Program-made: the position numbers and the translations under genes
Assembly (NCBI GenBank): GCA_963738405.1
Contig: CAVTWJ010000018.1
Span: 64,001 to 128,000 of the forward strand
Reading direction: 5' to 3'
Length of the DNA: 64,000 nt
Source: a candidate division FCPU426 bacterium
GTDB taxonomy: Bacteria > Oederibacteriota > Muellerivitia > Muellerivitales > Muellerivitaceae
Shown: piece after piece, positions 1 through 64,000 of the stretch
Position numbering within the stretch: the first letter of the stretch is position 1
Layout: each line of letters starts with the position of its first letter
The notes under the pieces: model-generated
Told to the model about the DNA's origin: nothing
Seen by the model: only the letters and a program-made list of their open reading frames with translations
The model's database searches: none

Positions 1-300
1 CTGTCCCATACCCGCTATGTCATCGACAACAACCGCTGCGTCATGTGCACCCGCTGCGTGCGGGTCTGTGACGAGGTGGAAGGCGCCCATGTGTGGGATG
101 TCATGGGACGCGGGGCCAATTCCCGCATCGTGTCGGGTTTTCACGACCCCTGGGGCGCCTCCGCCGACTGTACCTGGTGCGGCAAGTGCAGCATGGTCTG
201 CCCGGTGGGCGCCATCTGGCCGAAGGAAGCCTCCCAGGGCAACCTTCTGCGGTTTCCCAAATTGGTCTCCGAACTGGTGGAAAAGAGGAATGAGCCATGA
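1..300 (+). CDS. hoxU: Bidirectional hydrogenase diaphorase Fe-S subunit, C-terminal part (5' end outside window)
   Basis: Frame open from base 1: [38 protein letters not shown]...[15 protein letters not shown], two ferredoxin-type Cys clusters; stop overlaps hoxY start. Confidence 0.85.
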
Positions 301-842
301 GCAAAAAAAAGATCGCGACGGTTTGGCTGGGCGGCTGTTCGGGATGCCATATGTCCCTGCTGGACATTGACGAGCGGATTCTGGATGTGGTGAAGCTGGC
401 CGACATCGTGAAGAGCCCGGTGGTGGACGGCAAAGCCTTTCCCCCGGTGGATATCGCCCTGGTGGAAGGGGCCATCTCCAGCGAGGAACACCTGGCGGAA
501 ATAAAACATATCCGCGCGAACGCGAAATTCTTGATCGCCTTCGGCGATTGCGCGGTCACTTCCAACGTTCCCTCTCTACGCAACCTGGTGGGCACCGACG
601 TGGCCCTCCGGCGCGCCTATATCGAGGCCGAAAGCAATGTGCCCGGCAAGATGCCGCCGGGAGACGGCCTGGGGGTTTCCCGTCTGCTCCCCAAGGTGAT
701 GCCGCTGCACCAGGTCGTGAAGGTGGACTATTACCTTCCGGGCTGCCCCCCGGACGCGGACCTGATTTTCGACATCCTCGCCGCCCTCCTAACCGACAAG
801 ACACCCGAGATTACGAACGAAAGGAAGGCCTCCTATGGCTGA
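297..842 (+). CDS. hoxY: [NiFe]-hydrogenase small subunit, group 3d
   Basis: [15 protein letters not shown] and PGCPP motifs; short single-cluster small subunit. Confidence 0.92.
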
Positions 843-2268
843 TCCCAAAATCATCAAAATCAACCCCGTGACCCGCATCGAGGGCCACGCGAAAATATCC
901 CTCTTCCTCGACGACAAAAACGAGGTCAAGGACGCCCAGTTCCACGTGGATGAATTCCGCGGGTTCGAGAAGTTCTGCGAAGGGCGTCTCTATACCGAAA
1001 TGCCGGTTATCACGCCCCGCATCTGCGGCATCTGCCCGGTGTCCCATTCACTCGCCAGCGCCAAGGCCTGCGATTCCATCCAGCGGGTGGCGATCCCCGA
1101 GACGGCGGTCAAACTGCGCCGGGTGATGCAGTTGGGCCAGCAGTTGTCTTCCCACGCGCTTTCTTTCTTTTACCTTTCCGCCCCCGACTTTTTACTGGGA
1201 TGGGATTCGGACCCTGCCCTTCGCAACGTGGTGGGACTGGCCGAAAAATTTCCCGATGTGGCCAAGCGGGGCATCCGCCTCCGCAAATTCGGCCAGGAAA
1301 TTTCCCAGCACCTGACGGGCAAGAAAATTCATACCGACGGGGTGATTGCCGGCGGCATGACGAACCCCATGAAGCCTGAAAGCCGGGAAGCCCTCCTCAA
1401 GTGGATTCCCGAGGCACTGGAAACTTCCCAGATCGGTTTGAAGCTTCTCAAAGACTACATGGCCTCCCATAAAGAAGAGGTGGAAAGCTTCGCGCCTAGC
1501 GACACCCTGCACATGGGAACGGTGGCCCCTGACGGCACCCACGAGCTCTACGACGGCAAACTGCGCTGGGTAGACGCTTCGGGCAAGATCGTGAAAGACC
1601 AGGTCAACCCGGCCGATTACCTCACCTACATCGCCGAGATGCCGGTGGAATTTTCCTATCTCAAATACCCCTACTACAAACCGATGGGCTATCCCCAAGG
1701 CATCTACCGGGTGGGGCCGCTAGCCCGCCTCAACGTGGCTTCCAAGATGAAGACGCCCAAGGCCCAGGTGGAATTCGAGGCCTTCAAGGCGCTGGGCAAG
1801 GGAAGGGCGGTCAACGGAACTTTCTTTTATCACTATGCCCGGCTGATTGAAACCATTTCCACGGTCGAGGAAATCGAGATGCTCTTAACCGATAAGGACA
1901 TCCTCTCCACCGACGTGCATGTCGTGGCTTCACGCAACGCCACCGAAGGGGTCGGCTGCTGCGAGGCCCCCCGGGGAACGCTGTTTCACCACTACAAGGT
2001 GGACGCCGCAGGCGCCCTGCTCAAAGTGAACCTGCTGATTGCCACGGGGCAGAACAATCCCTCCATGAACCGCTCGGTGCTGGAAGTGGCCCGGCAGTAC
2101 GTGAAGGGCGCGGACGTGAAGGAAGGGGCCCTCAACCGGGTCGAGGCGGCCATCCGCTGTTACGATCCCTGCCTGTCCTGCTCGACGCATGCCCTAGGTT
2201 CCATGCCCATGGTCTTGAAGATTCACGACCACCGGGGAAACTTGATTCGGAGCGTGGAGAGGAACTAA
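835..2268 (+). CDS. hoxH: [NiFe]-hydrogenase large subunit, group 3d
   Basis: PVTRIEGH, L1 RICGICPVSH, L2 DPCLSCSTH followed by a cleavable C-terminal tail. Confidence 0.95.
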   Translation: MADPKIIKINPVTRIEGHAKISLFLDDKNEVKDAQFHVDEFRGFEKFCEGRLYTEMPVITPRICGICPVSHSLASAKACDSIQRVAIPETAVKLRRVMQLGQQLSSHALSFFYLSAPDFLLGWDSDPALRNVVGLAEKFPDVAKRGIRLRKFGQEISQHLTGKKIHTDGVIAGGMTNPMKPESREALLKWIPEALETSQIGLKLLKDYMASHKEEVESFAPSDTLHMGTVAPDGTHELYDGKLRWVDASGKIVKDQVNPADYLTYIAEMPVEFSYLKYPYYKPMGYPQGIYRVGPLARLNVASKMKTPKAQVEFEAFKALGKGRAVNGTFFYHYARLIETISTVEEIEMLLTDKDILSTDVHVVASRNATEGVGCCEAPRGTLFHHYKVDAAGALLKVNLLIATGQNNPSMNRSVLEVARQYVKGADVKEGALNRVEAAIRCYDPCLSCSTHALGSMPMVLKIHDHRGNLIRSVERN

Positions 2269-2270
2269 AC

Positions 2271-2717
2271 ATGATGCTGGTCATGGGGTTCGGCAACCCC
2301 ACCCGCGGCGACGACGGCGCGGGATGGGAAGTGGCGCGCAGGCTGGGGTTGCGAGAAATCCCGGCGGTGGAGACCCGTGTGTCCCAGCAGCTCAATGTGG
2401 AATTGATTGAGGAATGGGGCGCCTACGAGAAGGTGCTCTTTATCGACGCCGACCCCCAGGCGGATAGGGTGAGGGTTGAAAGGGTCGTCCCCCAGCCGAA
2501 AGCCTCCGCTTCCACCCACCACCTTGCGCCGGAAGCCCTGCTTCAGTTATCCAAAAGCCTTAAAAACGTTTCGCCTCCGCTTTACCTTTGCCGGGTTCCC
2601 GCGAGCCATTTTAATTTTTCGGAAAGTTTTTCCCCCGAAACCCGCCGGGCCTTGGACGAGGCGGTCGCGGCTTCTTTAGATTGGATTCACCAATTGCCTT
2701 TGGGGGGCCGAAGTTGA
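2271..2717 (+). CDS. hoxW: Hydrogenase maturation endopeptidase
   Basis: GFGNPTRGDDGAG, FIDA and STHH motifs; directly after hoxH. Confidence 0.85.
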   Translation: MMLVMGFGNPTRGDDGAGWEVARRLGLREIPAVETRVSQQLNVELIEEWGAYEKVLFIDADPQADRVRVERVVPQPKASASTHHLAPEALLQLSKSLKNVSPPLYLCRVPASHFNFSESFSPETRRALDEAVAASLDWIHQLPLGGRS

Positions 2718-2732
2718 GCCGGGGAGAACGCC

Positions 2733-5057
2733 ATGAAAAACACCAAAACCACCGAACCCATCCCGCCGCCCCCTTCCCTTTCGCTCGTCAAGGTGAAGAT
2801 CACGGGCGCGGTGCAGGGCGTGGGGTTTCGCCCCTTTGTTTACCGGCTGGCGAAAGAGCATTCGCTTAAAGGTTATGTCCTCAACGGCCCCGCCGGGGTG
2901 GAGGCCGAGGCCGAGGGAACCCCTTCGAACCTTGAACTTTTTCTCAAACGGTTGAGGGATGAGAAGCCCTCCCAAGCGGTCATCGAAGATCTGACAGTCG
3001 AATTTCATTCCCCAAAAAACTACACCTCCTTTGAGATTCGGGAAAGCGGTTTGGCGGGCGCCAAAACCGTGCAGGTGCTTCCCGACCTAGCCCCCTGCCC
3101 CGAATGCCTGGCCGAATTGTTCGATTCCGCCGACCGGCGCTACCGGTACCCCTTCACCAACTGCACCCATTGCGGGCCCCGTTTTTCCATCATCGAAAAA
3201 CTTCCCTACGACCGGCCCCACACCACGATGAAGGCCTTCGCCCTTTGTCCCCAATGCCGCCGCGAGTACGAAGACCCTGCCGACCGGCGTTTCCACGCCC
3301 AGCCCACCGCCTGCCCCCAATGCGGCCCGAAACTGGAAGCCTGGAACCCCCTTTCGGAGGGAGACTCCTCGGGCACGGTATTAAAAGAAAGAGAAGAGGC
3401 CCTTCTCTTGGCGGAAGACGCCCTGCTCAAGGGCCAGATCGTGGCACTGAAAGGCCTGGGCGGATTCCAGCTTTTATGCGACGCGAGAAACGAAAAAGCG
3501 GTGGCGCTTCTTCGAACCCGCAAACGGCGGGAGGCCAAACCCTTCGCGGTGATGTTTCCATCGATTGAGGAAATTAAAAAGGTTTGCCATATCAACGCCG
3601 AGGAAGAAGCGCTCCTCCTTTCTTCCGCCGCGCCCATCGTCTTAGTTCCAAAAGACCGTGTTAGCAAATGGCCCGAATGGGCCGCGCCGGAGAATCCCCA
3701 ATTAGGGGTCATGCTCCCCTCCACTCCTTTACATCACATCTTGATGAGGGATCTAGGGTTCCCCATTGTGGCCACCAGCGGCAACTTATCTGAAGAGCCC
3801 ATTTGTTTTGACGAGAAGGAAGCCCTGGAGCGTTTGAAGGGCCTGGCCGATCTTTTTCTCGTCCACAACCGGCCCATCGCGAGGCCTTTGGATGATTCAG
3901 TGGCTCGGGTCATCGCGGGCAAACCCCAAATTCTCCGCCGGGCCAGGGGCTACGCGCCTATGCCCATTCTCTTAAAAGAAATGGGAGAGACCGTTTTGGC
4001 CTTTGGGGCTTATTTAAAGAACACCGTAGCCCTGGCCAAGGACGACAAGGTTTTCTTGAGCCAGCATTTGGGAGATCTCGGTACCCTGCCTTCGATGGAA
4101 GCTTTCGAGAAGTCGCTATCCGATCTGCCGAAACTTTATGAGGCCGACCCCGGAACGGGGGTAGTGGATCTGCACCCCGACTACCCTTCCACCCGTAAGG
4201 GGGCCGATTCCGGCCTTCCATTGATCCAGGTTCAGCATCACTTGGCGCACCTCTACGCCTGCGCCGCGGAAAACCACGTTACCGGCCGGGCCTTTGGCGC
4301 CGCTTGGGACGGCACAGGCTTAGGGGACGACCAGACCATCTGGGGCGGTGAATTTTTCATACTTGGCGAAAACGACAGGCGGGTGGGGCATCTTCGGCCC
4401 TTTTCACTTCCCGGGGGAGACAAGGCCGCCAAGGAACCCCGGCGTAGCGCTCTAGGGCTTCTTTACGAAATGGGGCGGGAAGATATATTTGAATGGAAGC
4501 ATATCCCCGCCATCGCATCATTTGATGTCACCGAGCTTGCGGTCATGAAGGCCCTTCTCAAAAATTTCGATACCCCCCGCACTTCCAGTATGGGGCGGCT
4601 GTTTGACGCGGTTTCTTCCCTGGCCGGGTTGTGCCAGATAAGCCGGTTCGAGGGCGAGGCGGCCATGGCCCTCGAATTCGCGCTGGATGGCACCGAATCC
4701 AGGGACCGGTATACCTTTCCGCTGTTGCGCGCCAAGGATGGCTTTGTGCTGGATTGGGAACCGATGGTGAGGGAAATTTTGAACGACGTAGAAAACAAAA
4801 TTTCCGCCGGGGTTATTTCCCGCCGGTTTCATAACGCCTTGGTGGAAAGCCTGGTTGATTTCGCCAATATGGAAGCCTGCCCCCAGGTGCTCTTGAGCGG
4901 GGGCTGTTTCCAGAACCGGTATTTGGCCGAAAGGGCCATCCGGCGCCTGAAAGAAGGGGGTTTCACCCCCTATTGGCACCAGCAGGTGCCCCCCAACGAT
5001 GGGGGCTTGGCCTTAGGGCAAGCCGCCTACGCGAGAAAAATTCTCAAGAACAAATGA
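2733..5057 (+). CDS. hypF: Carbamoyltransferase HypF
   Basis: Acylphosphatase-like GAVQGVGFRPF, two CxxC..CxxC zinc fingers, QHHLAH, DGTG, PPNDGGLALGQ. Confidence 0.96.
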   Translation: MKNTKTTEPIPPPPSLSLVKVKITGAVQGVGFRPFVYRLAKEHSLKGYVLNGPAGVEAEAEGTPSNLELFLKRLRDEKPSQAVIEDLTVEFHSPKNYTSFEIRESGLAGAKTVQVLPDLAPCPECLAELFDSADRRYRYPFTNCTHCGPRFSIIEKLPYDRPHTTMKAFALCPQCRREYEDPADRRFHAQPTACPQCGPKLEAWNPLSEGDSSGTVLKEREEALLLAEDALLKGQIVALKGLGGFQLLCDARNEKAVALLRTRKRREAKPFAVMFPSIEEIKKVCHINAEEEALLLSSAAPIVLVPKDRVSKWPEWAAPENPQLGVMLPSTPLHHILMRDLGFPIVATSGNLSEEPICFDEKEALERLKGLADLFLVHNRPIARPLDDSVARVIAGKPQILRRARGYAPMPILLKEMGETVLAFGAYLKNTVALAKDDKVFLSQHLGDLGTLPSMEAFEKSLSDLPKLYEADPGTGVVDLHPDYPSTRKGADSGLPLIQVQHHLAHLYACAAENHVTGRAFGAAWDGTGLGDDQTIWGGEFFILGENDRRVGHLRPFSLPGGDKAAKEPRRSALGLLYEMGREDIFEWKHIPAIASFDVTELAVMKALLKNFDTPRTSSMGRLFDAVSSLAGLCQISRFEGEAAMALEFALDGTESRDRYTFPLLRAKDGFVLDWEPMVREILNDVENKISAGVISRRFHNALVESLVDFANMEACPQVLLSGGCFQNRYLAERAIRRLKEGGFTPYWHQQVPPNDGGLALGQAAYARKILKNK

Positions 5058-5132
5058 CCGCCGTCACGTTGTTTCACTAGTCTTCTTGGATAAGATAGAA
5101 ACCAGCACTGGACAATCGAAAAAAGTCAAAGA

Positions 5133-5357
5133 GTGAAGAATATGACGAGTTTAATGGCAATTGTTTTAGGTTTGGTCGTAATAATTTGTAGTGATGTTTT
5201 TTCTGATATGCGGATTAGTCATCTAAAAGAATCTTTCGGGATTAAGGTGAGTAAAAATTTTGTTCGGTTTATTTTTATTTTTTGGGGAAGTATTTCAATT
5301 GTTTTTGGAATTTTGAGTTGGTTGGGAGTAATACAAGTTAATCAAGGTATTAAATAA
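5133..5357 (+). CDS. Small AT-rich two-helix membrane protein, unknown function
   Basis: 74-aa ORF with two hydrophobic segments; much more AT-rich than flanking hyp genes. Confidence 0.5.
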   Translation: MKNMTSLMAIVLGLVVIICSDVFSDMRISHLKESFGIKVSKNFVRFIFIFWGSISIVFGILSWLGVIQVNQGIK

Positions 5358-5414
5358 AACTGTTTTTGGTAGTTTTCTTACGACAAAGACGAGTTATTGT
5401 TCAAGGAGTCTTCC

Positions 5415-5663
5415 ATGTGTCTGGCGATTCCAGGAAAAATCATGACGGTCACGGGGGATGACCCCCTTTTCCGCACCGCAAAGGTTGATTTTGACGCCGT
5501 GGCCCGTGAAATTTCCTTGTCCTGCCTGCCCGAAGCCAAAGCGGGGGATTACGTGATTGTGCACGTGGGAATGGCCATCAGCCTGTTGGATGAGGAAGAA
5601 GCCAAACAAACCCTGGAGGATTTCGCCCAATTGAAGGCCCTCTCCGCCGAGGGCGCGCCATGA
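5415..5663 (+). CDS. hypC: Hydrogenase assembly chaperone HypC
   Basis: MCLAIPG N-terminus, [18 protein letters not shown] at 5403-5408 supports start 5415. Confidence 0.95.
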
Positions 5664-6760
5664 AATATGTGGACGAATTCCGCGACGGCCCGGCCTGTCT
5701 GGCCTTGGCCGAATCCATCAAAAAAATCACCACCAAGCCCTGGGTTATCATGGAAATCTGCGGGGGTCAGACCCATTCCATCGCCCGCTACGGGCTGGAA
5801 GACCTGCTACCTCCCCAAATCTCCCTGGTGCACGGCCCCGGCTGCCCGGTTTGCGTGACGCCGGTGGAGGTGATCGACAAGGCGGTGGAAATCGCCGCCC
5901 GGCCCGATGTGATCTTTTGTTCCTTCGGCGACATGATGCGGGTGCCAGGAACCGGCAAAGACCTGCTCTCGGTTAAGGCCAATGGCGGGCAAGTAAGGCT
6001 AGTCTATTCGCCCCTGGACGCGGTTAAGACCGCCAAGCAAAACCCCGATAAAGAAGTAGTGTTCTTTGCCGTGGGGTTCGAGACCACTGCGCCGGCCAAC
6101 GCCATGGCGGTGGTGCAGGCGAAAGCCTTAGGCCTCAAAAATTTTTCCCTTCTCGCCTCACACGTGTTGGTGCCGCCTGCCATGGAAGCCATCCTCTCCT
6201 CCCCTGAAAACCGCGTGCAGGGCTACCTGGCCGCGGGCCATGTCTGCACCATCATGGGCACGGAGCAATACCCCCCCATCGCCGCAAAATACAGGGTTCC
6301 CATCGTTGTGACCGGTTTTGAGCCCCTGGATATCTTGCAGGGCGTCTATATGTGTGTGAAGCAGTTGGAAGAGGGAAGGCATGATGTAGAAAACCAATAT
6401 GCCCGCTCGGTGAGAAAAGAAGGAAACACCGATGCCCTGAAGGTGATCGCTGAAGTGTTTCATGTGGTGAACAAGAAGTGGCGGGGAATCGGCGAGATCC
6501 CGAAAAGCGGATGGGCTTTGAACGATAAGTATCGAACATTTGACGCGGAAGAAAAGTTTGGCGTAGCCCATGTCACGGCCGAAGAAAGTACCGAATGCAT
6601 TAGCGGCCAGATTTTATTAGGCATCAAGAAACCCGCCCAATGCCCGGCCTTTGGCACCCGCTGTAACCCCGAACATCCTTTGGGCGCCCCTATGGTTTCC
6701 ACCGAGGGCGCCTGCTCGGCCTATTACCGATATCGACGGGCGGAGTCGGTTACGACCTAA
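5660..6760 (+). CDS. hypD: Hydrogenase maturation protein HypD
   Basis: [22 protein letters not shown]-terminal Cys cluster and MVSTEGAC. Confidence 0.96.
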
Positions 6761-6785
6761 TTGGTGCTAAAACACTAATTTTAGG

Positions 6786-6830
6786 TACCATGAAATTCGA
6801 ACGCTCAGTGTTCCTTTTTCATGGTATTAT
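6786..6830 (+). promoter_or_regulatory. Inverted repeat overlapping an extended -10 element upstream of the AAA ATPase gene
   Basis: TACCATGAAA (6786-6795) / TTTCATGGTA (6817-6826); TGgTATTAT 6 nt before ATG 6837. Confidence 0.5.
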
Positions 6831-6836
6831 TTCCCC

Positions 6837-7973
6837 ATGATTTTACGTAAAAATATAAAGAGTCAAATCGCAATTGCTTTGCGTCGCAGCCGAATTGTTG
6901 CCCTTATTGGTCCGCGTCAATGCGGAAAGACGACCTTGGCCCGAGAATGGGCGAAGTCCGATTCTCCCGGTTATTTTGACTTGGAAGATCCAGCCGGTTT
7001 AGCGAGGCTAGAAGACAGCCCGATGGAAGAATTGAAGAAGCTCAAGGGCTTGGTTGTGATTGATGAGATCCAGCGTCGGCCAGACTTGTTTCCTCTTTTA
7101 AGGGTTTTGGCGGATCGTCGGCCGCTTCCTGCTAGGTTTCTTATTTTGGGCAGTTCTTCACCTGAATTGATTCGAAAATCCTCGGAATCGCTTACGGGCC
7201 GCTTGGAAACTGTGGTGATAGGTGGATTTTCTGTGCCCGATGTGGGAATCCGGAATATAGACCGTCTTTGGCTTCGGGGTGGGTTGCCCCCGTCTTATGT
7301 GGCGAGGTCCGAAAATGACAGTCTGGCATGGCGGAAGAATTATGTTCGGATGTTTTTGGAGCGAGATATTCCTCGAATGGGGATCACCGTTCCGGCGGAG
7401 ACCCTAAGACGTTTTTGGACGATGGTGGCGCATTATCATGGCCAGATTTGGAATTCATCCGAACTTGCTTCCGCCATGGGAATTTCCGAACCAACTATCC
7501 GCCGGTACCTAGATCTTTTAGAAGGAATGTTCATGGTGCGTCAGTTGAGGCCCTGGCATGAAAACCTCAAAAAACGGCAGGTTAAAGCTCCCAAGGTTTA
7601 TTTACGAGATACGGGGCTATTGCACCAGCTCTTGGGAATCCGAACCGGACATGATCTTTTTTCACATCCCAAGTCGGGAGCCTCTTGGGAGGGTTTTGTA
7701 ATAGAGGAAACTTTAAAAAAACTGAACCCCGAAGAAGGATATTTTTGGGCTACCCATAATGGTGCGGAATTGGATTTGTTTTGTCTTTCCAAGGGGCGAC
7801 GCATTGGGATCGAATGTAAACGAACTGATGCTCCTCGGTTGACCCTATCCATGCGGATTGCGATGAAAGATTTAAAGTTAGACCGATTATTCGTCATCTA
7901 TCCAGGGCAAAAGAAATATACCCTGGCACCCAAAATTGAAGCTTTGCCCATTGCCCAATGGCTTTTGGAATAA
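6837..7973 (+). CDS. AAA_14 / DUF4143-type ATPase
   Basis: GPRQCGKTT Walker A, IDEIQ Walker B, RGGLP, KAPKVYLRDTG, C-terminal AELD..IECK. Confidence 0.85.
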   Translation: MILRKNIKSQIAIALRRSRIVALIGPRQCGKTTLAREWAKSDSPGYFDLEDPAGLARLEDSPMEELKKLKGLVVIDEIQRRPDLFPLLRVLADRRPLPARFLILGSSSPELIRKSSESLTGRLETVVIGGFSVPDVGIRNIDRLWLRGGLPPSYVARSENDSLAWRKNYVRMFLERDIPRMGITVPAETLRRFWTMVAHYHGQIWNSSELASAMGISEPTIRRYLDLLEGMFMVRQLRPWHENLKKRQVKAPKVYLRDTGLLHQLLGIRTGHDLFSHPKSGASWEGFVIEETLKKLNPEEGYFWATHNGAELDLFCLSKGRRIGIECKRTDAPRLTLSMRIAMKDLKLDRLFVIYPGQKKYTLAPKIEALPIAQWLLE

Positions 7974-7992
7974 TTTTTATTGTGTTACCTAA

Positions 7993-8520
7993 TTAAATTA
8001 ATTGTATCTGGCGCAGATTCTTCCTTGGGTGAAGCTTATTCTCCAATTCCTGAATCTTTTCTGGAGTTAAAACATTTGGATATCGGCAAGTTGGATTGAC
8101 AAACTCATCATCATCTTTGCACCACAACCAATCCGTTTCTTTAGGTCCGACCCATTTTAAGTTAAACCTACCGCGTAGTCGTCCGCCTTTCAAATAAATA
8201 CGTAAATTTCCTTTATAAAACTGAGTAAAGACATTCGAATTACTTAAAAGACAGTAAAGTCCATAATCCCAGTTCGCGATAAATCCAGCTCCTGGATTAC
8301 CGGGAAGAATTTTTCTTTCCACAAGAAGGTAATCGTAATTATGTTCCCCAACCTTGATAGCTTTTACGGGTTTGGAGGGATCCAAATGGGGCGAACTAAC
8401 AAGAACCCACGATAAAAGTAATTTCCCGCCGACGTGCAGCCTTAAATCCCAATGAAGACGTGAAGCCAAATGCTCCTTAATTGCGAATTGACGATCTCCA
8501 AACCTTAGTGATTTAGACAT
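7993..8520 (-). CDS. Stand-alone LigD-type 3'-phosphoesterase domain protein
   Basis: EHLASRLHWDLRL..SW, HxxxY and WDxG motifs typical of the LigD PE domain. Confidence 0.75.
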   Translation of the reverse strand: MSKSLRFGDRQFAIKEHLASRLHWDLRLHVGGKLLLSWVLVSSPHLDPSKPVKAIKVGEHNYDYLLVERKILPGNPGAGFIANWDYGLYCLLSNSNVFTQFYKGNLRIYLKGGRLRGRFNLKWVGPKETDWLWCKDDDEFVNPTCRYPNVLTPEKIQELENKLHPRKNLRQIQLI

Positions 8521-8617
8521 AATTGCCCCCTTTTCTGAAGGAATCTTTAAAATTTAAGTCATCCTTTTAGCGCTTCTTAATTTGGGAGAGTTTTAGGGCG
8601 TTAAATCAAGGAGTGAA

Positions 8618-8653
8618 AACCCAAAAGGAATACACTTGTATTCATTTTGGGTT
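8618..8653. repeat. 36-bp imperfect palindrome in AT-rich intergenic region
   Basis: AACCCAAAA-G-GAATACA-CT-TGTATTC-A-TTTTGGGTT. Confidence 0.55.
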
Positions 8654-8840
8654 GAAAAAAACAAGAATGTTTTTGAAAAAAATAGGTCGAACGATTAATC
8701 GGTAGAAAATAAAAGGAAGATGCAAAGAAGGAAATTACTGAAAAGTAATCTTAATCAAATTCATTGAAACCTTTTAAGTTTGCAAAAAGAATCGTCAAAA
8801 ATTACAACAGTCTAAACTTTGTTTGTTATGACATCAGAGA

Positions 8841-9368
8841 CTAAACCCTTCGAAACCGGGGAGGGGGCGTGGGGATGAAGGGATGGTTCAGTATGAAATG
8901 CACCGTTTCCCCTACCTTGCGGGTCGAGATACCCCACGCGCGGGTGTAGGTTCCCTCCTTGTCGGTTCTGGTGAAATAGGCCGGTACATTCTCGATGGGT
9001 TCTCCGGTGCTCAGGGTTTGTTTAACCGAGCCGCGGATGGAACATTGGGGGCATTCGGGGCTTTGGCCGCAGCCTTGGGCGGAATTGTGGCAGGAAAGAA
9101 AATCACCGCTTTTGAGCCCATAGGGGCGGTTTCCGGTAGGGTCGGTTAACTGGCGGCCCGAGCGGTTGCAGGCGACGACGCAAAGGTCTTTGTTAAAAAC
9201 CAGGCGGGGTTTTTCAAACTGATCCAGGGTTTCGCTGAGGGAGACGCCCCCATATTCGGCGATAAATTCATCGCCGCAGGCGGGGCAGAGGACGGGGCCA
9301 AGATCGGGATCGGTGTGGTTTTCGTGGGTTCCAACTAACTTATGGCAGTTCGAGCAGAGCACGTTCAT
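8841..9368 (-). CDS. Cys-rich PAS-like domain protein
   Basis: N-terminal CxxC...CPAC; PAS-like VVACNRSG..; GDFLSCHN..GCG..CxxC motif. Confidence 0.6.
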   Translation of the reverse strand: MNVLCSNCHKLVGTHENHTDPDLGPVLCPACGDEFIAEYGGVSLSETLDQFEKPRLVFNKDLCVVACNRSGRQLTDPTGNRPYGLKSGDFLSCHNSAQGCGQSPECPQCSIRGSVKQTLSTGEPIENVPAYFTRTDKEGTYTRAWGISTRKVGETVHFILNHPFIPTPPPRFRRV

Positions 9369-9482
9369 AGGGGACTCCCTTTAACTTCAGAATCTCCCCT
9401 AGTGCTCCCCTATGCTTCTATTATCCCCCGATTTGAAATAAATGGCATAAAAGACAATCCTGCCAAATTTGAGAAAAATGGA

Positions 9483-10157
9483 CTATTTGGGAATTTTTGG
9501 AAATTCCAGGTTGCTGGTCTGAAGGGCGCCCAAAAACCCAAACCATTTATCCATGCCCTCGCCGGTCTTGCAGGAAGTGGAAAAAAATCTCACTTGTGGG
9601 TTCAGCTTCAGGCAATCCTTTTGGGCCCGTTCGACATTGAAGTTCACATAGGGCAAAAGATCCACCTTGGTTAACACAATCGCGCCCGCGCGCAAAAAAA
9701 GCGCCGGGTATTTCATGGGCTTCTCATCGCCTTCGGCCACGCTTAACAGGGCCACCTTGATGTTTTCGCCCAGGTCGTAGGTGGAGGGGCAAACCAGGTT
9801 GCCGATATTTTCAATCACCAGCAATTTCACCTTCTCCAAATTCAAATCCCCCAACCGGTCCCGCACCATGGCGGCGGTCAAGTGGCAGGTGCCGTGGGTT
9901 TCAATCTGAACAGCCTGGCTTCCGGCGGCCTTGATGCGGTCGGCGTCGTAAGTCATTTGGATATCGCCGGTGATGACAGCCATTTCAGGTCCGTACCGCT
10001 TGGCCATAACCTCCAATAAAAAGGTCTTACCCGAACCCGCCGAACTGACCAGGTTCAAGACCGTCAGGCCCTTTTGCGCGAAGTATTCACGGTTTTCACC
10101 CGCAATCTGGTTGTTCAGGCTTTGCGCGGATGTTTTGACTTCAATTTTTTCACTCAT
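9483..10157 (-). CDS. hypB: Nickel-insertion GTPase HypB
   Basis: SSAGSGKT, GTCHL, ENIGNLVCP, EGDEKPMKYP, TKVDL; RBS GAGGTG before ATG 10157. Confidence 0.95.
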   Translation of the reverse strand: MSEKIEVKTSAQSLNNQIAGENREYFAQKGLTVLNLVSSAGSGKTFLLEVMAKRYGPEMAVITGDIQMTYDADRIKAAGSQAVQIETHGTCHLTAAMVRDRLGDLNLEKVKLLVIENIGNLVCPSTYDLGENIKVALLSVAEGDEKPMKYPALFLRAGAIVLTKVDLLPYVNFNVERAQKDCLKLNPQVRFFSTSCKTGEGMDKWFGFLGALQTSNLEFPKIPK

Positions 10158-10175
10158 GAAACACCTCACACCTCA

Positions 10176-10321
10176 ATTTTCACCACCAAGACACCAAGGC
10201 ACCAAGAAAATCAAAAGGCAAGTTTGGGAAAATCTTTTAAAAGTGGGTACTTAAAAACGGCTTTTTGGTTTTGCTGTACCCAAAAAATCGATTCTTACTT
10301 GGTCTTCCTTGGTGGTAAATC
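10176..10321 (-). repeat. Miniature inverted-repeat element, copy 1 (CCACCAAG/CTTGGTGG arms)
   Basis: 10176-10210 is the exact reverse complement of 13687-13721; degenerate opposite arm at about 10298-10321. Confidence 0.8.
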
Positions 10322-10335
10322 CTCTTTTCTTTGGC

Positions 10336-10671
10336 CTATTCGTCGTTGACTTCAATGCTTTCCACCTGGCAGTCCTTGCCGTCGGTGATTTTTCGGTTGT
10401 AGCCCCCGCAGGAGGGACAAGATTCTGCCATGTTGGCGGTTACATATTGCCACCCGCAGGCGCAGACGAAGGTTGCGGGGATAAACTTGGCCTCTAATAA
10501 AACGCCCTTATAACCTTTATCCTTGAAGATCAATTGCAGGTACATTTCCAGCGAGTCATAGGAAATCCCTGAAAGGTCCCCAATGCTCAAATGGACCTTT
10601 TCAATATCCTTGCCCTGGCTGTTTTCGATCACCAGGTCGGCGATGTTAAGGGCCACCGAATATTCATGCAT
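10336..10671 (-). CDS. hypA: Nickel metallochaperone HypA
   Basis: MHEYS N-terminus, CxC..CPSCG zinc site, IGDLS. Confidence 0.92.
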   Translation of the reverse strand: MHEYSVALNIADLVIENSQGKDIEKVHLSIGDLSGISYDSLEMYLQLIFKDKGYKGVLLEAKFIPATFVCACGWQYVTANMAESCPSCGGYNRKITDGKDCQVESIEVNDE

Positions 10672-10869
10672 GGAGCCGTCTCCTGGGGCCTATGGGAAAT
10701 TCACCCTCCCAAAATAATAGGGGGAAAGGCGGGAAACCCTTTAAGGTCCCCGTCATAATGAAAAAGGGTTCTAGGGTTTAAAGTTCACAGATTCCATTAC
10801 AATGAATTTTATTTATCTATATCAGGGAGATTAACGATGACCGAGACAATTTTAAAAAAAGGAGTTCGT

Positions 10870-11595
10870 ATGAAGGAATATCGAAAAACTTCACCATGGT
10901 TTCTTTTACTTTTTTGTTTTTTGGGGATGACGCTGCTGACCTCCTGCGCCTCCATTGGAAGGCAGTTTCAACTTGGGGGAGTGGATCAGATAACGGTGGG
11001 TTCGACGTCAATGAGCGAAGCCCGCGCTTTGTTGGGCAATCCTCTCCTTGAAATCGACGTTGCCACTTGGGGTTATAAACGTATGCATTTCGGCGATGAA
11101 TCGACGGCCACCCTTTGGAAATATATTTATGCCAGCGGGTCCATTCTTGGATCTAACGTAAAAACCTTGGAGGTGGAATTCAATAAAGACGGGGTTGTGT
11201 CCGATTATTATTTCACCAGCAGTTTTAATGAAGATAAGATCAACGAACCCAAAAATTCCGAAGAAAGGGATTTTGATATTTTCTTGGCCAAGGATCAGAT
11301 TATTCCGGGAAAAACAAACCAAATGGAAGTTTTGACCCTACTTGGCAAAGCCCGACGGGAGATGTCGATTAATAAACCCGGGACCCATGTGAGATGGATT
11401 TATGATTATCAGCATAAATCCAACGACGAGAAAGTGAATGTGCCGGTTTCCACGGCCTTTTCTACTCAAAATGTCGAAATTAATAAGTATTACGGAAAGT
11501 TTCTTTTTATCGATTTCAATCAGGATGGAAAGGTGGTTGATATTAGGGGTGAAAGTGATTTTCCAGCCGACAAGGATAAATTTTTTACGAAATAA
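10870..11595 (+). CDS. Lipoprotein with two SmpA/BamE-like repeats
   Basis: Lipobox LLTSC; repeats ITVGSTSMSEARALLGNP and IIPGKTNQMEVLTLLGKA each followed by WxY..FNxDGxV; RBS GGAG at 10861 (ORF track start 10837). Confidence 0.6.
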   Translation: MKEYRKTSPWFLLLFCFLGMTLLTSCASIGRQFQLGGVDQITVGSTSMSEARALLGNPLLEIDVATWGYKRMHFGDESTATLWKYIYASGSILGSNVKTLEVEFNKDGVVSDYYFTSSFNEDKINEPKNSEERDFDIFLAKDQIIPGKTNQMEVLTLLGKARREMSINKPGTHVRWIYDYQHKSNDEKVNVPVSTAFSTQNVEINKYYGKFLFIDFNQDGKVVDIRGESDFPADKDKFFTK

Positions 11596-11647
11596 TTTAA
11601 GAATGATTTTTTGGACTTGATTCCATGACGAGATGAGGAACAAAAAG

Positions 11648-12700
11648 ATGTCCGATAGCGGTTTTGCGCTCGATTGCCCCATCCCCTTCAGCGATTACGA
11701 CCGGGTGCTTTTGGCCCACGGCGGCGGGGGAACGCTGACCCAGCAGTTGATTGAAAAAATATTCCTGCCCGCCTTTGGAAACGCGCCCCTTTTAAAACGC
11801 CACGACGCCTCGGTGGTGACCCTGTCGGGCACCCGCATCGCCATGACCACGGATTCTTATGTGGTCAAACCCATCTTCTTCCCCGGGGGCGATATCGGAA
11901 AGCTGGCCGTTACCGGAACCGTGAATGACCTGGCCATGGCGGGCGCCAAGCCTCTTTACCTGACCGCCGGGTTCATCTTGGAAGAAGGGTTCCCCTTAGA
12001 CCAACTTTGGAAAATCGTCCAGTCCATGCGTAAAACCGCCGATGAGGCGGGAGTCACCATCGTTACCGGCGACACCAAGGTGGTGGATAAGGGAAAGGGC
12101 GACGGGGTTTTCATCAATACCTCAGGCGTTGGGGTGGTTGAGGGCTCTTGGGATATTTCACCGGCCTCTGTTAAACCCGGCGACACGGTGATCCTCAGCG
12201 GGGATCTGGGCCGGCACGGCATCGCCATCATGGCCGCAAGGGAAGGGTTGGAATTCGAGACAACATTGGAAAGTGACTGCGCCCTTTTGCACGAACCGGT
12301 ATTAGCCCTATTGAAAGCCGGGGTGGATGTCCACTGCTTGAGGGATCTAACCCGGGGCGGGCTGGCCTCGGCGGTCAACGAAATCGCCCAAGCTTCGAAG
12401 CATCCAATACTTCTTGATGAAGCGAATATCCCTATCCCCAAAGCGGTCAATGCCGCCTGTGAGCTTTTGGGGTTGGACCCCCTCTATGTGGCCAACGAAG
12501 GCCGGTTTGCCCTTTTTGTCCCCGAAAAAGAAGTTTCGAAGGCTTTGGAAATTCTCAAAGGCTTTGAAGTCAGCGCCCAAGCAGGGGTAATAGGGCAAGT
12601 TCTGGAAGGCCCCGGTAAATCCGTTCGGTTAAAGAGTGTTACGGGCGCGACAAGAATATTGGACCTTTTAAGCGGGGAACAGCTTCCCCGTATCTGCTAA
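11648..12700 (+). CDS. hypE: Carbamoyl dehydratase HypE
   Basis: [35 protein letters not shown]-terminal PRIC. Confidence 0.96.
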
Positions 12701-12914
12701 GGTCTTAATCGTGGTAAAGATTTTCCCTTTGGGTCCAGCCTGTCATTTTGATGATCAGCTTCGTTGGAACATGTCGGTTTTTAACGATTTAAGGCCCCTT
12801 GAGAAGGTGATTCCGTCCCTTGGGGTTTTTATTAACCTAAAAGACCCTTGATTCGTCTAATCTTTAGTTAGAAAATAATCTTACAACGCTTCGATAAGCT
12901 ATTAGGAGGCAACT

Positions 12915-13328
12915 ATGGGTAGCGCAAAATTAAATCTATTACTTTCCCTCGCCGCCGTTGTCGGTTTGGCGATAGGGTGCAGTACCAAGCAGGTTCAAAC
13001 CACCGAGGTTCCGAAAGAAACGGCGCCAGTTGCGGCGGTTCCGACCCCGACCAGTTTAAAAGATTACATGGTGATGAAGCATGACACCCTTTGGGGCATC
13101 GCCGGCAAAAAGAGCATCTACGCTGATAACTTTGCCTGGCCCTTGATCTTCAAGACCAACCGCGACCTGATCACCGACCCGGATTTGATCTATCCCAAAC
13201 AGGATTTCAAAATCCGCACCGGTGTTTCGGACGACGACATGTCGGGAGCCCGCACCTTGGCTTCCAAGACGCCGAAGTTCACCCCCCACAGCGAACCCCG
13301 TTCCACCCTGCCGATCGATTATTTCTGA
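12915..13328 (+). CDS. LysM-domain lipoprotein
   Basis: Lipobox AIGC; YMVMKHDTLWGIA..WPLIFKTN..DPDLIYP; RBS AGGAGG. Confidence 0.85.
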   Translation: MGSAKLNLLLSLAAVVGLAIGCSTKQVQTTEVPKETAPVAAVPTPTSLKDYMVMKHDTLWGIAGKKSIYADNFAWPLIFKTNRDLITDPDLIYPKQDFKIRTGVSDDDMSGARTLASKTPKFTPHSEPRSTLPIDYF

Positions 13329-13343
13329 TGACCGCTGTCAATC

Positions 13344-13375
13344 AAGCCCGTCCCTCTAGGGGGACGGGCTTTTTT
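13344..13375 (+). terminator. Rho-independent terminator
   Basis: AAGCCCGTCCC-loop-GGGACGGGCTT followed by a T-run, after the LysM gene. Confidence 0.85.
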
Positions 13376-13410
13376 GTTGAATGGGCCTTTTTTTCCGGGA
13401 GTGAAAAAGA

Positions 13411-13626
13411 ATGAGCGGCGACTTTAAAGAGGAAATCCAGCAAAGTGCCCTTCAGGCGGCCTTGAGGACACTGGAAGCCAAGACGGCTTCCTTGGTATGC
13501 CCCGTCCACGGCCAAAGCCCCAAGTTGAAGATGACCGAAGGGGGCGGCCCCGGAAAGCAAAACATGGGTTTTGATTGCTGCTGCGACGTGCTGGCCAAGA
13601 TGATGAAAGAAACATTAGAAAATTAA
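13411..13626 (+). CDS. Small Cys/His-containing hypothetical protein
   Basis: 71 aa, CPVH...CCC, host-like codon usage, GGGAG upstream. Confidence 0.6.
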   Translation: MSGDFKEEIQQSALQAALRTLEAKTASLVCPVHGQSPKLKMTEGGGPGKQNMGFDCCCDVLAKMMKETLEN

Positions 13627-13634
13627 AGGCGAAT

Positions 13635-13721
13635 CCACCACCAAGACACCAAGTACGGCAACCATTCTTATGTTTTAAACAATATTTTTTCTTGGTGCCT
13701 TGGTGTCTTGGTGGTGAAAAT
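13635..13721 (+). repeat. Miniature inverted-repeat element, copy 2
   Basis: CACCACCAAGACACCAAG ... CTTGGTGCCTTGGTGTCTTGGTGGTG arms forming a long hairpin. Confidence 0.85.
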
Positions 13722-13776
13722 AGGTTTTGTTTTTAAGCTTTAAGTCTCAAACCCCAACATTCCCGAGGTAATCACC

Positions 13777-14793
13777 ATGGCTCAAAAAATCCGCTGGGGC
13801 ATCCTTTCCACCGGGGGGATCGCCCACGCCTTCGCCCAAGCCCTCAAGGTTTCCCAAACCGGCGTGCTCGCAGCCGTGGCCAGCCGGGATGAAAAGACGG
13901 CCTTGGCCTTCGCCCGCCAGTATCAAGCCCGCTCCTATTACGGTTCCTACGAAGAACTGTTGATGGACCCGGAAGTGGACGCGGTTTATATCGCCCCGCC
14001 CCATCCCTTCCACGCCGAGTGGGCGATTGAAGCGGCCAAGGCGAAAAAGCACATCCTGTGCGAAAAACCCCTGACCATGAACCCTCGGGATACCCAAGGG
14101 GTCTTGGAAGCGGCCAAGAAGCACCGGGTCTTTTTAATGGAAGCCTTCATGTACCGTTGCCACCCCCAGACTGAGCGGTTGGTTCAACTGATAGGGCAAA
14201 AAGCGGTGGGTGAGGTAAAGCTGATTGAATCGGTATTCAGCTTTAACCGGCCGCAGGATTTGAAACACCGGCTTTGGAACAAAAAGCTCGGCGGCGGCGG
14301 AATCCTCGATATCGGGTGCTACCCGGCCTCCATGGCACGGTTGTTGGCGGGGGCCGCCTCGGGCAAGCCCTTTTTGAACCCCTCGGTGGTGGCGGGAACC
14401 GGCGTGATTTCCAAATCAAGCCCCATCGACGAGCTTTCCGCCGCGTCGCTGAAGTTTCCCAACGGGGTGTTGGCCCAAATTTTCTGCGGGTTAAGCCTGG
14501 CCAAGGGCGTAGGCGTGACGGTTTGGGGATCGAAGGGGAAAATACACGCGCCTTCCCCCTGGCACCCGGGCAGATGGACGAAGGGCGTCTCGACGATTGA
14601 AATTCAGCTTTACGACAAGAAGCCCAAGGTCTTGAAAGTGGTGAAGGCCCTGAACCTTTACGCCGTTGAGGCGGATGAGGTGGGGCGCTGCCTATTAAAG
14701 GGTCTCAAACAATCGCCCCGCATGTCCTGGGCGGACACCTTAGGCAACGCTAAGACTTTGGAAGCATGGTTGAAGGCAGTTCATACGAAATAG
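13777..14793 (+). CDS. Gfo/Idh/MocA family oxidoreductase
   Basis: WGILSTGGIA, HILCEKP, GGGGILDIGCY. Confidence 0.92.
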   Translation: MAQKIRWGILSTGGIAHAFAQALKVSQTGVLAAVASRDEKTALAFARQYQARSYYGSYEELLMDPEVDAVYIAPPHPFHAEWAIEAAKAKKHILCEKPLTMNPRDTQGVLEAAKKHRVFLMEAFMYRCHPQTERLVQLIGQKAVGEVKLIESVFSFNRPQDLKHRLWNKKLGGGGILDIGCYPASMARLLAGAASGKPFLNPSVVAGTGVISKSSPIDELSAASLKFPNGVLAQIFCGLSLAKGVGVTVWGSKGKIHAPSPWHPGRWTKGVSTIEIQLYDKKPKVLKVVKALNLYAVEADEVGRCLLKGLKQSPRMSWADTLGNAKTLEAWLKAVHTK

Positions 14794-14823
14794 GAATAGG
14801 CTGAAATTGTTTGGGGAGAGGAA

Positions 14824-15666
14824 TTACGCCGGGACCAGCTCGTCGTAGGTGCGGATGGTGTTGATAACTTCATCGATCAGATAATCCGGGGTCGAGGCCC
14901 CGGCGGTGATGCCGACCTTGGTTTTTCCCTCAAACCATTTGGGGTCCAGTTCCTGGGCGGTTTCGACGTGGTGGGTGGCATCGGGCAAAAAGGCCTCGCA
15001 AGTATCCGCCAGCTTGTGGGTGTTCGAAGAATTGCGGCCCCCGATGACGATCATGATTTGAACCTGCTGGGACAAAGCCGCCGCGGCGCTTTGCCGGTCT
15101 TTGGTGGGCTTGCAGATGGTGTTAACGGGTTTCACTTCCGAACAGCGCTCCCTTAACAGCTCCACGAAACGATCGAATTTTTCCATCAACAAGGTGCTTT
15201 GGCACACCACCCCGATACGGGCGCCTTGGGGCACCTGGGCGATATCCTCCTCGTTATAAACGATGAGGGGGTCCTTCATGCGGCTGGCGATGCCCTTCAC
15301 TTCCACGTGCTTGGGGTCGCCGATGATGACGATCTGAAAACCTTGGTCCTGCAGTTTTACGCCCTCGTTGTAGATCTTGGTGACCAGGGGGCAGGTGGTG
15401 TCGATGATCTCCATGCCCTTTTCTTTCATCGTGTCCAAAACCTTGATATCTAGGCCGTGGGCGGTGATGACGACCTTGTTGTCTTCCACATCCTCGAGGG
15501 AATGGACGATTTTCTTGTTGAGGGAGGCCAGCCGGGCCACTTCCTGGGGGTTGTGGATGAGGGAACCGAAGATGAAGGCCTTATCCATGGTTTCGGCCCT
15601 CTGGATGGCGCGCTTCACGCCGAAGCAGAAGCCGGCGGCGGTGGCGACGATGATTTCACGAGACAT
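14824..15666 (-). CDS. ispH: 4-hydroxy-3-methylbut-2-enyl diphosphate reductase
   Basis: GFCFGV, IHN, AHG, DTTCPLV, HVEV, TIC, SSNT, GITAGASTP; start placed at MSREII after GGGGAG. Confidence 0.95.
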   Translation of the reverse strand: MSREIIVATAAGFCFGVKRAIQRAETMDKAFIFGSLIHNPQEVARLASLNKKIVHSLEDVEDNKVVITAHGLDIKVLDTMKEKGMEIIDTTCPLVTKIYNEGVKLQDQGFQIVIIGDPKHVEVKGIASRMKDPLIVYNEEDIAQVPQGARIGVVCQSTLLMEKFDRFVELLRERCSEVKPVNTICKPTKDRQSAAAALSQQVQIMIVIGGRNSSNTHKLADTCEAFLPDATHHVETAQELDPKWFEGKTKVGITAGASTPDYLIDEVINTIRTYDELVPA

Positions 15667-15778
15667 ACAAGCTCCCCTGGGTTGAAACTGCCCGCGACCT
15701 TTAGGGCTTTGGGAAAAGCGATTATATATAATAGGGTCGAAAGAAAGCACCCTCCCCCCCTTTCCATGGAGCCAACCT

Positions 15779-18700
15779 TTGAGTTTTTCAATTTATTTAG
15801 GCCCCTATCGGCCTTTTCTCGAACGGTCACTCTTTGATGAGGTGAAGAATCTCCGGCAAAAAGACCCCCTGACGCCGCTGGTGGTGCTGGTTCCCAACCG
15901 CTTGCTGGTGCGCCATCTGCGGGAGGCTTTGGCGCAAGACCAGGGGAAAATTTTCAACATCCGGTTCCTGACCTTCCACCAATATCTGCTGGAAGCCACC
16001 GAGGGGAAATGGATTCAAGAGGGGTTTCGGATGCTTCCCGAATCCCTGGTGTCCTGGGTTTTGCGGGAAACGGCCAGGGGACTCAAGCCCGCATTAAGGT
16101 CCTTCAAGTCGGTGGAAGAAACCCCCGGTTTCCACAGGACCCTCCAGGCCACCCTTTCCGAACTTCGGCAAGCCGGAATCGACCCGGCGGACCTGAAAGA
16201 ATCCTCCCGCAAGATCGGGAAGGACAAGACCCGCAAGAGGCTTTCGGAAAAATGGGATGAATTTTCCAAAATTCTTTCAGCCTATGAAGCCTGGAAGCGC
16301 CAGGAGAAATGGAAAGACCGGGAAGACCTTTATGTCGACGCCCTGACCCTGCCGCCGCCCGAAACCCCGATTTGGGCTTACGGCTTTTATGACGCACCGA
16401 CGCTACAAAAAAAAGTGTTACTTCACTTAACAGCAAAACCTGAGATTGCCACGTCGCCAAACGCCCCGATTGGGGCGGCTCCTCGCAATGACAATAAAAT
16501 GGAAAATTATTGGTTTATTCCCTACGAAGACCATCCGGCTTTTGAATACGCCAAGCCTTTCGTGGAATGGGCGAAAGAATATGGGAACGTTAAAGGCGTC
16601 GGGAAATATGAAAGTGAAAAGAAAACGCCGTTAGGTAAGTTACAGAACAACATATTTAAAACCGAACAACCTCAAGGCACCCCTCACCCTGACCCTCTCC
16701 CTCAAGGGGAGAGGGCGGCTGGTGCTCTAAAGTTTGAGGACTCCGATGTGAAGATTCTTCTGTGTCCCGGTGAACCCCGTGAAATGCGGGAAGTGGTAAG
16801 GTCCATCACCGAGGAAGCCCAGAGGCAGGGAAGTTCCTTTTCCCAATGCGGGTTGATATTGCGGCAGTTCGATGCCTACCGCCGGGAAATCGTTCCGGCC
16901 TTCGACGGCCAGAAAATCCCCATCGCCAAAAAGCCCCCGGTCTTTTTGTTAGAAACCCCGGAGGCCAAGGCCTTTTTGCTTCTGCTCGAATGTTTCCAGA
17001 ACGAATTTCCACGTGAGACCCTGATGAATTTCCTATCCAGCCCCAACCTGGATCCTTCGGGTTTTGGCCTCAAGAGCGCCGACTGGAATCCTCATTTGTG
17101 GGACCAGGCTTCCAAGGAAGCGGGCATCGTGGAAGGCGAAGGCGCCTGGCTTGACCGCTTGCAGGACCATCTACATGAAGGTTCCGACCCCGAAGGGCGG
17201 GATGAGGAAAGCTTCTCGAAAGAAGAAAGGGAAACGCTGAAGGCCTTCCGAAACCAGGTGCTTCATACGCTCTTCCAAGGGCGGCGGTTGTTCGAGAAAG
17301 AAAAGAACTGGGTGGGTAAGACTCGGGTGCTTTTTGACCTGGTCGAAAAGATCTTCCGGCCTTCCGAGGCGAAGGAACAATTGAAGACCCTTCGACGCGG
17401 CGTGGAGATTCTTTCCAAAGATTCTTTCACGGTCGAGAAAGACGAGTTGGCTTCGCTTCTCACTGGACTCATGGATGAGGTATCAATCCCCTGGGAGATT
17501 TCCGGCTTCGGCGGGGTCGAGGTGTCGGACCTCATGCAGGCCCGGGGCGTTCCCTTTGATGTGGTGGTTTTGCCCGGCTTGGTGGAGCAGGGCTTTCCCC
17601 GTGTGCCCCGGCAAGACCCTCTTTTGTTGGATGAGGAACGGCGCTTGCTCAACGGCCTACTTGAAGGCAAGGCCCATATCCCCGAGAAATCGGAGGGCCG
17701 ATTGGAAGAAAAGCTTCTCTTTCTTCTCATGGCCCGAAGCGCCAAGAAATGCCTTATCCTCACCGCCTCACATTTGCATCCCGGCACGGGCGCACCAAGG
17801 GTTCCATCCAGCTACCTGCACGAGACCCTTCGGGCCGTAACCGGCCAACGCCAGGCTGAATGGGGCGCGGATTCCCCCTATATCAAGAAGGTCGCGGTGT
17901 CCGATTGGATCAGGGACGAGGGCGCCACCCGGGTCGATGACCTGGAAGAGGTGCTTACCCGTTTTCAGGAAGCCCGCCAGGGCAACCCCCTGCCCGCCCA
18001 GGCCTATTTGGAAGGGAAGCCCTTCTATCAGGAAGCACGGGAAATGCTTCAGGAACGGCAGGGCAAGCGTCGTTTCACCCCCTATGACGGGGTCTTTGAG
18101 GATGCCAAGACCATCGAAAGGCTCAGCCAGGAACATTCCCTGCAACATAAACCCCTTTCGGCCTCGCGTCTGGAAACCTACGCCACCTGCCCACTGCGCT
18201 ATTTCTACCGCTATGTGCTGGGGTTGAAGATCCACCCCGAGCCTGAGCGGGTCTTTCAGTTGGACCCGGCGGAAAAGGGAAACCTGATGCACCAGGTTTT
18301 GGAGGAAGTTCTTTCCCGGGGCGTGAAGGAAGGCTGGCTGAAAGAACGCGACCAGGAGAAGGCCCGCAAGGTTCTTGGCGAAGAGACCCAGCGCATCTTC
18401 AAAAAGTTTGAAAAGGAAGGCGTGCCCGGATCGCTGGCCTTGTGGCAGTGGAGCCAGTTAATTTTGACCCAGGACCTGGAAAGGGTTTTGCGGGAGGTTT
18501 TGGAAGACCCAAATTGGACTCCTGTCGATTTTGAAAAGGCCTTTGGCCGTCCGGGCCAAGCCGAAGTGGCCTTTACCTCCCCCGCCGGAATCTTTCGGCT
18601 GGAAGGCTTCATGGACCGGGTGGATGTAAAAGCGGACGGGAAACACTTAAGGGTCGTGGATTACAAATCGGGTAGCGCTATCGGGTTCAAGAAGAACAGC

Positions 18701-19048
18701 GTGAAGGAAGGCACCAAGATCCAAATGCCTCTTTATCTCTGGGCCTGCCGCACGCTTTATCCCCATCTGACCCCCGAACAAGCGGTCTATGAGTTCATCA
18801 CCGCCAAGGGCGGCTACGGTTCTACGCCCTTCGATGCCACCGATTGGAACAAGGTCGAGGAACCCCTGAAGGCTCTTTTGACAACGGCCTCGCAAGCAGT
18901 GGAGCGGGGCCTTTTCCCCGCGGCGGCCAAGGCTTGCGAGCGATGTGACTTTAGATTGCTCTGCGGGCCGGGCGCTGAAAAGCGGGGAGAACGGAAGAGG
19001 GAAGATATGAAGGTTGGGGATTATTACAAGCTAGAAGAATTATTGTGA
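15779..19048 (+). CDS. addB: AddB/RexB-like inactive helicase with C-terminal PD-(D/E)XK nuclease
   Basis: SASRLETYATCP, GFMDRVD, VVDYKSG, QMPLY, CxxC..C (four-Cys Fe-S staple); upstream of addA. Confidence 0.85.
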   Translation: MSFSIYLGPYRPFLERSLFDEVKNLRQKDPLTPLVVLVPNRLLVRHLREALAQDQGKIFNIRFLTFHQYLLEATEGKWIQEGFRMLPESLVSWVLRETARGLKPALRSFKSVEETPGFHRTLQATLSELRQAGIDPADLKESSRKIGKDKTRKRLSEKWDEFSKILSAYEAWKRQEKWKDREDLYVDALTLPPPETPIWAYGFYDAPTLQKKVLLHLTAKPEIATSPNAPIGAAPRNDNKMENYWFIPYEDHPAFEYAKPFVEWAKEYGNVKGVGKYESEKKTPLGKLQNNIFKTEQPQGTPHPDPLPQGERAAGALKFEDSDVKILLCPGEPREMREVVRSITEEAQRQGSSFSQCGLILRQFDAYRREIVPAFDGQKIPIAKKPPVFLLETPEAKAFLLLLECFQNEFPRETLMNFLSSPNLDPSGFGLKSADWNPHLWDQASKEAGIVEGEGAWLDRLQDHLHEGSDPEGRDEESFSKEERETLKAFRNQVLHTLFQGRRLFEKEKNWVGKTRVLFDLVEKIFRPSEAKEQLKTLRRGVEILSKDSFTVEKDELASLLTGLMDEVSIPWEISGFGGVEVSDLMQARGVPFDVVVLPGLVEQGFPRVPRQDPLLLDEERRLLNGLLEGKAHIPEKSEGRLEEKLLFLLMARSAKKCLILTASHLHPGTGAPRVPSSYLHETLRAVTGQRQAEWGADSPYIKKVAVSDWIRDEGATRVDDLEEVLTRFQEARQGNPLPAQAYLEGKPFYQEAREMLQERQGKRRFTPYDGVFEDAKTIERLSQEHSLQHKPLSASRLETYATCPLRYFYRYVLGLKIHPEPERVFQLDPAEKGNLMHQVLEEVLSRGVKEGWLKERDQEKARKVLGEETQRIFKKFEKEGVPGSLALWQWSQLILTQDLERVLREVLEDPNWTPVDFEKAFGRPGQAEVAFTSPAGIFRLEGFMDRVDVKADGKHLRVVDYKSGSAIGFKKNSVKEGTKIQMPLYLWACRTLYPHLTPEQAVYEFITAKGGYGSTPFDATDWNKVEEPLKALLTTASQAVERGLFPAAAKACERCDFRLLCGPGAEKRGERKREDMKVGDYYKLEELL
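16442..16492 (+). repeat. Palindromic repeat inserted in-frame in addB (GAGATTGCCACG...CTCGCAATGAC type)
   Basis: 51 nt encoding EIATSPNAPIGAAPRND, inner hairpin CGCCCC-GATT-GGGGCG. Confidence 0.7.
16681..16715 (+). repeat. BoxC-like palindromic repeat in-frame in addB
   Basis: CCCTCACCCTGACCCTCTCCCTCAAGGGGAGAGGG; stem CCCTCTCCC/GGGAGAGGG; encodes PHPDPLPQGER. Confidence 0.75.
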
Positions 19049-19064
19049 AAGGAGTTATTGAGAT

Positions 19065-19595
19065 ATGAAATATTTTACAGGTGATATGTGGATGGGAGTT
19101 AATTCTTCAAATAAGAAGGTAATTAATAAAGCCGATTTAATGTGGAAAAGAAATATAAAAGCTTATTCAAAACAATTAGATGGATTAAGGAAACATTTAG
19201 GGAAAAGAAACTATGATTTTTTTAAAAATATTTCTTTGCACGATAGTTGTTTTATTTCATTCAAGTTCAACCAACGTGAAAGTGAAAGTGTTCAAAAGAT
19301 ATTAAGATCGCCATTTAATTTTCAAAAAAGAATAATTGAAATAATAACTATAGAAGCCGAAAAGAATCAGATAGTTAAATTGATTTATAAAAAAGTATTT
19401 TCTGTCTTTATGGATTTGCCTGAAAAAGCACCTTTATTCGATGACTCTGATTATTTGGGGGGATGGGGTTATGGAGAATTAACATTAGATAAAAAAGGCC
19501 ATCTTCAGCATGAAATACTTTTTAGCACTGGTGCGACGATTAAAATCGCCTTTGAAAATTTTGACTTTAAATATTTGTCAAAACCAAAGGTTTGA
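19065..19595 (+). CDS. AT-rich hypothetical protein (DUF4085-like) between addB and addA
   Basis: MKYFT.., SLHD, WGYGEL..HEILF pattern; RBS AAGGAG; strongly AT-rich. Confidence 0.6.
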   Translation: MKYFTGDMWMGVNSSNKKVINKADLMWKRNIKAYSKQLDGLRKHLGKRNYDFFKNISLHDSCFISFKFNQRESESVQKILRSPFNFQKRIIEIITIEAEKNQIVKLIYKKVFSVFMDLPEKAPLFDDSDYLGGWGYGELTLDKKGHLQHEILFSTGATIKIAFENFDFKYLSKPKV

Positions 19596-19647
19596 ACATC
19601 CATAACGTGGAGCTAGACCGAATGACTTGTAAATACTGGAAAACGAA

Positions 19648-22600
19648 ATGATCTCTGACCAATCAATCCGAACCCTAGTCACACATGACCACGAGACCCT
19701 CTTTGCAGTGGATGCGGGAGCGGGCACGGGTAAGACCACACAATTGGTCGCCCGGCTTATCGCCCTATTACTCGAAAAGAAGGTTCCTTTAAGCCGCATC
19801 GCGGCCATTACCTTCACTGAAAAAGCTGCCGCGGAGTTGGCCCAACGTCTGCGCTTTAAACTTGAGGAAGCTCTCCCAAAATATCCCGAACAGAAAGCCC
19901 TGATCCTGAAAGCCTTAGAGGACATGGAGCGGGCCCCCATTTCGACCATCCATTCCTTTTGCGCTGGGTTATTGAAGGACTACCCGGTTGAGGCCGGAGT
20001 AGACCCTCAATTTGCCCTGATGGATGAAGTTCAATCAGGCGCTTTCGAGACCCAGACCTGGGAACATTGGCTGAAAAAGAACCTTTCCCAACCCGTCGAG
20101 CCCCTCTTCCAGTTCCTCCGCCTGGGCGGGACCTTCGAGCATGTGGATGAATTGAAGCAGTTCCTCAAGCGAAACCGGACCCTTCTGAAAACCCCTGAAA
20201 AACAAGCTCTTCCTTCGGTTGAGCCATTCCGCAAGGAGTGGAAAGAATTCCTCATCTGGAGCAAACAAGCCGCGAAGGACTGTAAAGACCACAAAGACAA
20301 GTTGTATGAAGCCCTCGAAACCTTCTGGGCCGAGAGCCAGGTTCAGGAATCCTCGAAGCCGGAGGAAGCGGATTTTAACCTCGCTTTGTTGGATATCCCC
20401 AAGGTGAAAAGAACGGGCAATCAAAAGGCCTGGGATAAGGCGGTCTTGGACGAGATTCGCCTGCGTTTTGAGGGGCTCGCGGAAGACCACACTTCCGCCT
20501 TTGCGCCTTTCCGTGAAGCGGTGTTGTTGAACCTCATCCATTGGATTGGGGGTTACCTGACAGAATGGGAAACCCAGAAGGCTAAGAGCGGTTTCCTCGA
20601 TTTCGACGATCTACTTTTAAAAACACGGGACCTCTTGCGCGACCACCTGGACAGTCGGGAAGAGATCAAGAAACGGTTCGACACCCTCTTCGTGGACGAG
20701 TTTCAGGACACCGACCCTTTGCAGGTGGAGATCGTGTTTTTCCTCTGTGAGTTGCAGGGTCGCCATGAAAAGGATTGGAAAAAAGCTTCTCTTGAACCTG
20801 GAAAATTGTTTTTGGTAGGTGACCCCAAGCAAAGCATCTACCGGTTCCGGCGGGCGGATGTAGCCATCTATGAAGCCACCAAAGAACGCATTTTAGCCAA
20901 CGGGGGGAAGGTCGAGGTTCTGACCGAGAACTTCCGCACTGTGGGCGGGTTGGTGGAGTGGGTCAACGAGCGGTTCCTTCCTCAATTCGAAGGTTCGGGC
21001 ATCACCTATCGAGCCCTGAACGCCAGCCGGGAGAAAGGTAAGACAGAAGGCACGCTTCCCATTCTTTGGGGGCTGAAGGTCCCTGTGCCGGAGGGTTCGG
21101 AAGACACCAAGGCCTTTTACCGTCAGCAGGAAGCCGAGTGGGTGGCGGCCTATTTGAAAGACCAGATCCTTCAGGGTGGGTGGACCGTCGCGGACCCCAA
21201 AACGCATGAGCGGCGGGCCGTTCGGGCGGGGGATATCGCCCTGTTATTCCGGGACCTTTCCAATGACAACGAAGAATACTGGGAAGAGGCCCTGCGCAAG
21301 CGGGACCTGCCCTACCAGATCATCGGGGGCAAGAGGTTCTACAACCGGCCCGAGATTGTGGCCCTCTCCACTCTCCTCACTTGTCTTTCCTCGCCTGCGG
21401 ATGAGGCGGCCTGCGTGGCGGTTTTACGGGGACCCCTCTTTGGGTTCTCGGACGAAGAATTGTTCCTTCATCGTGCTGACAAGGGTTCTTTCCTGTTTCA
21501 AGAAGATGCGAAAGAAAAGATGGGAAAAGCCTTTAAGTGTTTACGGGATTGGTTCGACGCCACCCGCACGCTCGGCGTATCGGAAACCTTGAGCTACCTC
21601 TACGAACACACCAACCTCTTAGCCATCACCGCCGGGCAACCCCACGGGGAACAGCGGGTCGCCAACCTCATGAAGGTCTTAGACCAAGCGCGGAACCTTG
21701 AAACCACCCAGCATTTCACCTACCGGGCTTTCACCCAGTGGCTGACCACCCAGCAAGAAGAAGGAACCTTAGAGGGCGAGGCGCCGGGGCCCGATTCCTC
21801 CGAGGACCGCACCGGTGTCTTTTATGACACCGGTACCGACAAAACCAGCGCCTCGGCTGGTGGCCTCGGCGCAGATCGCATCACCCTCATGACCATTCAC
21901 AAGGCCAAGGGGTTGGAATTCCCCATCGTGTTCGTTTCCGCCTGGTCATCGGACCCCAAGGATTCGGGGAGCCTGGTGGACCGCAAGGCCATGGTGGGCG
22001 CTTTCAAAGTTGGCCGAGCCGACTTAGGCTTAAAGACCACAAATTACGATTCGGTCAAAGAAGATGAAGAGCTTCAACAACTAGCCGAAAACACCCGATT
22101 GCTCTATGTGGCGGCCACCCGTGCCCGGGACTGTCTTTTACTGCCCCATTTCCAAATGCCTCTCGAGTGCAAATTCCAAAACGAAAACCTTTTTGCGGGG
22201 CCCCTCTTGAAGGCCTTGGAAGAAAAGGACTCGCCAGTGCGGTCTGCGCCGAGGCCACCAGCCGAGGCGGAAGATTTGACGATACTGGCGTCAATAAAGA
22301 CGCCAGTGCGTTGGGCGGAACCGGATAGTATCAAAGAGTCGCTGGGCGACCCGGCCGTTTGGTCGGTGAAACTGAACGTGGACCCGAAAGACCCGGCGCT
22401 TAAGGCGGAAAAAGAAAAACTCGTTTCCGAAAATCAAAAACGCACAGGTCTGATCGAAAGGATGATGGGCAAGCGAACTTTTCAATCGGTTACTTCGGTC
22501 CTCGCTGTGGATGAAGATAAGAAAGGAACCGAAGAACGCATCTGGGAAGGGCCTGAGCCTTCTTCCCCCTGGGGTGGAAAGGAATTGGGTTCCTTCACCC

Positions 22601-23028
22601 ATCTACTTTTGGAAAAGGCCTGGGATTGGAAACCAGCCCAAATCCCTCAGGCCGCGGAATATTACGGTGAAAAGATGGGTCTTTCACCTGAACAAAGGGC
22701 GGAGGCGGCCCAGTGGGTCGAACAGACCCTTTTGAACCCTCTCATCCAAAGGGCTAAAAAATCCGAAAGGGCCTTCCGGGAATTGCCCCTTACGGGAAAA
22801 TATGAAGATGATTTTTTGAACGCGGTGCTCGACCTGGTCTTTTTGGAAGAAGGGAAATGGGTCATTGTGGATTACAAAACCGACCGGGACCCGAACAAGT
22901 TAGCCGAAAAATACGGGAAGCAATTAAAACATTACGCCAAGCTTTTGGAGCAGACCACCCAAATACCCGTCAAAGAAGCCCATCTCCTCTTTATCCGGGA
23001 GAATCGGGCCCAAGCTGTCCCCCTTTAA
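19648..23028 (+). CDS. addA: AddA/RexA-like UvrD-family helicase-nuclease
   Basis: AGAGTGKT, DEFQD, VGDPKQSIYRFR, ENFRT, TIHKAKGLEF, LLYVAATRA, C-terminal IVDYKTD..QLKHY. Confidence 0.92.
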   Translation: MISDQSIRTLVTHDHETLFAVDAGAGTGKTTQLVARLIALLLEKKVPLSRIAAITFTEKAAAELAQRLRFKLEEALPKYPEQKALILKALEDMERAPISTIHSFCAGLLKDYPVEAGVDPQFALMDEVQSGAFETQTWEHWLKKNLSQPVEPLFQFLRLGGTFEHVDELKQFLKRNRTLLKTPEKQALPSVEPFRKEWKEFLIWSKQAAKDCKDHKDKLYEALETFWAESQVQESSKPEEADFNLALLDIPKVKRTGNQKAWDKAVLDEIRLRFEGLAEDHTSAFAPFREAVLLNLIHWIGGYLTEWETQKAKSGFLDFDDLLLKTRDLLRDHLDSREEIKKRFDTLFVDEFQDTDPLQVEIVFFLCELQGRHEKDWKKASLEPGKLFLVGDPKQSIYRFRRADVAIYEATKERILANGGKVEVLTENFRTVGGLVEWVNERFLPQFEGSGITYRALNASREKGKTEGTLPILWGLKVPVPEGSEDTKAFYRQQEAEWVAAYLKDQILQGGWTVADPKTHERRAVRAGDIALLFRDLSNDNEEYWEEALRKRDLPYQIIGGKRFYNRPEIVALSTLLTCLSSPADEAACVAVLRGPLFGFSDEELFLHRADKGSFLFQEDAKEKMGKAFKCLRDWFDATRTLGVSETLSYLYEHTNLLAITAGQPHGEQRVANLMKVLDQARNLETTQHFTYRAFTQWLTTQQEEGTLEGEAPGPDSSEDRTGVFYDTGTDKTSASAGGLGADRITLMTIHKAKGLEFPIVFVSAWSSDPKDSGSLVDRKAMVGAFKVGRADLGLKTTNYDSVKEDEELQQLAENTRLLYVAATRARDCLLLPHFQMPLECKFQNENLFAGPLLKALEEKDSPVRSAPRPPAEAEDLTILASIKTPVRWAEPDSIKESLGDPAVWSVKLNVDPKDPALKAEKEKLVSENQKRTGLIERMMGKRTFQSVTSVLAVDEDKKGTEERIWEGPEPSSPWGGKELGSFTHLLLEKAWDWKPAQIPQAAEYYGEKMGLSPEQRAEAAQWVEQTLLNPLIQRAKKSERAFRELPLTGKYEDDFLNAVLDLVFLEEGKWVIVDYKTDRDPNKLAEKYGKQLKHYAKLLEQTTQIPVKEAHLLFIRENRAQAVPL
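21805..21880 (-). mobile_element. 69-bp in-frame insertion element, copy A (span includes flanking direct repeats)
   Basis: GACCGCA (21805) / GATCGCA (21874) 69 nt apart; hairpin ACCGGTGTC-TTTTAT-GACACCGGT; reverse complement aligns ungapped to copy B. Confidence 0.8.
22232..22310 (+). mobile_element. 69-bp in-frame insertion element, copy B
   Basis: CGCCAGTGCG direct repeat at 22232 and 22301 (69 nt apart); hairpin ACTGGCGTC-AATAAA-GACGCCAGT. Confidence 0.8.
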
Positions 23029-25127
23029 CTTCCTAACCCCAACTGTCCCATTTCATATTTCAACCAGGCGTTTCCCGGGGAAAGCTTCTGGGCCTTTTGG
23101 AAAATCTTTTTAGCTTCCGCTTTTTCGCCTTCTACGGCCAAGAGCTTGCCGTATTTTTCACATAGAGTCGCATCCTGGTAGCTTTTCCCAAAAGATTGAT
23201 GGAATGTTTCCGAGAAATTATTCCAATTCGCCCAGTTATCCCCCGGGAAAAAAGTATTTTCCCAGGAAAAATTAAAAGCCAGTTTTTCGAAATAACAAGA
23301 TTGAAGAAAGGGGTCGGAAGGGATGGAGGGATAGGCCTGTAACATTTTTTCAAGGACCGCTTGGTGGGGTTTGCCGGTGGGGATATCCACCGATTCCAAA
23401 TTGATCTCCTGCTGAAACGTGTAATAACTTTTCCATCGCTCCAGGAAGGTCCTATTTACCGGAGTCACCGGTAAAATCCCGAGCGCGTGCCGGCTCAAGA
23501 CCCCGGGTTGAGGGGTCCCGCCGTTGATCCAACGGCAGTCAGGGAGAGCCTGGGATAAAAAGGGTAGATAGTGGGTTTCCGTAAAGACCGCCGCCCATTT
23601 CACGTCTTGTCCCAGACGCTGGTTCCAGGCCGCGTTGAAAGGGTAGGAACAATAGGCCAGCGAGTAATTTTGGGGGCTGGGAACCATATCCGAAAAGATC
23701 CAACCGGGTCCCTCCGCCCTCGCCAGGTTGTCCAGACTCCTATATCCGTCCCGGTACTCGCTGAAATCGACCTGGGCGGGATTCGGAAGAAATAACCGAT
23801 TGAGGTCCCAAACCGCCGAAGAACCCAGCACCACGACCAGCAGGAGGGGACGTAATCGGCCTGGCAGGGATAAGACCAAGGTTTCTATTCCCAAGGCCAA
23901 AAAGATCAGCAGAAGGGGTAACGCTAGGAGCATCCGGTGGGCTTCCAGGTCCCTGGATAAAAGGCCGGGCAGGAGGAAGATGGGAAAGGCAACCAAAAGA
24001 ATTTTGGATAGTAATTTAAAGCGCCCTCGGACCATTTCAACGAATCCCAAAAGGAAAGCCGATCCCAATAAGGCGTTTAATAGCCCCCCTTGGGGCGCCA
24101 ATTCCATCCCCGAGGTCCCGCCCCAAAAAATCGCCTGAAGATAACTGAAAGCGACCCGCGCCTGACCCCATAGGGTAAAAGAAGGATCATTCCAAGCCGC
24201 TACTTCATGCAAATGCCCGCCATAGCCCGTCCCAACCGCCGTGAGAAGAAAAGGAACCATTCCCCCCAAAAGAAAAATGAAAAAAAGTCCTCCGGCGGCC
24301 CACTCCGTTTTTTTCCAAAACCATCCGCCTGCCACCCCCAACCCAAATAGAGTTAATACGGGCCAAGCCATAAAGGTATAGGGCCCCAAGCCCAAGGCCA
24401 GCCCCAAGGCGCAGGCCCAAATTTTTCGGGAGGCGGGATTGGGGGACAAAGTCAAACGGCCGAACAGGTAAAGTACCCCCCATTCCCAAAAGGGAAGCAA
24501 AACCCCCGGTTCATCGCACCGGGAAAGAAGAAGGTCCCATAGGTTGAAAGCCGTTATAACCGCGAGGATTCCCGCGAGGGGCCTTGAAAAATAAAGGCGC
24601 GCGGCGGCATAGCTTAAAACCACGGTCAAAAACGAGACCAGGGCCGAGGGAATTTGGATTCCCAGAAGATTCGAACCCGTCAACCTTGCCGCGAAATAGA
24701 AAAGGTAACTGAGCGTGCTGGGAACCTGGCTTAGGATCACAAAAGGTTTCCATTGCCAATGGTCCATCCACTGGATGACCGACAGGGCCAAGAGGGAAGA
24801 GTCCCCTCCCGGCCAGCGGCTTAAGGAACCGATACCCCAAAATCTCACGAGGGCCGCGAACGTCAGGAGGAAAAACCAAACCCAGACTGGGAAGGAAGCG
24901 TTTTCGCCGGAACCCTTGGATCGAAGAAATGAACGATCCCTGGCCGGGGAAGAGGGGGATAAATAAATCAAAAGCAAGGGCAAGGCTAATCCTAAAAGAA
25001 GAATCCGGATTTTGGAGGGTGGGGAAAGCGGAGTCTGGGATAAAAGCGAAAGGCTGGCGGCCAGTATGATAAAACAAAGCCAAGCGGGAAATGGAATCGA
25101 CCGGGCTGTTATTTTGTTTTTTTTCAC
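23025..25127 (-). CDS. Polytopic GT-C-like (ArnT/PMT-type) membrane protein with C-terminal TPR
   Basis: Many hydrophobic segments, R..sl...WP.gD loop, C-terminal TPR-like helices; paralog of 43138-45174. Confidence 0.65.
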   Translation of the reverse strand: MKKNKITARSIPFPAWLCFIILAASLSLLSQTPLSPPSKIRILLLGLALPLLLIYLSPSSPARDRSFLRSKGSGENASFPVWVWFFLLTFAALVRFWGIGSLSRWPGGDSSLLALSVIQWMDHWQWKPFVILSQVPSTLSYLFYFAARLTGSNLLGIQIPSALVSFLTVVLSYAAARLYFSRPLAGILAVITAFNLWDLLLSRCDEPGVLLPFWEWGVLYLFGRLTLSPNPASRKIWACALGLALGLGPYTFMAWPVLTLFGLGVAGGWFWKKTEWAAGGLFFIFLLGGMVPFLLTAVGTGYGGHLHEVAAWNDPSFTLWGQARVAFSYLQAIFWGGTSGMELAPQGGLLNALLGSAFLLGFVEMVRGRFKLLSKILLVAFPIFLLPGLLSRDLEAHRMLLALPLLLIFLALGIETLVLSLPGRLRPLLLVVVLGSSAVWDLNRLFLPNPAQVDFSEYRDGYRSLDNLARAEGPGWIFSDMVPSPQNYSLAYCSYPFNAAWNQRLGQDVKWAAVFTETHYLPFLSQALPDCRWINGGTPQPGVLSRHALGILPVTPVNRTFLERWKSYYTFQQEINLESVDIPTGKPHQAVLEKMLQAYPSIPSDPFLQSCYFEKLAFNFSWENTFFPGDNWANWNNFSETFHQSFGKSYQDATLCEKYGKLLAVEGEKAEAKKIFQKAQKLSPGNAWLKYEMGQLGLGS

Positions 25128-25271
25128 TCGTCACTTTTCCAGGGGGGATGATCGGGGTTAAAGAGAACCATTCGATTTTATCAACTCTTTCCCCGCGCCT
25201 TATCAGTTTCGTCCTAAATATTTTGTGTTATCCGCTTTTGTAATGGAAAGTCCGAACCCTAAAATAGAGCG

Positions 25272-26204
25272 ATGACCCATCCCCATTCCACGAACCATTC
25301 GCATCGATCCGAGACCCGTGAGCCAAGCGAGCGCATCCGCAAAACCCGAATGCTCTGGGCCATTGGGATTACCGGGGCCATCCTGATTTTAGAGGCGGTG
25401 GGAGGCGTGGTTTCGGGCTCGCTGGCCCTTCTTTCCGATGCCGGGCATATGCTGACCGACCTGGCGGCGCTTCTGATTTCCCTCGCCGCCATGATGATGG
25501 CCGAGTGGCCCGCCAGTTCCCAGCATACCTACGGGTGGGCCCGCCTGGAGGTCTTGGCGGCGCTGGGCAACTCCATTACTTTCTTCTTTATGGTCGCCGG
25601 GGTGGGATGGGAAGCCATCCACCGCCTCTCCCATGCCGTTCTCCCCGACTGGAAGACCATGGGGCTGATCGCCTTCATCGGGCTTTTGGCCAACGCACTT
25701 TCCGCCTGGTTCCTCCACGGCTCGGAGGAAGAAGATTTAAATATGCAAAGCGCCTGGATACACGTTCTGGGGGATTTGGCCTCCTCTGCCAGCGTTTTGA
25801 TTGGGGTGACGGTCATCGCCGAAACCGGATGGGTCTGGGTGGACCCGATCTTGAGTTTGGGGATCGCCCTTCTCATCGGCTGGAGCGCCATTAAGCTTTT
25901 CAGGAAGGCCCTGCGGATTCTTTTGGAATCGGCGCCCCATGGCATCGCGCCCGAAGCGCTCCGTGAGGATCTGTTGAAGGAAATCCCCGAAATCAAGGAA
26001 GTGCATCACGTGCATTTATGGGAAGTGGGTTCGGGGGAGATTCACTTGACGGCCCATTTGGTGGTGGAGGACCAAGCCTTGAGCCGGGTTCAGGAAATTA
26101 TCCGCAAAGCCTCCCACCGGCTGGAGGAACACCAAGGCATTAGGCATTCCACCCTTCAAATGGAAACGATGATCCGCGTACCCATCAAGGGCCCGGCCGA
26201 ATAG
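25272..26204 (+). CDS. Cation diffusion facilitator (Zn/Co/Cd, CzcD/ZitB-like)
   Basis: SLALLSDAGHMLTD, HVLGD, EVHHVHLW, HSTLQ. Confidence 0.92.
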   Translation: MTHPHSTNHSHRSETREPSERIRKTRMLWAIGITGAILILEAVGGVVSGSLALLSDAGHMLTDLAALLISLAAMMMAEWPASSQHTYGWARLEVLAALGNSITFFFMVAGVGWEAIHRLSHAVLPDWKTMGLIAFIGLLANALSAWFLHGSEEEDLNMQSAWIHVLGDLASSASVLIGVTVIAETGWVWVDPILSLGIALLIGWSAIKLFRKALRILLESAPHGIAPEALREDLLKEIPEIKEVHHVHLWEVGSGEIHLTAHLVVEDQALSRVQEIIRKASHRLEEHQGIRHSTLQMETMIRVPIKGPAE

Positions 26205-26214
26205 CCGTTTTTCC

Positions 26215-26577
26215 TCACCCGCCCCCCGTGCCGCTCAGCCATTCCTCCAATTGAACTTGAATGGCGGCCAGGCGTTTCACCCAGCGGTCGTGTAATTCAT
26301 CGGATAACAGATTCTTTTTCAAACAGAGGGACATGAGGGGCACGCATTCATGGGCAAGCCCTAAGGCTTCCTTGAGATGCCGCTGGGTCTTGAGGGCGCT
26401 GGAGGAGGCTTTGGCCCGTTGGACCTGCTCCGGGAGCTCGTGAATCTGCCGTTTCAGACGGGAGACGGCCTCGTTTTTAACGGCCCAGGGAAGATGCTGG
26501 TAAACCTTGTTGACCTCGCCCGCCAGGGCCTCGCATTGGGCCGGCAAGTCCAAATCCAGAAAATCGGAACGCGACAT
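26215..26577 (-). CDS. Divergent four-helix-bundle protein (23S rRNA IVS-protein / Avd-like)
   Basis: 120 aa all-helical; VYQHLP..SRLKR..RHLKEALG..E pattern; RBS GAGGAGG. Confidence 0.5.
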   Translation of the reverse strand: MSRSDFLDLDLPAQCEALAGEVNKVYQHLPWAVKNEAVSRLKRQIHELPEQVQRAKASSSALKTQRHLKEALGLAHECVPLMSLCLKKNLLSDELHDRWVKRLAAIQVQLEEWLSGTGGG

Positions 26578-26612
26578 GCATCCTCCTCAATGGGGAAAGC
26601 CTCAAGACTATT

Positions 26613-27950
26613 TTAAGGCTTTGGCTGGAGGAAGGATCGTACTTTCTCGGCGGCTCGGTGGCCTGAGAAGCAAGCGCCCTCAATGGTGGCGGGAAGGCCG
26701 GTGGCGGTGAAATCCCCGGCCAAAAACACGTTTTCAAAAACCGTTTCGCAGGTGGGGCGACACGAGACGTTCTCCGGGGTTAATTCGACTGTCGCGGCCA
26801 TTTCCTTCACTACCTTGGAATGAAGTCTTTGGGCGCCTTGAGCCAGGGGAAAATGGCGCTGTAATTCTTCCACGGCCGTCACCAAAAGTTCCTTATCGTT
26901 TTTCACGGCCAAATCCATGTCCGCGCTGGCGACCAGGCTTAAATATTGTCCCGGGCCTGCGTAGCCCCAATTGGCGTTGCGGTTGAAGACCCACTCGAAA
27001 TGGGCGCCGGGGAGCCCGGCCCAATGGCCTTTCATCACAGGCCGGTCGAGCAAGAGATTTACGGAAAGAATCGGAGAGCGGCCCATTTGTTCTGCCGAAA
27101 CCGGGGAGGGAAGATCGGACGTGGTCCAGAGGGCCTCCAGGGACCGGGGGGGGAGGGCCAAGACGAGGGCGTCGCCGGAGAAAATTTTGCCCGAGGCTGT
27201 TTCTACCTCGAAAGGTCCGCTGACCAGCCGGAGGTGGCGGGCCCCATCCCCCAAATGGATCATTCCCCCTTTTTCTTTCAAGTAGCTTTCAACTTTGGGA
27301 AAGGCCAATTCGCTTAAGGGTTTGGCGGGCAGGGCGATAGCGCTCTGGGCGCGGGTTCCAAAAAAGGCCCTGTGCAGGGCCTCCCCGAATTCCAAAAGGG
27401 AGGATCGTTCGGGCTGCAGGTTCATGACGGCCCGGCAGAGGGGATCCCAGAATCTTTCACGGGAAATCGGCCCCTGACGGGTATGGACCAAAAACTGGCC
27501 CACCGTTTGGAGGCCCTTAGCAATTGAAAAGGGGCGCCGGGCGAAGGGCTGGAGCGCCCGGGCCAGGGAAAGTTTTTCCCCCATGGGAAAGGCCTTGGTT
27601 TTCAGCAAGCCCACCGCCAGATGGAAGGGAGCCGGAAGATTGGCGCAGGAAAAGGAGGCGGGTACGCCGCCGGGGCTCATCCAGGTGATTTCCAGCGGGT
27701 TGATCCAATGGAAGGAGTTTTCGAATTCCAAGCGCTTGAAAAGCGCCCAGGTGTCTTTGTAACAGCCCAGGAACAGATGGGGACCGTTGTCGCAGGGAGC
27801 TGGAAAGGAATCTCCCGGCGCGATGGTGTAGACCCGGCCGCCGAGGGAAGAGCGGGTCTCCAAAAGTTCCACCCCGATTCCCTGCTCGGCCAAGGCGGTG
27901 GCGGCGGCCACCCCGGAGTAACCTCCTCCCACCACAATAACCCGGCTCAT
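26613..27950 (-). CDS. hpnE: Hydroxysqualene dehydroxylase
   Basis: VVGGGYSG FAD motif, DNGPHLFLGCY, LAGDFTATGLPATIEGA; follows hpnCD. Confidence 0.88.
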   Translation of the reverse strand: MSRVIVVGGGYSGVAAATALAEQGIGVELLETRSSLGGRVYTIAPGDSFPAPCDNGPHLFLGCYKDTWALFKRLEFENSFHWINPLEITWMSPGGVPASFSCANLPAPFHLAVGLLKTKAFPMGEKLSLARALQPFARRPFSIAKGLQTVGQFLVHTRQGPISRERFWDPLCRAVMNLQPERSSLLEFGEALHRAFFGTRAQSAIALPAKPLSELAFPKVESYLKEKGGMIHLGDGARHLRLVSGPFEVETASGKIFSGDALVLALPPRSLEALWTTSDLPSPVSAEQMGRSPILSVNLLLDRPVMKGHWAGLPGAHFEWVFNRNANWGYAGPGQYLSLVASADMDLAVKNDKELLVTAVEELQRHFPLAQGAQRLHSKVVKEMAATVELTPENVSCRPTCETVFENVFLAGDFTATGLPATIEGACFSGHRAAEKVRSFLQPKP

Positions 27951-27969
27951 GCGTTTTCTCCCCCGGGCC

Positions 27970-28806
27970 TCAAGCGAATACCTTCCCCAGCGAACAGCGG
28001 CCCAGGGCGCCCACCACCGAAAGAACCTTATCCGCGCGGGAAAGGGATCTTTTTCCCTCGAGTATGGTGAAGGGTTGGTCGTAAAGCCGCTGGTAGAGCT
28101 TCACATAAACTGCCGCGATGGCCTCGGCGGTGGGAAGCTCAGCCCTTTGTTTAGTGGAAAGGGCGGCGCGGGATTTCAACAGGAAACCCAGGGCCCTGTC
28201 CAATTGGAACCGTACGAAGGCCGGCCAATGGGAATCGCCCTTTTGAATGTTTTCCGGAACCAGATGAAATTGACGAAAGTCGGAAAGGGGGAAATAAAGC
28301 CTCTTGAATCCTAGGTCTTCCTTAAAATCGCGGGTCACGTTGACGAGCTGGAGAAAAACACCGAGGTTTTCGGCATAGACCCGGTGGGCTTCATCCTTAA
28401 ACCCGAATATTTCCATGCTAGCCAAACCAGGCCCTCCCGCCACTTGCAGGGCGTAAGAATGGAGTTCCTTGAAATTTTTAAATCGCAGGGGTTTTAAATC
28501 CCTGGCGATGCCGTTCAAGATGCGTTCCAGAGGCTCGGACGAAAGGTTGAAATCCCGGATCACTTCCTGAAATGAGGTAAACAGGGGATCTTTCGATTTT
28601 TGCAAAAAAGCTTTTTTGAGTTCCGCCCTGAACCGGGCGAGCCGGGATTTCTTTTGGGCGGAGGTGCCTTCCCCGTCGGCGATCTCGTCCGCGTTCCAGC
28701 AAAAACGGTAAAGGGACTCCATGGCTGCCCTTTTTTGGGGGGATAGAAGAAGGAGGGGGAAATAAAAACTCGATTTTTTTTCCAGGGAATCTTTTTGGGG
28801 ATTCAC
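27970..28806 (-). CDS. hpnD: Presqualene diphosphate synthase
   Basis: SSFYF, ADEIAD, QLVNVTRDFKED, RLYFP. Confidence 0.82.
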   Translation of the reverse strand: MNPQKDSLEKKSSFYFPLLLLSPQKRAAMESLYRFCWNADEIADGEGTSAQKKSRLARFRAELKKAFLQKSKDPLFTSFQEVIRDFNLSSEPLERILNGIARDLKPLRFKNFKELHSYALQVAGGPGLASMEIFGFKDEAHRVYAENLGVFLQLVNVTRDFKEDLGFKRLYFPLSDFRQFHLVPENIQKGDSHWPAFVRFQLDRALGFLLKSRAALSTKQRAELPTAEAIAAVYVKLYQRLYDQPFTILEGKRSLSRADKVLSVVGALGRCSLGKVFA

Positions 28807-28842
28807 GCGGCTTCCTTCAAGGGATATGTGATTGACTTTTTC

Positions 28843-29739
28843 CTAGGGCCGGACGAAACCGGCCAGGGATCGGAGGGCCAGGAGAGCCTTGTCCAAGGCG
28901 TTCCAGGAGGGCCTTTCCTGAAGCACATTGTAGTCCAGGGCCCGAATTTTCGAGAGGATTCCCTGGCCTCCCAGATAGGTGGCGCGAAGCTCCATCAGGA
29001 ACCTGCCCCGGACGGCCTCCAGTAAGGGGAAACCCCGCCGGAAATAGTTATCCGTGAATCGGACCGATTCCCTCACCAAGGCGCGAACCTGTGGGGAGTC
29101 CCTTAAAGCCAAGAGGTTGGAGGGTTTGACCCCGGCTTTTTTAAGTTCCGCCAGCGGGTAATAGATCCTTCCCCTTTTCAAGTCGATGGCCGAATCCTGC
29201 CAGAAATTAATGAGCTGAAGACCCGAGCAAATAAAGTCCGACCAAAGGTGAAGTTTTTTTTCCCGGTAGCCGGAAATGTATAGCACCATCCTTCCCACGG
29301 GGTTGGCGCTGTGGCGGCAATAATAGAGAAGGGAATTCCAAGTGGAATAGCGGTGGATCTTAAGGTCCATGCGGTAGGCTCTCAATAGGTCCAAAGGCAG
29401 GGACGTTGGTATCTGAAAGGTTCGAAGGGTATGGGCGAAGGCTTTAAGAACCGCTGGAGAATCTTTCCCCTGGAGGGCTTTTCCCAAACCCCTTTCCCAG
29501 GCGTCGATTTCTTTCAACCTTCGGCCCTCGTATCTTTCCTCATCGGCGAAATCATCTGCGGTACGGGCAAAGGCATAGAGGGCGGCCACGTGGGGCCGGG
29601 ATGCTTTGGGAAGAAGCAGGGAAGCGACCGGAAAATTCTCATAACGCGCCGAGGCTTGGTTTTCACAGGCCCGGTAGGCTTCTTGCAAATGTACAGGAAT
29701 GGGATAATTCACACCCCAAGGGTAAAGGGGTAGGGGCAA
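28843..29739 (-). CDS. hpnC: Hydroxysqualene synthase (start may be GTG 29712)
   Basis: YENFPVAS, ADDFADE, YCRHSANPVGR, LQLINFWQD. Confidence 0.9.
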   Translation of the reverse strand: MPLPLYPWGVNYPIPVHLQEAYRACENQASARYENFPVASLLLPKASRPHVAALYAFARTADDFADEERYEGRRLKEIDAWERGLGKALQGKDSPAVLKAFAHTLRTFQIPTSLPLDLLRAYRMDLKIHRYSTWNSLLYYCRHSANPVGRMVLYISGYREKKLHLWSDFICSGLQLINFWQDSAIDLKRGRIYYPLAELKKAGVKPSNLLALRDSPQVRALVRESVRFTDNYFRRGFPLLEAVRGRFLMELRATYLGGQGILSKIRALDYNVLQERPSWNALDKALLALRSLAGFVRP

Positions 29740-29889
29740 AACGGAAACCCTAATTTTAGGACTTTTTCTTTACAAGGATTCATTCGGGATAGATTTAGCC
29801 CAAATTCAACTTTTTATTTGAGATGGTTTGGAGAAAGACGTCGTTTTGTTTGATAAAATCCAGTCCGCATCCCTGGACCAAAATCTGAC

Positions 29890-30999
29890 ATGGAAAAAAT
29901 GAACTTTTCTAAACCATTCGTATTAGGAGCCGTGACTTCCTTTTTGGGACTCGTTTTATTAAGCGAGATGCTTCTTCGCCTGACGGTTCCAACGGGTTTC
30001 TGGTACCGCCATTTCGACTTATCCGCCGATTTCACAAGTTTGGCCGAGGTTCAAGACCGGTTGCGTTACGGGGCCCAGGGAAACCCTGTCGTTTTTGTAA
30101 TGGGTGACAGCGTATTGGGGGCCAGCGCCCTCATGGAACACCGCCTCCCAGGAGCCCGAACCCTGACTTTGGGGCGTTCCCTGGGCCGTGAGCTGGAACC
30201 GGATGGCATTCATGCCCTGACCCTTGGCGCCGATGGAATTCTTTTGCCAGATCTTTTGGCCCTTACCAGCGAGTTTCTTCCCCAATATGAAAAGATCTCA
30301 AATGGGCTTAAACCGCAAAAAATACTTTTGCTGCTGAATTTTCGTATGTTTTCTCAGGAATTCGCGTCCGGTCCCAAAGCCCTTTCCAGGGAATTTTTAA
30401 AGGAAAATTTGCCTCTTTCCCTGGCGGCGGCGCTTGGGACCGATCCTAAGAAGACGGATGAAAACAGGCTCAGCGATAAACTTTTTGAATTCCTTTGCCG
30501 GCACTTCTTTCTTTTCCGCGAATCCCAAATGGCGAAGACCCTTTGGTATTACCCAAACCAGAAAGATTTTTTCCAGCGCCAGTTGGAGAAAGTCATGGGG
30601 CCGTCGAAAGAAGAGGAGGATTTGGTGGAAGCGGGCTTGAAACTCAAGATCGCGACCTATTACCAGGCCTACCACTGGCCGGAAGACGGGATGCCCTTTC
30701 TAAGTCTGGCGCTTTTATTACAAAGGTTGAAGGAATCCAATATCCCGGTCGATGTGATTTTAACTCCCCAAAACCCGGCCTTTTTAGGGGAATACTTGGA
30801 CCGACCCAGTTTTGAATTCAACCGGAGGAATCTTCAGCTTTTCATGAAGGCCCATGGATTCAAGGGATTGGAGTACAGGGACTGGTCCAACCGATATGAA
30901 TCCCGCCTATTTCTGGATCATTGTCATTTGACCCCTGAGGGAAATCAGGCCTATGCCAGGGATTTGGCAGATCTGCTTGCGCGAAAGGAAAAAAGCTAA
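29890..30999 (+). CDS. Membrane-anchored SGNH-fold protein (DltD/AlgJ/PatB-like acyl acceptor-transferase)
   Basis: N-terminal TM helix, GDS motif (VMGDSV), C-terminal DHCH (DxxH); upstream of an MBOAT gene. Confidence 0.7.
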   Translation: MEKMNFSKPFVLGAVTSFLGLVLLSEMLLRLTVPTGFWYRHFDLSADFTSLAEVQDRLRYGAQGNPVVFVMGDSVLGASALMEHRLPGARTLTLGRSLGRELEPDGIHALTLGADGILLPDLLALTSEFLPQYEKISNGLKPQKILLLLNFRMFSQEFASGPKALSREFLKENLPLSLAAALGTDPKKTDENRLSDKLFEFLCRHFFLFRESQMAKTLWYYPNQKDFFQRQLEKVMGPSKEEEDLVEAGLKLKIATYYQAYHWPEDGMPFLSLALLLQRLKESNIPVDVILTPQNPAFLGEYLDRPSFEFNRRNLQLFMKAHGFKGLEYRDWSNRYESRLFLDHCHLTPEGNQAYARDLADLLARKEKS

Positions 31000-31118
31000 T
31001 GAACCATTCATTTCTGAAGGGCCTGGGTGTGGGAATGGTTTTGTTTTTGCTTTTCCTGGCCATCCTTCTTTTTTCCGGGGATCTTTCTGCTTCCAAGTTT
31101 ATTTATGTTGATTTTTAA
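30999..31118 (+). CDS. 39-aa DltX-like membrane micro-peptide
   Basis: MNHSFLKGLGVGMVLFLLFLAILLFSGDLSASKFIYVDF*; TAATG overlap with the upstream stop; one TM helix plus C-terminal FIYxxF. Confidence 0.8.
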   Translation: MNHSFLKGLGVGMVLFLLFLAILLFSGDLSASKFIYVDF

Positions 31119-31135
31119 AAACCGGGGAGCGCTTT

Positions 31136-32338
31136 TTGATATTTAATACGAGCTGGTTTCTTCTTTTTTTTCTCCTTTTTTATCCATTGCTTTGGCTGAT
31201 GCCGACTCCCCGGTTCCGACTGGTTTATACGCTTGTCTGCAGCGCCATTTTTCATTACCACTTCGCCGGACCTGCCGGAATAAAACCCATCATTGCCATG
31301 GCGGTTTTAACTTTTTTTTTCGCCCTCGGGATTGCGGCCAAGCGGCAGAAACCGGGAATGGGAAAGGGCCTTTATTTAGGAGCGGTTCTTATACCGGTTT
31401 TAGGGCTGTTATTTTTCAAGTATCAATACCTGCTGGTTACTTCCCTGGGAAACATGATGGGAGGAGACATGGGGAGTTGGTTTCAAACCCACGCCTATCA
31501 GCCGGCCCTGCCCCTGGCCATTTCTTTTTTCACCTTTGAATTTGTCCATTACCTGACGGACGTCTACCACGGCAGCGAACCGGTGAGAAATCCCGTTAAG
31601 TTCGGTATTTTCTGCATTTTTTTCCCTTCCATCGTTTCGGGCCCCATCAAACGCTACCAGCCTTTTCTGGCCCAGCTTCAGGAAGGTTTGAAAAGGCCCG
31701 AGGTGGAAAGGGCCTTGCTGGGATTGTTCCAGGTATTATTAGGCTTCTTCAAAAAACTGGTCATTGCGGATAACGCGACGATGGTCATCCATCTTCTTGA
31801 AAAAAGAACTGATCTGACCTTTGGACCCACCTGCCTTCTTTTGGCGCTTCTTTCTATCCGTATACTTTTCGACTTTTCCGGCTATAGCGACATCGCCATC
31901 GGCTTAGGCAAATTGATAGGCTTGGATCTGCCAATCAACTTTAATTTTCCTTACATTTCAAGAAATATCACGGAATTCTGGAGACGCTGGCACATATCCC
32001 TTAGCAGCTGGATTCGAGATTACATTTACATTTCCCTTGGTGGCAACCGTCACGGCTTGTTTAGAAAATTTTTGAACCTGATGGCGACCATGTTCGTGTG
32101 CGGATTGTGGCATGGAGCCAGCTGGCATTTCGGAATCTGGGGCCTCTATCATGGTTTGGGCTTGGTGCTCCACGGCATTTTTGAGAAAACCCGGGCCGGG
32201 CGCTGGTGGATTAACTTTCCTTTCAGTCGTTGGCTGGATATCGCGTTCACAAACCTCTTTGTCGCCTATGGGTGGCTTTTGTTTTTCTACCCGATGGATC
32301 AGGTGGAAAAATTCACGAGATGTCTTTTGAGTTTTTGA
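31136..32338 (+). CDS. MBOAT family O-acyltransferase (AlgI/DltB/PatA-like)
   Basis: LPLAISFFTF, SGPI, DFSGYSDIAIG, EFWRRWHISLS, GLWHG. Confidence 0.92.
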   Translation: MIFNTSWFLLFFLLFYPLLWLMPTPRFRLVYTLVCSAIFHYHFAGPAGIKPIIAMAVLTFFFALGIAAKRQKPGMGKGLYLGAVLIPVLGLLFFKYQYLLVTSLGNMMGGDMGSWFQTHAYQPALPLAISFFTFEFVHYLTDVYHGSEPVRNPVKFGIFCIFFPSIVSGPIKRYQPFLAQLQEGLKRPEVERALLGLFQVLLGFFKKLVIADNATMVIHLLEKRTDLTFGPTCLLLALLSIRILFDFSGYSDIAIGLGKLIGLDLPINFNFPYISRNITEFWRRWHISLSSWIRDYIYISLGGNRHGLFRKFLNLMATMFVCGLWHGASWHFGIWGLYHGLGLVLHGIFEKTRAGRWWINFPFSRWLDIAFTNLFVAYGWLLFFYPMDQVEKFTRCLLSF

Positions 32339-32398
32339 TGGGGTGGGCGTATCTTGATTAAGGGTTTTGTTCGTTTGAATGCATCATTGGGAGGAAAC

Positions 32399-32881
32399 AT
32401 GAAAATTGGGTTTATCTTTTTATTTCTAACGGTTGCCGCGGTGGTTTTGGCGCAGGACGCCACTCCAACACCTTTTGCGACAATTCCGACGGGACAATGG
32501 AAAACTTCATCCGTTCCCTGGGATGACTGGTTCCCCAAAAATGCGCTCGTGACGGATAAAGGGGATTACGTTCATTTCTTTTGGAATGCCGAGGACGCTA
32601 AGGAAAATTTCGCCGGCAAGGACCGCAAAGATCGGCTCGCTGATTCCGCGCTTGAATTGGCTGCGAAACTCCAACCCGCCGGTGCCAAGGCCGATCTCGC
32701 CAAGGTGGATATTGTTTTTGTATTGGAAAGGGATTCCTACGGCCAGCCTAAATGGGACAGTCTTCAAAGGGTGGCCCATTTTGAGTTTTCGCGGGCGAAA
32801 GCCTTAAAGGTGTTGAATGGAAAGGCCGCCTGGACCGCTGCCGCTATGAAAAAAGTTTTTACTGTTGCCCAGTACTTTTGA
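32399..32881 (+). CDS. Exported hypothetical protein
   Basis: Signal peptide MKIGF..VLA-Q; RBS GGAGG. Confidence 0.7.
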   Translation: MKIGFIFLFLTVAAVVLAQDATPTPFATIPTGQWKTSSVPWDDWFPKNALVTDKGDYVHFFWNAEDAKENFAGKDRKDRLADSALELAAKLQPAGAKADLAKVDIVFVLERDSYGQPKWDSLQRVAHFEFSRAKALKVLNGKAAWTAAAMKKVFTVAQYF

Positions 32882-33007
32882 TCCCTCTTTCATGATTCTC
32901 AGAGGCTAGGGTTGTAAGGCTGGTGTTGGTTGAAAAGGCCATTTTTTCGCTATAAACTACCAGCCCTCTCTCAGATCATGCCATTAGGTAAATGGTCGAT
33001 GGACCTT

Positions 33008-33084
33008 GGACATTTAGCTCAGCTGGTTAGAGCGTCGCGTTCACATCGCGAAGGTCACTGGTTCGAGTCCAGTAATGTCCACCA
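33008..33084 (+). tRNA. tRNA-Val (anticodon CAC)
   Basis: Acceptor GGACATT/AATGTCC, D arm GCTC..GAGC, anticodon arm TCGCG-TTCACAT-CGCGA, TTCGA T-loop, encoded CCA. Confidence 0.95.
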
Positions 33085-33089
33085 TAAAT

Positions 33090-33117
33090 GCCCCTCCCTT
33101 TTGGGCGGGGCTTTTTT
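33090..33117 (+). terminator. Rho-independent terminator after tRNA
   Basis: GCCCCTCCC-TTTT-GGGCGGGGC followed by T6. Confidence 0.75.
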
Positions 33118-33228
33118 ATTTGGGTTGTTTTATGGATTGAATGGACCTTAAGCATAATCACTGGATCTGTTCCTAAAAGGTTGGGTTCGGGATTTAAGCA
33201 TGCGGAAGGAAATTGATGGAGGCGTGAT

Positions 33229-35316
33229 TTGGGGAATTTTCTTAAAAATTCTTCCTGGCCGGGAAGGTTTTACAAAAGAAGCTTGAAGGGGAAGGCGGTT
33301 AAATGGCGCCCGATCCTTTTTTTCCTCATGGGACTTGGGGTATCCCTTCCCCAGAGTTCTTGGGCCGTTCGCCCCATGTACCATTCCATCGCCCTGGTGG
33401 CTGGCAGCGGTTCCCAGGGGTTCCTCGACGGATCTTTCACCTCGGCGCTTTTTAATAATCCTCTTGGATTGGCCATCAATAAAGATGGAACCCTGCTTTT
33501 TGTGGCCGATACGGGAAACAATCGCATCCGCGTTGTCCATCTTGACCAATCAAATAGGGTTTCAACCCTCACGGGCCAGGATTCCCCGGGGAGCCAGAAC
33601 GGTCCTTTGACAGTAGCCAATTTCAACCAACCCAGGGGTGTACTTTGCATCCCGGGGGAACGGCTCGTCGTCAATGACTTTGGCAACGGCTTACTGCGTC
33701 TTATAGACCTGAAAACCGGTTGGGTCTCCAATCTTGCTGGAGGTCCCACAGCCAATTTATCGGAAGGTCCCGCGTCCCAGGTATCTATGGGTGGAATCCG
33801 AGACATGGCCTATTTGCCGGAAGCCGACTCGCTTTTCTTAACCCAACCGGGGGAAAAATCGCTCAAAAGGCTGGATTTGAAAACCGGGGAAGTGACTTTT
33901 GTCCTGCGGGAAAACGCGGATATTCCGGCACCCATTTCGATTTGTGGGGTCGGAGGAAAACTTTACATTGCCGATTCGGATCGAATCTTCAGCATGAATT
34001 GGAAGGCCGGCTTGGACCCTAAAATCGCCTTGATCGCCACCCTCTCCTCAAATATACAGGCCCTGGCGGAAAACGGGGACCGGCTTTACGCGCTCAATTT
34101 AAACAGCGTGACACCGTTGGTGAGAGTTCTTCCCCAGCTGGAACCGGTGACTTTTACCACAACTTCCGGCGATGTGATGCCTGATCCGGGAAAAAACTTG
34201 CCCACCTTCTCGACCCAACAACCCCCTTGTTTCGTCTCTGATCCCACGGACGAAAGCAAATTTTTCATCATGAATCCGTCTCTCAACATCATCACATCCT
34301 TCAGGGATCTGTTTGGTCGCGAACCTGACTGGTACGCATGGAGGAATTCGAATGGTTTGAATGAAGACGAGTATCCAGCGCACAAGCCTCCCCGGACTTT
34401 CCGCATTCTCTTCTGTGGTGATTCCCGGTCCTGCGGGGTCGTCAATTACCCTTTCAAGACGACCTGGAATATCCAATCCTGGAAAAACGTGACCGGGGAC
34501 GTAAATGGGGCCCCTCCGCGCCAGGTCAGCATCGCCAAAAGGATGGAAGTCGAGCTGAATACACTCGCGGCCCTGGACGATTTACCTTTTAACTTTGAAG
34601 TCTTAAGTTTATTCCACAATGCCAACGATCCCCCCCTTCTCGTATGGCCGGCTTACGAAATCCCCGATGCGGTTAAAAAGAATGACATCGATTTAGTCAT
34701 GATTTTCTGGCCTCCCCCCGAAATTATGCCCGATCTCCCCCCTGTCATTTCTTATTACCAACGCCCTATTAATTCAGAGGGGATTCCCGAGAAATGTATC
34801 GATCCCGAGTATCTCTTGAAGCCTCTCCAGGAAAGAATTCCCGAGGGTGCGCCAAGGCAATTCTATGAAATGTGCAAAGCCCGTCATTTCGTCAGGGAGA
34901 GCGAGAGTTCTTATTTTTTCGATTTGAAAGTATACAAGGATCCGGCTTTTCGCGATCTCCTCATACAGCTGTACGGCAAACCCTTCGAAGTCCTAAAGAA
35001 AAAACTTTCCATTTTGAAAACCTCCGGGGGCCAACCCGTCCGGTTGCTTTTTTGTTCCGCCCATACGAGCGTATTTGACAAACCGGTGGAAGACCCGGTC
35101 ATGTGGAAGGAAATAACCAAAAATCTGGATATCTCCTTCCTGAATTTAAACGATGAAGTGTCGGCTTTAACACCTTCCTTTTTTCCCTTGGCTGAAGTCG
35201 GAGGGAATGACCATTTGGATCCGGACGGCCACCTTTTCTTCAGCTGGCTTCTAGTCCATGACCTCATTCGGGATGGATATTTGCCATGGGGCAAGACGCC
35301 TCCATCCAACCCCTGA
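33229..35316 (+). CDS. NHL-repeat beta-propeller fused to an SGNH-like domain
   Basis: FNNPLGLA..VADTGNNRIR, FNQPRGV repeats; RILFCGDS and NDHLDPDGH in the C-terminal half. Confidence 0.7.
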   Translation: MGNFLKNSSWPGRFYKRSLKGKAVKWRPILFFLMGLGVSLPQSSWAVRPMYHSIALVAGSGSQGFLDGSFTSALFNNPLGLAINKDGTLLFVADTGNNRIRVVHLDQSNRVSTLTGQDSPGSQNGPLTVANFNQPRGVLCIPGERLVVNDFGNGLLRLIDLKTGWVSNLAGGPTANLSEGPASQVSMGGIRDMAYLPEADSLFLTQPGEKSLKRLDLKTGEVTFVLRENADIPAPISICGVGGKLYIADSDRIFSMNWKAGLDPKIALIATLSSNIQALAENGDRLYALNLNSVTPLVRVLPQLEPVTFTTTSGDVMPDPGKNLPTFSTQQPPCFVSDPTDESKFFIMNPSLNIITSFRDLFGREPDWYAWRNSNGLNEDEYPAHKPPRTFRILFCGDSRSCGVVNYPFKTTWNIQSWKNVTGDVNGAPPRQVSIAKRMEVELNTLAALDDLPFNFEVLSLFHNANDPPLLVWPAYEIPDAVKKNDIDLVMIFWPPPEIMPDLPPVISYYQRPINSEGIPEKCIDPEYLLKPLQERIPEGAPRQFYEMCKARHFVRESESSYFFDLKVYKDPAFRDLLIQLYGKPFEVLKKKLSILKTSGGQPVRLLFCSAHTSVFDKPVEDPVMWKEITKNLDISFLNLNDEVSALTPSFFPLAEVGGNDHLDPDGHLFFSWLLVHDLIRDGYLPWGKTPPSNP

Positions 35317-35431
35317 TCGAGAGGCCGGTTCCTCCCATGAGCTCAAAGGGAGCGGTGTCATAGGTTGGGATGAACAAAGGTTTAAAAAGTCGGGAAAGAT
35401 ACGATCAAAGAATCTGTTACAATAGCTTTAT

Positions 35432-36121
35432 ATGTGCACTCGATATGTATTGAAAAGTCCTTCGAAGGCCATTTCCCAATTATTCAAGCTGGAAAAGACG
35501 TTTGAATGGAAATCCAGCTATAACATCGCGCCTTCCCAAACCGTCCCCGCGGTCATTCGTCCGATGGAAAATAAAAAAAGAGAAATCAAAATGCTCCGAT
35601 GGGGCTTCGTGGCTTCTTGGACCCAGGGCGGGCGGTTGGTCGTGAATACACGCTCGGAAGACATTCAGGATCGGCCCCTTTTTCAGGAAAGTTTCGAGCA
35701 CTGGCGCTGTTTGGTGCCCATGGACGGGTTTTACGAATGGCGCCATGAGGCCAAGGAAACCCGCCCTTATTATTTTAAGATGAAGGATGAAAAACCTTTC
35801 GCGGTGGCTGGAATTTGGGCCACACAGAAGTTGGAAACGGGTACGGTAGATTCCGTGAGCCTCATGACCACTACCCCCAATGAAGCGGTGAGGGCTATTC
35901 ATGACCGGATGCCCGTGATTCTTGAAGAAAAGGACTTTGGCCTGTGGTTGGATATTGAAGACGTGCGGGATTTTAAGAAATTGCGGGAATTATTAAGACC
36001 CTTTCCTGCCGAGAAAATGACCAGTATTCCGGTCAGCTCCAAAGTCAATAAGACGACTTTTGACGAATCCGGTTGCATTGAAATCTCATACGAACCGGAA
36101 ACCCTTTCCTTCAATTTTTGA
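35432..36121 (+). CDS. SOS response-associated peptidase (SRAP, YedK/HMCES family)
   Basis: MC N-terminus, YNIAPSQ, RCLVPMDGFYEW, IHDRMPVIL. Confidence 0.92.
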   Translation: MCTRYVLKSPSKAISQLFKLEKTFEWKSSYNIAPSQTVPAVIRPMENKKREIKMLRWGFVASWTQGGRLVVNTRSEDIQDRPLFQESFEHWRCLVPMDGFYEWRHEAKETRPYYFKMKDEKPFAVAGIWATQKLETGTVDSVSLMTTTPNEAVRAIHDRMPVILEEKDFGLWLDIEDVRDFKKLRELLRPFPAEKMTSIPVSSKVNKTTFDESGCIEISYEPETLSFNF

Positions 36122-36126
36122 TCTTT

Positions 36127-36585
36127 TTATTTTTTGAAAGTGGCGAAGTTAGAAGGGGTTTCCCACAGGGTGAGCTCTTGCAAGACTACCTTTTCCCTTT
36201 TCAGCACAGGCTCCAGCCTCTTCCAAATGACCACCAGAAGGTTCTCCACCGTGGTCTGGAAAAGCGGGTCGCTTTTGAAGGGTTCCACTTCCCGGTTGAT
36301 GAACCGATGATCCAATGAATCGAAAATTTCCCGCTTTAATATTTCTTTTAAAATTTTAAAATCCACCACAAAACCGGTTTCGGGATGGATAGGGCCCTTA
36401 ACGGTCACCCGGAGGCGGTAAGAATGCCCGTGCGGATAAAGGCTGGCTTGAGGGTCATCCTTTCGGAATCCGGAGCATTTTTTAAATATCTCCAGATTTT
36501 TGTCCCGGTTCCATTTGGGATGATGCAGGTAATGGGCTGCCTCAAAAGTTATTTCCTTGGTGAGTTCAAGCAGAATGCGTTTCAT
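36127..36585 (-). CDS. queD: 6-carboxytetrahydropterin / 6-pyruvoyl-tetrahydropterin synthase
   Basis: FEAAH, C..HGHSY, GFVVDF, LDH, TVEN, ETP. Confidence 0.8.
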   Translation of the reverse strand: MKRILLELTKEITFEAAHYLHHPKWNRDKNLEIFKKCSGFRKDDPQASLYPHGHSYRLRVTVKGPIHPETGFVVDFKILKEILKREIFDSLDHRFINREVEPFKSDPLFQTTVENLLVVIWKRLEPVLKREKVVLQELTLWETPSNFATFKK

Positions 36586-36616
36586 GGAAGCCTCGATGGG
36601 GAAACGGGAAAGGGGT

Positions 36617-38263
36617 TCAATTTTCCGGTTCCTTGAATTTTTGGGCGATGGGGACCCGTCGTCCCAGGCCAAAGGCCTTTGTCGTGACCTTGAGACCGGG
36701 AGCCATCTGTCGGCGCTTGTATTCGTTTCGGTTGATCATCTTTAGAACGTTTTGTACCAGATCCTTTTCGAACCCCGCTTTTTTAAGCTTGGAAGGCGGC
36801 TGGTTTTCCTCAATGTAAAGTCGAAGGATGCCGTCCAAGAGGTCATAGGGGGGCAGTGAATCCTGATCCTTTTGGTCAGGCCGCAATTCCGCGGAGGGGG
36901 GTTTTTCAAAAACCGCTTCAGGTATCAGGGGCTTGATCCGGTTTGCGTGTCTCGACAGTTGATACACCATTCCCTTGGGAACGTCTGAAATGACCGCCAA
37001 ACCTCCGCACATGTCGCCGTAAAGGGTGCAATAGCCGACCGCCAATTCACTTTTGTTGCCGGTGGAGAGAACCAACCGGTTGAACTTGTTAGATAAAGCC
37101 ATCAACAGTAACCCCCGCAGGCGGGCCTGGATATTTTCCTCAGTGGTGTCGGGGGTTAGCCCTTCGAAAATAGGTTTCAAGGCCGCGAGAGACGCTTGGT
37201 AAAGAGGCGTTATGGGAATTTCTTTGAATTCAATCTGTAGGGCTTCAGCCAATTGCCGCGAATCCTCAATGGAACCCATGGAGGAAAAGGGGGAAGGCAT
37301 GGTGACGCCCATGACATTGACGCTGCCCAGGGCCTCGGAGGCGATGGCCGCCACTAGGGCCGAATCAATGCCGCCGGACAAGCCCACGAGCACCTTTTCA
37401 AAACCGCATTTGCGCACGTAATCCCGGGTGCCTGTCACCAGGGCCTGGTAAATCCATCCAACCTCGGTGCTCGGGGGAGGAGGGTTTTTGGCGGAAGGGT
37501 TTTCGGTGTCATAAACAAAAAAATCCTCCTCAAAGGCCTTTCCCACCTGAAAAAGATTTCCTGCCCCATCCATCACCATGCTGCAGCCGTCAAAGACCAG
37601 TTCGTCATTACCGCCAACCAGGTTGCAATAGAGTATGGGTGCGCCTGTTTTCTTGGTCACTTTCTTTAAAAGGGCCTGACGCACGGGAAGTTTGGCGGCG
37701 TGAAAAGGTGAAGCGGACAGATTTAATATTAGATCCGGTTTCCCTTTGGCGATCTCAACCACAGGGTCTTTTTCATATAAGCGGTTCGGGAATACCCCCT
37801 CCGCGTTCCAAATGTCCTCGCAGAGGGTCATGCCGATCTTGAGTCCACCATATAAAAATGGCGGAGTGGGGTGGGGAGCGGGCGCGAAATAGCGAGCCTC
37901 ATCGAAAACGTCATAATTAGGAAGAAGAACCTTATGGTAAGTATGGAGAACCTTTCCATCCTTGACCGCGACGGCGGAATTAAATAGGGCTGGCCCTTTT
38001 CCTTTGTTTTCAAGGATAGTGCCTACCACGGCTAAAATTCCCTTAGAGGCCTTGGCCACTTGGTCGAGAGCCCTTTGGGCGGCCTCAAAAAAGGAGAAGC
38101 GGTCTAAGAGATCCCTGGGGGGATAACCCGTCAGGGTTAACTCGGGAAAAAGGGCCATCTCACAACCTTGGGCCTTGGCTTTCTCAAGGGAAAGGATCAC
38201 TTTGGCGATATTGCCGTCAAAGTCGCCCACCGTAGTGTTAATCTGGCAAATGGCGATTTTCAT
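36617..38263 (-). CDS. nadE: Glutamine-dependent NAD+ synthetase
   Basis: Nitrilase-like domain (FPEL, K..LPNY..FDE, CED) plus GLSGGIDS, ENIQAR, GNKSE, PSAEL. Confidence 0.95.
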   Translation of the reverse strand: MKIAICQINTTVGDFDGNIAKVILSLEKAKAQGCEMALFPELTLTGYPPRDLLDRFSFFEAAQRALDQVAKASKGILAVVGTILENKGKGPALFNSAVAVKDGKVLHTYHKVLLPNYDVFDEARYFAPAPHPTPPFLYGGLKIGMTLCEDIWNAEGVFPNRLYEKDPVVEIAKGKPDLILNLSASPFHAAKLPVRQALLKKVTKKTGAPILYCNLVGGNDELVFDGCSMVMDGAGNLFQVGKAFEEDFFVYDTENPSAKNPPPPSTEVGWIYQALVTGTRDYVRKCGFEKVLVGLSGGIDSALVAAIASEALGSVNVMGVTMPSPFSSMGSIEDSRQLAEALQIEFKEIPITPLYQASLAALKPIFEGLTPDTTEENIQARLRGLLLMALSNKFNRLVLSTGNKSELAVGYCTLYGDMCGGLAVISDVPKGMVYQLSRHANRIKPLIPEAVFEKPPSAELRPDQKDQDSLPPYDLLDGILRLYIEENQPPSKLKKAGFEKDLVQNVLKMINRNEYKRRQMAPGLKVTTKAFGLGRRVPIAQKFKEPEN

Positions 38264-38324
38264 GAAGCCCCATATGGAACCGGCAAGTTGATTGTGCCGG
38301 AGTGATTTGAGGGCCTAGTGTAAG

Positions 38325-38870
38325 GTGAAGGAAGGGCTAAGTCAAAAAGGGAGGGTTTGGGTGGTATTTGGGGTCTTGGCCGATACGGCGGGGTTGTTAA
38401 CCCTTTCCGATTTGAATTTACTTCGGCGCGCCTTCAAGGGCGTGGATGCCATTTTGCACGCGGGGCCCGTGGGGGATCTGCGGGTCCTGGAACAACTCTC
38501 CCAATTGGCTCCCACCAAGGGGGTTTGCGGAAACGCCGAAAGCTCCATCGTGCGGTCCGAAATGTATGTTCGGATCGCCTGGCGACAAGGCGCTCTCACC
38601 ATGGGACTCATCCACGGATACGGAAAACCGCAGCATCTGAAACAGTTTTTGTTGCGTCAATTCGAGGAAGATCCTGTTCAAGTCATTGTCTATGGAAGCA
38701 ATTTTGAGCCCCTGGCCCGGCAATACGGTGAAACATTCTTTTTCAATCCGGGATCCTTTTCGGGAAGACAACCCGAAGGTCAAAAGGGAACTGGAAAAAG
38801 AAGGGTCGGTCTCCTCTATATCCAAGGGCGTAAAGTGGAAGGCCAACCCGGGATTCTTTTGGCCCCTTGA
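38325..38870 (+). CDS. YfcE/MJ0936/Vps29-fold metallophosphoesterase homolog with degenerate metal ligands
   Basis: ADTAG, ILHAGP, VCGNAE, IHG, YGSNF, NPGS. Confidence 0.65.
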   Translation: MKEGLSQKGRVWVVFGVLADTAGLLTLSDLNLLRRAFKGVDAILHAGPVGDLRVLEQLSQLAPTKGVCGNAESSIVRSEMYVRIAWRQGALTMGLIHGYGKPQHLKQFLLRQFEEDPVQVIVYGSNFEPLARQYGETFFFNPGSFSGRQPEGQKGTGKRRVGLLYIQGRKVEGQPGILLAP

Positions 38871-38944
38871 CATAAGCCCAAGGAATGATCGTATAATTAA
38901 TTGACTGATAACCGTTTTCATTTGACGGAAGAAGTGAGGAACAA

Positions 38945-39268
38945 ATGCTTCAACTGACCGATTCGGCGATTACCAAGGTCAAGGATTTCGCCACCAAGAA
39001 CGCCTCCTACCAAGGAAAAACCTTCAGGGTCTATGTCCAAGGGGGAGGCTGCAACGGCTTCTCTTATGGTTTTGCTTTCGACCAAAAGCGGGATGACGAC
39101 GAAGTAACCAAAGCGGGGGATGTGGAAGTGCTGGTGGACCCCCAAAGCGCCCGTTACCTGAACGGTTCGAAGATTGATTACGTTGAGGATTTGAAAGGGG
39201 CCGGATTCGTGATTGAAAACCCCAATACCACCGGAACTTGCGGGTGCGGAAATAGCGTTAGCTTCTAA
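38945..39268 (+). CDS. erpA: A-type Fe-S carrier (ErpA/IscA)
   Basis: GGGCNGFSY, NPN..TCGCGNS. Confidence 0.88.
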   Translation: MLQLTDSAITKVKDFATKNASYQGKTFRVYVQGGGCNGFSYGFAFDQKRDDDEVTKAGDVEVLVDPQSARYLNGSKIDYVEDLKGAGFVIENPNTTGTCGCGNSVSF

Positions 39269-39293
39269 ACTTAAAGTTTAAACTTAATTTCAT

Positions 39294-39316
39294 AAAAGCG
39301 GCCTTGGCCGCTTTTT
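39294..39316 (+). terminator. Rho-independent terminator
   Basis: AAAAGCGGCC-TT-GGCCGCTTTT plus further T residues. Confidence 0.7.
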
Positions 39317-39344
39317 GTTTTTTGGGGGCATTGAAAGGCCACGT

Positions 39345-39590
39345 ATGGAAACCATGGAAAAAGTTGTTTTAAACACCGATATTTTGGCGGGGATGGACGG
39401 GAAAGTGAATGAAGCTTCCGTCCAACTGAAATATCCCCAATTCAATCCAGAAGATTACCGGGGCAAGCATGTGGTGGTAAAGGGCTGCGCGCCCACCTGG
39501 ACGGTGATGCTGCTTCAGCATAAGCTTCAGGGGGTCGCGGTCAAGTTATCGTTCGTTTTGTATGACGGCAAGGAATACCCCATTTATTGA
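39345..39590 (+). CDS. Small hypothetical protein (DUF2480-like)
   Basis: YRGKHVVVKGCAPTWTVML pattern. Confidence 0.5.
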   Translation: METMEKVVLNTDILAGMDGKVNEASVQLKYPQFNPEDYRGKHVVVKGCAPTWTVMLLQHKLQGVAVKLSFVLYDGKEYPIY

Positions 39591-39645
39591 TTTTGCCTCG
39601 CGGTTTTATCCCCCAAGTCCCCATCTCAAACCTAAAATCTCCTCT

Positions 39646-40320
39646 ATGATCGCTTGGCGCTATATACCTTCCCGTTTCGTTCCCGCTATGGGACAAATGG
39701 CCTACGATGAGGAGCTTTTTTCTCAGTTCAGGCCAAGTGATTTCCCAATTCTAAGGTTTTTTATTTTCCAAAAACCCACGCTTACCCTGGGGCGATTGGA
39801 AGCCAGACGATTGAACCTCCAAAACTTACCCTTTCCTCATGAAATCCGCCCTACCGGCGGCCGGGGGGTTCTCCACGGGTCGGGCGACCTTTGTTACACA
39901 CTCCTAGCCTCTAAGAAAGATCCGATTGTTGGAGGGGGACTCATAGAAAGCTATTGCCGTATCGGAAAAATATTGTCCCGGGGCCTTCAATCACTGGGGC
40001 GGGACGTCCAGATGACCGAGGAGAAACATTTAGGGATGGGTGATCCACATTGCTTTTCGGCTCCCAGCCAGGCGGAGCTGACCTTGAACGGAAAAAAAGT
40101 AGCGGGCGGTGCCCAGGCCCGGCGGGAAGGCGTTTTTCTTCAACAGGGGGTCATTCTTTTTAAAGTGGCGGATGAATGGAAAAAAGCATTTCCAGGATCA
40201 GGATTTGAAGCCATGACAGGATTGAACGAGGACCCGGTTCAACCTTCGATAACCCCCAACGACTTGGAACAAACGTTACTTTACTCTTTTGAGGAAGAAA
40301 AAATCCGGTTTCATGAATGA
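39646..40320 (+). CDS. Lipoate-protein ligase / octanoyltransferase family (LplA/LipM-like)
   Basis: MAYDE, RPTGGRGVLH, CF, KKVAGGAQ, LQQG; start re-placed at MIAWR. Confidence 0.85.
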   Translation: MIAWRYIPSRFVPAMGQMAYDEELFSQFRPSDFPILRFFIFQKPTLTLGRLEARRLNLQNLPFPHEIRPTGGRGVLHGSGDLCYTLLASKKDPIVGGGLIESYCRIGKILSRGLQSLGRDVQMTEEKHLGMGDPHCFSAPSQAELTLNGKKVAGGAQARREGVFLQQGVILFKVADEWKKAFPGSGFEAMTGLNEDPVQPSITPNDLEQTLLYSFEEEKIRFHE

Positions 40321-40422
40321 AAAGAACCGTAACCTCAAGGACAAGGCGTCCATTTTCCAGATGCCTTCTCTGCCGCCAAGTGCGAAACTAAATCTGTTGT
40401 TAAGGGCAGGGCGGGAGAAATC

Positions 40423-41712
40423 ATGAAGAAATTCGATGCCATGGTGATCGGCGGCGGGCCCGGTGGCTATATGGCGGCCCTGCGCTTGGCGCGCCAAGGC
40501 AAAACCGTGGCCCTATTTGAGAAAAAGAAAATTGGAGGTTCCTGCCTCCATGTGGGTTGCATCCCCACCAAACTTCTTCAATCCGCCGCGACTCGCTTCC
40601 ACACCTTTTCCAAAGAAGGAAAGTCTTGGGGTATCGAAGCCGAAAATATAAAAATGAATTTTCAAACTTTGACTGAGCGAACCCGAAAAACAATCGACAT
40701 CCTTGAAAAAGGAATTCAATTCCAATTGGTGGCCGCAAAGGTTGAAGTGATCCAGGGAGAAGCGAGCGTTAAGGGTCCCGACCTGGTTCTATGCGGAGGG
40801 GAAGAATACAAGGGCGGTCTTCTCGTCCTCGCCCTGGGTTCCAGGCCCCGCCGCCTTTCCGATTTTCCCATCGGTGAAACCATCGTGACCAGCGATGAGC
40901 TGTTGGTTCAGCCACGCCTTCCCAAATCCCTTCTTATCGTCGGCGCGGGGGTTATCGGCCTGGAATTCGCCTGCCTCTACGCCCAATTGGGAACCAAAGT
41001 GCGGGTGGGGGATGTGCTGCCAAATATCCTTCCGACGATGGATGAGGATGCCGCCCAGCAATTATTGAATTCCATAAGGCGGCTTGGAGTGGAAATCGAA
41101 TTAGGTTTAGCCCGGGTCCAGGCGAAAGATGAGGAACTGATTTTGGTGGCGGCTGGTAGGGTGCCCAATTCGGACCAAGCCGATCTCCCTGCCCTTGGGT
41201 TGGAGCTCCAAGGTTCCAAAATCAGAACCAACGGGCACCTGCAAACATCCCTTCCTGGGGTTTACGCTATCGGGGATTTAACGGGAAACTACCCTTACGC
41301 CCATTCGGCCTACGAACATGCCCGGCTAGTGGCCCGGCACCAAGAACCGGGCGGAGATTCGGAGGTTTTGGACGATAACCGAATTCCCCACGTGGTTTTT
41401 ACCTCTCCGGAAATCGCCTCGGTTGGTTTGACGGAAAAGGAAGCCAGGGCAAAATATCCCAATGTGACAGTTCATAAAAACAACTTTGCCGCCAACAGTA
41501 AGGCCCGCATCTTGGGGGACATTCAAGGTTGGGGCAAGATCCTATCGGATGGGATTTCGGGAAGGATTTTAGGCGTTCAACTCGTGGGCCCCGAGGCGAC
41601 GGACCTGATTGGCGAGGCGTGTTTAATCATTTCCAAGGGGGTCACTTTAGGGGAGCTGGAAAGGGTTGTTCATCCTCACCCAACCCTTAACGAGATATTC
41701 GGCCTCCACTAA
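40423..41712 (+). CDS. lpdA: Dihydrolipoamide dehydrogenase (GCS L-protein / E3)
   Basis: IGGGPGGY, GGSCLHVGCIP, GAGVIGLE, YAIGD, HPHPTLNE. Confidence 0.9.
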   Translation: MKKFDAMVIGGGPGGYMAALRLARQGKTVALFEKKKIGGSCLHVGCIPTKLLQSAATRFHTFSKEGKSWGIEAENIKMNFQTLTERTRKTIDILEKGIQFQLVAAKVEVIQGEASVKGPDLVLCGGEEYKGGLLVLALGSRPRRLSDFPIGETIVTSDELLVQPRLPKSLLIVGAGVIGLEFACLYAQLGTKVRVGDVLPNILPTMDEDAAQQLLNSIRRLGVEIELGLARVQAKDEELILVAAGRVPNSDQADLPALGLELQGSKIRTNGHLQTSLPGVYAIGDLTGNYPYAHSAYEHARLVARHQEPGGDSEVLDDNRIPHVVFTSPEIASVGLTEKEARAKYPNVTVHKNNFAANSKARILGDIQGWGKILSDGISGRILGVQLVGPEATDLIGEACLIISKGVTLGELERVVHPHPTLNEIFGLH

Positions 41713-41839
41713 ATATAAAAAACCTCAAAATTCCTAGAATTATGATCCAAATGAGGGCTTTAGATTTTTGGTTTTCAACCGTTAGGAATTACATCAACAT
41801 CCGGTAGGGTTATTCGAAATCAGGCGATGAGGTCCAATT

Positions 41840-42193
41840 TTGAAAAAAATGACTTTTTTTCTCTTCCTTTTCCTGGGCACGGCCGCTTTCGCCAACCCAC
41901 CTTTAAAGGTGATTTCCAGCACAACCACCACGACCCATTTTCTCATGAAATGGCCCTACCACACAGTGACCACTTATAACGCTACCCAAACAAAGCCTTA
42001 TTATTCGACGGGCCGAATCCTTTATCTGGTGACCCATCAGGATGTTTCAAAATATCGATATTATTACCCTCAAAATACCTGCCAAAACGAATGGGGTTAT
42101 TTCTTCCCGCCTGGAACCAAACTTTGCAGTCACCGTCCCGCCCGAGCCTTTGGCGAACCAGATTCTTACGTTGTTGAGATTTACTCCAAGTAA
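41840..42193 (+). CDS. Exported hypothetical protein
   Basis: Signal peptide ending AFA; GAGG upstream; two Cys. Confidence 0.55.
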   Translation: MKKMTFFLFLFLGTAAFANPPLKVISSTTTTTHFLMKWPYHTVTTYNATQTKPYYSTGRILYLVTHQDVSKYRYYYPQNTCQNEWGYFFPPGTKLCSHRPARAFGEPDSYVVEIYSK

Positions 42194-42370
42194 GTTTCCC
42201 CCTTGCGGCCCCAAAGCTGACGGGTTGGCTTTACCAACCTTTGTAACAGGTTTCCATCCCCTATGTAACATCTGGTTAACAAACCTTTCCGACAATAATA
42301 CACAACCACACCGACCCAACGCCCTTCAACGCCTACTTAACACTTTATCCTGTAGGGCCTTGGAGGACGT

Positions 42371-42559
42371 ATGTTGAAGCTAGACCAATTCTCGGAATGC
42401 GTCTTGTTCCAATGCGACCGGTGTCGGCATGTGGGAGAACTTTTCACCGACATCGTCGAGGAGGACGGCAGTTACCACTGTTGGAGCTGCCTGAACGAGA
42501 TGAAAAGGTCGGGGAAAAAAACCAGCGAAGAAAAGGAAACACATGTTATTAACGGATAA
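42371..42559 (+). CDS. Small zinc-finger-like protein 1
   Basis: CDRC...HCWSC; RBS GGAGG. Confidence 0.7.
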   Translation: MLKLDQFSECVLFQCDRCRHVGELFTDIVEEDGSYHCWSCLNEMKRSGKKTSEEKETHVING

Positions 42560-42725
42560 AAGCCCCAAAGGCGAACCGTTGTTTGAGTGCGAGGAATGCC
42601 GTGCCGTCGGCGAAATAGGAAATATTTTTATTGATGAGAAGGGATCGCATCACTGTCTCTCATGCTGGTGCGAGCGCAACTTGAGCAGGGCCAAGCAGCG
42701 CCGTTTGATCGTCGTTGAGCGTTAA
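42543..42725 (+). CDS. Small zinc-finger-like protein 2 (paralog of the preceding gene)
   Basis: CEEC...HCLSC; AAGGA upstream; overlaps previous ORF. Confidence 0.7.
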   Translation: MLLTDKSPKGEPLFECEECRAVGEIGNIFIDEKGSHHCLSCWCERNLSRAKQRRLIVVER

Positions 42726-42833
42726 GTTTTTCCCGCCGGGCCGGGGATCCCCCGGCCGTTAGAGATGTTCCGTCCGTAAATCAAAATGGCCTAATCTATT
42801 CAATGATTTTTTTGCCTTCTAAGTCAGGGTTCA

Positions 42834-42986
42834 TCATCCCATGCCCGCAAATTTTTGGTCTGGGCACTTGCGCTGGGAATATTCTTTGTCCCAGGAATTA
42901 ATAAAGATTATAGGGCGGTCACGGGGGTCTCTCGTTTTCAAAACCTGCATCAGCGTGTCGAAGGTTTCCGGGTCCCCCACGAGCTA
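42834..42986 (-). pseudogene. Diverged orphan copy of the last ~50 codons of prfC
   Basis: Translates *LVGDPETFDTLMQVLKTRDPRDRPIIFINSWDKEYSQRKCPDQKFAGMG* versus prfC WLVGDPETFDPPVQVLKTRDRHDRPVILFKTSWEKEYTQRKCPDHKLVDMG*. Confidence 0.9.
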
Positions 42987-43137
42987 AACAATGTCGTCTG
43001 ATTGCCGTGGAGCATTACGCCTTTTCCATCGGGCCAGGATTCCCGCATCCGTTAAAGAAAGTCTTTAAGCAGTGTTTTTACCCATATAAAAATTATTAAA
43101 ATTTCCTTTAATAACCTTGAAGGGCCAGTTTTGCCGC

Positions 43138-45174
43138 CTAAACAAAACTTTTCTTTGACTCTTCATCTCGTTTTTGAAATTGAAGGCATAATCCCAGGTT
43201 GTAGTAAAGTTGGGCGGCCGGTATTCCCAAATGGATTGCGTTCTTAAATGCTTGAGTTGCTTGCACGAAATGACCGTCCAAAACCTTGAAAAACGCGAGT
43301 TTTTCCCAGTAGACCGCGGTTAAAAAGCGGTCGGCGGGAAAGGAATCGGGTAGGGTTGGCCGGGACTCCAAAAAACTAGCCCATCGTTCATTCTGCCTTT
43401 TATTCATAACCTCAAACTGGGCATCACCGTAAACCCGGTCGGCGCTTTTCCAAGCTTCAAGCATAGGCGGGGGAATTTGGGCTGTTGGAATTAAAAATAC
43501 CGCAAAAGGTTTGGGGTCCTCTGGACGACGTTTGTCTGTATCAAGGATTTTCCACCTCACGCCGGGAAATCTTTTCTCGAAATAAGGCGCGTAATGAGCG
43601 TTGGTGATCAATGCAGTCCAAGAAGGGTTTGGATTCCTTAGGGATGGGTTGTGGATCGCGTCAAAGGGGTAACATGCGACATCTAATGTTCTATTTACAT
43701 AGTCCGTGTTGAACTCGGTGAAAAGGTTGAGGGAACCTTCCGGTTTGCTGAACGCCTTTAAAATTCGATAAGCGTCGTAATATTGAAAATTTCGCCATTG
43801 CTGGTTCAAATTTCCGCATAGCCGGATATCGTCATATAAATTGAAGAAATGATAAAAATTGAGGAGAGTGGGTGTCAGCAATAGACCGAGGAAAGCCCAT
43901 TTCCTTAAAGGAAAAGATATATTTGTAAAAAGGTCACGGAGACCGAATGAAGCAAAAAGCATAAAAAAAATGAACACAGGCGTGGCTCTCTGCAATTCCA
44001 ATCCGTTGGAAAGGATGCCGGGAAAAAGGGAAAGAAAGGTTCCGGAAACCAAAAGAAAAAAAACCTTTCGGTCTAAACACCGTGCCGAGTATAAAATTCC
44101 ATTTAAAACAAGGGTTCCGGTCACTGCGTCAAAATACCCGCCCCAAATGGGGCCAAGGGGATAACTGTCCTTTCCGTTCAAAAAAAATCCACGAAGATAC
44201 GAGAAAAAAGAAGAAAAAAATGATGAACTAATAACATTTTCTTGAAGGTGCTGGGTCGCTCCGGGTGCAAAACGAGCGAGGACTAAGGGCAAGGAAAGCG
44301 CCAACGAAAGAACAATAAATAGAAAACCTTGGGATCTTTTAATTCGATCGGGATAAGAAAAGATGACCATCGCAAAGAATAACCAGGCGACGATCCAATT
44401 GGTGTAACTATAAAATCCAAAGCCGCACCAAATTCCCAAAACCACTGTCCAAAACCAAGAATTGGAATTTCTTTGGGTTTTCATGAGGATTCCCAAAAGA
44501 ATGAAGGCGATGAGTTGAAAAAGCGGGATTAAGTCATTGGGAGTGCACTGACGGGAGAAGCCGATCTCCCAAAAGGATAGGGTAACAAACCAGCAAAAGA
44601 CAAAAGCGAGAAAAGGCTCAAAAACTCGTTTTGCGGCGGCATAGGCCGAACCGCCGATGGCGATTGATATAAGGACGGTAAAAAACCTTTGCGTCAGCAG
44701 TGAAACTCCGACCCATCGATAGAACAAAGCTAACAACCATAGCAGCAGGGGTTCCATCTGACCTTGGGCCCAAAGAAGAGTAGTGCTCCACTTTTTCATG
44801 AGGCCGATCGCCAAAAAAGAAAAAATACCTTCGTCAGTTAGGGGCCAAAAAGGGATGCTGGACAATCGGTAAAACCTTGAGAAAACAAAAAAAACAAAGA
44901 AGAGAATCCAAAAGAAAGGGAATAAATGGATTGTCTTTTCAAAAGTTGTTTCCGGCACATCTTTCAATTTTCTCGTACGGATTCCAAAAAAAATGCCCAA
45001 TAGGAAAGGAAGAAAAAGACCCATCCATCCAATCCATAGAATGGCTTGTGGAGGAAGTGAAAAATAAGATAGAAGAACGTTGGAAGCTAGAAACAAGCAG
45101 AAGTAGGGCCAGGGATTAAAGTGTGGATGTTTTTTAAGGAGAACTAAAATATTCTGAAAATCTTTCATAGGCAT
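43138..45174 (-). CDS. Polytopic GT-C-like membrane protein with C-terminal TPR
   Basis: RFYRL..WPLTDEG loop, many TM helices, YPFDA..N, DRFL..YWEK shared with 23025-25127. Confidence 0.7.
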   Translation of the reverse strand: MPMKDFQNILVLLKKHPHFNPWPYFCLFLASNVLLSYFSLPPQAILWIGWMGLFLPFLLGIFFGIRTRKLKDVPETTFEKTIHLFPFFWILFFVFFVFSRFYRLSSIPFWPLTDEGIFSFLAIGLMKKWSTTLLWAQGQMEPLLLWLLALFYRWVGVSLLTQRFFTVLISIAIGGSAYAAAKRVFEPFLAFVFCWFVTLSFWEIGFSRQCTPNDLIPLFQLIAFILLGILMKTQRNSNSWFWTVVLGIWCGFGFYSYTNWIVAWLFFAMVIFSYPDRIKRSQGFLFIVLSLALSLPLVLARFAPGATQHLQENVISSSFFSSFFSYLRGFFLNGKDSYPLGPIWGGYFDAVTGTLVLNGILYSARCLDRKVFFLLVSGTFLSLFPGILSNGLELQRATPVFIFFMLFASFGLRDLFTNISFPLRKWAFLGLLLTPTLLNFYHFFNLYDDIRLCGNLNQQWRNFQYYDAYRILKAFSKPEGSLNLFTEFNTDYVNRTLDVACYPFDAIHNPSLRNPNPSWTALITNAHYAPYFEKRFPGVRWKILDTDKRRPEDPKPFAVFLIPTAQIPPPMLEAWKSADRVYGDAQFEVMNKRQNERWASFLESRPTLPDSFPADRFLTAVYWEKLAFFKVLDGHFVQATQAFKNAIHLGIPAAQLYYNLGLCLQFQKRDEESKKSFV

Positions 45175-45216
45175 GCGTGGATTTTAACATAGGTTTTTAA
45201 GACCTTTTGGAAAGTT

Positions 45217-46818
45217 TCAACCCATGTCCACTAATTTGTGATCGGGGCATTTGCGCTGGGTGTATTCCTTTTCCCAGGAAGTCTTAAAAAGAATCACGGG
45301 ACGGTCGTGTCGGTCGCGCGTTTTCAAAACCTGCACTGGCGGGTCGAAAGTCTCTGGATCTCCCACGAGCCAGGCGCTGGATTGGTAAGGAAGAAGTTCT
45401 AAATGGCTTTCAGCGCTGTACTCGTTTTTAAGGCGATACTGCAATACGTCAAACTGCAAGCGCCCCACGGCGGCAACGTAAATATCTAGATCATTCCAAC
45501 TTTTTAACAATTGGACCGTTCCTTCTTCGGTCATCTGCTGCAAACCCTTATCAAAAGATTTGCGCTTGGAAACGTCCTTCGGCCTCACTTGGGCGAAGAT
45601 TTCGGGTTGGAACTGAGGCAGGGGCTTGAAGTCGAACCCGCCTTCCAGCGAAAGGGTGTCGCCGATGGAAAAAACGCCGGGATTGATCACGCCCACGATG
45701 TCGCCCGGATAGGCCACGTCTAGGATGTTACGGTCTGAGGCCAGCATGGAGTGGGGGCGGGAAAGGCGCAGTTCCTTGTTTAAACGGTGGTGCTTGACCA
45801 CCAGGTCCCTTTCGAACCGGCCTGAGCAGACCCGCATAAAAGCGGTGCTGTCACGGTGTTTGGGGTTCATGTTGGCTTGAAGCTTAAAGACATAAGCTGA
45901 AAAGGGTGTCTCCACCGGGTCCACCAGGATCTCCTCACCCGAGGGGGTGTCGGCAATGCGTGCCCCGGGGGGAGGGGCCATTTCCACAAAGGCGTCGAAA
46001 AAAGGTTCCACCCCGAAATTGGTCAGGGCGGAGGCGAAGAAAACCGGAGTGACTTCGCCGTTTAAGAATTTACCCGGTTCAAAGGGGTTCCCCGCCACTT
46101 CGAGCAATTCCAGGTCATGCCTCAGCTTTTCCAGAAGTTCAGGATTTAGGCGGGATTCGGTCGCCGGGTCTTTCAGGGAAAGGCGTTCCACCGAGGCCTT
46201 GGCCGCTCCCCCTACTGAAACCTTTGCGAACATCAACAGTTCCTGGGTGCGCCGGTCCATGACGCCCGAAAAATCCCTGCCGCTTCCCACGGGCCAATTG
46301 ATGGCGGAAGAGCCGATCTTTAAGACTTGTTCCACTTCCTGCATCAGGTCCAGAGGATCGCGCCCTGGCAGATCCATTTTGTTGATAAAGGTCATGACAG
46401 GGATGCCCCGCAAGTGGCAAACATCGAAAAGCTTGCGGGTCTGGGTTTCCACGCCCTTGGCGGCATCGATCACCATGATGGCGCAATCGGCGGCGGTGAG
46501 GGTACGGTAAGTATCTTCCGAGAAATCTTGATGGCCAGGGGTATCCAACACGTTGATGATGGCGTTCTTGTAGGGAAACTGCATGGCCGAGGCGGTGATA
46601 GAAATACCGCGCTCCTGCTCCATGCCCATCCAGTCGGACACGGCGACTTTTCCGCCCTTGCGGCCCCGCACCATGCCCGCAGTTTGGATCATGCCCGAAT
46701 ACAAGAGCAGCTTTTCGGTCAATGTGGTTTTGCCGGCGTCCGGGTGGCTGATAATGGCGAAAGTCCGCCGTTTGGCGATGGCGTTTTTGATTTCAACGGT
46801 TAAGGCGGGGTCGGTCAT
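45217..46818 (-). CDS. prfC: Peptide chain release factor 3
   Basis: RRTFAIISHPDAGKTTLTEKLLL, DTPGHQDFSEDTYR, NKMD, QANMNPKHRD. Confidence 0.97.
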   Translation of the reverse strand: MTDPALTVEIKNAIAKRRTFAIISHPDAGKTTLTEKLLLYSGMIQTAGMVRGRKGGKVAVSDWMGMEQERGISITASAMQFPYKNAIINVLDTPGHQDFSEDTYRTLTAADCAIMVIDAAKGVETQTRKLFDVCHLRGIPVMTFINKMDLPGRDPLDLMQEVEQVLKIGSSAINWPVGSGRDFSGVMDRRTQELLMFAKVSVGGAAKASVERLSLKDPATESRLNPELLEKLRHDLELLEVAGNPFEPGKFLNGEVTPVFFASALTNFGVEPFFDAFVEMAPPPGARIADTPSGEEILVDPVETPFSAYVFKLQANMNPKHRDSTAFMRVCSGRFERDLVVKHHRLNKELRLSRPHSMLASDRNILDVAYPGDIVGVINPGVFSIGDTLSLEGGFDFKPLPQFQPEIFAQVRPKDVSKRKSFDKGLQQMTEEGTVQLLKSWNDLDIYVAAVGRLQFDVLQYRLKNEYSAESHLELLPYQSSAWLVGDPETFDPPVQVLKTRDRHDRPVILFKTSWEKEYTQRKCPDHKLVDMG

Positions 46819-46904
46819 AGGCCGGGTATCCTACCACAAACCCTTTCCCGCTCAAGGCGATTGGTTCTTGATGGGTTTAAGGTGAGCCGATAAACTAAAC
46901 CCTC

Positions 46905-47570
46905 ATGAAATTTCTCAAGAAAATCATCCGCGAAATCCGGTTTTTTATCCGCCGGACCTGGTTTTTAACCGCTCTGTTGGGATTGGCCTTTCTGGTTTAT
47001 GTTTTCAACGGCGACAAGAACGAGGTAATCCTTTGGATCACCCTTTCTTACATTTCATCCTTCGTTTTCTACACATTGACCATCTACCTTCCCGACCGGG
47101 TCAGCCGAAAGAATATCCACCGGGTGATCACGCCCTATTTGCAGACGGTTATTAACGACACGAAGGGGATTTTTTACAGCTTTCTGGCGGCTTCCAACCA
47201 CCCCTGCGACGTGGATCATTTGAAAGAAGAAGATTTCCACCAAATTTTCACCAAGATCAATCCCATGGACCGTTCCACCCGCCTGGACTACCTGGGTTTC
47301 GGCAATTGGTTTGAGTATCTGGAGCATCAGAAGGGCCGGATCCGACGGACCATGGATAAGATCCTTACCTACGAGCATTACCTGGACACTGATTTCATCC
47401 TCATTCTTGAGAAAATCAACAACTCCACCTTTTTTGAGATATTGGATTTCATTGAGCACAAGCCTATGCCCTACAAGGACTTCGCTTTTTTGGCCGATTC
47501 CTACCGCCACTGCTATAACCAGGTGGAAAAGTTGGAAGTGTTTTTAATGAAATACCTAGCGGACGCTTAA
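46905..47570 (+). CDS. Membrane-anchored hypothetical protein
   Basis: Two N-terminal TM helices and a helical C-terminal domain; host-like codon usage. Confidence 0.65.
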   Translation: MKFLKKIIREIRFFIRRTWFLTALLGLAFLVYVFNGDKNEVILWITLSYISSFVFYTLTIYLPDRVSRKNIHRVITPYLQTVINDTKGIFYSFLAASNHPCDVDHLKEEDFHQIFTKINPMDRSTRLDYLGFGNWFEYLEHQKGRIRRTMDKILTYEHYLDTDFILILEKINNSTFFEILDFIEHKPMPYKDFAFLADSYRHCYNQVEKLEVFLMKYLADA

Positions 47571-47595
47571 ATTTGCTACTAAGAGAGGATTTCCT

Positions 47596-48693
47596 ATGCG
47601 CGACACCTTTTGCCTGGCCTGGGACCAAGCCCATGGCGCCAAACTGGTCGATTTTCACGGCTGGAACATGCCGGTTTCCTACGCCAAGGGAATCCTTCAC
47701 GAGCATGAAGCCACCCGCACTTCCTGCGGCCTTTTCAACATTACCCACATGGGACGGCTGAGAATCGAGGGACCCCAGGCCTACAAATTCTCGAACTATG
47801 CCTTTAGCAACGACCTCACCCTTTGCCCTATCGGCAGCGCCCTTTATGGTTTTCTCCTCAATTCCAAAGGGGGAATCATCGATGACGTGATTATTTACAA
47901 GGAATCCAACGATAAGTTCCTTTGGATTATCAATGCGGGGGGGCGGGAAATAGATGTCGAGCATTTGCGTAAACTTTCGGCGGGAAAAGACCTTAAGATC
48001 GACCTTCTTTCAGACCAGACTGGGTTTATCGCCTTGCAGGGCCCCAAGGCCCATGAGGTTTTGGGACGCTTGGTTCAAAATGCGGACCTGACCAAGATTC
48101 CCTACTTTGGGTTTGGAAGGGGAACGATCCAGGGAAGACCTGTTTTCATCATGGCGACAGGTTATACGGGGGAAGACGGTTATGAATTGATGGTGGATGT
48201 CCAAGATGCGCCCATGATTTGGGATCTATTGGCTTCCCAAACGGAAGTTACCCCCTGCGGACTGGGTGCCCGGGATTCTCTGAGGCTGGAAGCGGGCCTG
48301 CCCCTGCACGGAAACGACATCGATGAGACCACTCAGCCCTATGAAGCGGGGTTGGGTTGGGCAGTCAAAATGGAAAAAGAAGGCGGTTTTTTCGGGCGCG
48401 AATCCTTGAATAGAACTCCGGGCCGCAAACTGATCGGATTAACCCTTGAAGGCCAAAATATTCCCCGTTCCCACTATAAGGTTGTTTCGGAAGGCCAAGA
48501 AGCCGGGGAAGTGACCAGCGGAGTCTTTTCACCGACCCTCAAAAAAGGCATCGCTTTGGCTTATGTGAAAAAAGAATTTTTGGAAAAACCCCTGGCGGTT
48601 GATATTCGTGGGAAAGCTGTTCTAGCTATGGTCGCCAAGCTTCCATGGGTGAGGCATATCACGAAATCAAAAGCACAACCCCTCAAAGCCTGA
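47596..48693 (+). CDS. gcvT: Glycine cleavage T-protein (aminomethyltransferase)
   Basis: GWNMPV, HMG, GGIIDD, TGYTGEDG, GLGARDSLRLEAG. Confidence 0.95.
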   Translation: MRDTFCLAWDQAHGAKLVDFHGWNMPVSYAKGILHEHEATRTSCGLFNITHMGRLRIEGPQAYKFSNYAFSNDLTLCPIGSALYGFLLNSKGGIIDDVIIYKESNDKFLWIINAGGREIDVEHLRKLSAGKDLKIDLLSDQTGFIALQGPKAHEVLGRLVQNADLTKIPYFGFGRGTIQGRPVFIMATGYTGEDGYELMVDVQDAPMIWDLLASQTEVTPCGLGARDSLRLEAGLPLHGNDIDETTQPYEAGLGWAVKMEKEGGFFGRESLNRTPGRKLIGLTLEGQNIPRSHYKVVSEGQEAGEVTSGVFSPTLKKGIALAYVKKEFLEKPLAVDIRGKAVLAMVAKLPWVRHITKSKAQPLKA

Positions 48694-48697
48694 ACCC

Positions 48698-49261
48698 ATG
48701 TCTAATTCTGTGGGAATTCCGACGGATTATGATCCCTCAAAAGACCCTATCGAAATCGTTGAATATGACTCCACATGGCCCGAAAAGTTTGCTCTGGAAA
48801 AAAGGGCCATTATCCATACTTTGGGTTTTATACCCGGCTTGAAGGTTGAGCATTTTGGAAGCACATCGGTGCCCGGTCTGGCGGCTAAGCCTATTCTTGA
48901 CATCATAGTGGGAGTTTCTCACAAAAAAGATTGGCCCAAACTAATAAAGCCTCTCGAGATGGCAGGTTATGTTTATTGGGAAGAGAACCCCAAAACGGAC
49001 GAGATGTTTTTCGTTAAGGGAATGCCTCCCTTTGGAAAAAAACGAACCCATCATGTTCATATCTATGAGCTTTACGAGGAACGCTGGAACAGGGAACTGT
49101 CTTTCCGGGATTATCTAATCGCTCATCCGAATGAAGCCAAGAACTATGAATCGATCAAAAAGAATTTAGCTACGCGATTTCAATATGACCGTGAGGCCTA
49201 TACGAAATGGAAGAAGCCTTATATTGAGACGGTTATGACAAACATAAATAAAGGGATTTAA
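48698..49261 (+). CDS. GrpB/UPF0157 nucleotidyltransferase-fold protein
   Basis: EHFGSTSVPGLAAKPILD, HVH, FRDYL, YT..K. Confidence 0.9.
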   Translation: MSNSVGIPTDYDPSKDPIEIVEYDSTWPEKFALEKRAIIHTLGFIPGLKVEHFGSTSVPGLAAKPILDIIVGVSHKKDWPKLIKPLEMAGYVYWEENPKTDEMFFVKGMPPFGKKRTHHVHIYELYEERWNRELSFRDYLIAHPNEAKNYESIKKNLATRFQYDREAYTKWKKPYIETVMTNINKGI

Positions 49262-49265
49262 GCCC

Positions 49266-49802
49266 ATGCCCAACATTGAAATTAAAGCCTATTATCCAGA
49301 ACTTGCCAAGGGCAGGCGAATCGCCCGGCAATTAAAGGCTCGCTTTGTCGGGCGCGCCAAGCAGATCGATACCTTCTTTAAGGTGGCCCAAGGGCGGTTG
49401 AAATTGAGGGAATCCAGCCTCAAGGGCGCTGAGTTGATCCCTTACGTCCGGCCTAATGTCCGGGGTCCTAAAACAAGCCAATATGTGGTGCTTCCAGTGG
49501 CTGATCCCGCCAAGACCAAGGTTCTTTTAAAAGAACTTTTGGGAGTGGAAGGGGTTGTGGAAAAAACCAGGGACCTATTCCTCTTGGGTAATGTCCGAAT
49601 TCACCTCGACCAGGTCAAAGGTTTGGGAAATTTCTTGGAATTCGAGGCCGTCATGCCGAAGGTTTCATCCAAGATCCGAAAGGCCGAGACAAAGAAGGTG
49701 AAAAGGTTGCTCAAACTATTTCAGGTCGTTTCCAAAGACTTGATCGATCTTGCCTACCGGGACCTTCTGAAAAAGAAAAAAGCGAAAGGGATGAAGTCCT
49801 AA
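49266..49802 (+). CDS. CYTH-domain protein (class IV adenylate cyclase-like)
   Basis: NIEIKA, QIDTFF, GRLKLR, RIHLDQVKGLGNFLEFE. Confidence 0.9.
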   Translation: MPNIEIKAYYPELAKGRRIARQLKARFVGRAKQIDTFFKVAQGRLKLRESSLKGAELIPYVRPNVRGPKTSQYVVLPVADPAKTKVLLKELLGVEGVVEKTRDLFLLGNVRIHLDQVKGLGNFLEFEAVMPKVSSKIRKAETKKVKRLLKLFQVVSKDLIDLAYRDLLKKKKAKGMKS

Positions 49803-49911
49803 TTTGGCTGGAAAACGACATTCGTTTTTAATATAGTCAATTCCGTTCCCAACGCTTTCCCCACGCCCTCCAAACATCCCACGCCCGATCCGGTTTTATC
49901 AAGGAGCCTCC

Positions 49912-50277
49912 ATGCGCAAGTTCGCCAAGTCCCACGAATGGTACGAAGACTTAGGGAATGGAAAAGTTCGAATCGGTATTTCTAAGCACGCGGCCCACGA
50001 GCTTTCCGACATCGTTTTCGTCGAACTTCCCGACCTAGGAAAAAAACTTGCAGATAAGCAAAGCGTCTGCGTTTTGGAATCGGTGAAGGCCGTGGCCGAT
50101 GTTTATTCCCCCGCCGGGACCGTGGCAGAAGTGAACGGCAAGCTCAAGGACCAGGCTGGCTTGGTCAACCAAGACCCGGAAGGCACGGGCTGGATCGCTG
50201 TGGTGCAGTTGGACAACCCCAAGGCGCTGGAAAATCCCGAATATCTGGCCGAACAGGATTATTTGAAAACCGTTTAA
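49912..50277 (+). CDS. gcvH: Glycine cleavage H-protein
   Basis: SHEW, IGIS, DIVFVELP, lipoyl-Lys motif ESVKA, VNQDP..GW. Confidence 0.95.
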   Translation: MRKFAKSHEWYEDLGNGKVRIGISKHAAHELSDIVFVELPDLGKKLADKQSVCVLESVKAVADVYSPAGTVAEVNGKLKDQAGLVNQDPEGTGWIAVVQLDNPKALENPEYLAEQDYLKTV

Positions 50278-50310
50278 GTTTTTAGCTGTTTTGAATTCAT
50301 CCTTTGCGGA

Positions 50311-53043
50311 GTGAAAGTGTCCTACATTCCTATTACCCCCGAAGATGAAAAGGCCATGTTGTCGGTCATTGGGGTGAAAAACATCGACGATCTTTTCGCT
50401 GACGTGCCGCCCTCCGTTATTCTCAAAAAAGGCCTGAACCTTCCTCCCGGCCTGACCGAACCCGAACTCAAGCGTTTCTTCAACATGATCGGAAAGAACA
50501 ATCAGCCGGTTTCCGACCGTCCCTGTTTTCTAGGAGCTGGGCTTTATTACCATGAGGTTCCCGCCGCCGTGAAGGCCGTGGTAACCCGGCCGGAATTTTT
50601 AACTTCCTATACGCCCTACCAGCCCGAGATCGCCCAGGGAACGCTCCAGGTTCTCTTTGATTTCCAAACCTATATGGCTGAATTGACAGGGCTGGAAGTT
50701 TCAAACGCCTCCCTTTACGACGGCGCCTCCGCCGTGGCGGAAGCGGTGCTTTTGGCCCTCAGGGTCAAAAAGGCCGAATCCTTTGTTTATGTGTCCCGGG
50801 GATTGCACCCCGAATACCGCCAGACCATCCAGACTTACTTAAACCCCCAGGGGCATAAGATCCACGAGATCGGTTTAAAGGGAACAGAAACCGACCTGGA
50901 ACAGCTCAAGACCGATCTTTGGCCCAATGCGGTGGTGGTGGTCCAATATCCCAATTTCCTTGGAACGGTCGAGGATCTATCCGCCATCTCAAAAGCTTGC
51001 AAAGAAAAGAACGCCTATTTGGTAGTGGCCGTGGCCGAAGCCATGAATCTGGCCCTGTTGCCTTCCCCTGGGTCGCTGGGGGCGGATGTATGCGCTGGGT
51101 CCGCCCAATCTTTCGGAAATCTTCTTTCTTTCGGCGGGCCCCACGCCGGGTTCTTGACCGCCCGCTTTGAGGATATCCGCCAGATGCCGGGCCGCATCGT
51201 GGGCGAAACCACCGACCGCAACGGAAAAACCGGCTGTGTGCTTACCTTTCAAGCCCGGGAACAGCATATCCGCCGTGAAAGGGCGGCTTCCAACGTCTGT
51301 ACCACCCAGTCCCTCATGGCCAATTTCGCCTCCGCCTGGCTCTACTTTAAAGGCGGCAAGGGCGCCCAACAGGCGGCCAAGGACGGCGCGGCCACGGCCC
51401 ACGCTTTGGCGGGAGAAATTCAGAGAATTCCTGGGTTTAAAATAGAAACGGTTCGATACGCCAATGAGTTTGTAGTTCGTCCGCCCTCCTCCAGGTTCGC
51501 TGATTTCCTGGCCGAATGGGGCTTGGTAGCGCCCTACGATTTATCCAACGACTATCCCGAGTTCAAAGACTGCGTCCTAGTGGCTTGTACCGAATTGACC
51601 AGCCTGGAAGACATGGAATCTTTTTTCTCGGCCTGCGAGGAATTCTCAACCAAGGGCCACGCCGGGAAGGTCCACCAAAAACCAACCGAGCTTCCTTCCT
51701 GGATCACGGTCCGCAAACCCGCCGCCATCGCCGAACACCCGGAGGTGGATTTGATCCGCTATTACACGGCCTTGGCCCGTAAAAATTTCTGCATCGACAA
51801 CGGCTTTTACCCCTTGGGTTCCTGCACCATGAAGTACAACCCGAAAGTGAACGAGGAAATCGCCCTCGCGGACGCCTGGGCCAACCTGCATCCCACCCAG
51901 CGTGAGGATGAGGTTCAAGGCGCCCTGCAGGTAATTTTCGAACTGGAACATTGGCTAAAGGAAATTACCGGCTGTCACGCCCTGACGCTCCAGCCCGCCG
52001 CTGGCGCCCATGGGGAACTGACGGCTCTTTTGATGGCAAAGCGCTATTTCGCCGACCGGGGCGAGCACCAAAGGGTCAATGTCATCGTTCCCGATTCGGC
52101 CCACGGCACCAACCCGGCCTCGGCCACCATGGCGGGTTGGAAGACCATTTCCATCCCCACCGATGCCAGGGGCAACATGGACGTGGAACTATTGAAGGCG
52201 AAATTGGGTAAAGACACGGCTGTCTTGATGTTGACTAATCCAAGCACCTTAGGTCTTTTCGAAGAGAACATTCTTGAGGTGGCCAGGCTGGTACACGAAG
52301 CGGGGGGTCTTCTTTATTATGACGGCGCCAACATGAACGCCATTGTAGGGATCTGCCGCCCGGCGGATATGGGGTTCGATTTGGTGCACTTGAATCTTCA
52401 CAAAACTTTTTCCACACCCCATGGCGGCGGCGGTCCAGGCTCGGGCCCGGTAGGCTGCACGAAGGCTCTGGAACCCTATTTACCTGAACCCAGGGTCTTC
52501 AAAGAAGGCAACCGGTATTTCTTAAAATCCGGGTCGCCCCAGTCCATCGGCCGCATGAAGGCGAACGTGGGCAATTTCGGCGTGCTCATCCGGGCCCTGG
52601 CCTACTGCAAGCGATTGGGCAAGCAGGGACTGGAAAGGGTGGGGCGTGTCGCGACCTTGAACGCGAATTATATGTTGGCCCGCTTGAAGGGCCCCTATAC
52701 GCCCGCTTATGACCGCCTTTGCAAGCATGAGTTTGTCTTAACCGCCGAGCCTCTTAAGGAAAAATACGGTATCTCGGCTTTGGATATCGCCAAACGGCTG
52801 ATTGATTTTAATTACCACCCGCCCACCATCTATTTCCCGCTGGTGGTCCATGAGGCGGTCATGATCGAGCCCACCGAGACCGAAACGAAAAAGACGTTGG
52901 ATGAATTTTCGGAGGTCATGCTCCAGCTGCGCCAGGAAATGGAAACAAACCCGGATGTCTTCAAAAGCGCGCCCTATTCCACGCCCGTCTCAAGATTGGA
53001 TGAGGTTAAGGCGGTCAAGGAACCGAGATTAGTGAAGAAATAA
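50311..53043 (+). CDS. gcvP: Glycine decarboxylase P-protein, fused GcvPA+GcvPB
   Basis: PA motifs (YTPYQPEIAQG, NASLYDG, REQHIRRE) and PB motifs (FYPLGSCTMKYNP, SAHGTNPAS, HLNLHKTF, IEPTETE) in one ORF. Confidence 0.92.
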   Translation: MKVSYIPITPEDEKAMLSVIGVKNIDDLFADVPPSVILKKGLNLPPGLTEPELKRFFNMIGKNNQPVSDRPCFLGAGLYYHEVPAAVKAVVTRPEFLTSYTPYQPEIAQGTLQVLFDFQTYMAELTGLEVSNASLYDGASAVAEAVLLALRVKKAESFVYVSRGLHPEYRQTIQTYLNPQGHKIHEIGLKGTETDLEQLKTDLWPNAVVVVQYPNFLGTVEDLSAISKACKEKNAYLVVAVAEAMNLALLPSPGSLGADVCAGSAQSFGNLLSFGGPHAGFLTARFEDIRQMPGRIVGETTDRNGKTGCVLTFQAREQHIRRERAASNVCTTQSLMANFASAWLYFKGGKGAQQAAKDGAATAHALAGEIQRIPGFKIETVRYANEFVVRPPSSRFADFLAEWGLVAPYDLSNDYPEFKDCVLVACTELTSLEDMESFFSACEEFSTKGHAGKVHQKPTELPSWITVRKPAAIAEHPEVDLIRYYTALARKNFCIDNGFYPLGSCTMKYNPKVNEEIALADAWANLHPTQREDEVQGALQVIFELEHWLKEITGCHALTLQPAAGAHGELTALLMAKRYFADRGEHQRVNVIVPDSAHGTNPASATMAGWKTISIPTDARGNMDVELLKAKLGKDTAVLMLTNPSTLGLFEENILEVARLVHEAGGLLYYDGANMNAIVGICRPADMGFDLVHLNLHKTFSTPHGGGGPGSGPVGCTKALEPYLPEPRVFKEGNRYFLKSGSPQSIGRMKANVGNFGVLIRALAYCKRLGKQGLERVGRVATLNANYMLARLKGPYTPAYDRLCKHEFVLTAEPLKEKYGISALDIAKRLIDFNYHPPTIYFPLVVHEAVMIEPTETETKKTLDEFSEVMLQLRQEMETNPDVFKSAPYSTPVSRLDEVKAVKEPRLVKK

Positions 53044-53055
53044 AGTTCACTAATT

Positions 53056-54228
53056 TTAAGGATTCCACTTCTTTTCCATTTCCTTATATTCAGGCGTGTT
53101 AATAATGTTTTTAAATTGGGTGTCATCATATATTTGTTTTTTATAGGTCGGATCTAAAAGATAAATCTGACGTATTTCTTCGATCGCTTTCGTGTTTTGA
53201 GATTGTGCCCAATAAACAATTGCCAGATTGTAGTGGGACATTATTAAATTAGGATTGATATAAAGGGATTGTTGCAGTGCTATCTTGGCGTCATCTAATT
53301 GTCCATTTCTATAATAGGAATAGCCAATCAACCCATATGTTTCTGCATCCTGTTTTTTGTCATCGAGTGCCTTTTTATATTCAGAAATCGCGTTAATGTA
53401 TTGGTGTTTTAAATATAACTTTTTTCCTACTGCTATATGATCTGTTTCCACTACCCATTTTAGAAATGAGTTGTCCGAATGACCTGAAGTTATAACGTAA
53501 TCTGTGTTTTTTTTAATGTCGTAAACATGTATTTGACGGTCACCAAAAGCTAATGGCCCTCCATCCACCCAAACAATCCAATTTCCTTCATCGGAAATTA
53601 TGAATTCTTGGCCTGTTCCAATATGAATCATGGATTTTGCTTCGGGATTATATTGGTAAAAATTATCTGCCCGTATATCCGTCGTTCCACCAGGCAATGA
53701 AAGAAAAAACAAATCGTGATAGTTAGCCCAACCCAAAAATTCCCAATCAAACAAGCTGGATTCTGTGCCTGCCAATTTGATAATTTTATTTATAGAATTA
53801 TTTTTGTAGCGAATACCTATTTCTGGTGATCCATCGAAACAAACTGACCACCTGCCATCAGTTGAGGAAATTAAAACTGGAGACTCAGCCGTGGCAGATG
53901 CGATTTCGTTTTCCAAACTAATTAAATCATGTCGCTTTTCGAATCTAGGATCAAATTGGGATGTGTAATCGGGTAAAGATTGATCTTGGAAATAAGTTCC
54001 ATCTGATTTGACCAAATTGGGTTTAAAAATACTTTTTCCTTTATGTTGGTAAACTCTGCGCCAAATATAAAAAGATGGAAAATCAGGTTTGTCTTTGACC
54101 AAATTTCCTTGAATCACTTTAATCGTTTTTGCGGTAACTGCTTCAGATTGAGCATTCAAGTAAGGGGTTGGAAATGTGTATAGAGAGACTATAAAGAGAA
54201 GTAATAAGCTCAATATTTTTCTAAACAT
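53056..54228 (-). CDS. AT-rich exported protein with C-terminal TPRs
   Basis: Signal peptide, beta-rich middle, TPR motifs GYSYY..A..AL..NP / HYNLA; RBS GGAG. Confidence 0.7.
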   Translation of the reverse strand: MFRKILSLLLLFIVSLYTFPTPYLNAQSEAVTAKTIKVIQGNLVKDKPDFPSFYIWRRVYQHKGKSIFKPNLVKSDGTYFQDQSLPDYTSQFDPRFEKRHDLISLENEIASATAESPVLISSTDGRWSVCFDGSPEIGIRYKNNSINKIIKLAGTESSLFDWEFLGWANYHDLFFLSLPGGTTDIRADNFYQYNPEAKSMIHIGTGQEFIISDEGNWIVWVDGGPLAFGDRQIHVYDIKKNTDYVITSGHSDNSFLKWVVETDHIAVGKKLYLKHQYINAISEYKKALDDKKQDAETYGLIGYSYYRNGQLDDAKIALQQSLYINPNLIMSHYNLAIVYWAQSQNTKAIEEIRQIYLLDPTYKKQIYDDTQFKNIINTPEYKEMEKKWNP

Positions 54229-54354
54229 AGTTATCTCCTAAATTAGGAAAATAAAATTCGAATTATTTTATCAAACATGATTCAGAGAAGACCCTTGCAC
54301 CTTATAGATTCAGGGTTTTCAATTCATAGAGTTTCGAATATCCTTAATCGACCG

Positions 54355-55239
54355 ATGAATTCTACCAACCTTCAAACCGCACCGCACCCTTTGCCCAAAT
54401 TTCTACTTAATCCCCATCCCAAGCATGTATTTCGTGACGCCATCGCCAAGATTCCCATGAACGGCATCCACACTATTTGTGAGGAAGCCAAGTGCCCGAA
54501 CCGGGGAGAATGCCTGCCCCACCACGGAACCATTTCCATCATGGTGATGGGGTCCATCTGCACCCGGGGATGTCCTTTTTGCGCTGTCACGACAGGAAAA
54601 CCCCTGCCGCTAGATTCGTTTGAACCGGCCAAGGTGGTGGAGATCGCCAAGTCCTTGAACGTGCGCTACCTGGTCATGACCTCCCCCAATCGGGATGAGC
54701 TGGAAGACGGCGGGGCTTCTCAATTCGTGCGCATCGTCACGGCTCTGCGTGAGTTCAACCCTGCTTTGAAAATCGAAATTCTCGTGCCCGACTTTCAAGG
54801 AAAGGAAACCTCCTTCAAGGTTTTGCTCCAAAATCCGCCGGATGTCATCGCCCACGACCTTCAGACTATCCCTCGGCTTTACGGGCCCATCCGCCCTGGG
54901 GCGGAGTACCAGCGTTCGCTTAATTTATTTAGGTGGTTCAAAAAAAACGCAGATCCCCAAAAGGTAACCCTCAAGGCGGGCCTGATGGTGGGCTTTGGTG
55001 AAACTGAAGATGAAGTGGTGGAAGTGTTAAGAGATGCCAAGGAAGCCGGGGTCCAGTTCTTCACCATTGGCCAGTACCTCAAGCCACCGGGTTCAACCTT
55101 GGATGTCGTTGAATATGTGCCCCTCGAGAGATATGAACATTGGTCGCAGGCAGGAAAAGAAATGGGTTTGGCGGTGCAGGCCTCGCCCTTGACTCGAAGT
55201 AGTTACCTGGCGGACCGGCTTGCGGCACAGACCCGTTAA
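54355..55239 (+). CDS. lipA: Lipoyl synthase (start uncertain, 54277 or 54355)
   Basis: CEEAKCPNRGEC, CTRGCPFC, TIGQYL, RSSY. Confidence 0.93.
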   Translation: MNSTNLQTAPHPLPKFLLNPHPKHVFRDAIAKIPMNGIHTICEEAKCPNRGECLPHHGTISIMVMGSICTRGCPFCAVTTGKPLPLDSFEPAKVVEIAKSLNVRYLVMTSPNRDELEDGGASQFVRIVTALREFNPALKIEILVPDFQGKETSFKVLLQNPPDVIAHDLQTIPRLYGPIRPGAEYQRSLNLFRWFKKNADPQKVTLKAGLMVGFGETEDEVVEVLRDAKEAGVQFFTIGQYLKPPGSTLDVVEYVPLERYEHWSQAGKEMGLAVQASPLTRSSYLADRLAAQTR

Positions 55240-55575
55240 ATGGAATATTTTTCCGATTCGATGGTCAAGGCGACCCTCTACACTTCCCAAAAAAAGCCTT
55301 TTCTCGTGGGGGAAATTCCGACCTTGGTTCAATGGGGTATCCGCAATTTGGAACGCCGGTTTCCCGGTCTCAAGGTGGTTGTCTCCACCGTTTATCCCGA
55401 AAGGGTTGAAATGGTTCTGGATTTTAAAAGGCTGGACGATGATCTTTTAAGGGTTCTGCAATCCTTCAAATCGGAAATGAAGAACCTGGCGAAAAAGAAG
55501 GGGCTTCATGAAGACCCCCTGTGGCAATGGCAGTACGATGAGAAAATGGTGGAAAAGGTTCAAATTCCGGGTTAA
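55240..55575 (+). CDS. RAYT/IS200-fold protein lacking catalytic residues
   Basis: Colinear with the RAYT pattern but YPERVE in place of MPNHxH; SFKS..LWQxxY retained; ends before the catalytic Tyr helix. Confidence 0.55.
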   Translation: MEYFSDSMVKATLYTSQKKPFLVGEIPTLVQWGIRNLERRFPGLKVVVSTVYPERVEMVLDFKRLDDDLLRVLQSFKSEMKNLAKKKGLHEDPLWQWQYDEKMVEKVQIPG

Positions 55576-55584
55576 CGAAAAAGC

Positions 55585-56142
55585 CTACTTTTCTGTTTCG
55601 CTCACGATTTCCGAAGATTCAATCAGGGTCACGCCGGCCTTGGCCATGGCCTTCAAGGCCTTGGCTCCGTCCCCTTCCTTCACGTTGACGGCTGCTACGG
55701 CGTCCTCCACCACGAAGGTCTCAAACCCCCGCTTGTCGGCGTCCAAAGCCGTAGCTTTCACGCAGTAGTCGGTAGCCAGCCCCGCGATAAAGAGGTCCGT
55801 AACCTCCTTTTTTCTCAAAAATTTTTCCAAATCGTCGCTGGTGGCCTCAAAGGCGGAATAACCGTCATCCTTGTTTTTTGATCCCTTCAGGAAGACCTTG
55901 CTGATTTTCGAGGCGTTAAGCGCCGGATGAAATTCAGCTCCGGGGGTGTTCTGGACGCAATGGGGAGGCCATTTCTGGAAATGGACAGTGTCCTTGGGGT
56001 GCCAATCCTTGGAAGCGATCACGAGGGGAAAAAGGTCCATCAATTTGTTGATAACGGGCAAGATCTTATCGCCCTCCGGCACGCCCAAGGCTCCGCCGGG
56101 GCAAAAGTCATTTTGAACGTCCACGATTAATAACGCCTTCAT
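55585..56142 (-). CDS. pncA: Nicotinamidase
   Basis: IVDVQNDF, DWH, WPPHC, KG..YSAF, GLATDYCV. Confidence 0.93.
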   Translation of the reverse strand: MKALLIVDVQNDFCPGGALGVPEGDKILPVINKLMDLFPLVIASKDWHPKDTVHFQKWPPHCVQNTPGAEFHPALNASKISKVFLKGSKNKDDGYSAFEATSDDLEKFLRKKEVTDLFIAGLATDYCVKATALDADKRGFETFVVEDAVAAVNVKEGDGAKALKAMAKAGVTLIESSEIVSETEK

Positions 56143-56203
56143 TGAATACCTCGAACATCATTTGATTCATGGGTTTGATTACAAACGAGAAGGGGGTTCT
56201 TCG

Positions 56204-57613
56204 TCAATTCGTAAAATGCGCGATGATTTCATCCCTTAGGTGCGCCAATTTGGGGCTCAACCCCACCTTGTAAACGTGGGGGTTCTCGAACCGCTTGCGC
56301 TCAGGCGAGAGCTTCAATAACCGTTCCTTCGCGTAAGCTGCTGCCTCGTGAATTCCCAAGGGGGTTAGTCTTTTGCCCGCCTCCATCACCTTAAAGAGGA
56401 TGTTCTCGGGAAAACAATGGGTCACTTTGCTTTTTTTATCAGGGGAAAAGGGGTGGTAAATCCATTCGGTGCTTTTTTCATCCTCTAATAGAACCGCGTC
56501 AGCGTAAAAGAAACCTTCCGGATCGGTGTATCGGACAATTTTTTTCGCCCCCGGCAGGGTACCCTTGGCTGAATTTTCTGAAATCTTGAGGCAGGGTTTT
56601 CCGTTAAGAATCGATAGTTTATAAACCCCGTCCAAGGCCGGTGAATCCTGTCCAGTGACGAGGCTCGTGCCTACCCCAAAGGCGTTAATGGGCGCCCCCT
56701 GGTCGAGCAGGCTCTTGATGAGGTATTCATCCAATTGGTTGGAAACCACGATCTTGACCCCATGCAGGCCCGCGTTATCCAACAGGGTTCGGGCTCTTTT
56801 GGAAAGATAGGCCAGATCGCCGCTGTCCAATCGAATGCCGGATAACTTTTGCCCCTTTTCCTCCATTTCCTTGGCCACGGTGATGGCGTTGGGAATTCCG
56901 CTTTCAAGCGTGCTGTAGGTATCCACGAGAAGCGTGCATTGGTTGGGATAGATACGGGCGAATTCGCGAAAGGCCGTCAGCTCGTCGGGAAAACTCTGCA
57001 CCCAGGAATGGGCCAGGGTGCCGGAAGGGGGAATGTCGTAGGTCATGGCGGCTAACACGTTGGAAGTGCCTTCCACCCCCCCGATGACCGCGGCGCGGGA
57101 AGCCTGAAGACCGCCCAATCCCTGGGCTCGGCGGAGGCCAAAATCCACCACCCGTCGGCCCCGGGCGGCCTGGACCATGCGGGAAGCCTTGGTGGCGATC
57201 AAAGACTCGAAATTAAGGAAATTACAAACCAGGGTCTCGATCAGCTGGGCTTCAAAGAGAGTGCCTTCCACCCGCAAGGTGGGTTCCAAGGGAAACACGA
57301 GCTCCCCTTCCCGGACCGAATAAAGCTTTCCCTTGAAGGTAAAGGTTTTGAGGAAGCTCAGGAAGGGTTTTTGAAAACCCTGTTTTTCCAGGTAGGCCAA
57401 ATCGTCGGCCTCGAATCGATAATCCTCCAAAGCCTCCAGAAGGGTTTCCAGCCCCGCGAACACCACATAGGCCCCCTTGAAAGGGGGATTGCGGTAAAAG
57501 TAGTCAAAACAGGCGGGCCATTCCGCCTTACCCGAAAGAAAATACCCTTGGGCCATGGTGAGTTCGTAGAGGTCCGTGAAGAGGCCGACGTGTTTGGGAA
57601 GGATCGAGGACAT
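56204..57613 (-). CDS. pncB: Nicotinate phosphoribosyltransferase
   Basis: TDLYELTM, DFGLRR, GTLAHSW, LVDTY, IRLDSGD, GVGT, VYKL. Confidence 0.94.
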   Translation of the reverse strand: MSSILPKHVGLFTDLYELTMAQGYFLSGKAEWPACFDYFYRNPPFKGAYVVFAGLETLLEALEDYRFEADDLAYLEKQGFQKPFLSFLKTFTFKGKLYSVREGELVFPLEPTLRVEGTLFEAQLIETLVCNFLNFESLIATKASRMVQAARGRRVVDFGLRRAQGLGGLQASRAAVIGGVEGTSNVLAAMTYDIPPSGTLAHSWVQSFPDELTAFREFARIYPNQCTLLVDTYSTLESGIPNAITVAKEMEEKGQKLSGIRLDSGDLAYLSKRARTLLDNAGLHGVKIVVSNQLDEYLIKSLLDQGAPINAFGVGTSLVTGQDSPALDGVYKLSILNGKPCLKISENSAKGTLPGAKKIVRYTDPEGFFYADAVLLEDEKSTEWIYHPFSPDKKSKVTHCFPENILFKVMEAGKRLTPLGIHEAAAYAKERLLKLSPERKRFENPHVYKVGLSPKLAHLRDEIIAHFTN

Positions 57614-57684
57614 GGGTGCCATTATAACCAGAGCGGAAGGTGGAACGGACGAAGAAGGGCCCTTCAGGACAGGGCCCGAGGGAA

Positions 57685-59592
57685 TTATTTATTGAAAAGG
57701 CTGGGGATAAATCCCGTCAGGAAAGGTACGTAAGTGATAAGAAACACCATGGCCACCATTAAGAGGTACATCGGGAGTATGGCCTTGTAAACCTCGGTCA
57801 TGGGTTTCTTGAAGCGGTAGGAGGAAAGAAACAGGTTCAACCCCAGGGGCGGGGCCATGAAACCCAGCTCCATATTGCAAAGAAAAACGATACCCATGTG
57901 CACCGGGTCCACGTGAAAGGCGTCGGCCATGGGAACCAAAAGGGGAACCACCACCACGATGGCGGCGAAAATTTCCAAGAGTCCGCCGATAAAGATCAAC
58001 ATCACATTGACCATCAAGAGGAAAAGCCATTGTGAATGCACATTGGTCGAAACCCAATCGGCCAGCTTGGCAGGGATCTGGGCATCCACCATGTCGTTCG
58101 TGAACCCGAGGGACACTCCTAAAATGAGGAGAACGCCTCCCACTAAGATGCCGCACTCGGTGATGACAGCAGGGATGTACTTGAGTTTTAGATCCCGGTA
58201 CACGATCACTTCCACCACGAAGGCGTAGAGGGCTGTCAGGGCGGCCGATTCCACCAGGGTCACCTTCACCACAAACAAAAAGATAAATACGACCAGGGGA
58301 AGAAAGAACTCCCATTTTGCTTTCCAAATGGCATCCCGGGCCTCGGCGAAAACAAACGGATGTTTGCTCGCCTGATCGCTTGAACCCTTGACGACTCCGA
58401 AAATCGCCGTCATCACGATCAAAAGAAAACCGGGCAAAAGCCCGCCCAAGAAAAGCTTGTCGATGGGAGTGTGGGAGACGACGCCGTAAAGAATGACTGG
58501 AAGGCTGGGAGGGAAAAGAAGGCCGAGGGAACCGGCGGAAGTCAAAAGACCCAGGGAATTTCGTTCGGTATATTTTTCGGCAATCAGGATGGGCATCAGA
58601 AGCCCGCCCAGGGCCAAAATCGTCACACCCGAGCCCCCAGTGAATGAGGTAAAGAAGGCGCAGACCAGGCAGGTCACGATGGCGGGCCCACCCTTCATGG
58701 AACCGAAAAGGGCTTGGAAGACGCGGAGCAGCCGCTTGGAAGCCCCGCCTTCGGCCAAAAAGTAACCGGTGAGGGTGAAGAGGGGTATGGTGGGGATCGT
58801 TGGGGAAACCACCATGCGGTAGGTTTCAGCCGGGATGGAATCGATGGGGGTATCGGAGTTCCAAAGAAAAATCAGGGCCGCCCCGCCCAAGGCCACGAAG
58901 ACCGGTGTGCCCAAAACGACAGCCAATAGCAAAACGGCGAAAGCGATATAAAGGAAAGTTTCCGAGGGGCTGTGCAAAAGAGGCCCCAGGGAGGCCAGCC
59001 CTGCGGCCATGGCGAGGGTGGCCAGGCGCATGTACCAGTGGATGCCGGACCGCCAGATCAACCGGATTAGGATCAACGTGAATCCCAGCGGCAGGAAAGC
59101 CAGGACAATCCACTTGGGAATACCAATGGCGATGATATCGCCCACCTGCTGTTCGATCAGTGCGAAGTTAAAGGAGGCCTTAGCCAGGTAAAGGGTAATG
59201 GCGGCCCCGAAGGCCGAGGTCATGACCCGGGTAAAGGCCTTGTACTTGTCGGGGATCATGCTGGAGGTGGAGGAGAGTGCAAGCAATTTACCCTCACGCG
59301 CGGCGATGGCCCCGCCGAACATCATAATGGCCAAAACAGTGTGCTGGACCAGGGTGAGGGAACCCGGGACCAGGGTGATGGGAACAAACTGAAAAAAGCC
59401 GTGCAGTTTCCGCCCCAAAATGTCCAGCAGGGGCAGGATCATCATGAAGGCGAAAAAGAAAGTCAGAAGCAGGTTTTCGGCGGGGTGCCAGAAAGCCTTT
59501 TGAACCGGGGGCTCGCCCGGATGATCTTCCACCGCTAAAACGGACCCCGGTTCGGGAAGCTCTATATTTTCCGGGTTTTCGATCGAACTCAT
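57685..59592 (-). CDS. TRAP transporter fused small+large permease (DctQM)
   Basis: N-terminal DctQ-like 4 TM, then DctM motifs TIPLF, GSLGLLFPPS, PPLGLNLF. Confidence 0.88.
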   Translation of the reverse strand: MSSIENPENIELPEPGSVLAVEDHPGEPPVQKAFWHPAENLLLTFFFAFMMILPLLDILGRKLHGFFQFVPITLVPGSLTLVQHTVLAIMMFGGAIAAREGKLLALSSTSSMIPDKYKAFTRVMTSAFGAAITLYLAKASFNFALIEQQVGDIIAIGIPKWIVLAFLPLGFTLILIRLIWRSGIHWYMRLATLAMAAGLASLGPLLHSPSETFLYIAFAVLLLAVVLGTPVFVALGGAALIFLWNSDTPIDSIPAETYRMVVSPTIPTIPLFTLTGYFLAEGGASKRLLRVFQALFGSMKGGPAIVTCLVCAFFTSFTGGSGVTILALGGLLMPILIAEKYTERNSLGLLTSAGSLGLLFPPSLPVILYGVVSHTPIDKLFLGGLLPGFLLIVMTAIFGVVKGSSDQASKHPFVFAEARDAIWKAKWEFFLPLVVFIFLFVVKVTLVESAALTALYAFVVEVIVYRDLKLKYIPAVITECGILVGGVLLILGVSLGFTNDMVDAQIPAKLADWVSTNVHSQWLFLLMVNVMLIFIGGLLEIFAAIVVVVPLLVPMADAFHVDPVHMGIVFLCNMELGFMAPPLGLNLFLSSYRFKKPMTEVYKAILPMYLLMVAMVFLITYVPFLTGFIPSLFNK

Positions 59593-60608
59593 TCCGCCTT
59601 GGCCGCCTTGGCCCGGTACTCATCCCGGTACTTGATGGCCATATCCATAATATCCGTCGGGATGATGGTTCCTGAGATCTGGGGATAGACACTCTGAAAG
59701 AGTTTTTCCCACTGGTCGTATTGATCTTCCGTGATGTCGTGGACCTGAAGCCCATACTTCTTCATGCTTTCAATGGCCTTGTCGTTGCTAATGCGGATGT
59801 CGTCCCGGAAGGACTTGCCAGCGACGGCTGCGGCCTTCAAAACCGCGGGCCGGGCGGAAACGGGAATCTTGTCCCAGCCTTCCTTGGTGATGATGGTAGC
59901 GCCCACCAGCGGGCACCATTTCATGTTGGTCATGTGTTTGGCCAGGGCGAACCACTGGAAGGAAAGGGCGGCGACCGGGGTGGTGTCGAAACAGTTGATC
60001 ATGCCGGTTTGAAGATTGGGCAGGATGTCGGTTGCGGACAGGGGGATGGGGGAAAAACCGGCGGATTTCCAGATATTCATGGTGTCAGCATCGTCTCCCC
60101 AAATGAAGAACTTCATTTTTTTCAAGTCGTCGGGAATCAGGATGGGGGTTTTGCCGAAGAAATAAACCCAACCCGCCTCGCCCCAGTTCAACACCTTGAA
60201 ACCCTTGGCTTCCAGGCGTTTTTCCAGGATGGGCTGCATCTTGGCGCGGACGTAATCGCTTTCTTTGTAATTTTTGTACAACATGGGAATGGAAAGCACT
60301 TCCACGGCCTTGTCGATCGCGGAAAGCCCCACCACCGTGAAGACGCCTACTTGAAGCTGGTGGATGCGCAGTTTGCTGACCATGTCGGGCTCGTCGCCCA
60401 AAACACCTCCAGGGTAGATCTGCAATTTCACCCCGGACTTAAGCCAGGAGTTGCCCATGTCGTCCAGGATGTTATAGAAAGGCGAATGGTCGGGGGCCAG
60501 GGTACCCAGTTTCAAGGTAACGGCGGCATTCTGCGCGCGGGCGGAAAGGGGCAACAAGGTTGTTCCCAATGCGACCAAAATTAAACTTATGCGTCGTAGG
60601 GTCTTCAT
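59589..60608 (-). CDS. TRAP substrate-binding protein (DctP/TatP-type)
   Basis: Signal peptide, LGTLAP..SP, YPGGVLGDE, LQTGMI. Confidence 0.88.
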   Translation of the reverse strand: MKTLRRISLILVALGTTLLPLSARAQNAAVTLKLGTLAPDHSPFYNILDDMGNSWLKSGVKLQIYPGGVLGDEPDMVSKLRIHQLQVGVFTVVGLSAIDKAVEVLSIPMLYKNYKESDYVRAKMQPILEKRLEAKGFKVLNWGEAGWVYFFGKTPILIPDDLKKMKFFIWGDDADTMNIWKSAGFSPIPLSATDILPNLQTGMINCFDTTPVAALSFQWFALAKHMTNMKWCPLVGATIITKEGWDKIPVSARPAVLKAAAVAGKSFRDDIRISNDKAIESMKKYGLQVHDITEDQYDQWEKLFQSVYPQISGTIIPTDIMDMAIKYRDEYRAKAAKAE

Positions 60609-60637
60609 GAAATTTCCTTTTACTGCTTTCTTTAGAA

Positions 60638-61558
60638 TCACAAGAACAGCTTGTCTTCGTTCGCCAAGAGCCAGCGGGCTCTGTCCTGCATCAGCAAATT
60701 GACGAGGCGGGAACTGGGTTCCTGATCCGCATCAATGGCCAAGGCTTTGTTCAGCATTTCCTCAAACTCGGCCTTGTTTTGTTGTTTCTCGTCCACAGCC
60801 TCCGCGTAATTGATGTAAGTGGAAGCGTGCAACCCTTTGTTCAGCACCAGGGCCCGGTCGAAATGCTCTTTTGCTTTCACCACCGAACCACCCATCATGG
60901 CGGGTTTGCCGCCTTCATAGGTGATCAGGAAATCATGGATGGCGCCCTCATCGTAATCGGGGTTCAATTCGTAGGCGCGATAGAGTAGGGCCTCGGCCTG
61001 GGGCTCCTCGGCCATACGGTCGTTGTCGTCCTTGTCGATCACAATGGCTCCCAGCCAAGAAGCGGCGGTCCAGTAAAGAAGTTCCACGTCGTCCTTGTCG
61101 GCCTTGGCGACCGTTCCCTTGGGGTCCAGTTTCAGCATTTCGCTGAACTTGTCGTGACGGGCGTCCAAGCCCCTTAAACCGTAGCCCTGGGCCCGCAGGT
61201 AAAGGTTCTTGGCGCGGTGGGTCCAGACTTTCTTTTTTTCGTACTGGGCGTCTTCCATCTTCTCCTCGTCCGATTGGACGAAGGCATAGGCGTATTCGGT
61301 AAAGCCTTTGGCGAGGGCGGTCAAAAGGCCCACGTGGCGGGGAGTTGCGGAAAGCACGCTTTCCATCAGCTTCAAGCTGAAAGGAACGGCTTCCCGGATG
61401 AGTTGCGGGTCGTTATCTGAGCTAAAGGTGTCGCCCGTGCCCGCCAAGCTGTCCGCGATGGAATCCACCGCCATGGATTTCAGAAAGCAACCATGCAGGG
61501 ATAAGCCCAATCCCAATAAAAGGACAAGAAGTAGAACTATTCGTATCGTGGAACTCAA
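60638..61558 (-). CDS. TRAP T-component (TatT) lipoprotein
   Basis: Lipobox LHGC, DNDPQLIREAVPFSLKLME, YAYAFV, helical repeats; TTG start with GGAGG. Confidence 0.85.
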   Translation of the reverse strand: MSSTIRIVLLLVLLLGLGLSLHGCFLKSMAVDSIADSLAGTGDTFSSDNDPQLIREAVPFSLKLMESVLSATPRHVGLLTALAKGFTEYAYAFVQSDEEKMEDAQYEKKKVWTHRAKNLYLRAQGYGLRGLDARHDKFSEMLKLDPKGTVAKADKDDVELLYWTAASWLGAIVIDKDDNDRMAEEPQAEALLYRAYELNPDYDEGAIHDFLITYEGGKPAMMGGSVVKAKEHFDRALVLNKGLHASTYINYAEAVDEKQQNKAEFEEMLNKALAIDADQEPSSRLVNLLMQDRARWLLANEDKLFL

Positions 61559-61704
61559 AAAAACCTCCTAAAAAAGAGGGCCCATGTGGGCTCGTAAAAC
61601 GGCTTATCGTTTTACCGTTAGACGGTTGAGGTGTCAATGACGGCCTTAGCTATAAGAAAACAGTAGAATTATAGGGTTTTCGGGCTAAAGGGGCCTTAGA
61701 AAAT

Positions 61705-61735
61705 AAAAAAAGCGGATCTAGGGGATCCGCTTTTT
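61705..61735 (-). terminator. Rho-independent terminator (potentially bidirectional)
   Basis: AAAAAGCGGATC-loop-GATCCGCTTTTT. Confidence 0.8.
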
Positions 61736-61761
61736 GAACCTATCGGGACGACAAAAACAGG

Positions 61762-62220
61762 TTAATTTGCCGCCGGGGACGTTGAGGCGTCAGGCGTCGC
61801 TGAAGCGCCGCTATCGGTCGAACCTTCCGCCTTCTGGTCGTGGATGGCGGTGGAATTATCGTCCAACTCCTGGTTCAGCTGTTTGGATTGGTCCGAGGTT
61901 AGTTTCCCATCGCCGTTGGCCTTGATGTCGCTTTGCATTTCTTCCCGGATGGATTTGACCTTGGCATGGAGTGCCTTGGCCTCGTCCTTAGTCAATTTCT
62001 TGTTCTTGACCCCGGCCTTAATGCGCATGTTTTGCTCCTCAAACCGGCCATGAAGTTCTTTAATCATGGGGTGGTTTCCTTTTCCCATAGGGCTCATGGG
62101 GGTGGCTTCGGCGGAGGGGGCGGTAGCAGCGGCAGGAGTCGAGGTATCGTTTTGGGCAAGCAGGATCCCGGCGGCACCGGCGAACAACAAAGCGGACGTC
62201 AACGACAGAATTTTTTTCAT
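61762..62220 (-). CDS. Exported helical low-complexity protein
   Basis: Signal peptide MKKIL..LLA-Q; repeated LTxxExxxL segments; RBS GGAGGA. Confidence 0.75.
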   Translation of the reverse strand: MKKILSLTSALLFAGAAGILLAQNDTSTPAAATAPSAEATPMSPMGKGNHPMIKELHGRFEEQNMRIKAGVKNKKLTKDEAKALHAKVKSIREEMQSDIKANGDGKLTSDQSKQLNQELDDNSTAIHDQKAEGSTDSGASATPDASTSPAAN

Positions 62221-62331
62221 GGGTACATCCTCCAAAAAGTTTGTGCCTCTCAACATGGATTGGACGGGGAAAGAAGCGAAAAAGTTCAAGGAGTCAGGAA
62301 CAGGAATGTTAAATCTTGAGGTGGGAACAAT

Positions 62332-62366
62332 AAAAAAGGGGCCCGATCATTGACCGGGCCCCTTTT
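62332..62366 (-). terminator. Rho-independent terminator
   Basis: AAAAGGGGCCCG-loop-CGGGCCCCTTTT just after the 62380 stop. Confidence 0.8.
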
Positions 62367-62379
62367 GAAAAATTTGAAA

Positions 62380-62589
62380 TTACTTGCTGGGTGCGGTGCT
62401 GGTAGTGGTATCCGTGGTGCTGGAGGCGCTGCTGGCAGAAGCGCTCTTCTTGTGTTTTTTGTGGCCCTTAGACTTGTGGCTCTTGTGAACTTTCGGGGGA
62501 GCCGAACCCGTCGTGTCTTGCGCCATCACTAAACCGGATGTAACGGCCAAGAAGGCAACCGCCAAAGACAACACAATCAACTTTTTCAT
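62380..62589 (-). CDS. Small exported His/Lys-rich disordered protein (Asr-like composition)
   Basis: Signal peptide then KVHKSHKSKGHKKHKK and a Ser/Thr tail; RBS GAGGAGG. Confidence 0.7.
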   Translation of the reverse strand: MKKLIVLSLAVAFLAVTSGLVMAQDTTGSAPPKVHKSHKSKGHKKHKKSASASSASSTTDTTTSTAPSK

Positions 62590-62734
62590 TGAAATCCTCC
62601 TCAAAGTTTTAAACAAGCAGGCTTATCCTACCCAAGTTAGACGAAAAGAAGCTTTTAAATGTTTCGCGATTTGATAAGGCCTTCGGACGATATTTGTCAT
62701 TCGTTTTCCCTCTGTTAAAAAGCGTTTTTCAACC

Positions 62735-62763
62735 TTGTTATTTTACCGACCGGTCAGTAGGTT
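62735..62763 (+). promoter_or_regulatory. Promoter with TetR-type operator in its spacer
   Basis: -35 TTGTTA, 17 nt, -10 TAGGTT; palindrome TACCGACCGGTCAGTA (62744-62759); ATG 7 nt after the -10. Confidence 0.7.
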
Positions 62764-62770
62764 ATTGCCC

Positions 62771-63385
62771 ATGGTCAAAATTTTAAACGAAATAAAACAC
62801 GCGGATCAAAAAAAGCGCTTTGTCGCCCAGGCGAGAAAGCTCTTCGCCTCCAAGGGCGTCATGGAAACCAGCATGTCCCAAATCGCCCGGGCCTGCAAGG
62901 TCACCAAGCCGGCGCTTTACCATTACTTCAAAAGTAAGGACGCGATCCTCAAGGAAATATTTCTTTCCCATGTGGTCGAAAAAAAGGAAACCATCGCCCA
63001 ATTGTTAAGCCGGGCGAAAAACCTCGAAGAATCCCTCTACATCATCGGCAAGTACCATCTGCAGGACATGGCCCGGCCGGACCATTTCGAGCTTTTGAAA
63101 ATCCTCTTGAGCGAAACCATGAAGAACGCTGAGATGAGAAAGTTCTACCTGCGGTTCATCACCGAGCAAATTCAAACGGTGGTTCAGGAAATTCTCATCC
63201 CCAGGGTTCCCCATCCGAAGGGAGAGAAGGAAACCCGCATGCTCTTTTTTCAGTTTTTCGCCTGCATCCTCCATTACTCCTGGCACCAGATGATGGTGGG
63301 AGATATCACGCCTCTGATCGGCGATTCGGAAGTTTTCATCCGCACCCTCTCCCAAACCTATGCCCGGGAGCTTCAGAGAGCGTAA
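62771..63385 (+). CDS. TetR/AcrR family regulator
   Basis: ARKLFASKG..TSMSQIA..VTKPALYHYFKSKDAI helix-turn-helix. Confidence 0.92.
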   Translation: MVKILNEIKHADQKKRFVAQARKLFASKGVMETSMSQIARACKVTKPALYHYFKSKDAILKEIFLSHVVEKKETIAQLLSRAKNLEESLYIIGKYHLQDMARPDHFELLKILLSETMKNAEMRKFYLRFITEQIQTVVQEILIPRVPHPKGEKETRMLFFQFFACILHYSWHQMMVGDITPLIGDSEVFIRTLSQTYARELQRA

Positions 63386-63434
63386 TTATTTTTCAACTCG
63401 ATAGACAAAAGGCGAGCGCAAAGGATCTTTCTTC

Positions 63435-64000
63435 ATGAAAGAGGTCGAGGCCCAACCCATGCAAGTTTTTCGGCAGGAGGAGGATTTTCAGGCTTTCGTA
63501 TACGAACACCGAAGCCTGTGGCTTCGCCTGGCCTACCGTGTGCTGGAAAACAGGGAGGAAGCGGAGGATACGGTCCAGGAAACCTTGGCGATCCTCTGGG
63601 AAAAACGCCATGACCTGGAAGTAGAAAATCCGGCCGCCTATGCCGCGCGATCGGTTTGGCTGAATTCCATCAAGAGACGCAGCCGCAAAAAGCCGCAGAT
63701 TCCGCTGGAGGAGATCGCGGAACTCCAAGCCCCGGAGGAAGAGGGCCCCGGGGAAGGACTGGGTGATCTGGATCCGCTGGAACTGGAAGAAGCCCTCATG
63801 GAATTGCCGGAAGCCCAGCGGACGGTAATCCGGATGAAATATTACATGGGTCTTTCTTTCCGGGAAATCGGGGAGGCCTTGCAGATTTCGTTGAATACCG
63901 CCGGCAGCCGCTGCCGGTACGCGCTGGAGACCCTTCGGGAATTGTTGACGCCCGACGATAACCCTCAAGAGCCGAAAAAAAAGTTGGAGGAAGCCTTATG
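63435..64000 (+). CDS. ECF sigma-70 factor (runs to window edge; absent from the ORF track)
   Basis: Hand translation: LAYRVLENREEAEDTVQE (region 2) and LPEAQRTVIRMKYYMGLSFREIGEALQISLNTAGSRCRYA (region 4). Confidence 0.9.
   Translation, partial: MKEVEAQPMQVFRQEEDFQAFVYEHRSLWLRLAYRVLENREEAEDTVQETLAILWEKRHDLEVENPAAYAARSVWLNSIKRRSRKKPQIPLEEIAELQAPEEEGPGEGLGDLDPLELEEALMELPEAQRTVIRMKYYMGLSFREIGEALQISLNTAGSRCRYALETLRELLTPDDNPQEPKKKLEEAL

Follow-up and report, generated by a model that had tools for sequence, protein, structure and literature searches.

Insertion of such small repeats in frame into bacterial genes is already known, including that of REPs in recB/uvrD-type genes. The accessible text of Di Nocera et al. 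describes in-frame REP inserts of 20–30 aa, genes with two such inserts, and a preference for recBCD and UvrD helicase genes (PMC3733652). The movement of very small repeats (RPEs and intragenic REPs among them) and their recurrent arrival in recB/addA-type genes are still poorly explained, since one seldom has filled/empty pairs or partners to work with. The element described here supplies mapped ends, hundreds of covarying copies, patchy sites in addA and a testable tie to one protein family. It was found in a window of 64,000 nt, the whole stretch of DNA that was analysed, from a candidate division FCPU426 bacterium (contig CAVTWJ010000018.1).

Two in-frame inserts in addA

The window contains addA, downstream of addB, and within it two inserts of 69 nt in opposite orientations. 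The features are as follows (window coordinates).

19648..23028, + strand: host gene addA, an ORF of 1126 aa with UvrD-type helicase and PD-(D/E)XK nuclease
21805..21811, second copy 21874-21880, + strand: short repeat of site A, GACCGCA/GATCGCA, codons D-R
21810..21878, - strand: double-hairpin element copy A, 69 nt; ends set by the R|C rule, movable inside the 7-nt repeat; covariance-model match E 5e-15
21848..21872, - strand: hairpin 1 of copy A; 5 bp, GA/GA 2x2 mismatch, 3 bp, 5-nt loop; preceded by CT
21835..21847, - strand: linker of copy A, 13 nt, with the conserved G and TTG
21811..21834, - strand: hairpin 2 of copy A; perfect 9-bp stem, 6-nt loop
22232..22241, second copy 22301-22310, + strand: 10-nt repeat of site B, CGCCAGTGCG, codons P-V-R
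22240..22308, + strand: double-hairpin element copy B, 69 nt; ends movable inside the 10-nt repeat; covariance-model match E 6e-14
22246..22270, + strand: hairpin 1 of copy B; GA/GA mismatch present
22271..22283, + strand: linker of copy B, 13 nt, with TTG
22284..22307, + strand: hairpin 2 of copy B; its 3' arm matches host codons just upstream of insert B

The first-pass annotation of this locus had proposed a 69-nt structured unit inserted twice, and its measurements were reproduced on rechecking. The bounding repeats are spaced 69 nt apart at both sites (21805/21874 and 22232/22301), the reverse complement of 21808-21880 is identical to 22238-22310 at 60 of 73 positions without gaps, a perfect 27-mer included, and the 9-bp stems were located where hairpin 2 is listed above. 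The 27-mer is itself a 25-nt hairpin (hairpin 1), which had been overlooked. The A/B pair is the longest inverted repeat in the window, with a BLAST E of 1e-14 against the whole genome. The two compensated stem positions of copy B, which had been read as a sign that the hairpin is under selection, are indeed present; alone they are no proof of selection, because of the match between the 3' arm and the upstream host codons, and they may have originated in the target, with hairpin correction following.

Insert A directly precedes the motif-V segment of AddA, and insert B falls in the linker that follows motif VI. When AddA orthologues were aligned (28 usable proteins from 30 loci, two of which gave none), both inserts corresponded to precise 23-aa gaps, as had been anticipated; site A was filled in 2/28 proteins and site B in 3/28. 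The alignment with B. subtilis AddA (3u44) is continuous across insert A, with zero residues between, just before the helicase motif TIHxxKGLEF. Among five additional genomes, one (G074) was filled at both sites. The inserts are not an assembly error, since the same inserts occur in independent genomes and a related public contig spans copy B ungapped.

We then considered the history of the inserts. Copies A and B are mutual nearest relatives, with at most 10 differences over 53 nt, while all 362 copies outside addA differ by at least 15; this kinship points to one local inverted hop, by which one copy may have given rise to the other. Within the 15 closest genomes, 3 carry an insert at site A and 4 at site B, and these lie on either side of the deepest split. 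The inserts of G000 and G004 agree at 61 of 69 nt and at 16 of 17 synonymous codons, against 303 of 569 for the whole gene. The flanks of filled alleles track the host tree, and no co-transferred flanking tract was shared between them; an upstream Cys common to three B alleles was considered as a sign of a shared tract and rejected, as G074 has no Cys and the empty G075 has one. Either the insertion is old and under nucleotide-level constraint, with at least five precise losses, or the addA subfamily has re-invaded the same sites. Precise loss would be easy because of the flanking short repeats. The same element occupies two additional addA sites, one in G015 and the other in G016, G071 and G075, and three addA sites are shared patchily across genera.

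Unrelated repeats also lie in frame within addA and addB. In addB, 16439-16492 is an in-frame insert of another repeat family (31 genome copies; CGTC/SRM-like by eye) and 16676-16717 one of a third family (5 copies found), whose 42-aa double form is present in addA of G001, G002, G003 and G075 and not in that of the genome under study. The simplest reading is that tolerant loops, and not a special role, lie behind the insertions in addA and QueC, and the insert is probably neutral for AddA. The addA insertion itself is ordinary; the element family and its ParB-like link, described below, are not. Elsewhere in the window we observed an AT-rich 176-aa ORF between addB and addA (19065-19595) with no Pfam match, a perfect 35-nt inverted pair (10176-10210 / 13687-13721) of an octamer-repeat family with ~125 copies genome-wide, and an 87-nt direct repeat (42898-42984 / 45284-45370), 75% alike and 2386 nt apart.

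Structure, ends and distribution of the element

A covariance model was built from 34 copies, with A and B seeding the genome search; a hand-made descriptor, which gave 94 matches versus 24 in the shuffled genome, served only for seed choice. At E<=0.001 the model revealed 61 copies at 42 loci in the 3.18-Mb genome under study. It matched in 30/30 other genomes of the same bacterial family and in 0/68 other genomes of the phylum. The analysis upholds the earlier proposal of a non-autonomous, structured, mobile unit with precise in-frame insertions. Exact-pattern scans gave 2 matches in genome contigs, 45 in metagenome contigs and 0 in viral contigs, with patterns so strict that absence is not implied. 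A search of 15700-23100 against Rfam returned three chance-level matches only and no family for the element.

The element consists of a C-N(2-3)-CT lead, hairpin 1, a 13-nt linker (G..TTG), hairpin 2 and one purine. Hairpin 1 has a constant length of 25 nt (5 bp, a 2x2 mismatch of tandem G-A, 3 bp and a 5-nt loop with an invariant C), and hairpin 2 has ~9 bp, is 20-33 nt long and varies in sequence and loop. Over 134 copies, whose register was set using TTG while the loop C played no part, the 25+13 spacing was fixed, the loop C was present in 134/134, the GA/GA mismatch in 101, the linker G in 127 and TTG in 132-134. The two bases of CT ahead of hairpin 1 were found in 78/82 and 77/82 copies. 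The linker motif may resemble IS91 targets and rolling-circle nick sites, and the mapped element ends fall outside it.

The stems, by contrast with these near-invariant bases, vary with strong compensation. The stem covariation score was 0.713 versus 0.219 when shuffled and at most 0.13 in slid controls, 18 of the 19 stem pairs showed changes on both sides, and 67 distinct copies, mostly from relatives, had 97% paired cells in an alignment fitted to the model. Structure is thus conserved over sequence, as had been supposed from the two addA copies, and the combination is as expected of a folded single-stranded DNA substrate. On the element strand of hairpin 1, G-T pairs outnumbered A-C pairs by 50 to 15 (142 copies, no pairing filter), which indicates that one strand is the folded one.

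Filled/empty pairs and arrays gave unit lengths of 65, 66, 67, 68, 69, 70 and 72 nt, and only copies within ORFs were confined to 66, 69 or 75 nt. The supposition that the length is fixed as a multiple of 3 therefore did not survive; multiples of 3 reflect survivorship in genes, not design. The TGCG junction core likewise proved to be a trait of the addA subfamily and not of the family, since most other filled/empty pairs share just 1-3 nt at the junction. Judged by eye, an R|C join was seen on both sides at five of nine non-array sites (addA A, addA B, L353, L284 and L232). The other four comprise G|G at L252, the ambiguous L121, L097 with a 13-nt repeat, and L124/L130, a blunt insertion into the loop of an older copy with zero shared bases. 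Junction repeats averaged 4.2 nt versus 3.4 in shuffles, owing to ~13 of 82 single copies with 6-16 nt. We found no long or fixed-length target duplication at the mapped ends, no fixed target sequence in flank base counts, and no terminal inverted repeats in the alignment of copies.

Copies form head-to-tail arrays of 2-7, nest within one another and insert into other repeats; one lies in the octamer-repeat family (G000:C22:43313). In four genomes, neighbours 0.3-30 kb apart were on the same strand in 62/79 cases and those farther apart in 7/15. With regard to a bias by replication strand, the C-rich strand carried 32 of 48 loci, though the strand skew is weak and the contigs are unordered. 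Copies within ORFs use both orientations, as first described for addA, and at least four of the six reading frames; 14 of 23 copies within genes are antisense. Different, independent copies occupy one loop in 4 of the 25 QueC genes shown, and G006 has filled and empty paralogues that are 99.6% alike.

ParB-like genes and the means of movement

The genome under study has 17 paralogous genes with ParB_N, HTH, TM and outer domains, which make up 1.6% of it. Of the 61 element copies, 36 (22 of 42 loci) are inside these genes or no more than 500 nt away, and 12 of the genes have a copy; control repeat families were not enriched there (0/19, 4/78 and 2/40 loci). The copies occupy loops and linkers of the genes, provide stop codons and form arrays behind them; 17 copies stand in sense-strand arrays right behind their stop codons, and 17 of 20 copies in arrays downstream of genes are sense to the gene. 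Over 31 genomes, element and ParB-like gene copy numbers were correlated (rho 0.85, with 50 or more copies counted as 50; medians 41 versus 6.5), a relation confounded by kinship and genome size. The paralogues are mosaic, and several similarity breakpoints coincide with element ends.

With regard to the gene family itself, its 17 loci in G000 (for example L006:3848-5905 and L010:689-2257) have two interchangeable outer domains, members without ParB_N have phased 21-bp arrays upstream, and 19 of 31 family genomes have such genes, up to ~18 each. In G001, identical 1329-nt IS110 copies (L123:2761-4089, L134:1613-2941 and L125:11827-13155) include two directly upstream of ParB-like units.

The enrichment, the arrays, the correlation and the breakpoints would fit a role for the ParB-like membrane protein as partner: held next to its own gene while being inserted into the membrane, it would bind the element and recruit or promote insertion in cis, and the elements would be recombination points that shuffle paralogue modules. 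We regard this as doubtful. The modelled fold is Noc/ParB-like and has no nuclease, recombinase or strand-transfer catalytic domain. Copies (1-14 per genome) persist in the 12 of 31 genomes that lack the gene; among these genomes G006, in which a Y1 transposase was not found either, has the near-identical filled and empty paralogues. At metagenome loci the gene was within 2.5 kb in only 6 of 45. The downstream arrays track the C-terminal module and not the HTH type, which speaks against the arrays being cognate binding sites. The same enrichment is predicted if copies hitch-hike on a gene family that is expanding, in combination with self-targeting, and we hold this to be as likely as partnership. 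A more ambitious version, which we find quite doubtful, joins element and protein family into a two-part mobile system. A structure-read 65-72 nt ssDNA site would be inserted in cis by the ParB/Noc-fold protein or by an enzyme that it recruits, building arrays, shuffling protein modules and delimiting cassettes, while the addA subfamily would enter these two addA sites again in distant genera, bringing no flanking DNA and having a junction sequence of its own that matches the target.

The search for a mobilising enzyme beside the copies (Y1, GIY-YIG, tyrosine recombinase, integron integrase and neighbour ORFs) yielded no candidate. An HUH/RAYT or other nuclease gene flanked by copies, which the first-pass annotation had proposed to look for, was not found; the gene family flanked by copies is that of the ParB-like membrane protein. 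The three Y1 genes of the genome under study have unrelated flanks and no element copy, only 3 of 28 Y1 loci across the family have one copy within 1.5 kb, and Y1 was undetected in 9 of 31 genomes, including G021 (99% complete, 67 element copies). Of three GIY-YIG loci, the two small ones, which were scanned, had no copy; the third is UvrC-sized. Tyrosine recombinases were rejected as partner, the nearest of nine matches being ~12 kb from a copy. The Y2 transposase search gave no match, in a test whose control also matched nowhere. Among 511 distinct neighbour ORFs that were clustered, of which 42 + 82 were Pfam-scanned, there was no recurrent nuclease or recombinase; the sample is biased towards ParB-like loci, as these were fetched on purpose. 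No joints were seen in four low-share DNA runs of one study. Separately, Y1/RAYT-like genes of ~320 aa with a C-terminal extension, bracketed by 38-39 nt inverted repeats, were noted at L051:722-1927 and L053:895-1925.

On balance we favour, with moderate confidence, the view that the element is non-autonomous and mobile, 65-72 nt long and confined to one bacterial family, and that it is read as folded single-stranded DNA and moved in trans by an HUH-type or structure-reading enzyme. The element shares its conserved mismatch and loop base, asymmetry between strands and clean ends with the substrates of TnpA-REP, IS608/ISDra2 and IntI, for which the accessible part of the source describes these features as determinants (PMC8266576), and for this reason a folded ssDNA element is preferred. 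We infer that a trans-acting enzyme, most probably either a single-strand transposase of HUH type or a recombinase that reads structure, would recognise the folded strand, cutting and joining at fixed ends (mostly R|C) without long target duplication. Hops would be local and readily beside or into older copies, giving arrays, nests and same-strand clusters, and frame-keeping inserts in tolerant loops would survive within genes. In addA, one copy would have produced the other in this way, the sites then becoming patchy through precise loss and/or re-invasion. Against this reading are the search beside copies that gave no candidate enzyme, the four of nine junctions that do not fit R|C and the ~13 of 82 copies with 6-16 nt repeats, which are also expected from microhomology or replication slippage. 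Template-switch correction can perfect stems and may, in place of selection, partly explain those of the element.

Long junction repeats are part of the case for spread with no dedicated enzyme, in which slipped replication, gene conversion and microhomology-based recombination by the host would multiply copies and template switching would perfect their stems. The 7 and 10 nt repeated at the addA junctions and the 13 nt in G006, the tandem arrays and the match of the copy B stem to its target would agree with it. Spread of this kind leaves the invariant unpaired bases, the persistent GA/GA, the register fixed over 134 copies and the blunt nested insertions without shared bases unexplained, and such an origin seems most improbable. 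Movement through RNA, in which transcripts of the sense arrays behind genes would be cut to unit length and reverse-transcribed, and the fold would be one of RNA, is very unlikely. The element strand does fold better as RNA (-40.9 versus -34.4 kcal/mol), the downstream arrays are mostly sense to their genes, and an RNA route has been suggested for Allomyces double-hairpin elements (PMC2800124); the G-T excess would suit it too, but ssDNA predicts the same asymmetry. Copies within genes are mostly antisense, no reverse transcriptase was present among the scanned neighbour ORFs, and Rfam gave no match.

The element could also be an attC-like cassette boundary, between same-strand copies of which a recombinase would move genes (toxin-antitoxin modules, RHS tips, ParB-like genes), with the lone addA copies as empty cassettes. 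In attC sites structure is conserved over sequence, which we counted in favour of this idea. Over 10-30 kb, one intergenic gap after another does hold copies on the same strand; of 21 ORFs with a copy on either side, 19 have the two on one strand, and PIN, zeta, Fic and HigA-type modules are among the genes enclosed. However, local hopping explains the strand coherence equally well, few duplicated segments end at element ends except where one copy is simply absent, the attC core motifs (R-box) were not seen in the element alignment, and an integron integrase (TIGR02249) was over cut-off in 0/31 genomes. We judge a cassette boundary unlikely. If a new enzyme reads the fold with little sequence constraint, the element would be a compact programmable insertion tag; if there is no such enzyme, it is a well-documented new repeat family of known type.

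Genes next to copies include repeated 2.55-kb units with orphan RHS tip genes (L005:4105-6738, G000:C16), each with an element copy across a small-ORF stop codon; G003 (L087) has the same arrangement. In G016, a CopG-PIN toxin-antitoxin pair (L086:408-1571) lies between two three-copy arrays on one strand.

Comparison with known systems

A search of the openly accessible literature found no published description of the double-hairpin element, its clustering with ParB-like genes or its enzyme. The likeness to REPs and RPEs that the first reading had drawn holds in effect, namely in-frame inserts in conserved genes. With RPEs, as far as the accessible text describes them, the element shares in-frame inserts in conserved proteins (here AddA and QueC), restriction to a lineage and a mobiliser identified for neither (PMC2229807). 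RPEs are there described as single long stem-loops of 105-146 nt with terminal inverted repeats (PMC2229807), whereas the element, at 65-72 nt, has two separate hairpins, lacks terminal inverted repeats and forms arrays. It differs from DDE-mobilised MITEs in having neither terminal inverted repeats nor a fixed-length target duplication. The double-hairpin elements of Allomyces mitochondria are also mobile, with two hairpins and no flanking duplication, in the text available; they are organellar and eukaryotic, an analogue in architecture (PMC2800124). Integron attC/CALIN sites lie on one strand between accessory genes; of the close neighbours here 62/79 are on the same strand, but many copies lie within genes.

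The ends of IS200/IS605 elements and their non-autonomous derivatives, in the parts of the sources that we draw on, resemble the element in two subterminal hairpins, strand specificity, and the precise excision and lack of target duplication that would be expected (PMC8266576; PMC5027513). The element differs in having no fixed tetra- or pentanucleotide target, hairpins 5-6 and 1 nt from its ends, and no linked TnpA. Ssn/NTS (SRM) repeats, in the accessible account, are likewise hairpin repeats recognised as ssDNA that cluster around genes (PMC11893778), but the element has no CGTC-type motif and no GIY-YIG gene flanked by copies (2 small loci). Intragenic GTAG/CGTC REPs and REPINs/BIMEs are, by the available text, small hairpin repeats that, like the element, insert in frame, at times twice in one gene, favour repair genes (UvrD/REP helicase and recBCD among them) and overlap stop codons (PMC3733652; PMC8266576). 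Their strand-specific fold with a conserved mismatch and loop base, as that source gives it, is present in the element (PMC8266576). In place of a GTAG or CGTC tag, the 134 copies have CT before hairpin 1 and G-variable-variable-G before hairpin 2, with GTAG in few copies only. The element joins two unlike hairpins in a fixed head-to-tail unit, not in inverted dimers, its stems are free to vary, no RAYT lies beside copies, and it is tied instead to ParB-like membrane genes.

Follow-up and report, generated by a model that had tools for sequence, protein, structure and literature searches.

The window analysed here is a 64,000-nucleotide stretch of DNA from a candidate division FCPU426 bacterium (assembly GCA_963738405.1, contig CAVTWJ010000018.1, positions 64,001-128,000 of the forward strand; GTDB lineage Bacteria; Oederibacteriota; Muellerivitia; Muellerivitales; Muellerivitaceae). 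Within it, the genes for an SGNH protein, a small membrane peptide and an MBOAT acyltransferase follow one another directly, with the genes for a 160-aa protein and an NHL-propeller/SGNH fusion further downstream (Table 1). The stop codon of the SGNH gene (TAA, 30997-30999) overlaps the ATG of the peptide (30999-31001) in the sequence TAATG, and 17 bp separate the peptide ORF from the MBOAT gene, which has a TTG start and a GGGGAG at 31124-31129. Promoter and terminator scans gave counts at chance level (3 versus 4.6 and 12 versus 11.3, respectively), and no RNA holder was found in the interval 29700-33000.

The original prediction for this locus, that of a split acyl relay, described the TAATG coupling, the one hydrophobic helix and the FIYVDF end of the small ORF, as well as an adjacent MBOAT that ends FTRCLLSF and thus has no shuttle tail, all of which are confirmed in the sequence. 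The peptide was also called unannotated, which holds in that it is unnamed, but it is not uncalled, its exact 39-aa sequence being already present in a public predicted-protein collection; this collection holds seven of the seven peptides looked up, either nameless or as 'hypothetical protein'.

Table 1. Features of the module and its downstream neighbours, in window coordinates
Feature	Coordinates	Strand	Basis
Membrane-anchored SGNH-fold protein, predicted DltD-like, 369 aa	29890..30999	+	Fold match, invariant motifs
Single-helix membrane peptide, 39 aa, FIYVDF end; candidate acyl shuttle (Tyr36)	30999..31118	+	Conservation, pN/pS
Tail-less MBOAT acyltransferase, 400 aa	31136..32338	+	PF03062, E 4.5e-25
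160-aa probably exported protein; candidate accessory subunit	32399..32881	+	No known family; linkage in phylum
tRNA-Val(CAC), between module and propeller-SGNH gene; outside the mechanism	33008..33084	+	ARAGORN
NHL-repeat propeller with C-terminal SGNH-like domain, 695 aa; candidate terminal transferase/esterase	33229..35316	+	PF01436, E 1.3e-7

The 39-aa peptide is a selected coding sequence

A single stretch of 19 residues in the peptide (residues 8-26) is strongly hydrophobic, with a mean Kyte-Doolittle value of 2.61, and the sequence closes on the FXYXXF acyl-shuttle motif as defined in PMC12148441. Genome-wide, F.Y..F is the ending of only 3 of the 43,553 ORFs of at least 20 aa, and the peptide ORF adjoins the sole PF03062 match found in that genome; the rarity of the ending, together with this position beside the only MBOAT found, argues that the peptide is not a product of chance. 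Five of the last six residues (F34, I35, Y36, D38 and F39) are the same in all 27 peptides aligned. Across 28 loci, pN/pS is 0.21/0.76 for the last 33 codons, dropping to 0.063/0.81 when only 13 codons are counted and to 0.009/0.87 for the final six, and the codon for Tyr36 is free to change synonymously (17 TAT, 11 TAC). Every one of the 28 loci supplies the peptide with its own ATG start, while each of the other five reading frames contains stops in 11 to 28 of the 28 sequences. The peptide is a selected coding sequence, with purifying selection concentrated on its tail.

Its likeness to DltX lies in form rather than in family membership. The peptide from the window has no match to the DltX family (PF12459) at E 1, and the nine of 27 peptides that do match all stay under the 25-bit gathering cut-off, the best with 23.2 bits (E 4.9e-5); a search of the PDB with the peptide profile found no DltX chain. 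Four annotated DltX peptides terminate in FIYNEF. Judged by its sequence, the peptide probably works like DltX while lying, below the PF12459 cut-off, outside the Dlt pathway.

The MBOAT, the SGNH protein and their modelled complex

The MBOAT scores 188.8 bits against the DltB model TIGR04091, below its cut-off of 375. In an alignment to 6bug_C its His286 and His326 fall on His289 and His336 of DltB, which are named as active residues in PMC11035591, and both are invariant in all 81 rows of the larger tree described below. The protein terminates about 15 residues past the last shared helix, such that the two extra C-terminal helices of the PatA/AlgI type are absent. Its 120 best relatives have a median length of 400, and no full-length protein among them carries an FxYxxF tail, the single regex match being a 314-aa fragment that ends ...YHLF. 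Elsewhere the fused arrangement prevails: at 72 of 80 metagenome MBOAT loci the motif sits on the protein's own C-terminus (69 strict, three variant), and the other eight comprise three tail-less relatives on loci that are too short, three cut by contig ends and two apparently broken. Most metagenome MBOATs therefore carry a fused motif, whereas the clade of the window has a separate peptide instead (26 of 26 phylum genomes). Among 149 new representatives at 50% identity, the motif closes 111 and is missing from the end of 38, which suggests that MBOATs without a tail make up a considerable group beyond DltB, although fragments may account for some of them.

The placement of this MBOAT was approached with quick trees of 81 rows and a careful tree of 43 rows, all unrooted and built from hand-picked rows after removal of the tail columns, with 25 tail-less representatives that are protein sequences without genomic context. 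A search for reference DltB proteins in the phylum of genome G101 gave 0 of 151, and the references were taken from plasmid records instead. The MBOAT from the window belongs to a supported tail-less group (SH-aLRT 99 in the quick trees, 100/99 in the careful tree) and lies outside the branch formed by six DltB proteins (support 100), which together suggest that it is not a freshly clipped AlgI. Its core is 25-27% identical to those six and 26-40% (median 35.5) to 35 fused-tail MBOATs. The quick trees had placed it closer to AlgI/PatA than to DltB (SH-aLRT 92 and 97), a statement withdrawn after an AU test and the careful tree: the tree constrained to join the tail-less clade with DltB was 43.5 lnL higher (p-AU 0.907), and deep nodes are weak. 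That all fused tails lie on one branch is likewise not established, since the 81-row quick trees call for one change (SH-aLRT 95-96), the 43-row quick tree for two, and the careful tree for one with 43/89 support and in 44% of bootstrap trees.

The SGNH protein has an N-terminal helix at about residues 11-29 and a predicted triad of Ser74 (in GDS), Asp343 and His346 (in DHCH); residues G72, D73, S74, D343, H344, C345 and H346 are invariant in 27 of 27 orthologues. Families and profiles say little about it. Neither Pfam nor NCBIfam gave a match for the copy in the window, four of the 27 orthologues weakly match DltD (PF04914; best E 0.0036), an hhalign comparison with one DltD gives weak sequence support (probability 10.6), and PDB sequence searches with the profiles of this protein and of the propeller-SGNH protein returned nothing significant. 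It is by fold that the upstream SGNH protein is predicted to be DltD-like: with its AlphaFold2 model (pLDDT 89.9) as the Foldseek query, ranks 1-10 are all DltD chains (E 1.6e-6 to 1.6e-5, TM about 0.42-0.47), with PatB far lower (E of about 1e-3 versus about 1e-6).

Co-folding of the three proteins, which had been proposed along with the original prediction, supports binding. ESMFold2 scores the peptide against the MBOAT and SGNH protein at 0.88, compared with 0.56 for the best of three controls, in which the MBOAT was swapped and the SGNH protein retained, and 0.00 for unrelated peptides; among 157 solved complexes the score mark is attained by 116, and among 215 mismatched pairs by two; these figures are a rough guide for a three-chain prediction made with our own alignments. 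The runs share at least 91% of contacts, and partner pLDDT is at least 74. In the model the helix of the peptide is flanked on one side by MBOAT residues 198-213 and on the other by the SGNH anchor (7-25) and SGNH residues 191-224. Confident contacts are confined to residues 2-32, that is to the helix and linker, and residues 33-39, Tyr36 included, have no placement with an expected error below 8 A. The model thus supports a peptide that binds both MBOAT and SGNH protein. DltB and DltD have been solved separately, and likeness to them may help the score of such a complex.

Linkage of the module and its travelling partners

Sixteen loci came from a scan across species genomes; 11 of them have orthologous MBOATs (56-82% identity), and in all 11 the peptide lies between the SGNH protein and the MBOAT. 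Across the phylum, an orthologue of the MBOAT is encoded by 26 of 99 genomes, with E values no higher than 1.9e-120 and the next class starting from 2.5e-64, and the peptide profile matches strongly (E 2e-17 or lower) in these 26 and no others. The other 73 have neither, beyond two further weak matches to the peptide profile that are confined to its hydrophobic part. As 25 of the 26 positive genomes went into the profile, the presence of the peptide is partly circular and the informative half of the pattern is its absence from the remaining 73; the positive genomes are moreover related and not independent. Five genomes have a different gene order, namely propeller-SGNH, MBOAT, 160-aa gene, SGNH and peptide; here the peptide directly follows the SGNH gene and lies two genes downstream of the MBOAT. 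In the Thermoanaerobaculia the peptide stands beside an orthologous MBOAT at four of four loci. Conservation next to orthologous MBOATs, on which the original prediction turned, was therefore found in 26 of 26 phylum genomes and at all four Thermoanaerobaculia loci. The three tail-less metagenome relatives mentioned above (45-60% identity) show no peptide, their loci stopping at or within the MBOAT gene, and a second tail-less system was seen, at E 1e-65, in one genome among the 121 of its class.

A reading of the locus as a three-part system is supported but incomplete, since two further components accompany it, an exported protein of 160 aa and fusions of an NHL propeller with an SGNH domain. 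The 160-aa protein has an N-terminal hydrophobic segment and is probably exported, and a motif R-D-x-Y-G-x-P-x-W-D, containing Tyr114, is invariant in an alignment of 17. It occurs in 28 of the 99 phylum genomes by a profile built from 17 of those 28, namely in all 26 with the module and in two others, one a contig-edge match and one beside a fused-tail MBOAT. Pfam gave no match for it, and its model (pLDDT 84.2) no Foldseek match at E 0.001; the best VIA result (Z 5.4, rmsd 3.7, 79 aligned) is not a clear match, and Atlas matches at 0.83-0.85 include none that is named. The missing match to this predicted model does not show that the fold is new.

The propeller-SGNH protein carries Ser399 and His662 in its C-terminal domain, and in 16 of 16 such domains a G, an S and an H are invariant, with no invariant Asp. 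By profile this domain matches the anchored SGNH protein (probability 93.2, E 2.9e-7). The genome contains three more paralogues, one of them in pieces, and the propeller-SGNH gene adjoins the module in many relatives, though not in all. On their sequences, we regard the 160-aa protein as a candidate accessory subunit and the propeller-SGNH protein as a candidate terminal transferase or esterase.

Comparison with known systems helps to place these parts. As in the Dlt system of Bacillota (DltB-DltX-DltD), which serves the D-alanylation of teichoic acid, there is a tail-less MBOAT with two active-site His residues, a separate one-helix FxYxxF peptide and an anchored SGNH protein of DltD fold. 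The two systems differ in that the operon described here has no DltA or DltC, and the phylum no DltA over cut-off, in that the host has LpxC and Omp85, in that MBOAT and peptides fall short of the DltB and DltX cut-offs (188.8 of 375 bits; best 23.2 of 25 bits), and in the two extra linked proteins, for which Dlt has no counterpart. With PatA/PatB, which O-acetylate peptidoglycan and are described in PMC12148441, the module shares an MBOAT and SGNH pair, a Gram-negative envelope, the lack of a carrier gene and the same hexapeptide motif; the motif is, however, borne on two extra C-terminal helices of PatA and by a separate gene here, and the SGNH protein described here is nearer to DltD than to PatB by Foldseek. 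The acetylation systems for alginate (AlgI/AlgJ/AlgF/AlgX) and cellulose (WssH/I/F/G), named in bioRxiv 10.1101/2024.09.17.613324, offer a similar parts list of MBOAT, anchored SGNH protein, small exported accessory and second SGNH protein, a likeness of analogy and not of homology. Their MBOATs have fused tails and ours none, while the 160-aa protein has no Pfam match and an NHL propeller is joined to the second SGNH domain here. In the alginate system the small accessory, AlgF, is periplasmic, and AlgX includes a domain that binds sugar. Our literature search found no free shuttle peptide outside Dlt, and the survey of Schultz, Snow and Walker (2023) or its supplements may list such split systems; according to Anderson 2025 (PMC12148441), non-Dlt MBOAT/SGNH pathways have no DltX-like microprotein and no carrier protein.

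A candidate acyl relay and its alternatives

The MBOAT catalytic His, the FXYXXF shuttle and the SGNH Ser are thus encoded together at one locus. The split relay of the original prediction is supported by linkage, by purifying selection and by the DltD-like fold predicted for the SGNH protein, and we put the probability at roughly 80% that an acyl group passes from the MBOAT via Tyr36 of the peptide to Ser74 of the SGNH protein, the donor probably being acyl-CoA and the acceptor probably a surface glycan. The relay that we infer, from its acyl-Tyr chemistry and topology to its two ends and the roles of the two linked proteins, would sit in the inner membrane of a diderm bacterium in the manner of DltB-DltX-DltD, the genome having LpxC and Omp85 over cut-off. 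The MBOAT, through His326, would take the acyl group from a cytoplasmic thioester and esterify Tyr36 of the peptide, whose helix would be held between the MBOAT and the SGNH anchor helix. The periplasmic tail of the peptide would then hand the acyl group to Ser74, and from Ser74 it would move to an envelope acceptor, possibly via the propeller-SGNH proteins, the 160-aa protein serving as an accessory.

The donor is most likely acyl-CoA, probably acetyl-CoA, on the grounds that there is no dedicated ligase or carrier, and the acyl-CoA donor of PatA/PatB (PMC12148441) is a precedent. The original prediction reported no dltA- or dltC-like gene in the window, and for DltA this absence extends to the genome (90.7% complete) and to the phylum, where none of 99 genomes has a DltA match (TIGR01734) above the cut-off, whereas the control passes it in 2 of 14. 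No DltC carrier is encoded with the MBOAT. FkbH had no match in the genome, nor did the search controls give one. The acceptor is most likely, as we read the neighbourhoods, a surface glycan: in four relatives the module lies amid sugar-nucleotide, glycosyltransferase or flippase genes, which points in this direction, whereas the usual neighbours in the window's own family are squalene-synthesis-type, not glycan, genes and do not. No synthase for a polymer like alginate or cellulose is conserved beside the module.

The same relay could instead be fed by an ACP that is loaded elsewhere, either the house-keeping fatty-acid ACP or an unlinked ligase/ACP pair, with a longer acyl or aminoacyl cargo and a lipid or lipoprotein acceptor then possible. 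In its favour, a split layout and a DltD-like fold are traits of Dlt, which relies on a carrier; two PP-binding proteins are encoded in the genome, and the AU test did not reject a grouping of the clade with DltB (p 0.907). Both PP-binding proteins are, however, encoded on other contigs within fatty-acid-synthesis-type clusters. A tie between the module and the second of these clusters was rejected, its marker occurring in only seven of the 26 module genomes and in six without the module. Taken with the lack of DltA across the phylum and an MBOAT core at 25-27% identity to DltB against a median of 35.5 to fused-tail MBOATs, this makes an ACP-fed relay unlikely. It is very improbable that the peptide carries no acyl group at all and is a structural or regulatory bridge of MBOAT and SGNH protein, its tail docking in the MBOAT funnel. 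Such a role would suit the confident model contacts, which all fall on helix and linker, and PMC11035591 raises regulation by the helices of DltX and DltD as an alternative; against it, labelling and MS have demonstrated acetyl-Tyr on the FXYXXF motif of PatA, PatB accepts the acetyl group from an acetyl-Tyr hexapeptide (PMC12148441), and Tyr36 is invariant despite free synonymous change at its codon. At two loci a fused MBOAT is broken and its tail lies in a separate frame, and a decayed piece of a once-fused tail, or a chance frame, might look similar, yet that reading is effectively refuted by the position of the peptide, which precedes the MBOAT here and in other genomes follows it at a distance of two genes, and by the peptide's own ATG in 28 of 28 loci, a tail pN/pS of about 0.01 and the stops in the other five frames.

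A larger version of the scheme is rather unlikely, namely a five-part machine in which the 160-aa protein is a second, soluble shuttle (through Tyr114) or an adaptor that takes the acyl group through the periplasm to propeller-SGNH transferases, each with its own glycan, and in which tail-less MBOATs with a free peptide form a broad old lineage, the tail of PatA and AlgI deriving from one fusion. The single fusion is read from one or two changes on unrooted, weakly supported trees.

To return to the three-part relay, its acyl-Tyr step would in itself be known chemistry. A relay of three parts with a detached peptide has so far been described only for Gram-positive D-alanylation, and a microprotein of this kind in a diderm, with no carrier, indicates that the free peptide and the D-alanyl carrier are separable features. 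Short MBOATs annotated as AlgI should accordingly be checked for an unnamed partner of 36-70 aa. The system also offers a test of a shuttle acting in trans with an acyl-CoA donor, and it brings two uncharacterised partner families to assign. For the organism, the most likely meaning is that an uncultured bacterium with an outer membrane decorates a surface sugar polymer by means of a three-part relay.

Neighbourhood of the module and other loci

The module, comprising an SGNH gene, the FIYVDF peptide, a tail-less MBOAT and a 160-aa protein gene, lies beside squalene/phytoene-synthase and amine-oxidase-family genes that we take to be HpnCDE-like, a divergent layout that is repeated in several genomes of the window's family but is absent in more distant ones. 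Large membrane proteins, similar in appearance to the weakly matched 700-aa product, also adjoin the module in relatives, and those flanking it could make the acceptor glycan.

In genome G000, a contig end (G000:C11:87000-91902; L051-L054) carries AMP-binding matches broken by stops together with duplicated ORF fragments, and differs in look from the remaining genome; it is possibly mis-assembled or foreign. A phylum relative contains an open frame of 10,266 codons with numerous adenylation-like matches (G022:C4:227930-262994), probably a large NRPS.

Coordinates of neighbouring genes, a second split system and extended peptides
Feature	Position	Strand	Remarks
Two squalene/phytoene-synthase genes and flavin amine-oxidase-family gene	window 26613-29739	(-)	divergent from module
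Membrane protein	window 23025-25127	(-)	700 aa; PMT_2 and TPR matches, weak, under cut-off
MBOAT	within L013:3947-6160		373 aa, tail-less; 33-35% vs window's MBOAT
SGNH-like gene	within L013:3947-6160, after MBOAT		assigned by motif
Peptide	within L013:3947-6160, after SGNH-like gene		51 aa; C-terminal FFYADF
Extended peptides	L145:7372-7563; L023:1226-1432; L025:1306-1500		helix and tail unchanged

Split, interrupted and fused forms

A second split system, distant from the window's, occurs in an Ignavibacteriaceae genome (locus L013), with no ligase or carrier seen adjoining it. Among peptides orthologous to the window's, three bear a proline-rich N-terminal extension of 23-29 residues, reaching 63-68 aa in total. 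The peptide is intact both at L172:7508-9956 (G047), where the MBOAT and SGNH frames are interrupted, and at L010:4001-5202, where the MBOAT frame is; these breaks may reflect assembly error or recent decay.

Six relatives' loci (L171-L174, L177, L178) hold a second MBOAT of ~530 aa with a fused tail; a neighbouring 630-aa protein lacks any Pfam match at 1e-5. Since four of the six also have, close to this MBOAT, a gene for a propeller-SGNH protein and one for the 160-aa protein, neither partner is confined to the split form. P0126, an 826-aa representative, unites a tail-less MBOAT and a C-terminal SGNH-like region in one protein; its C-terminus is without FxYxxF, and it would require a shuttle supplied in trans.

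Distribution outside the phylum

Some Thermoanaerobaculia also possess the module (L009, L010, L012, L158; 2 of 121 genomes sampled), and their MBOATs branch within the set of copies from the window's phylum (support 100/99). The patchy distribution of the module is compatible with lateral transfer.
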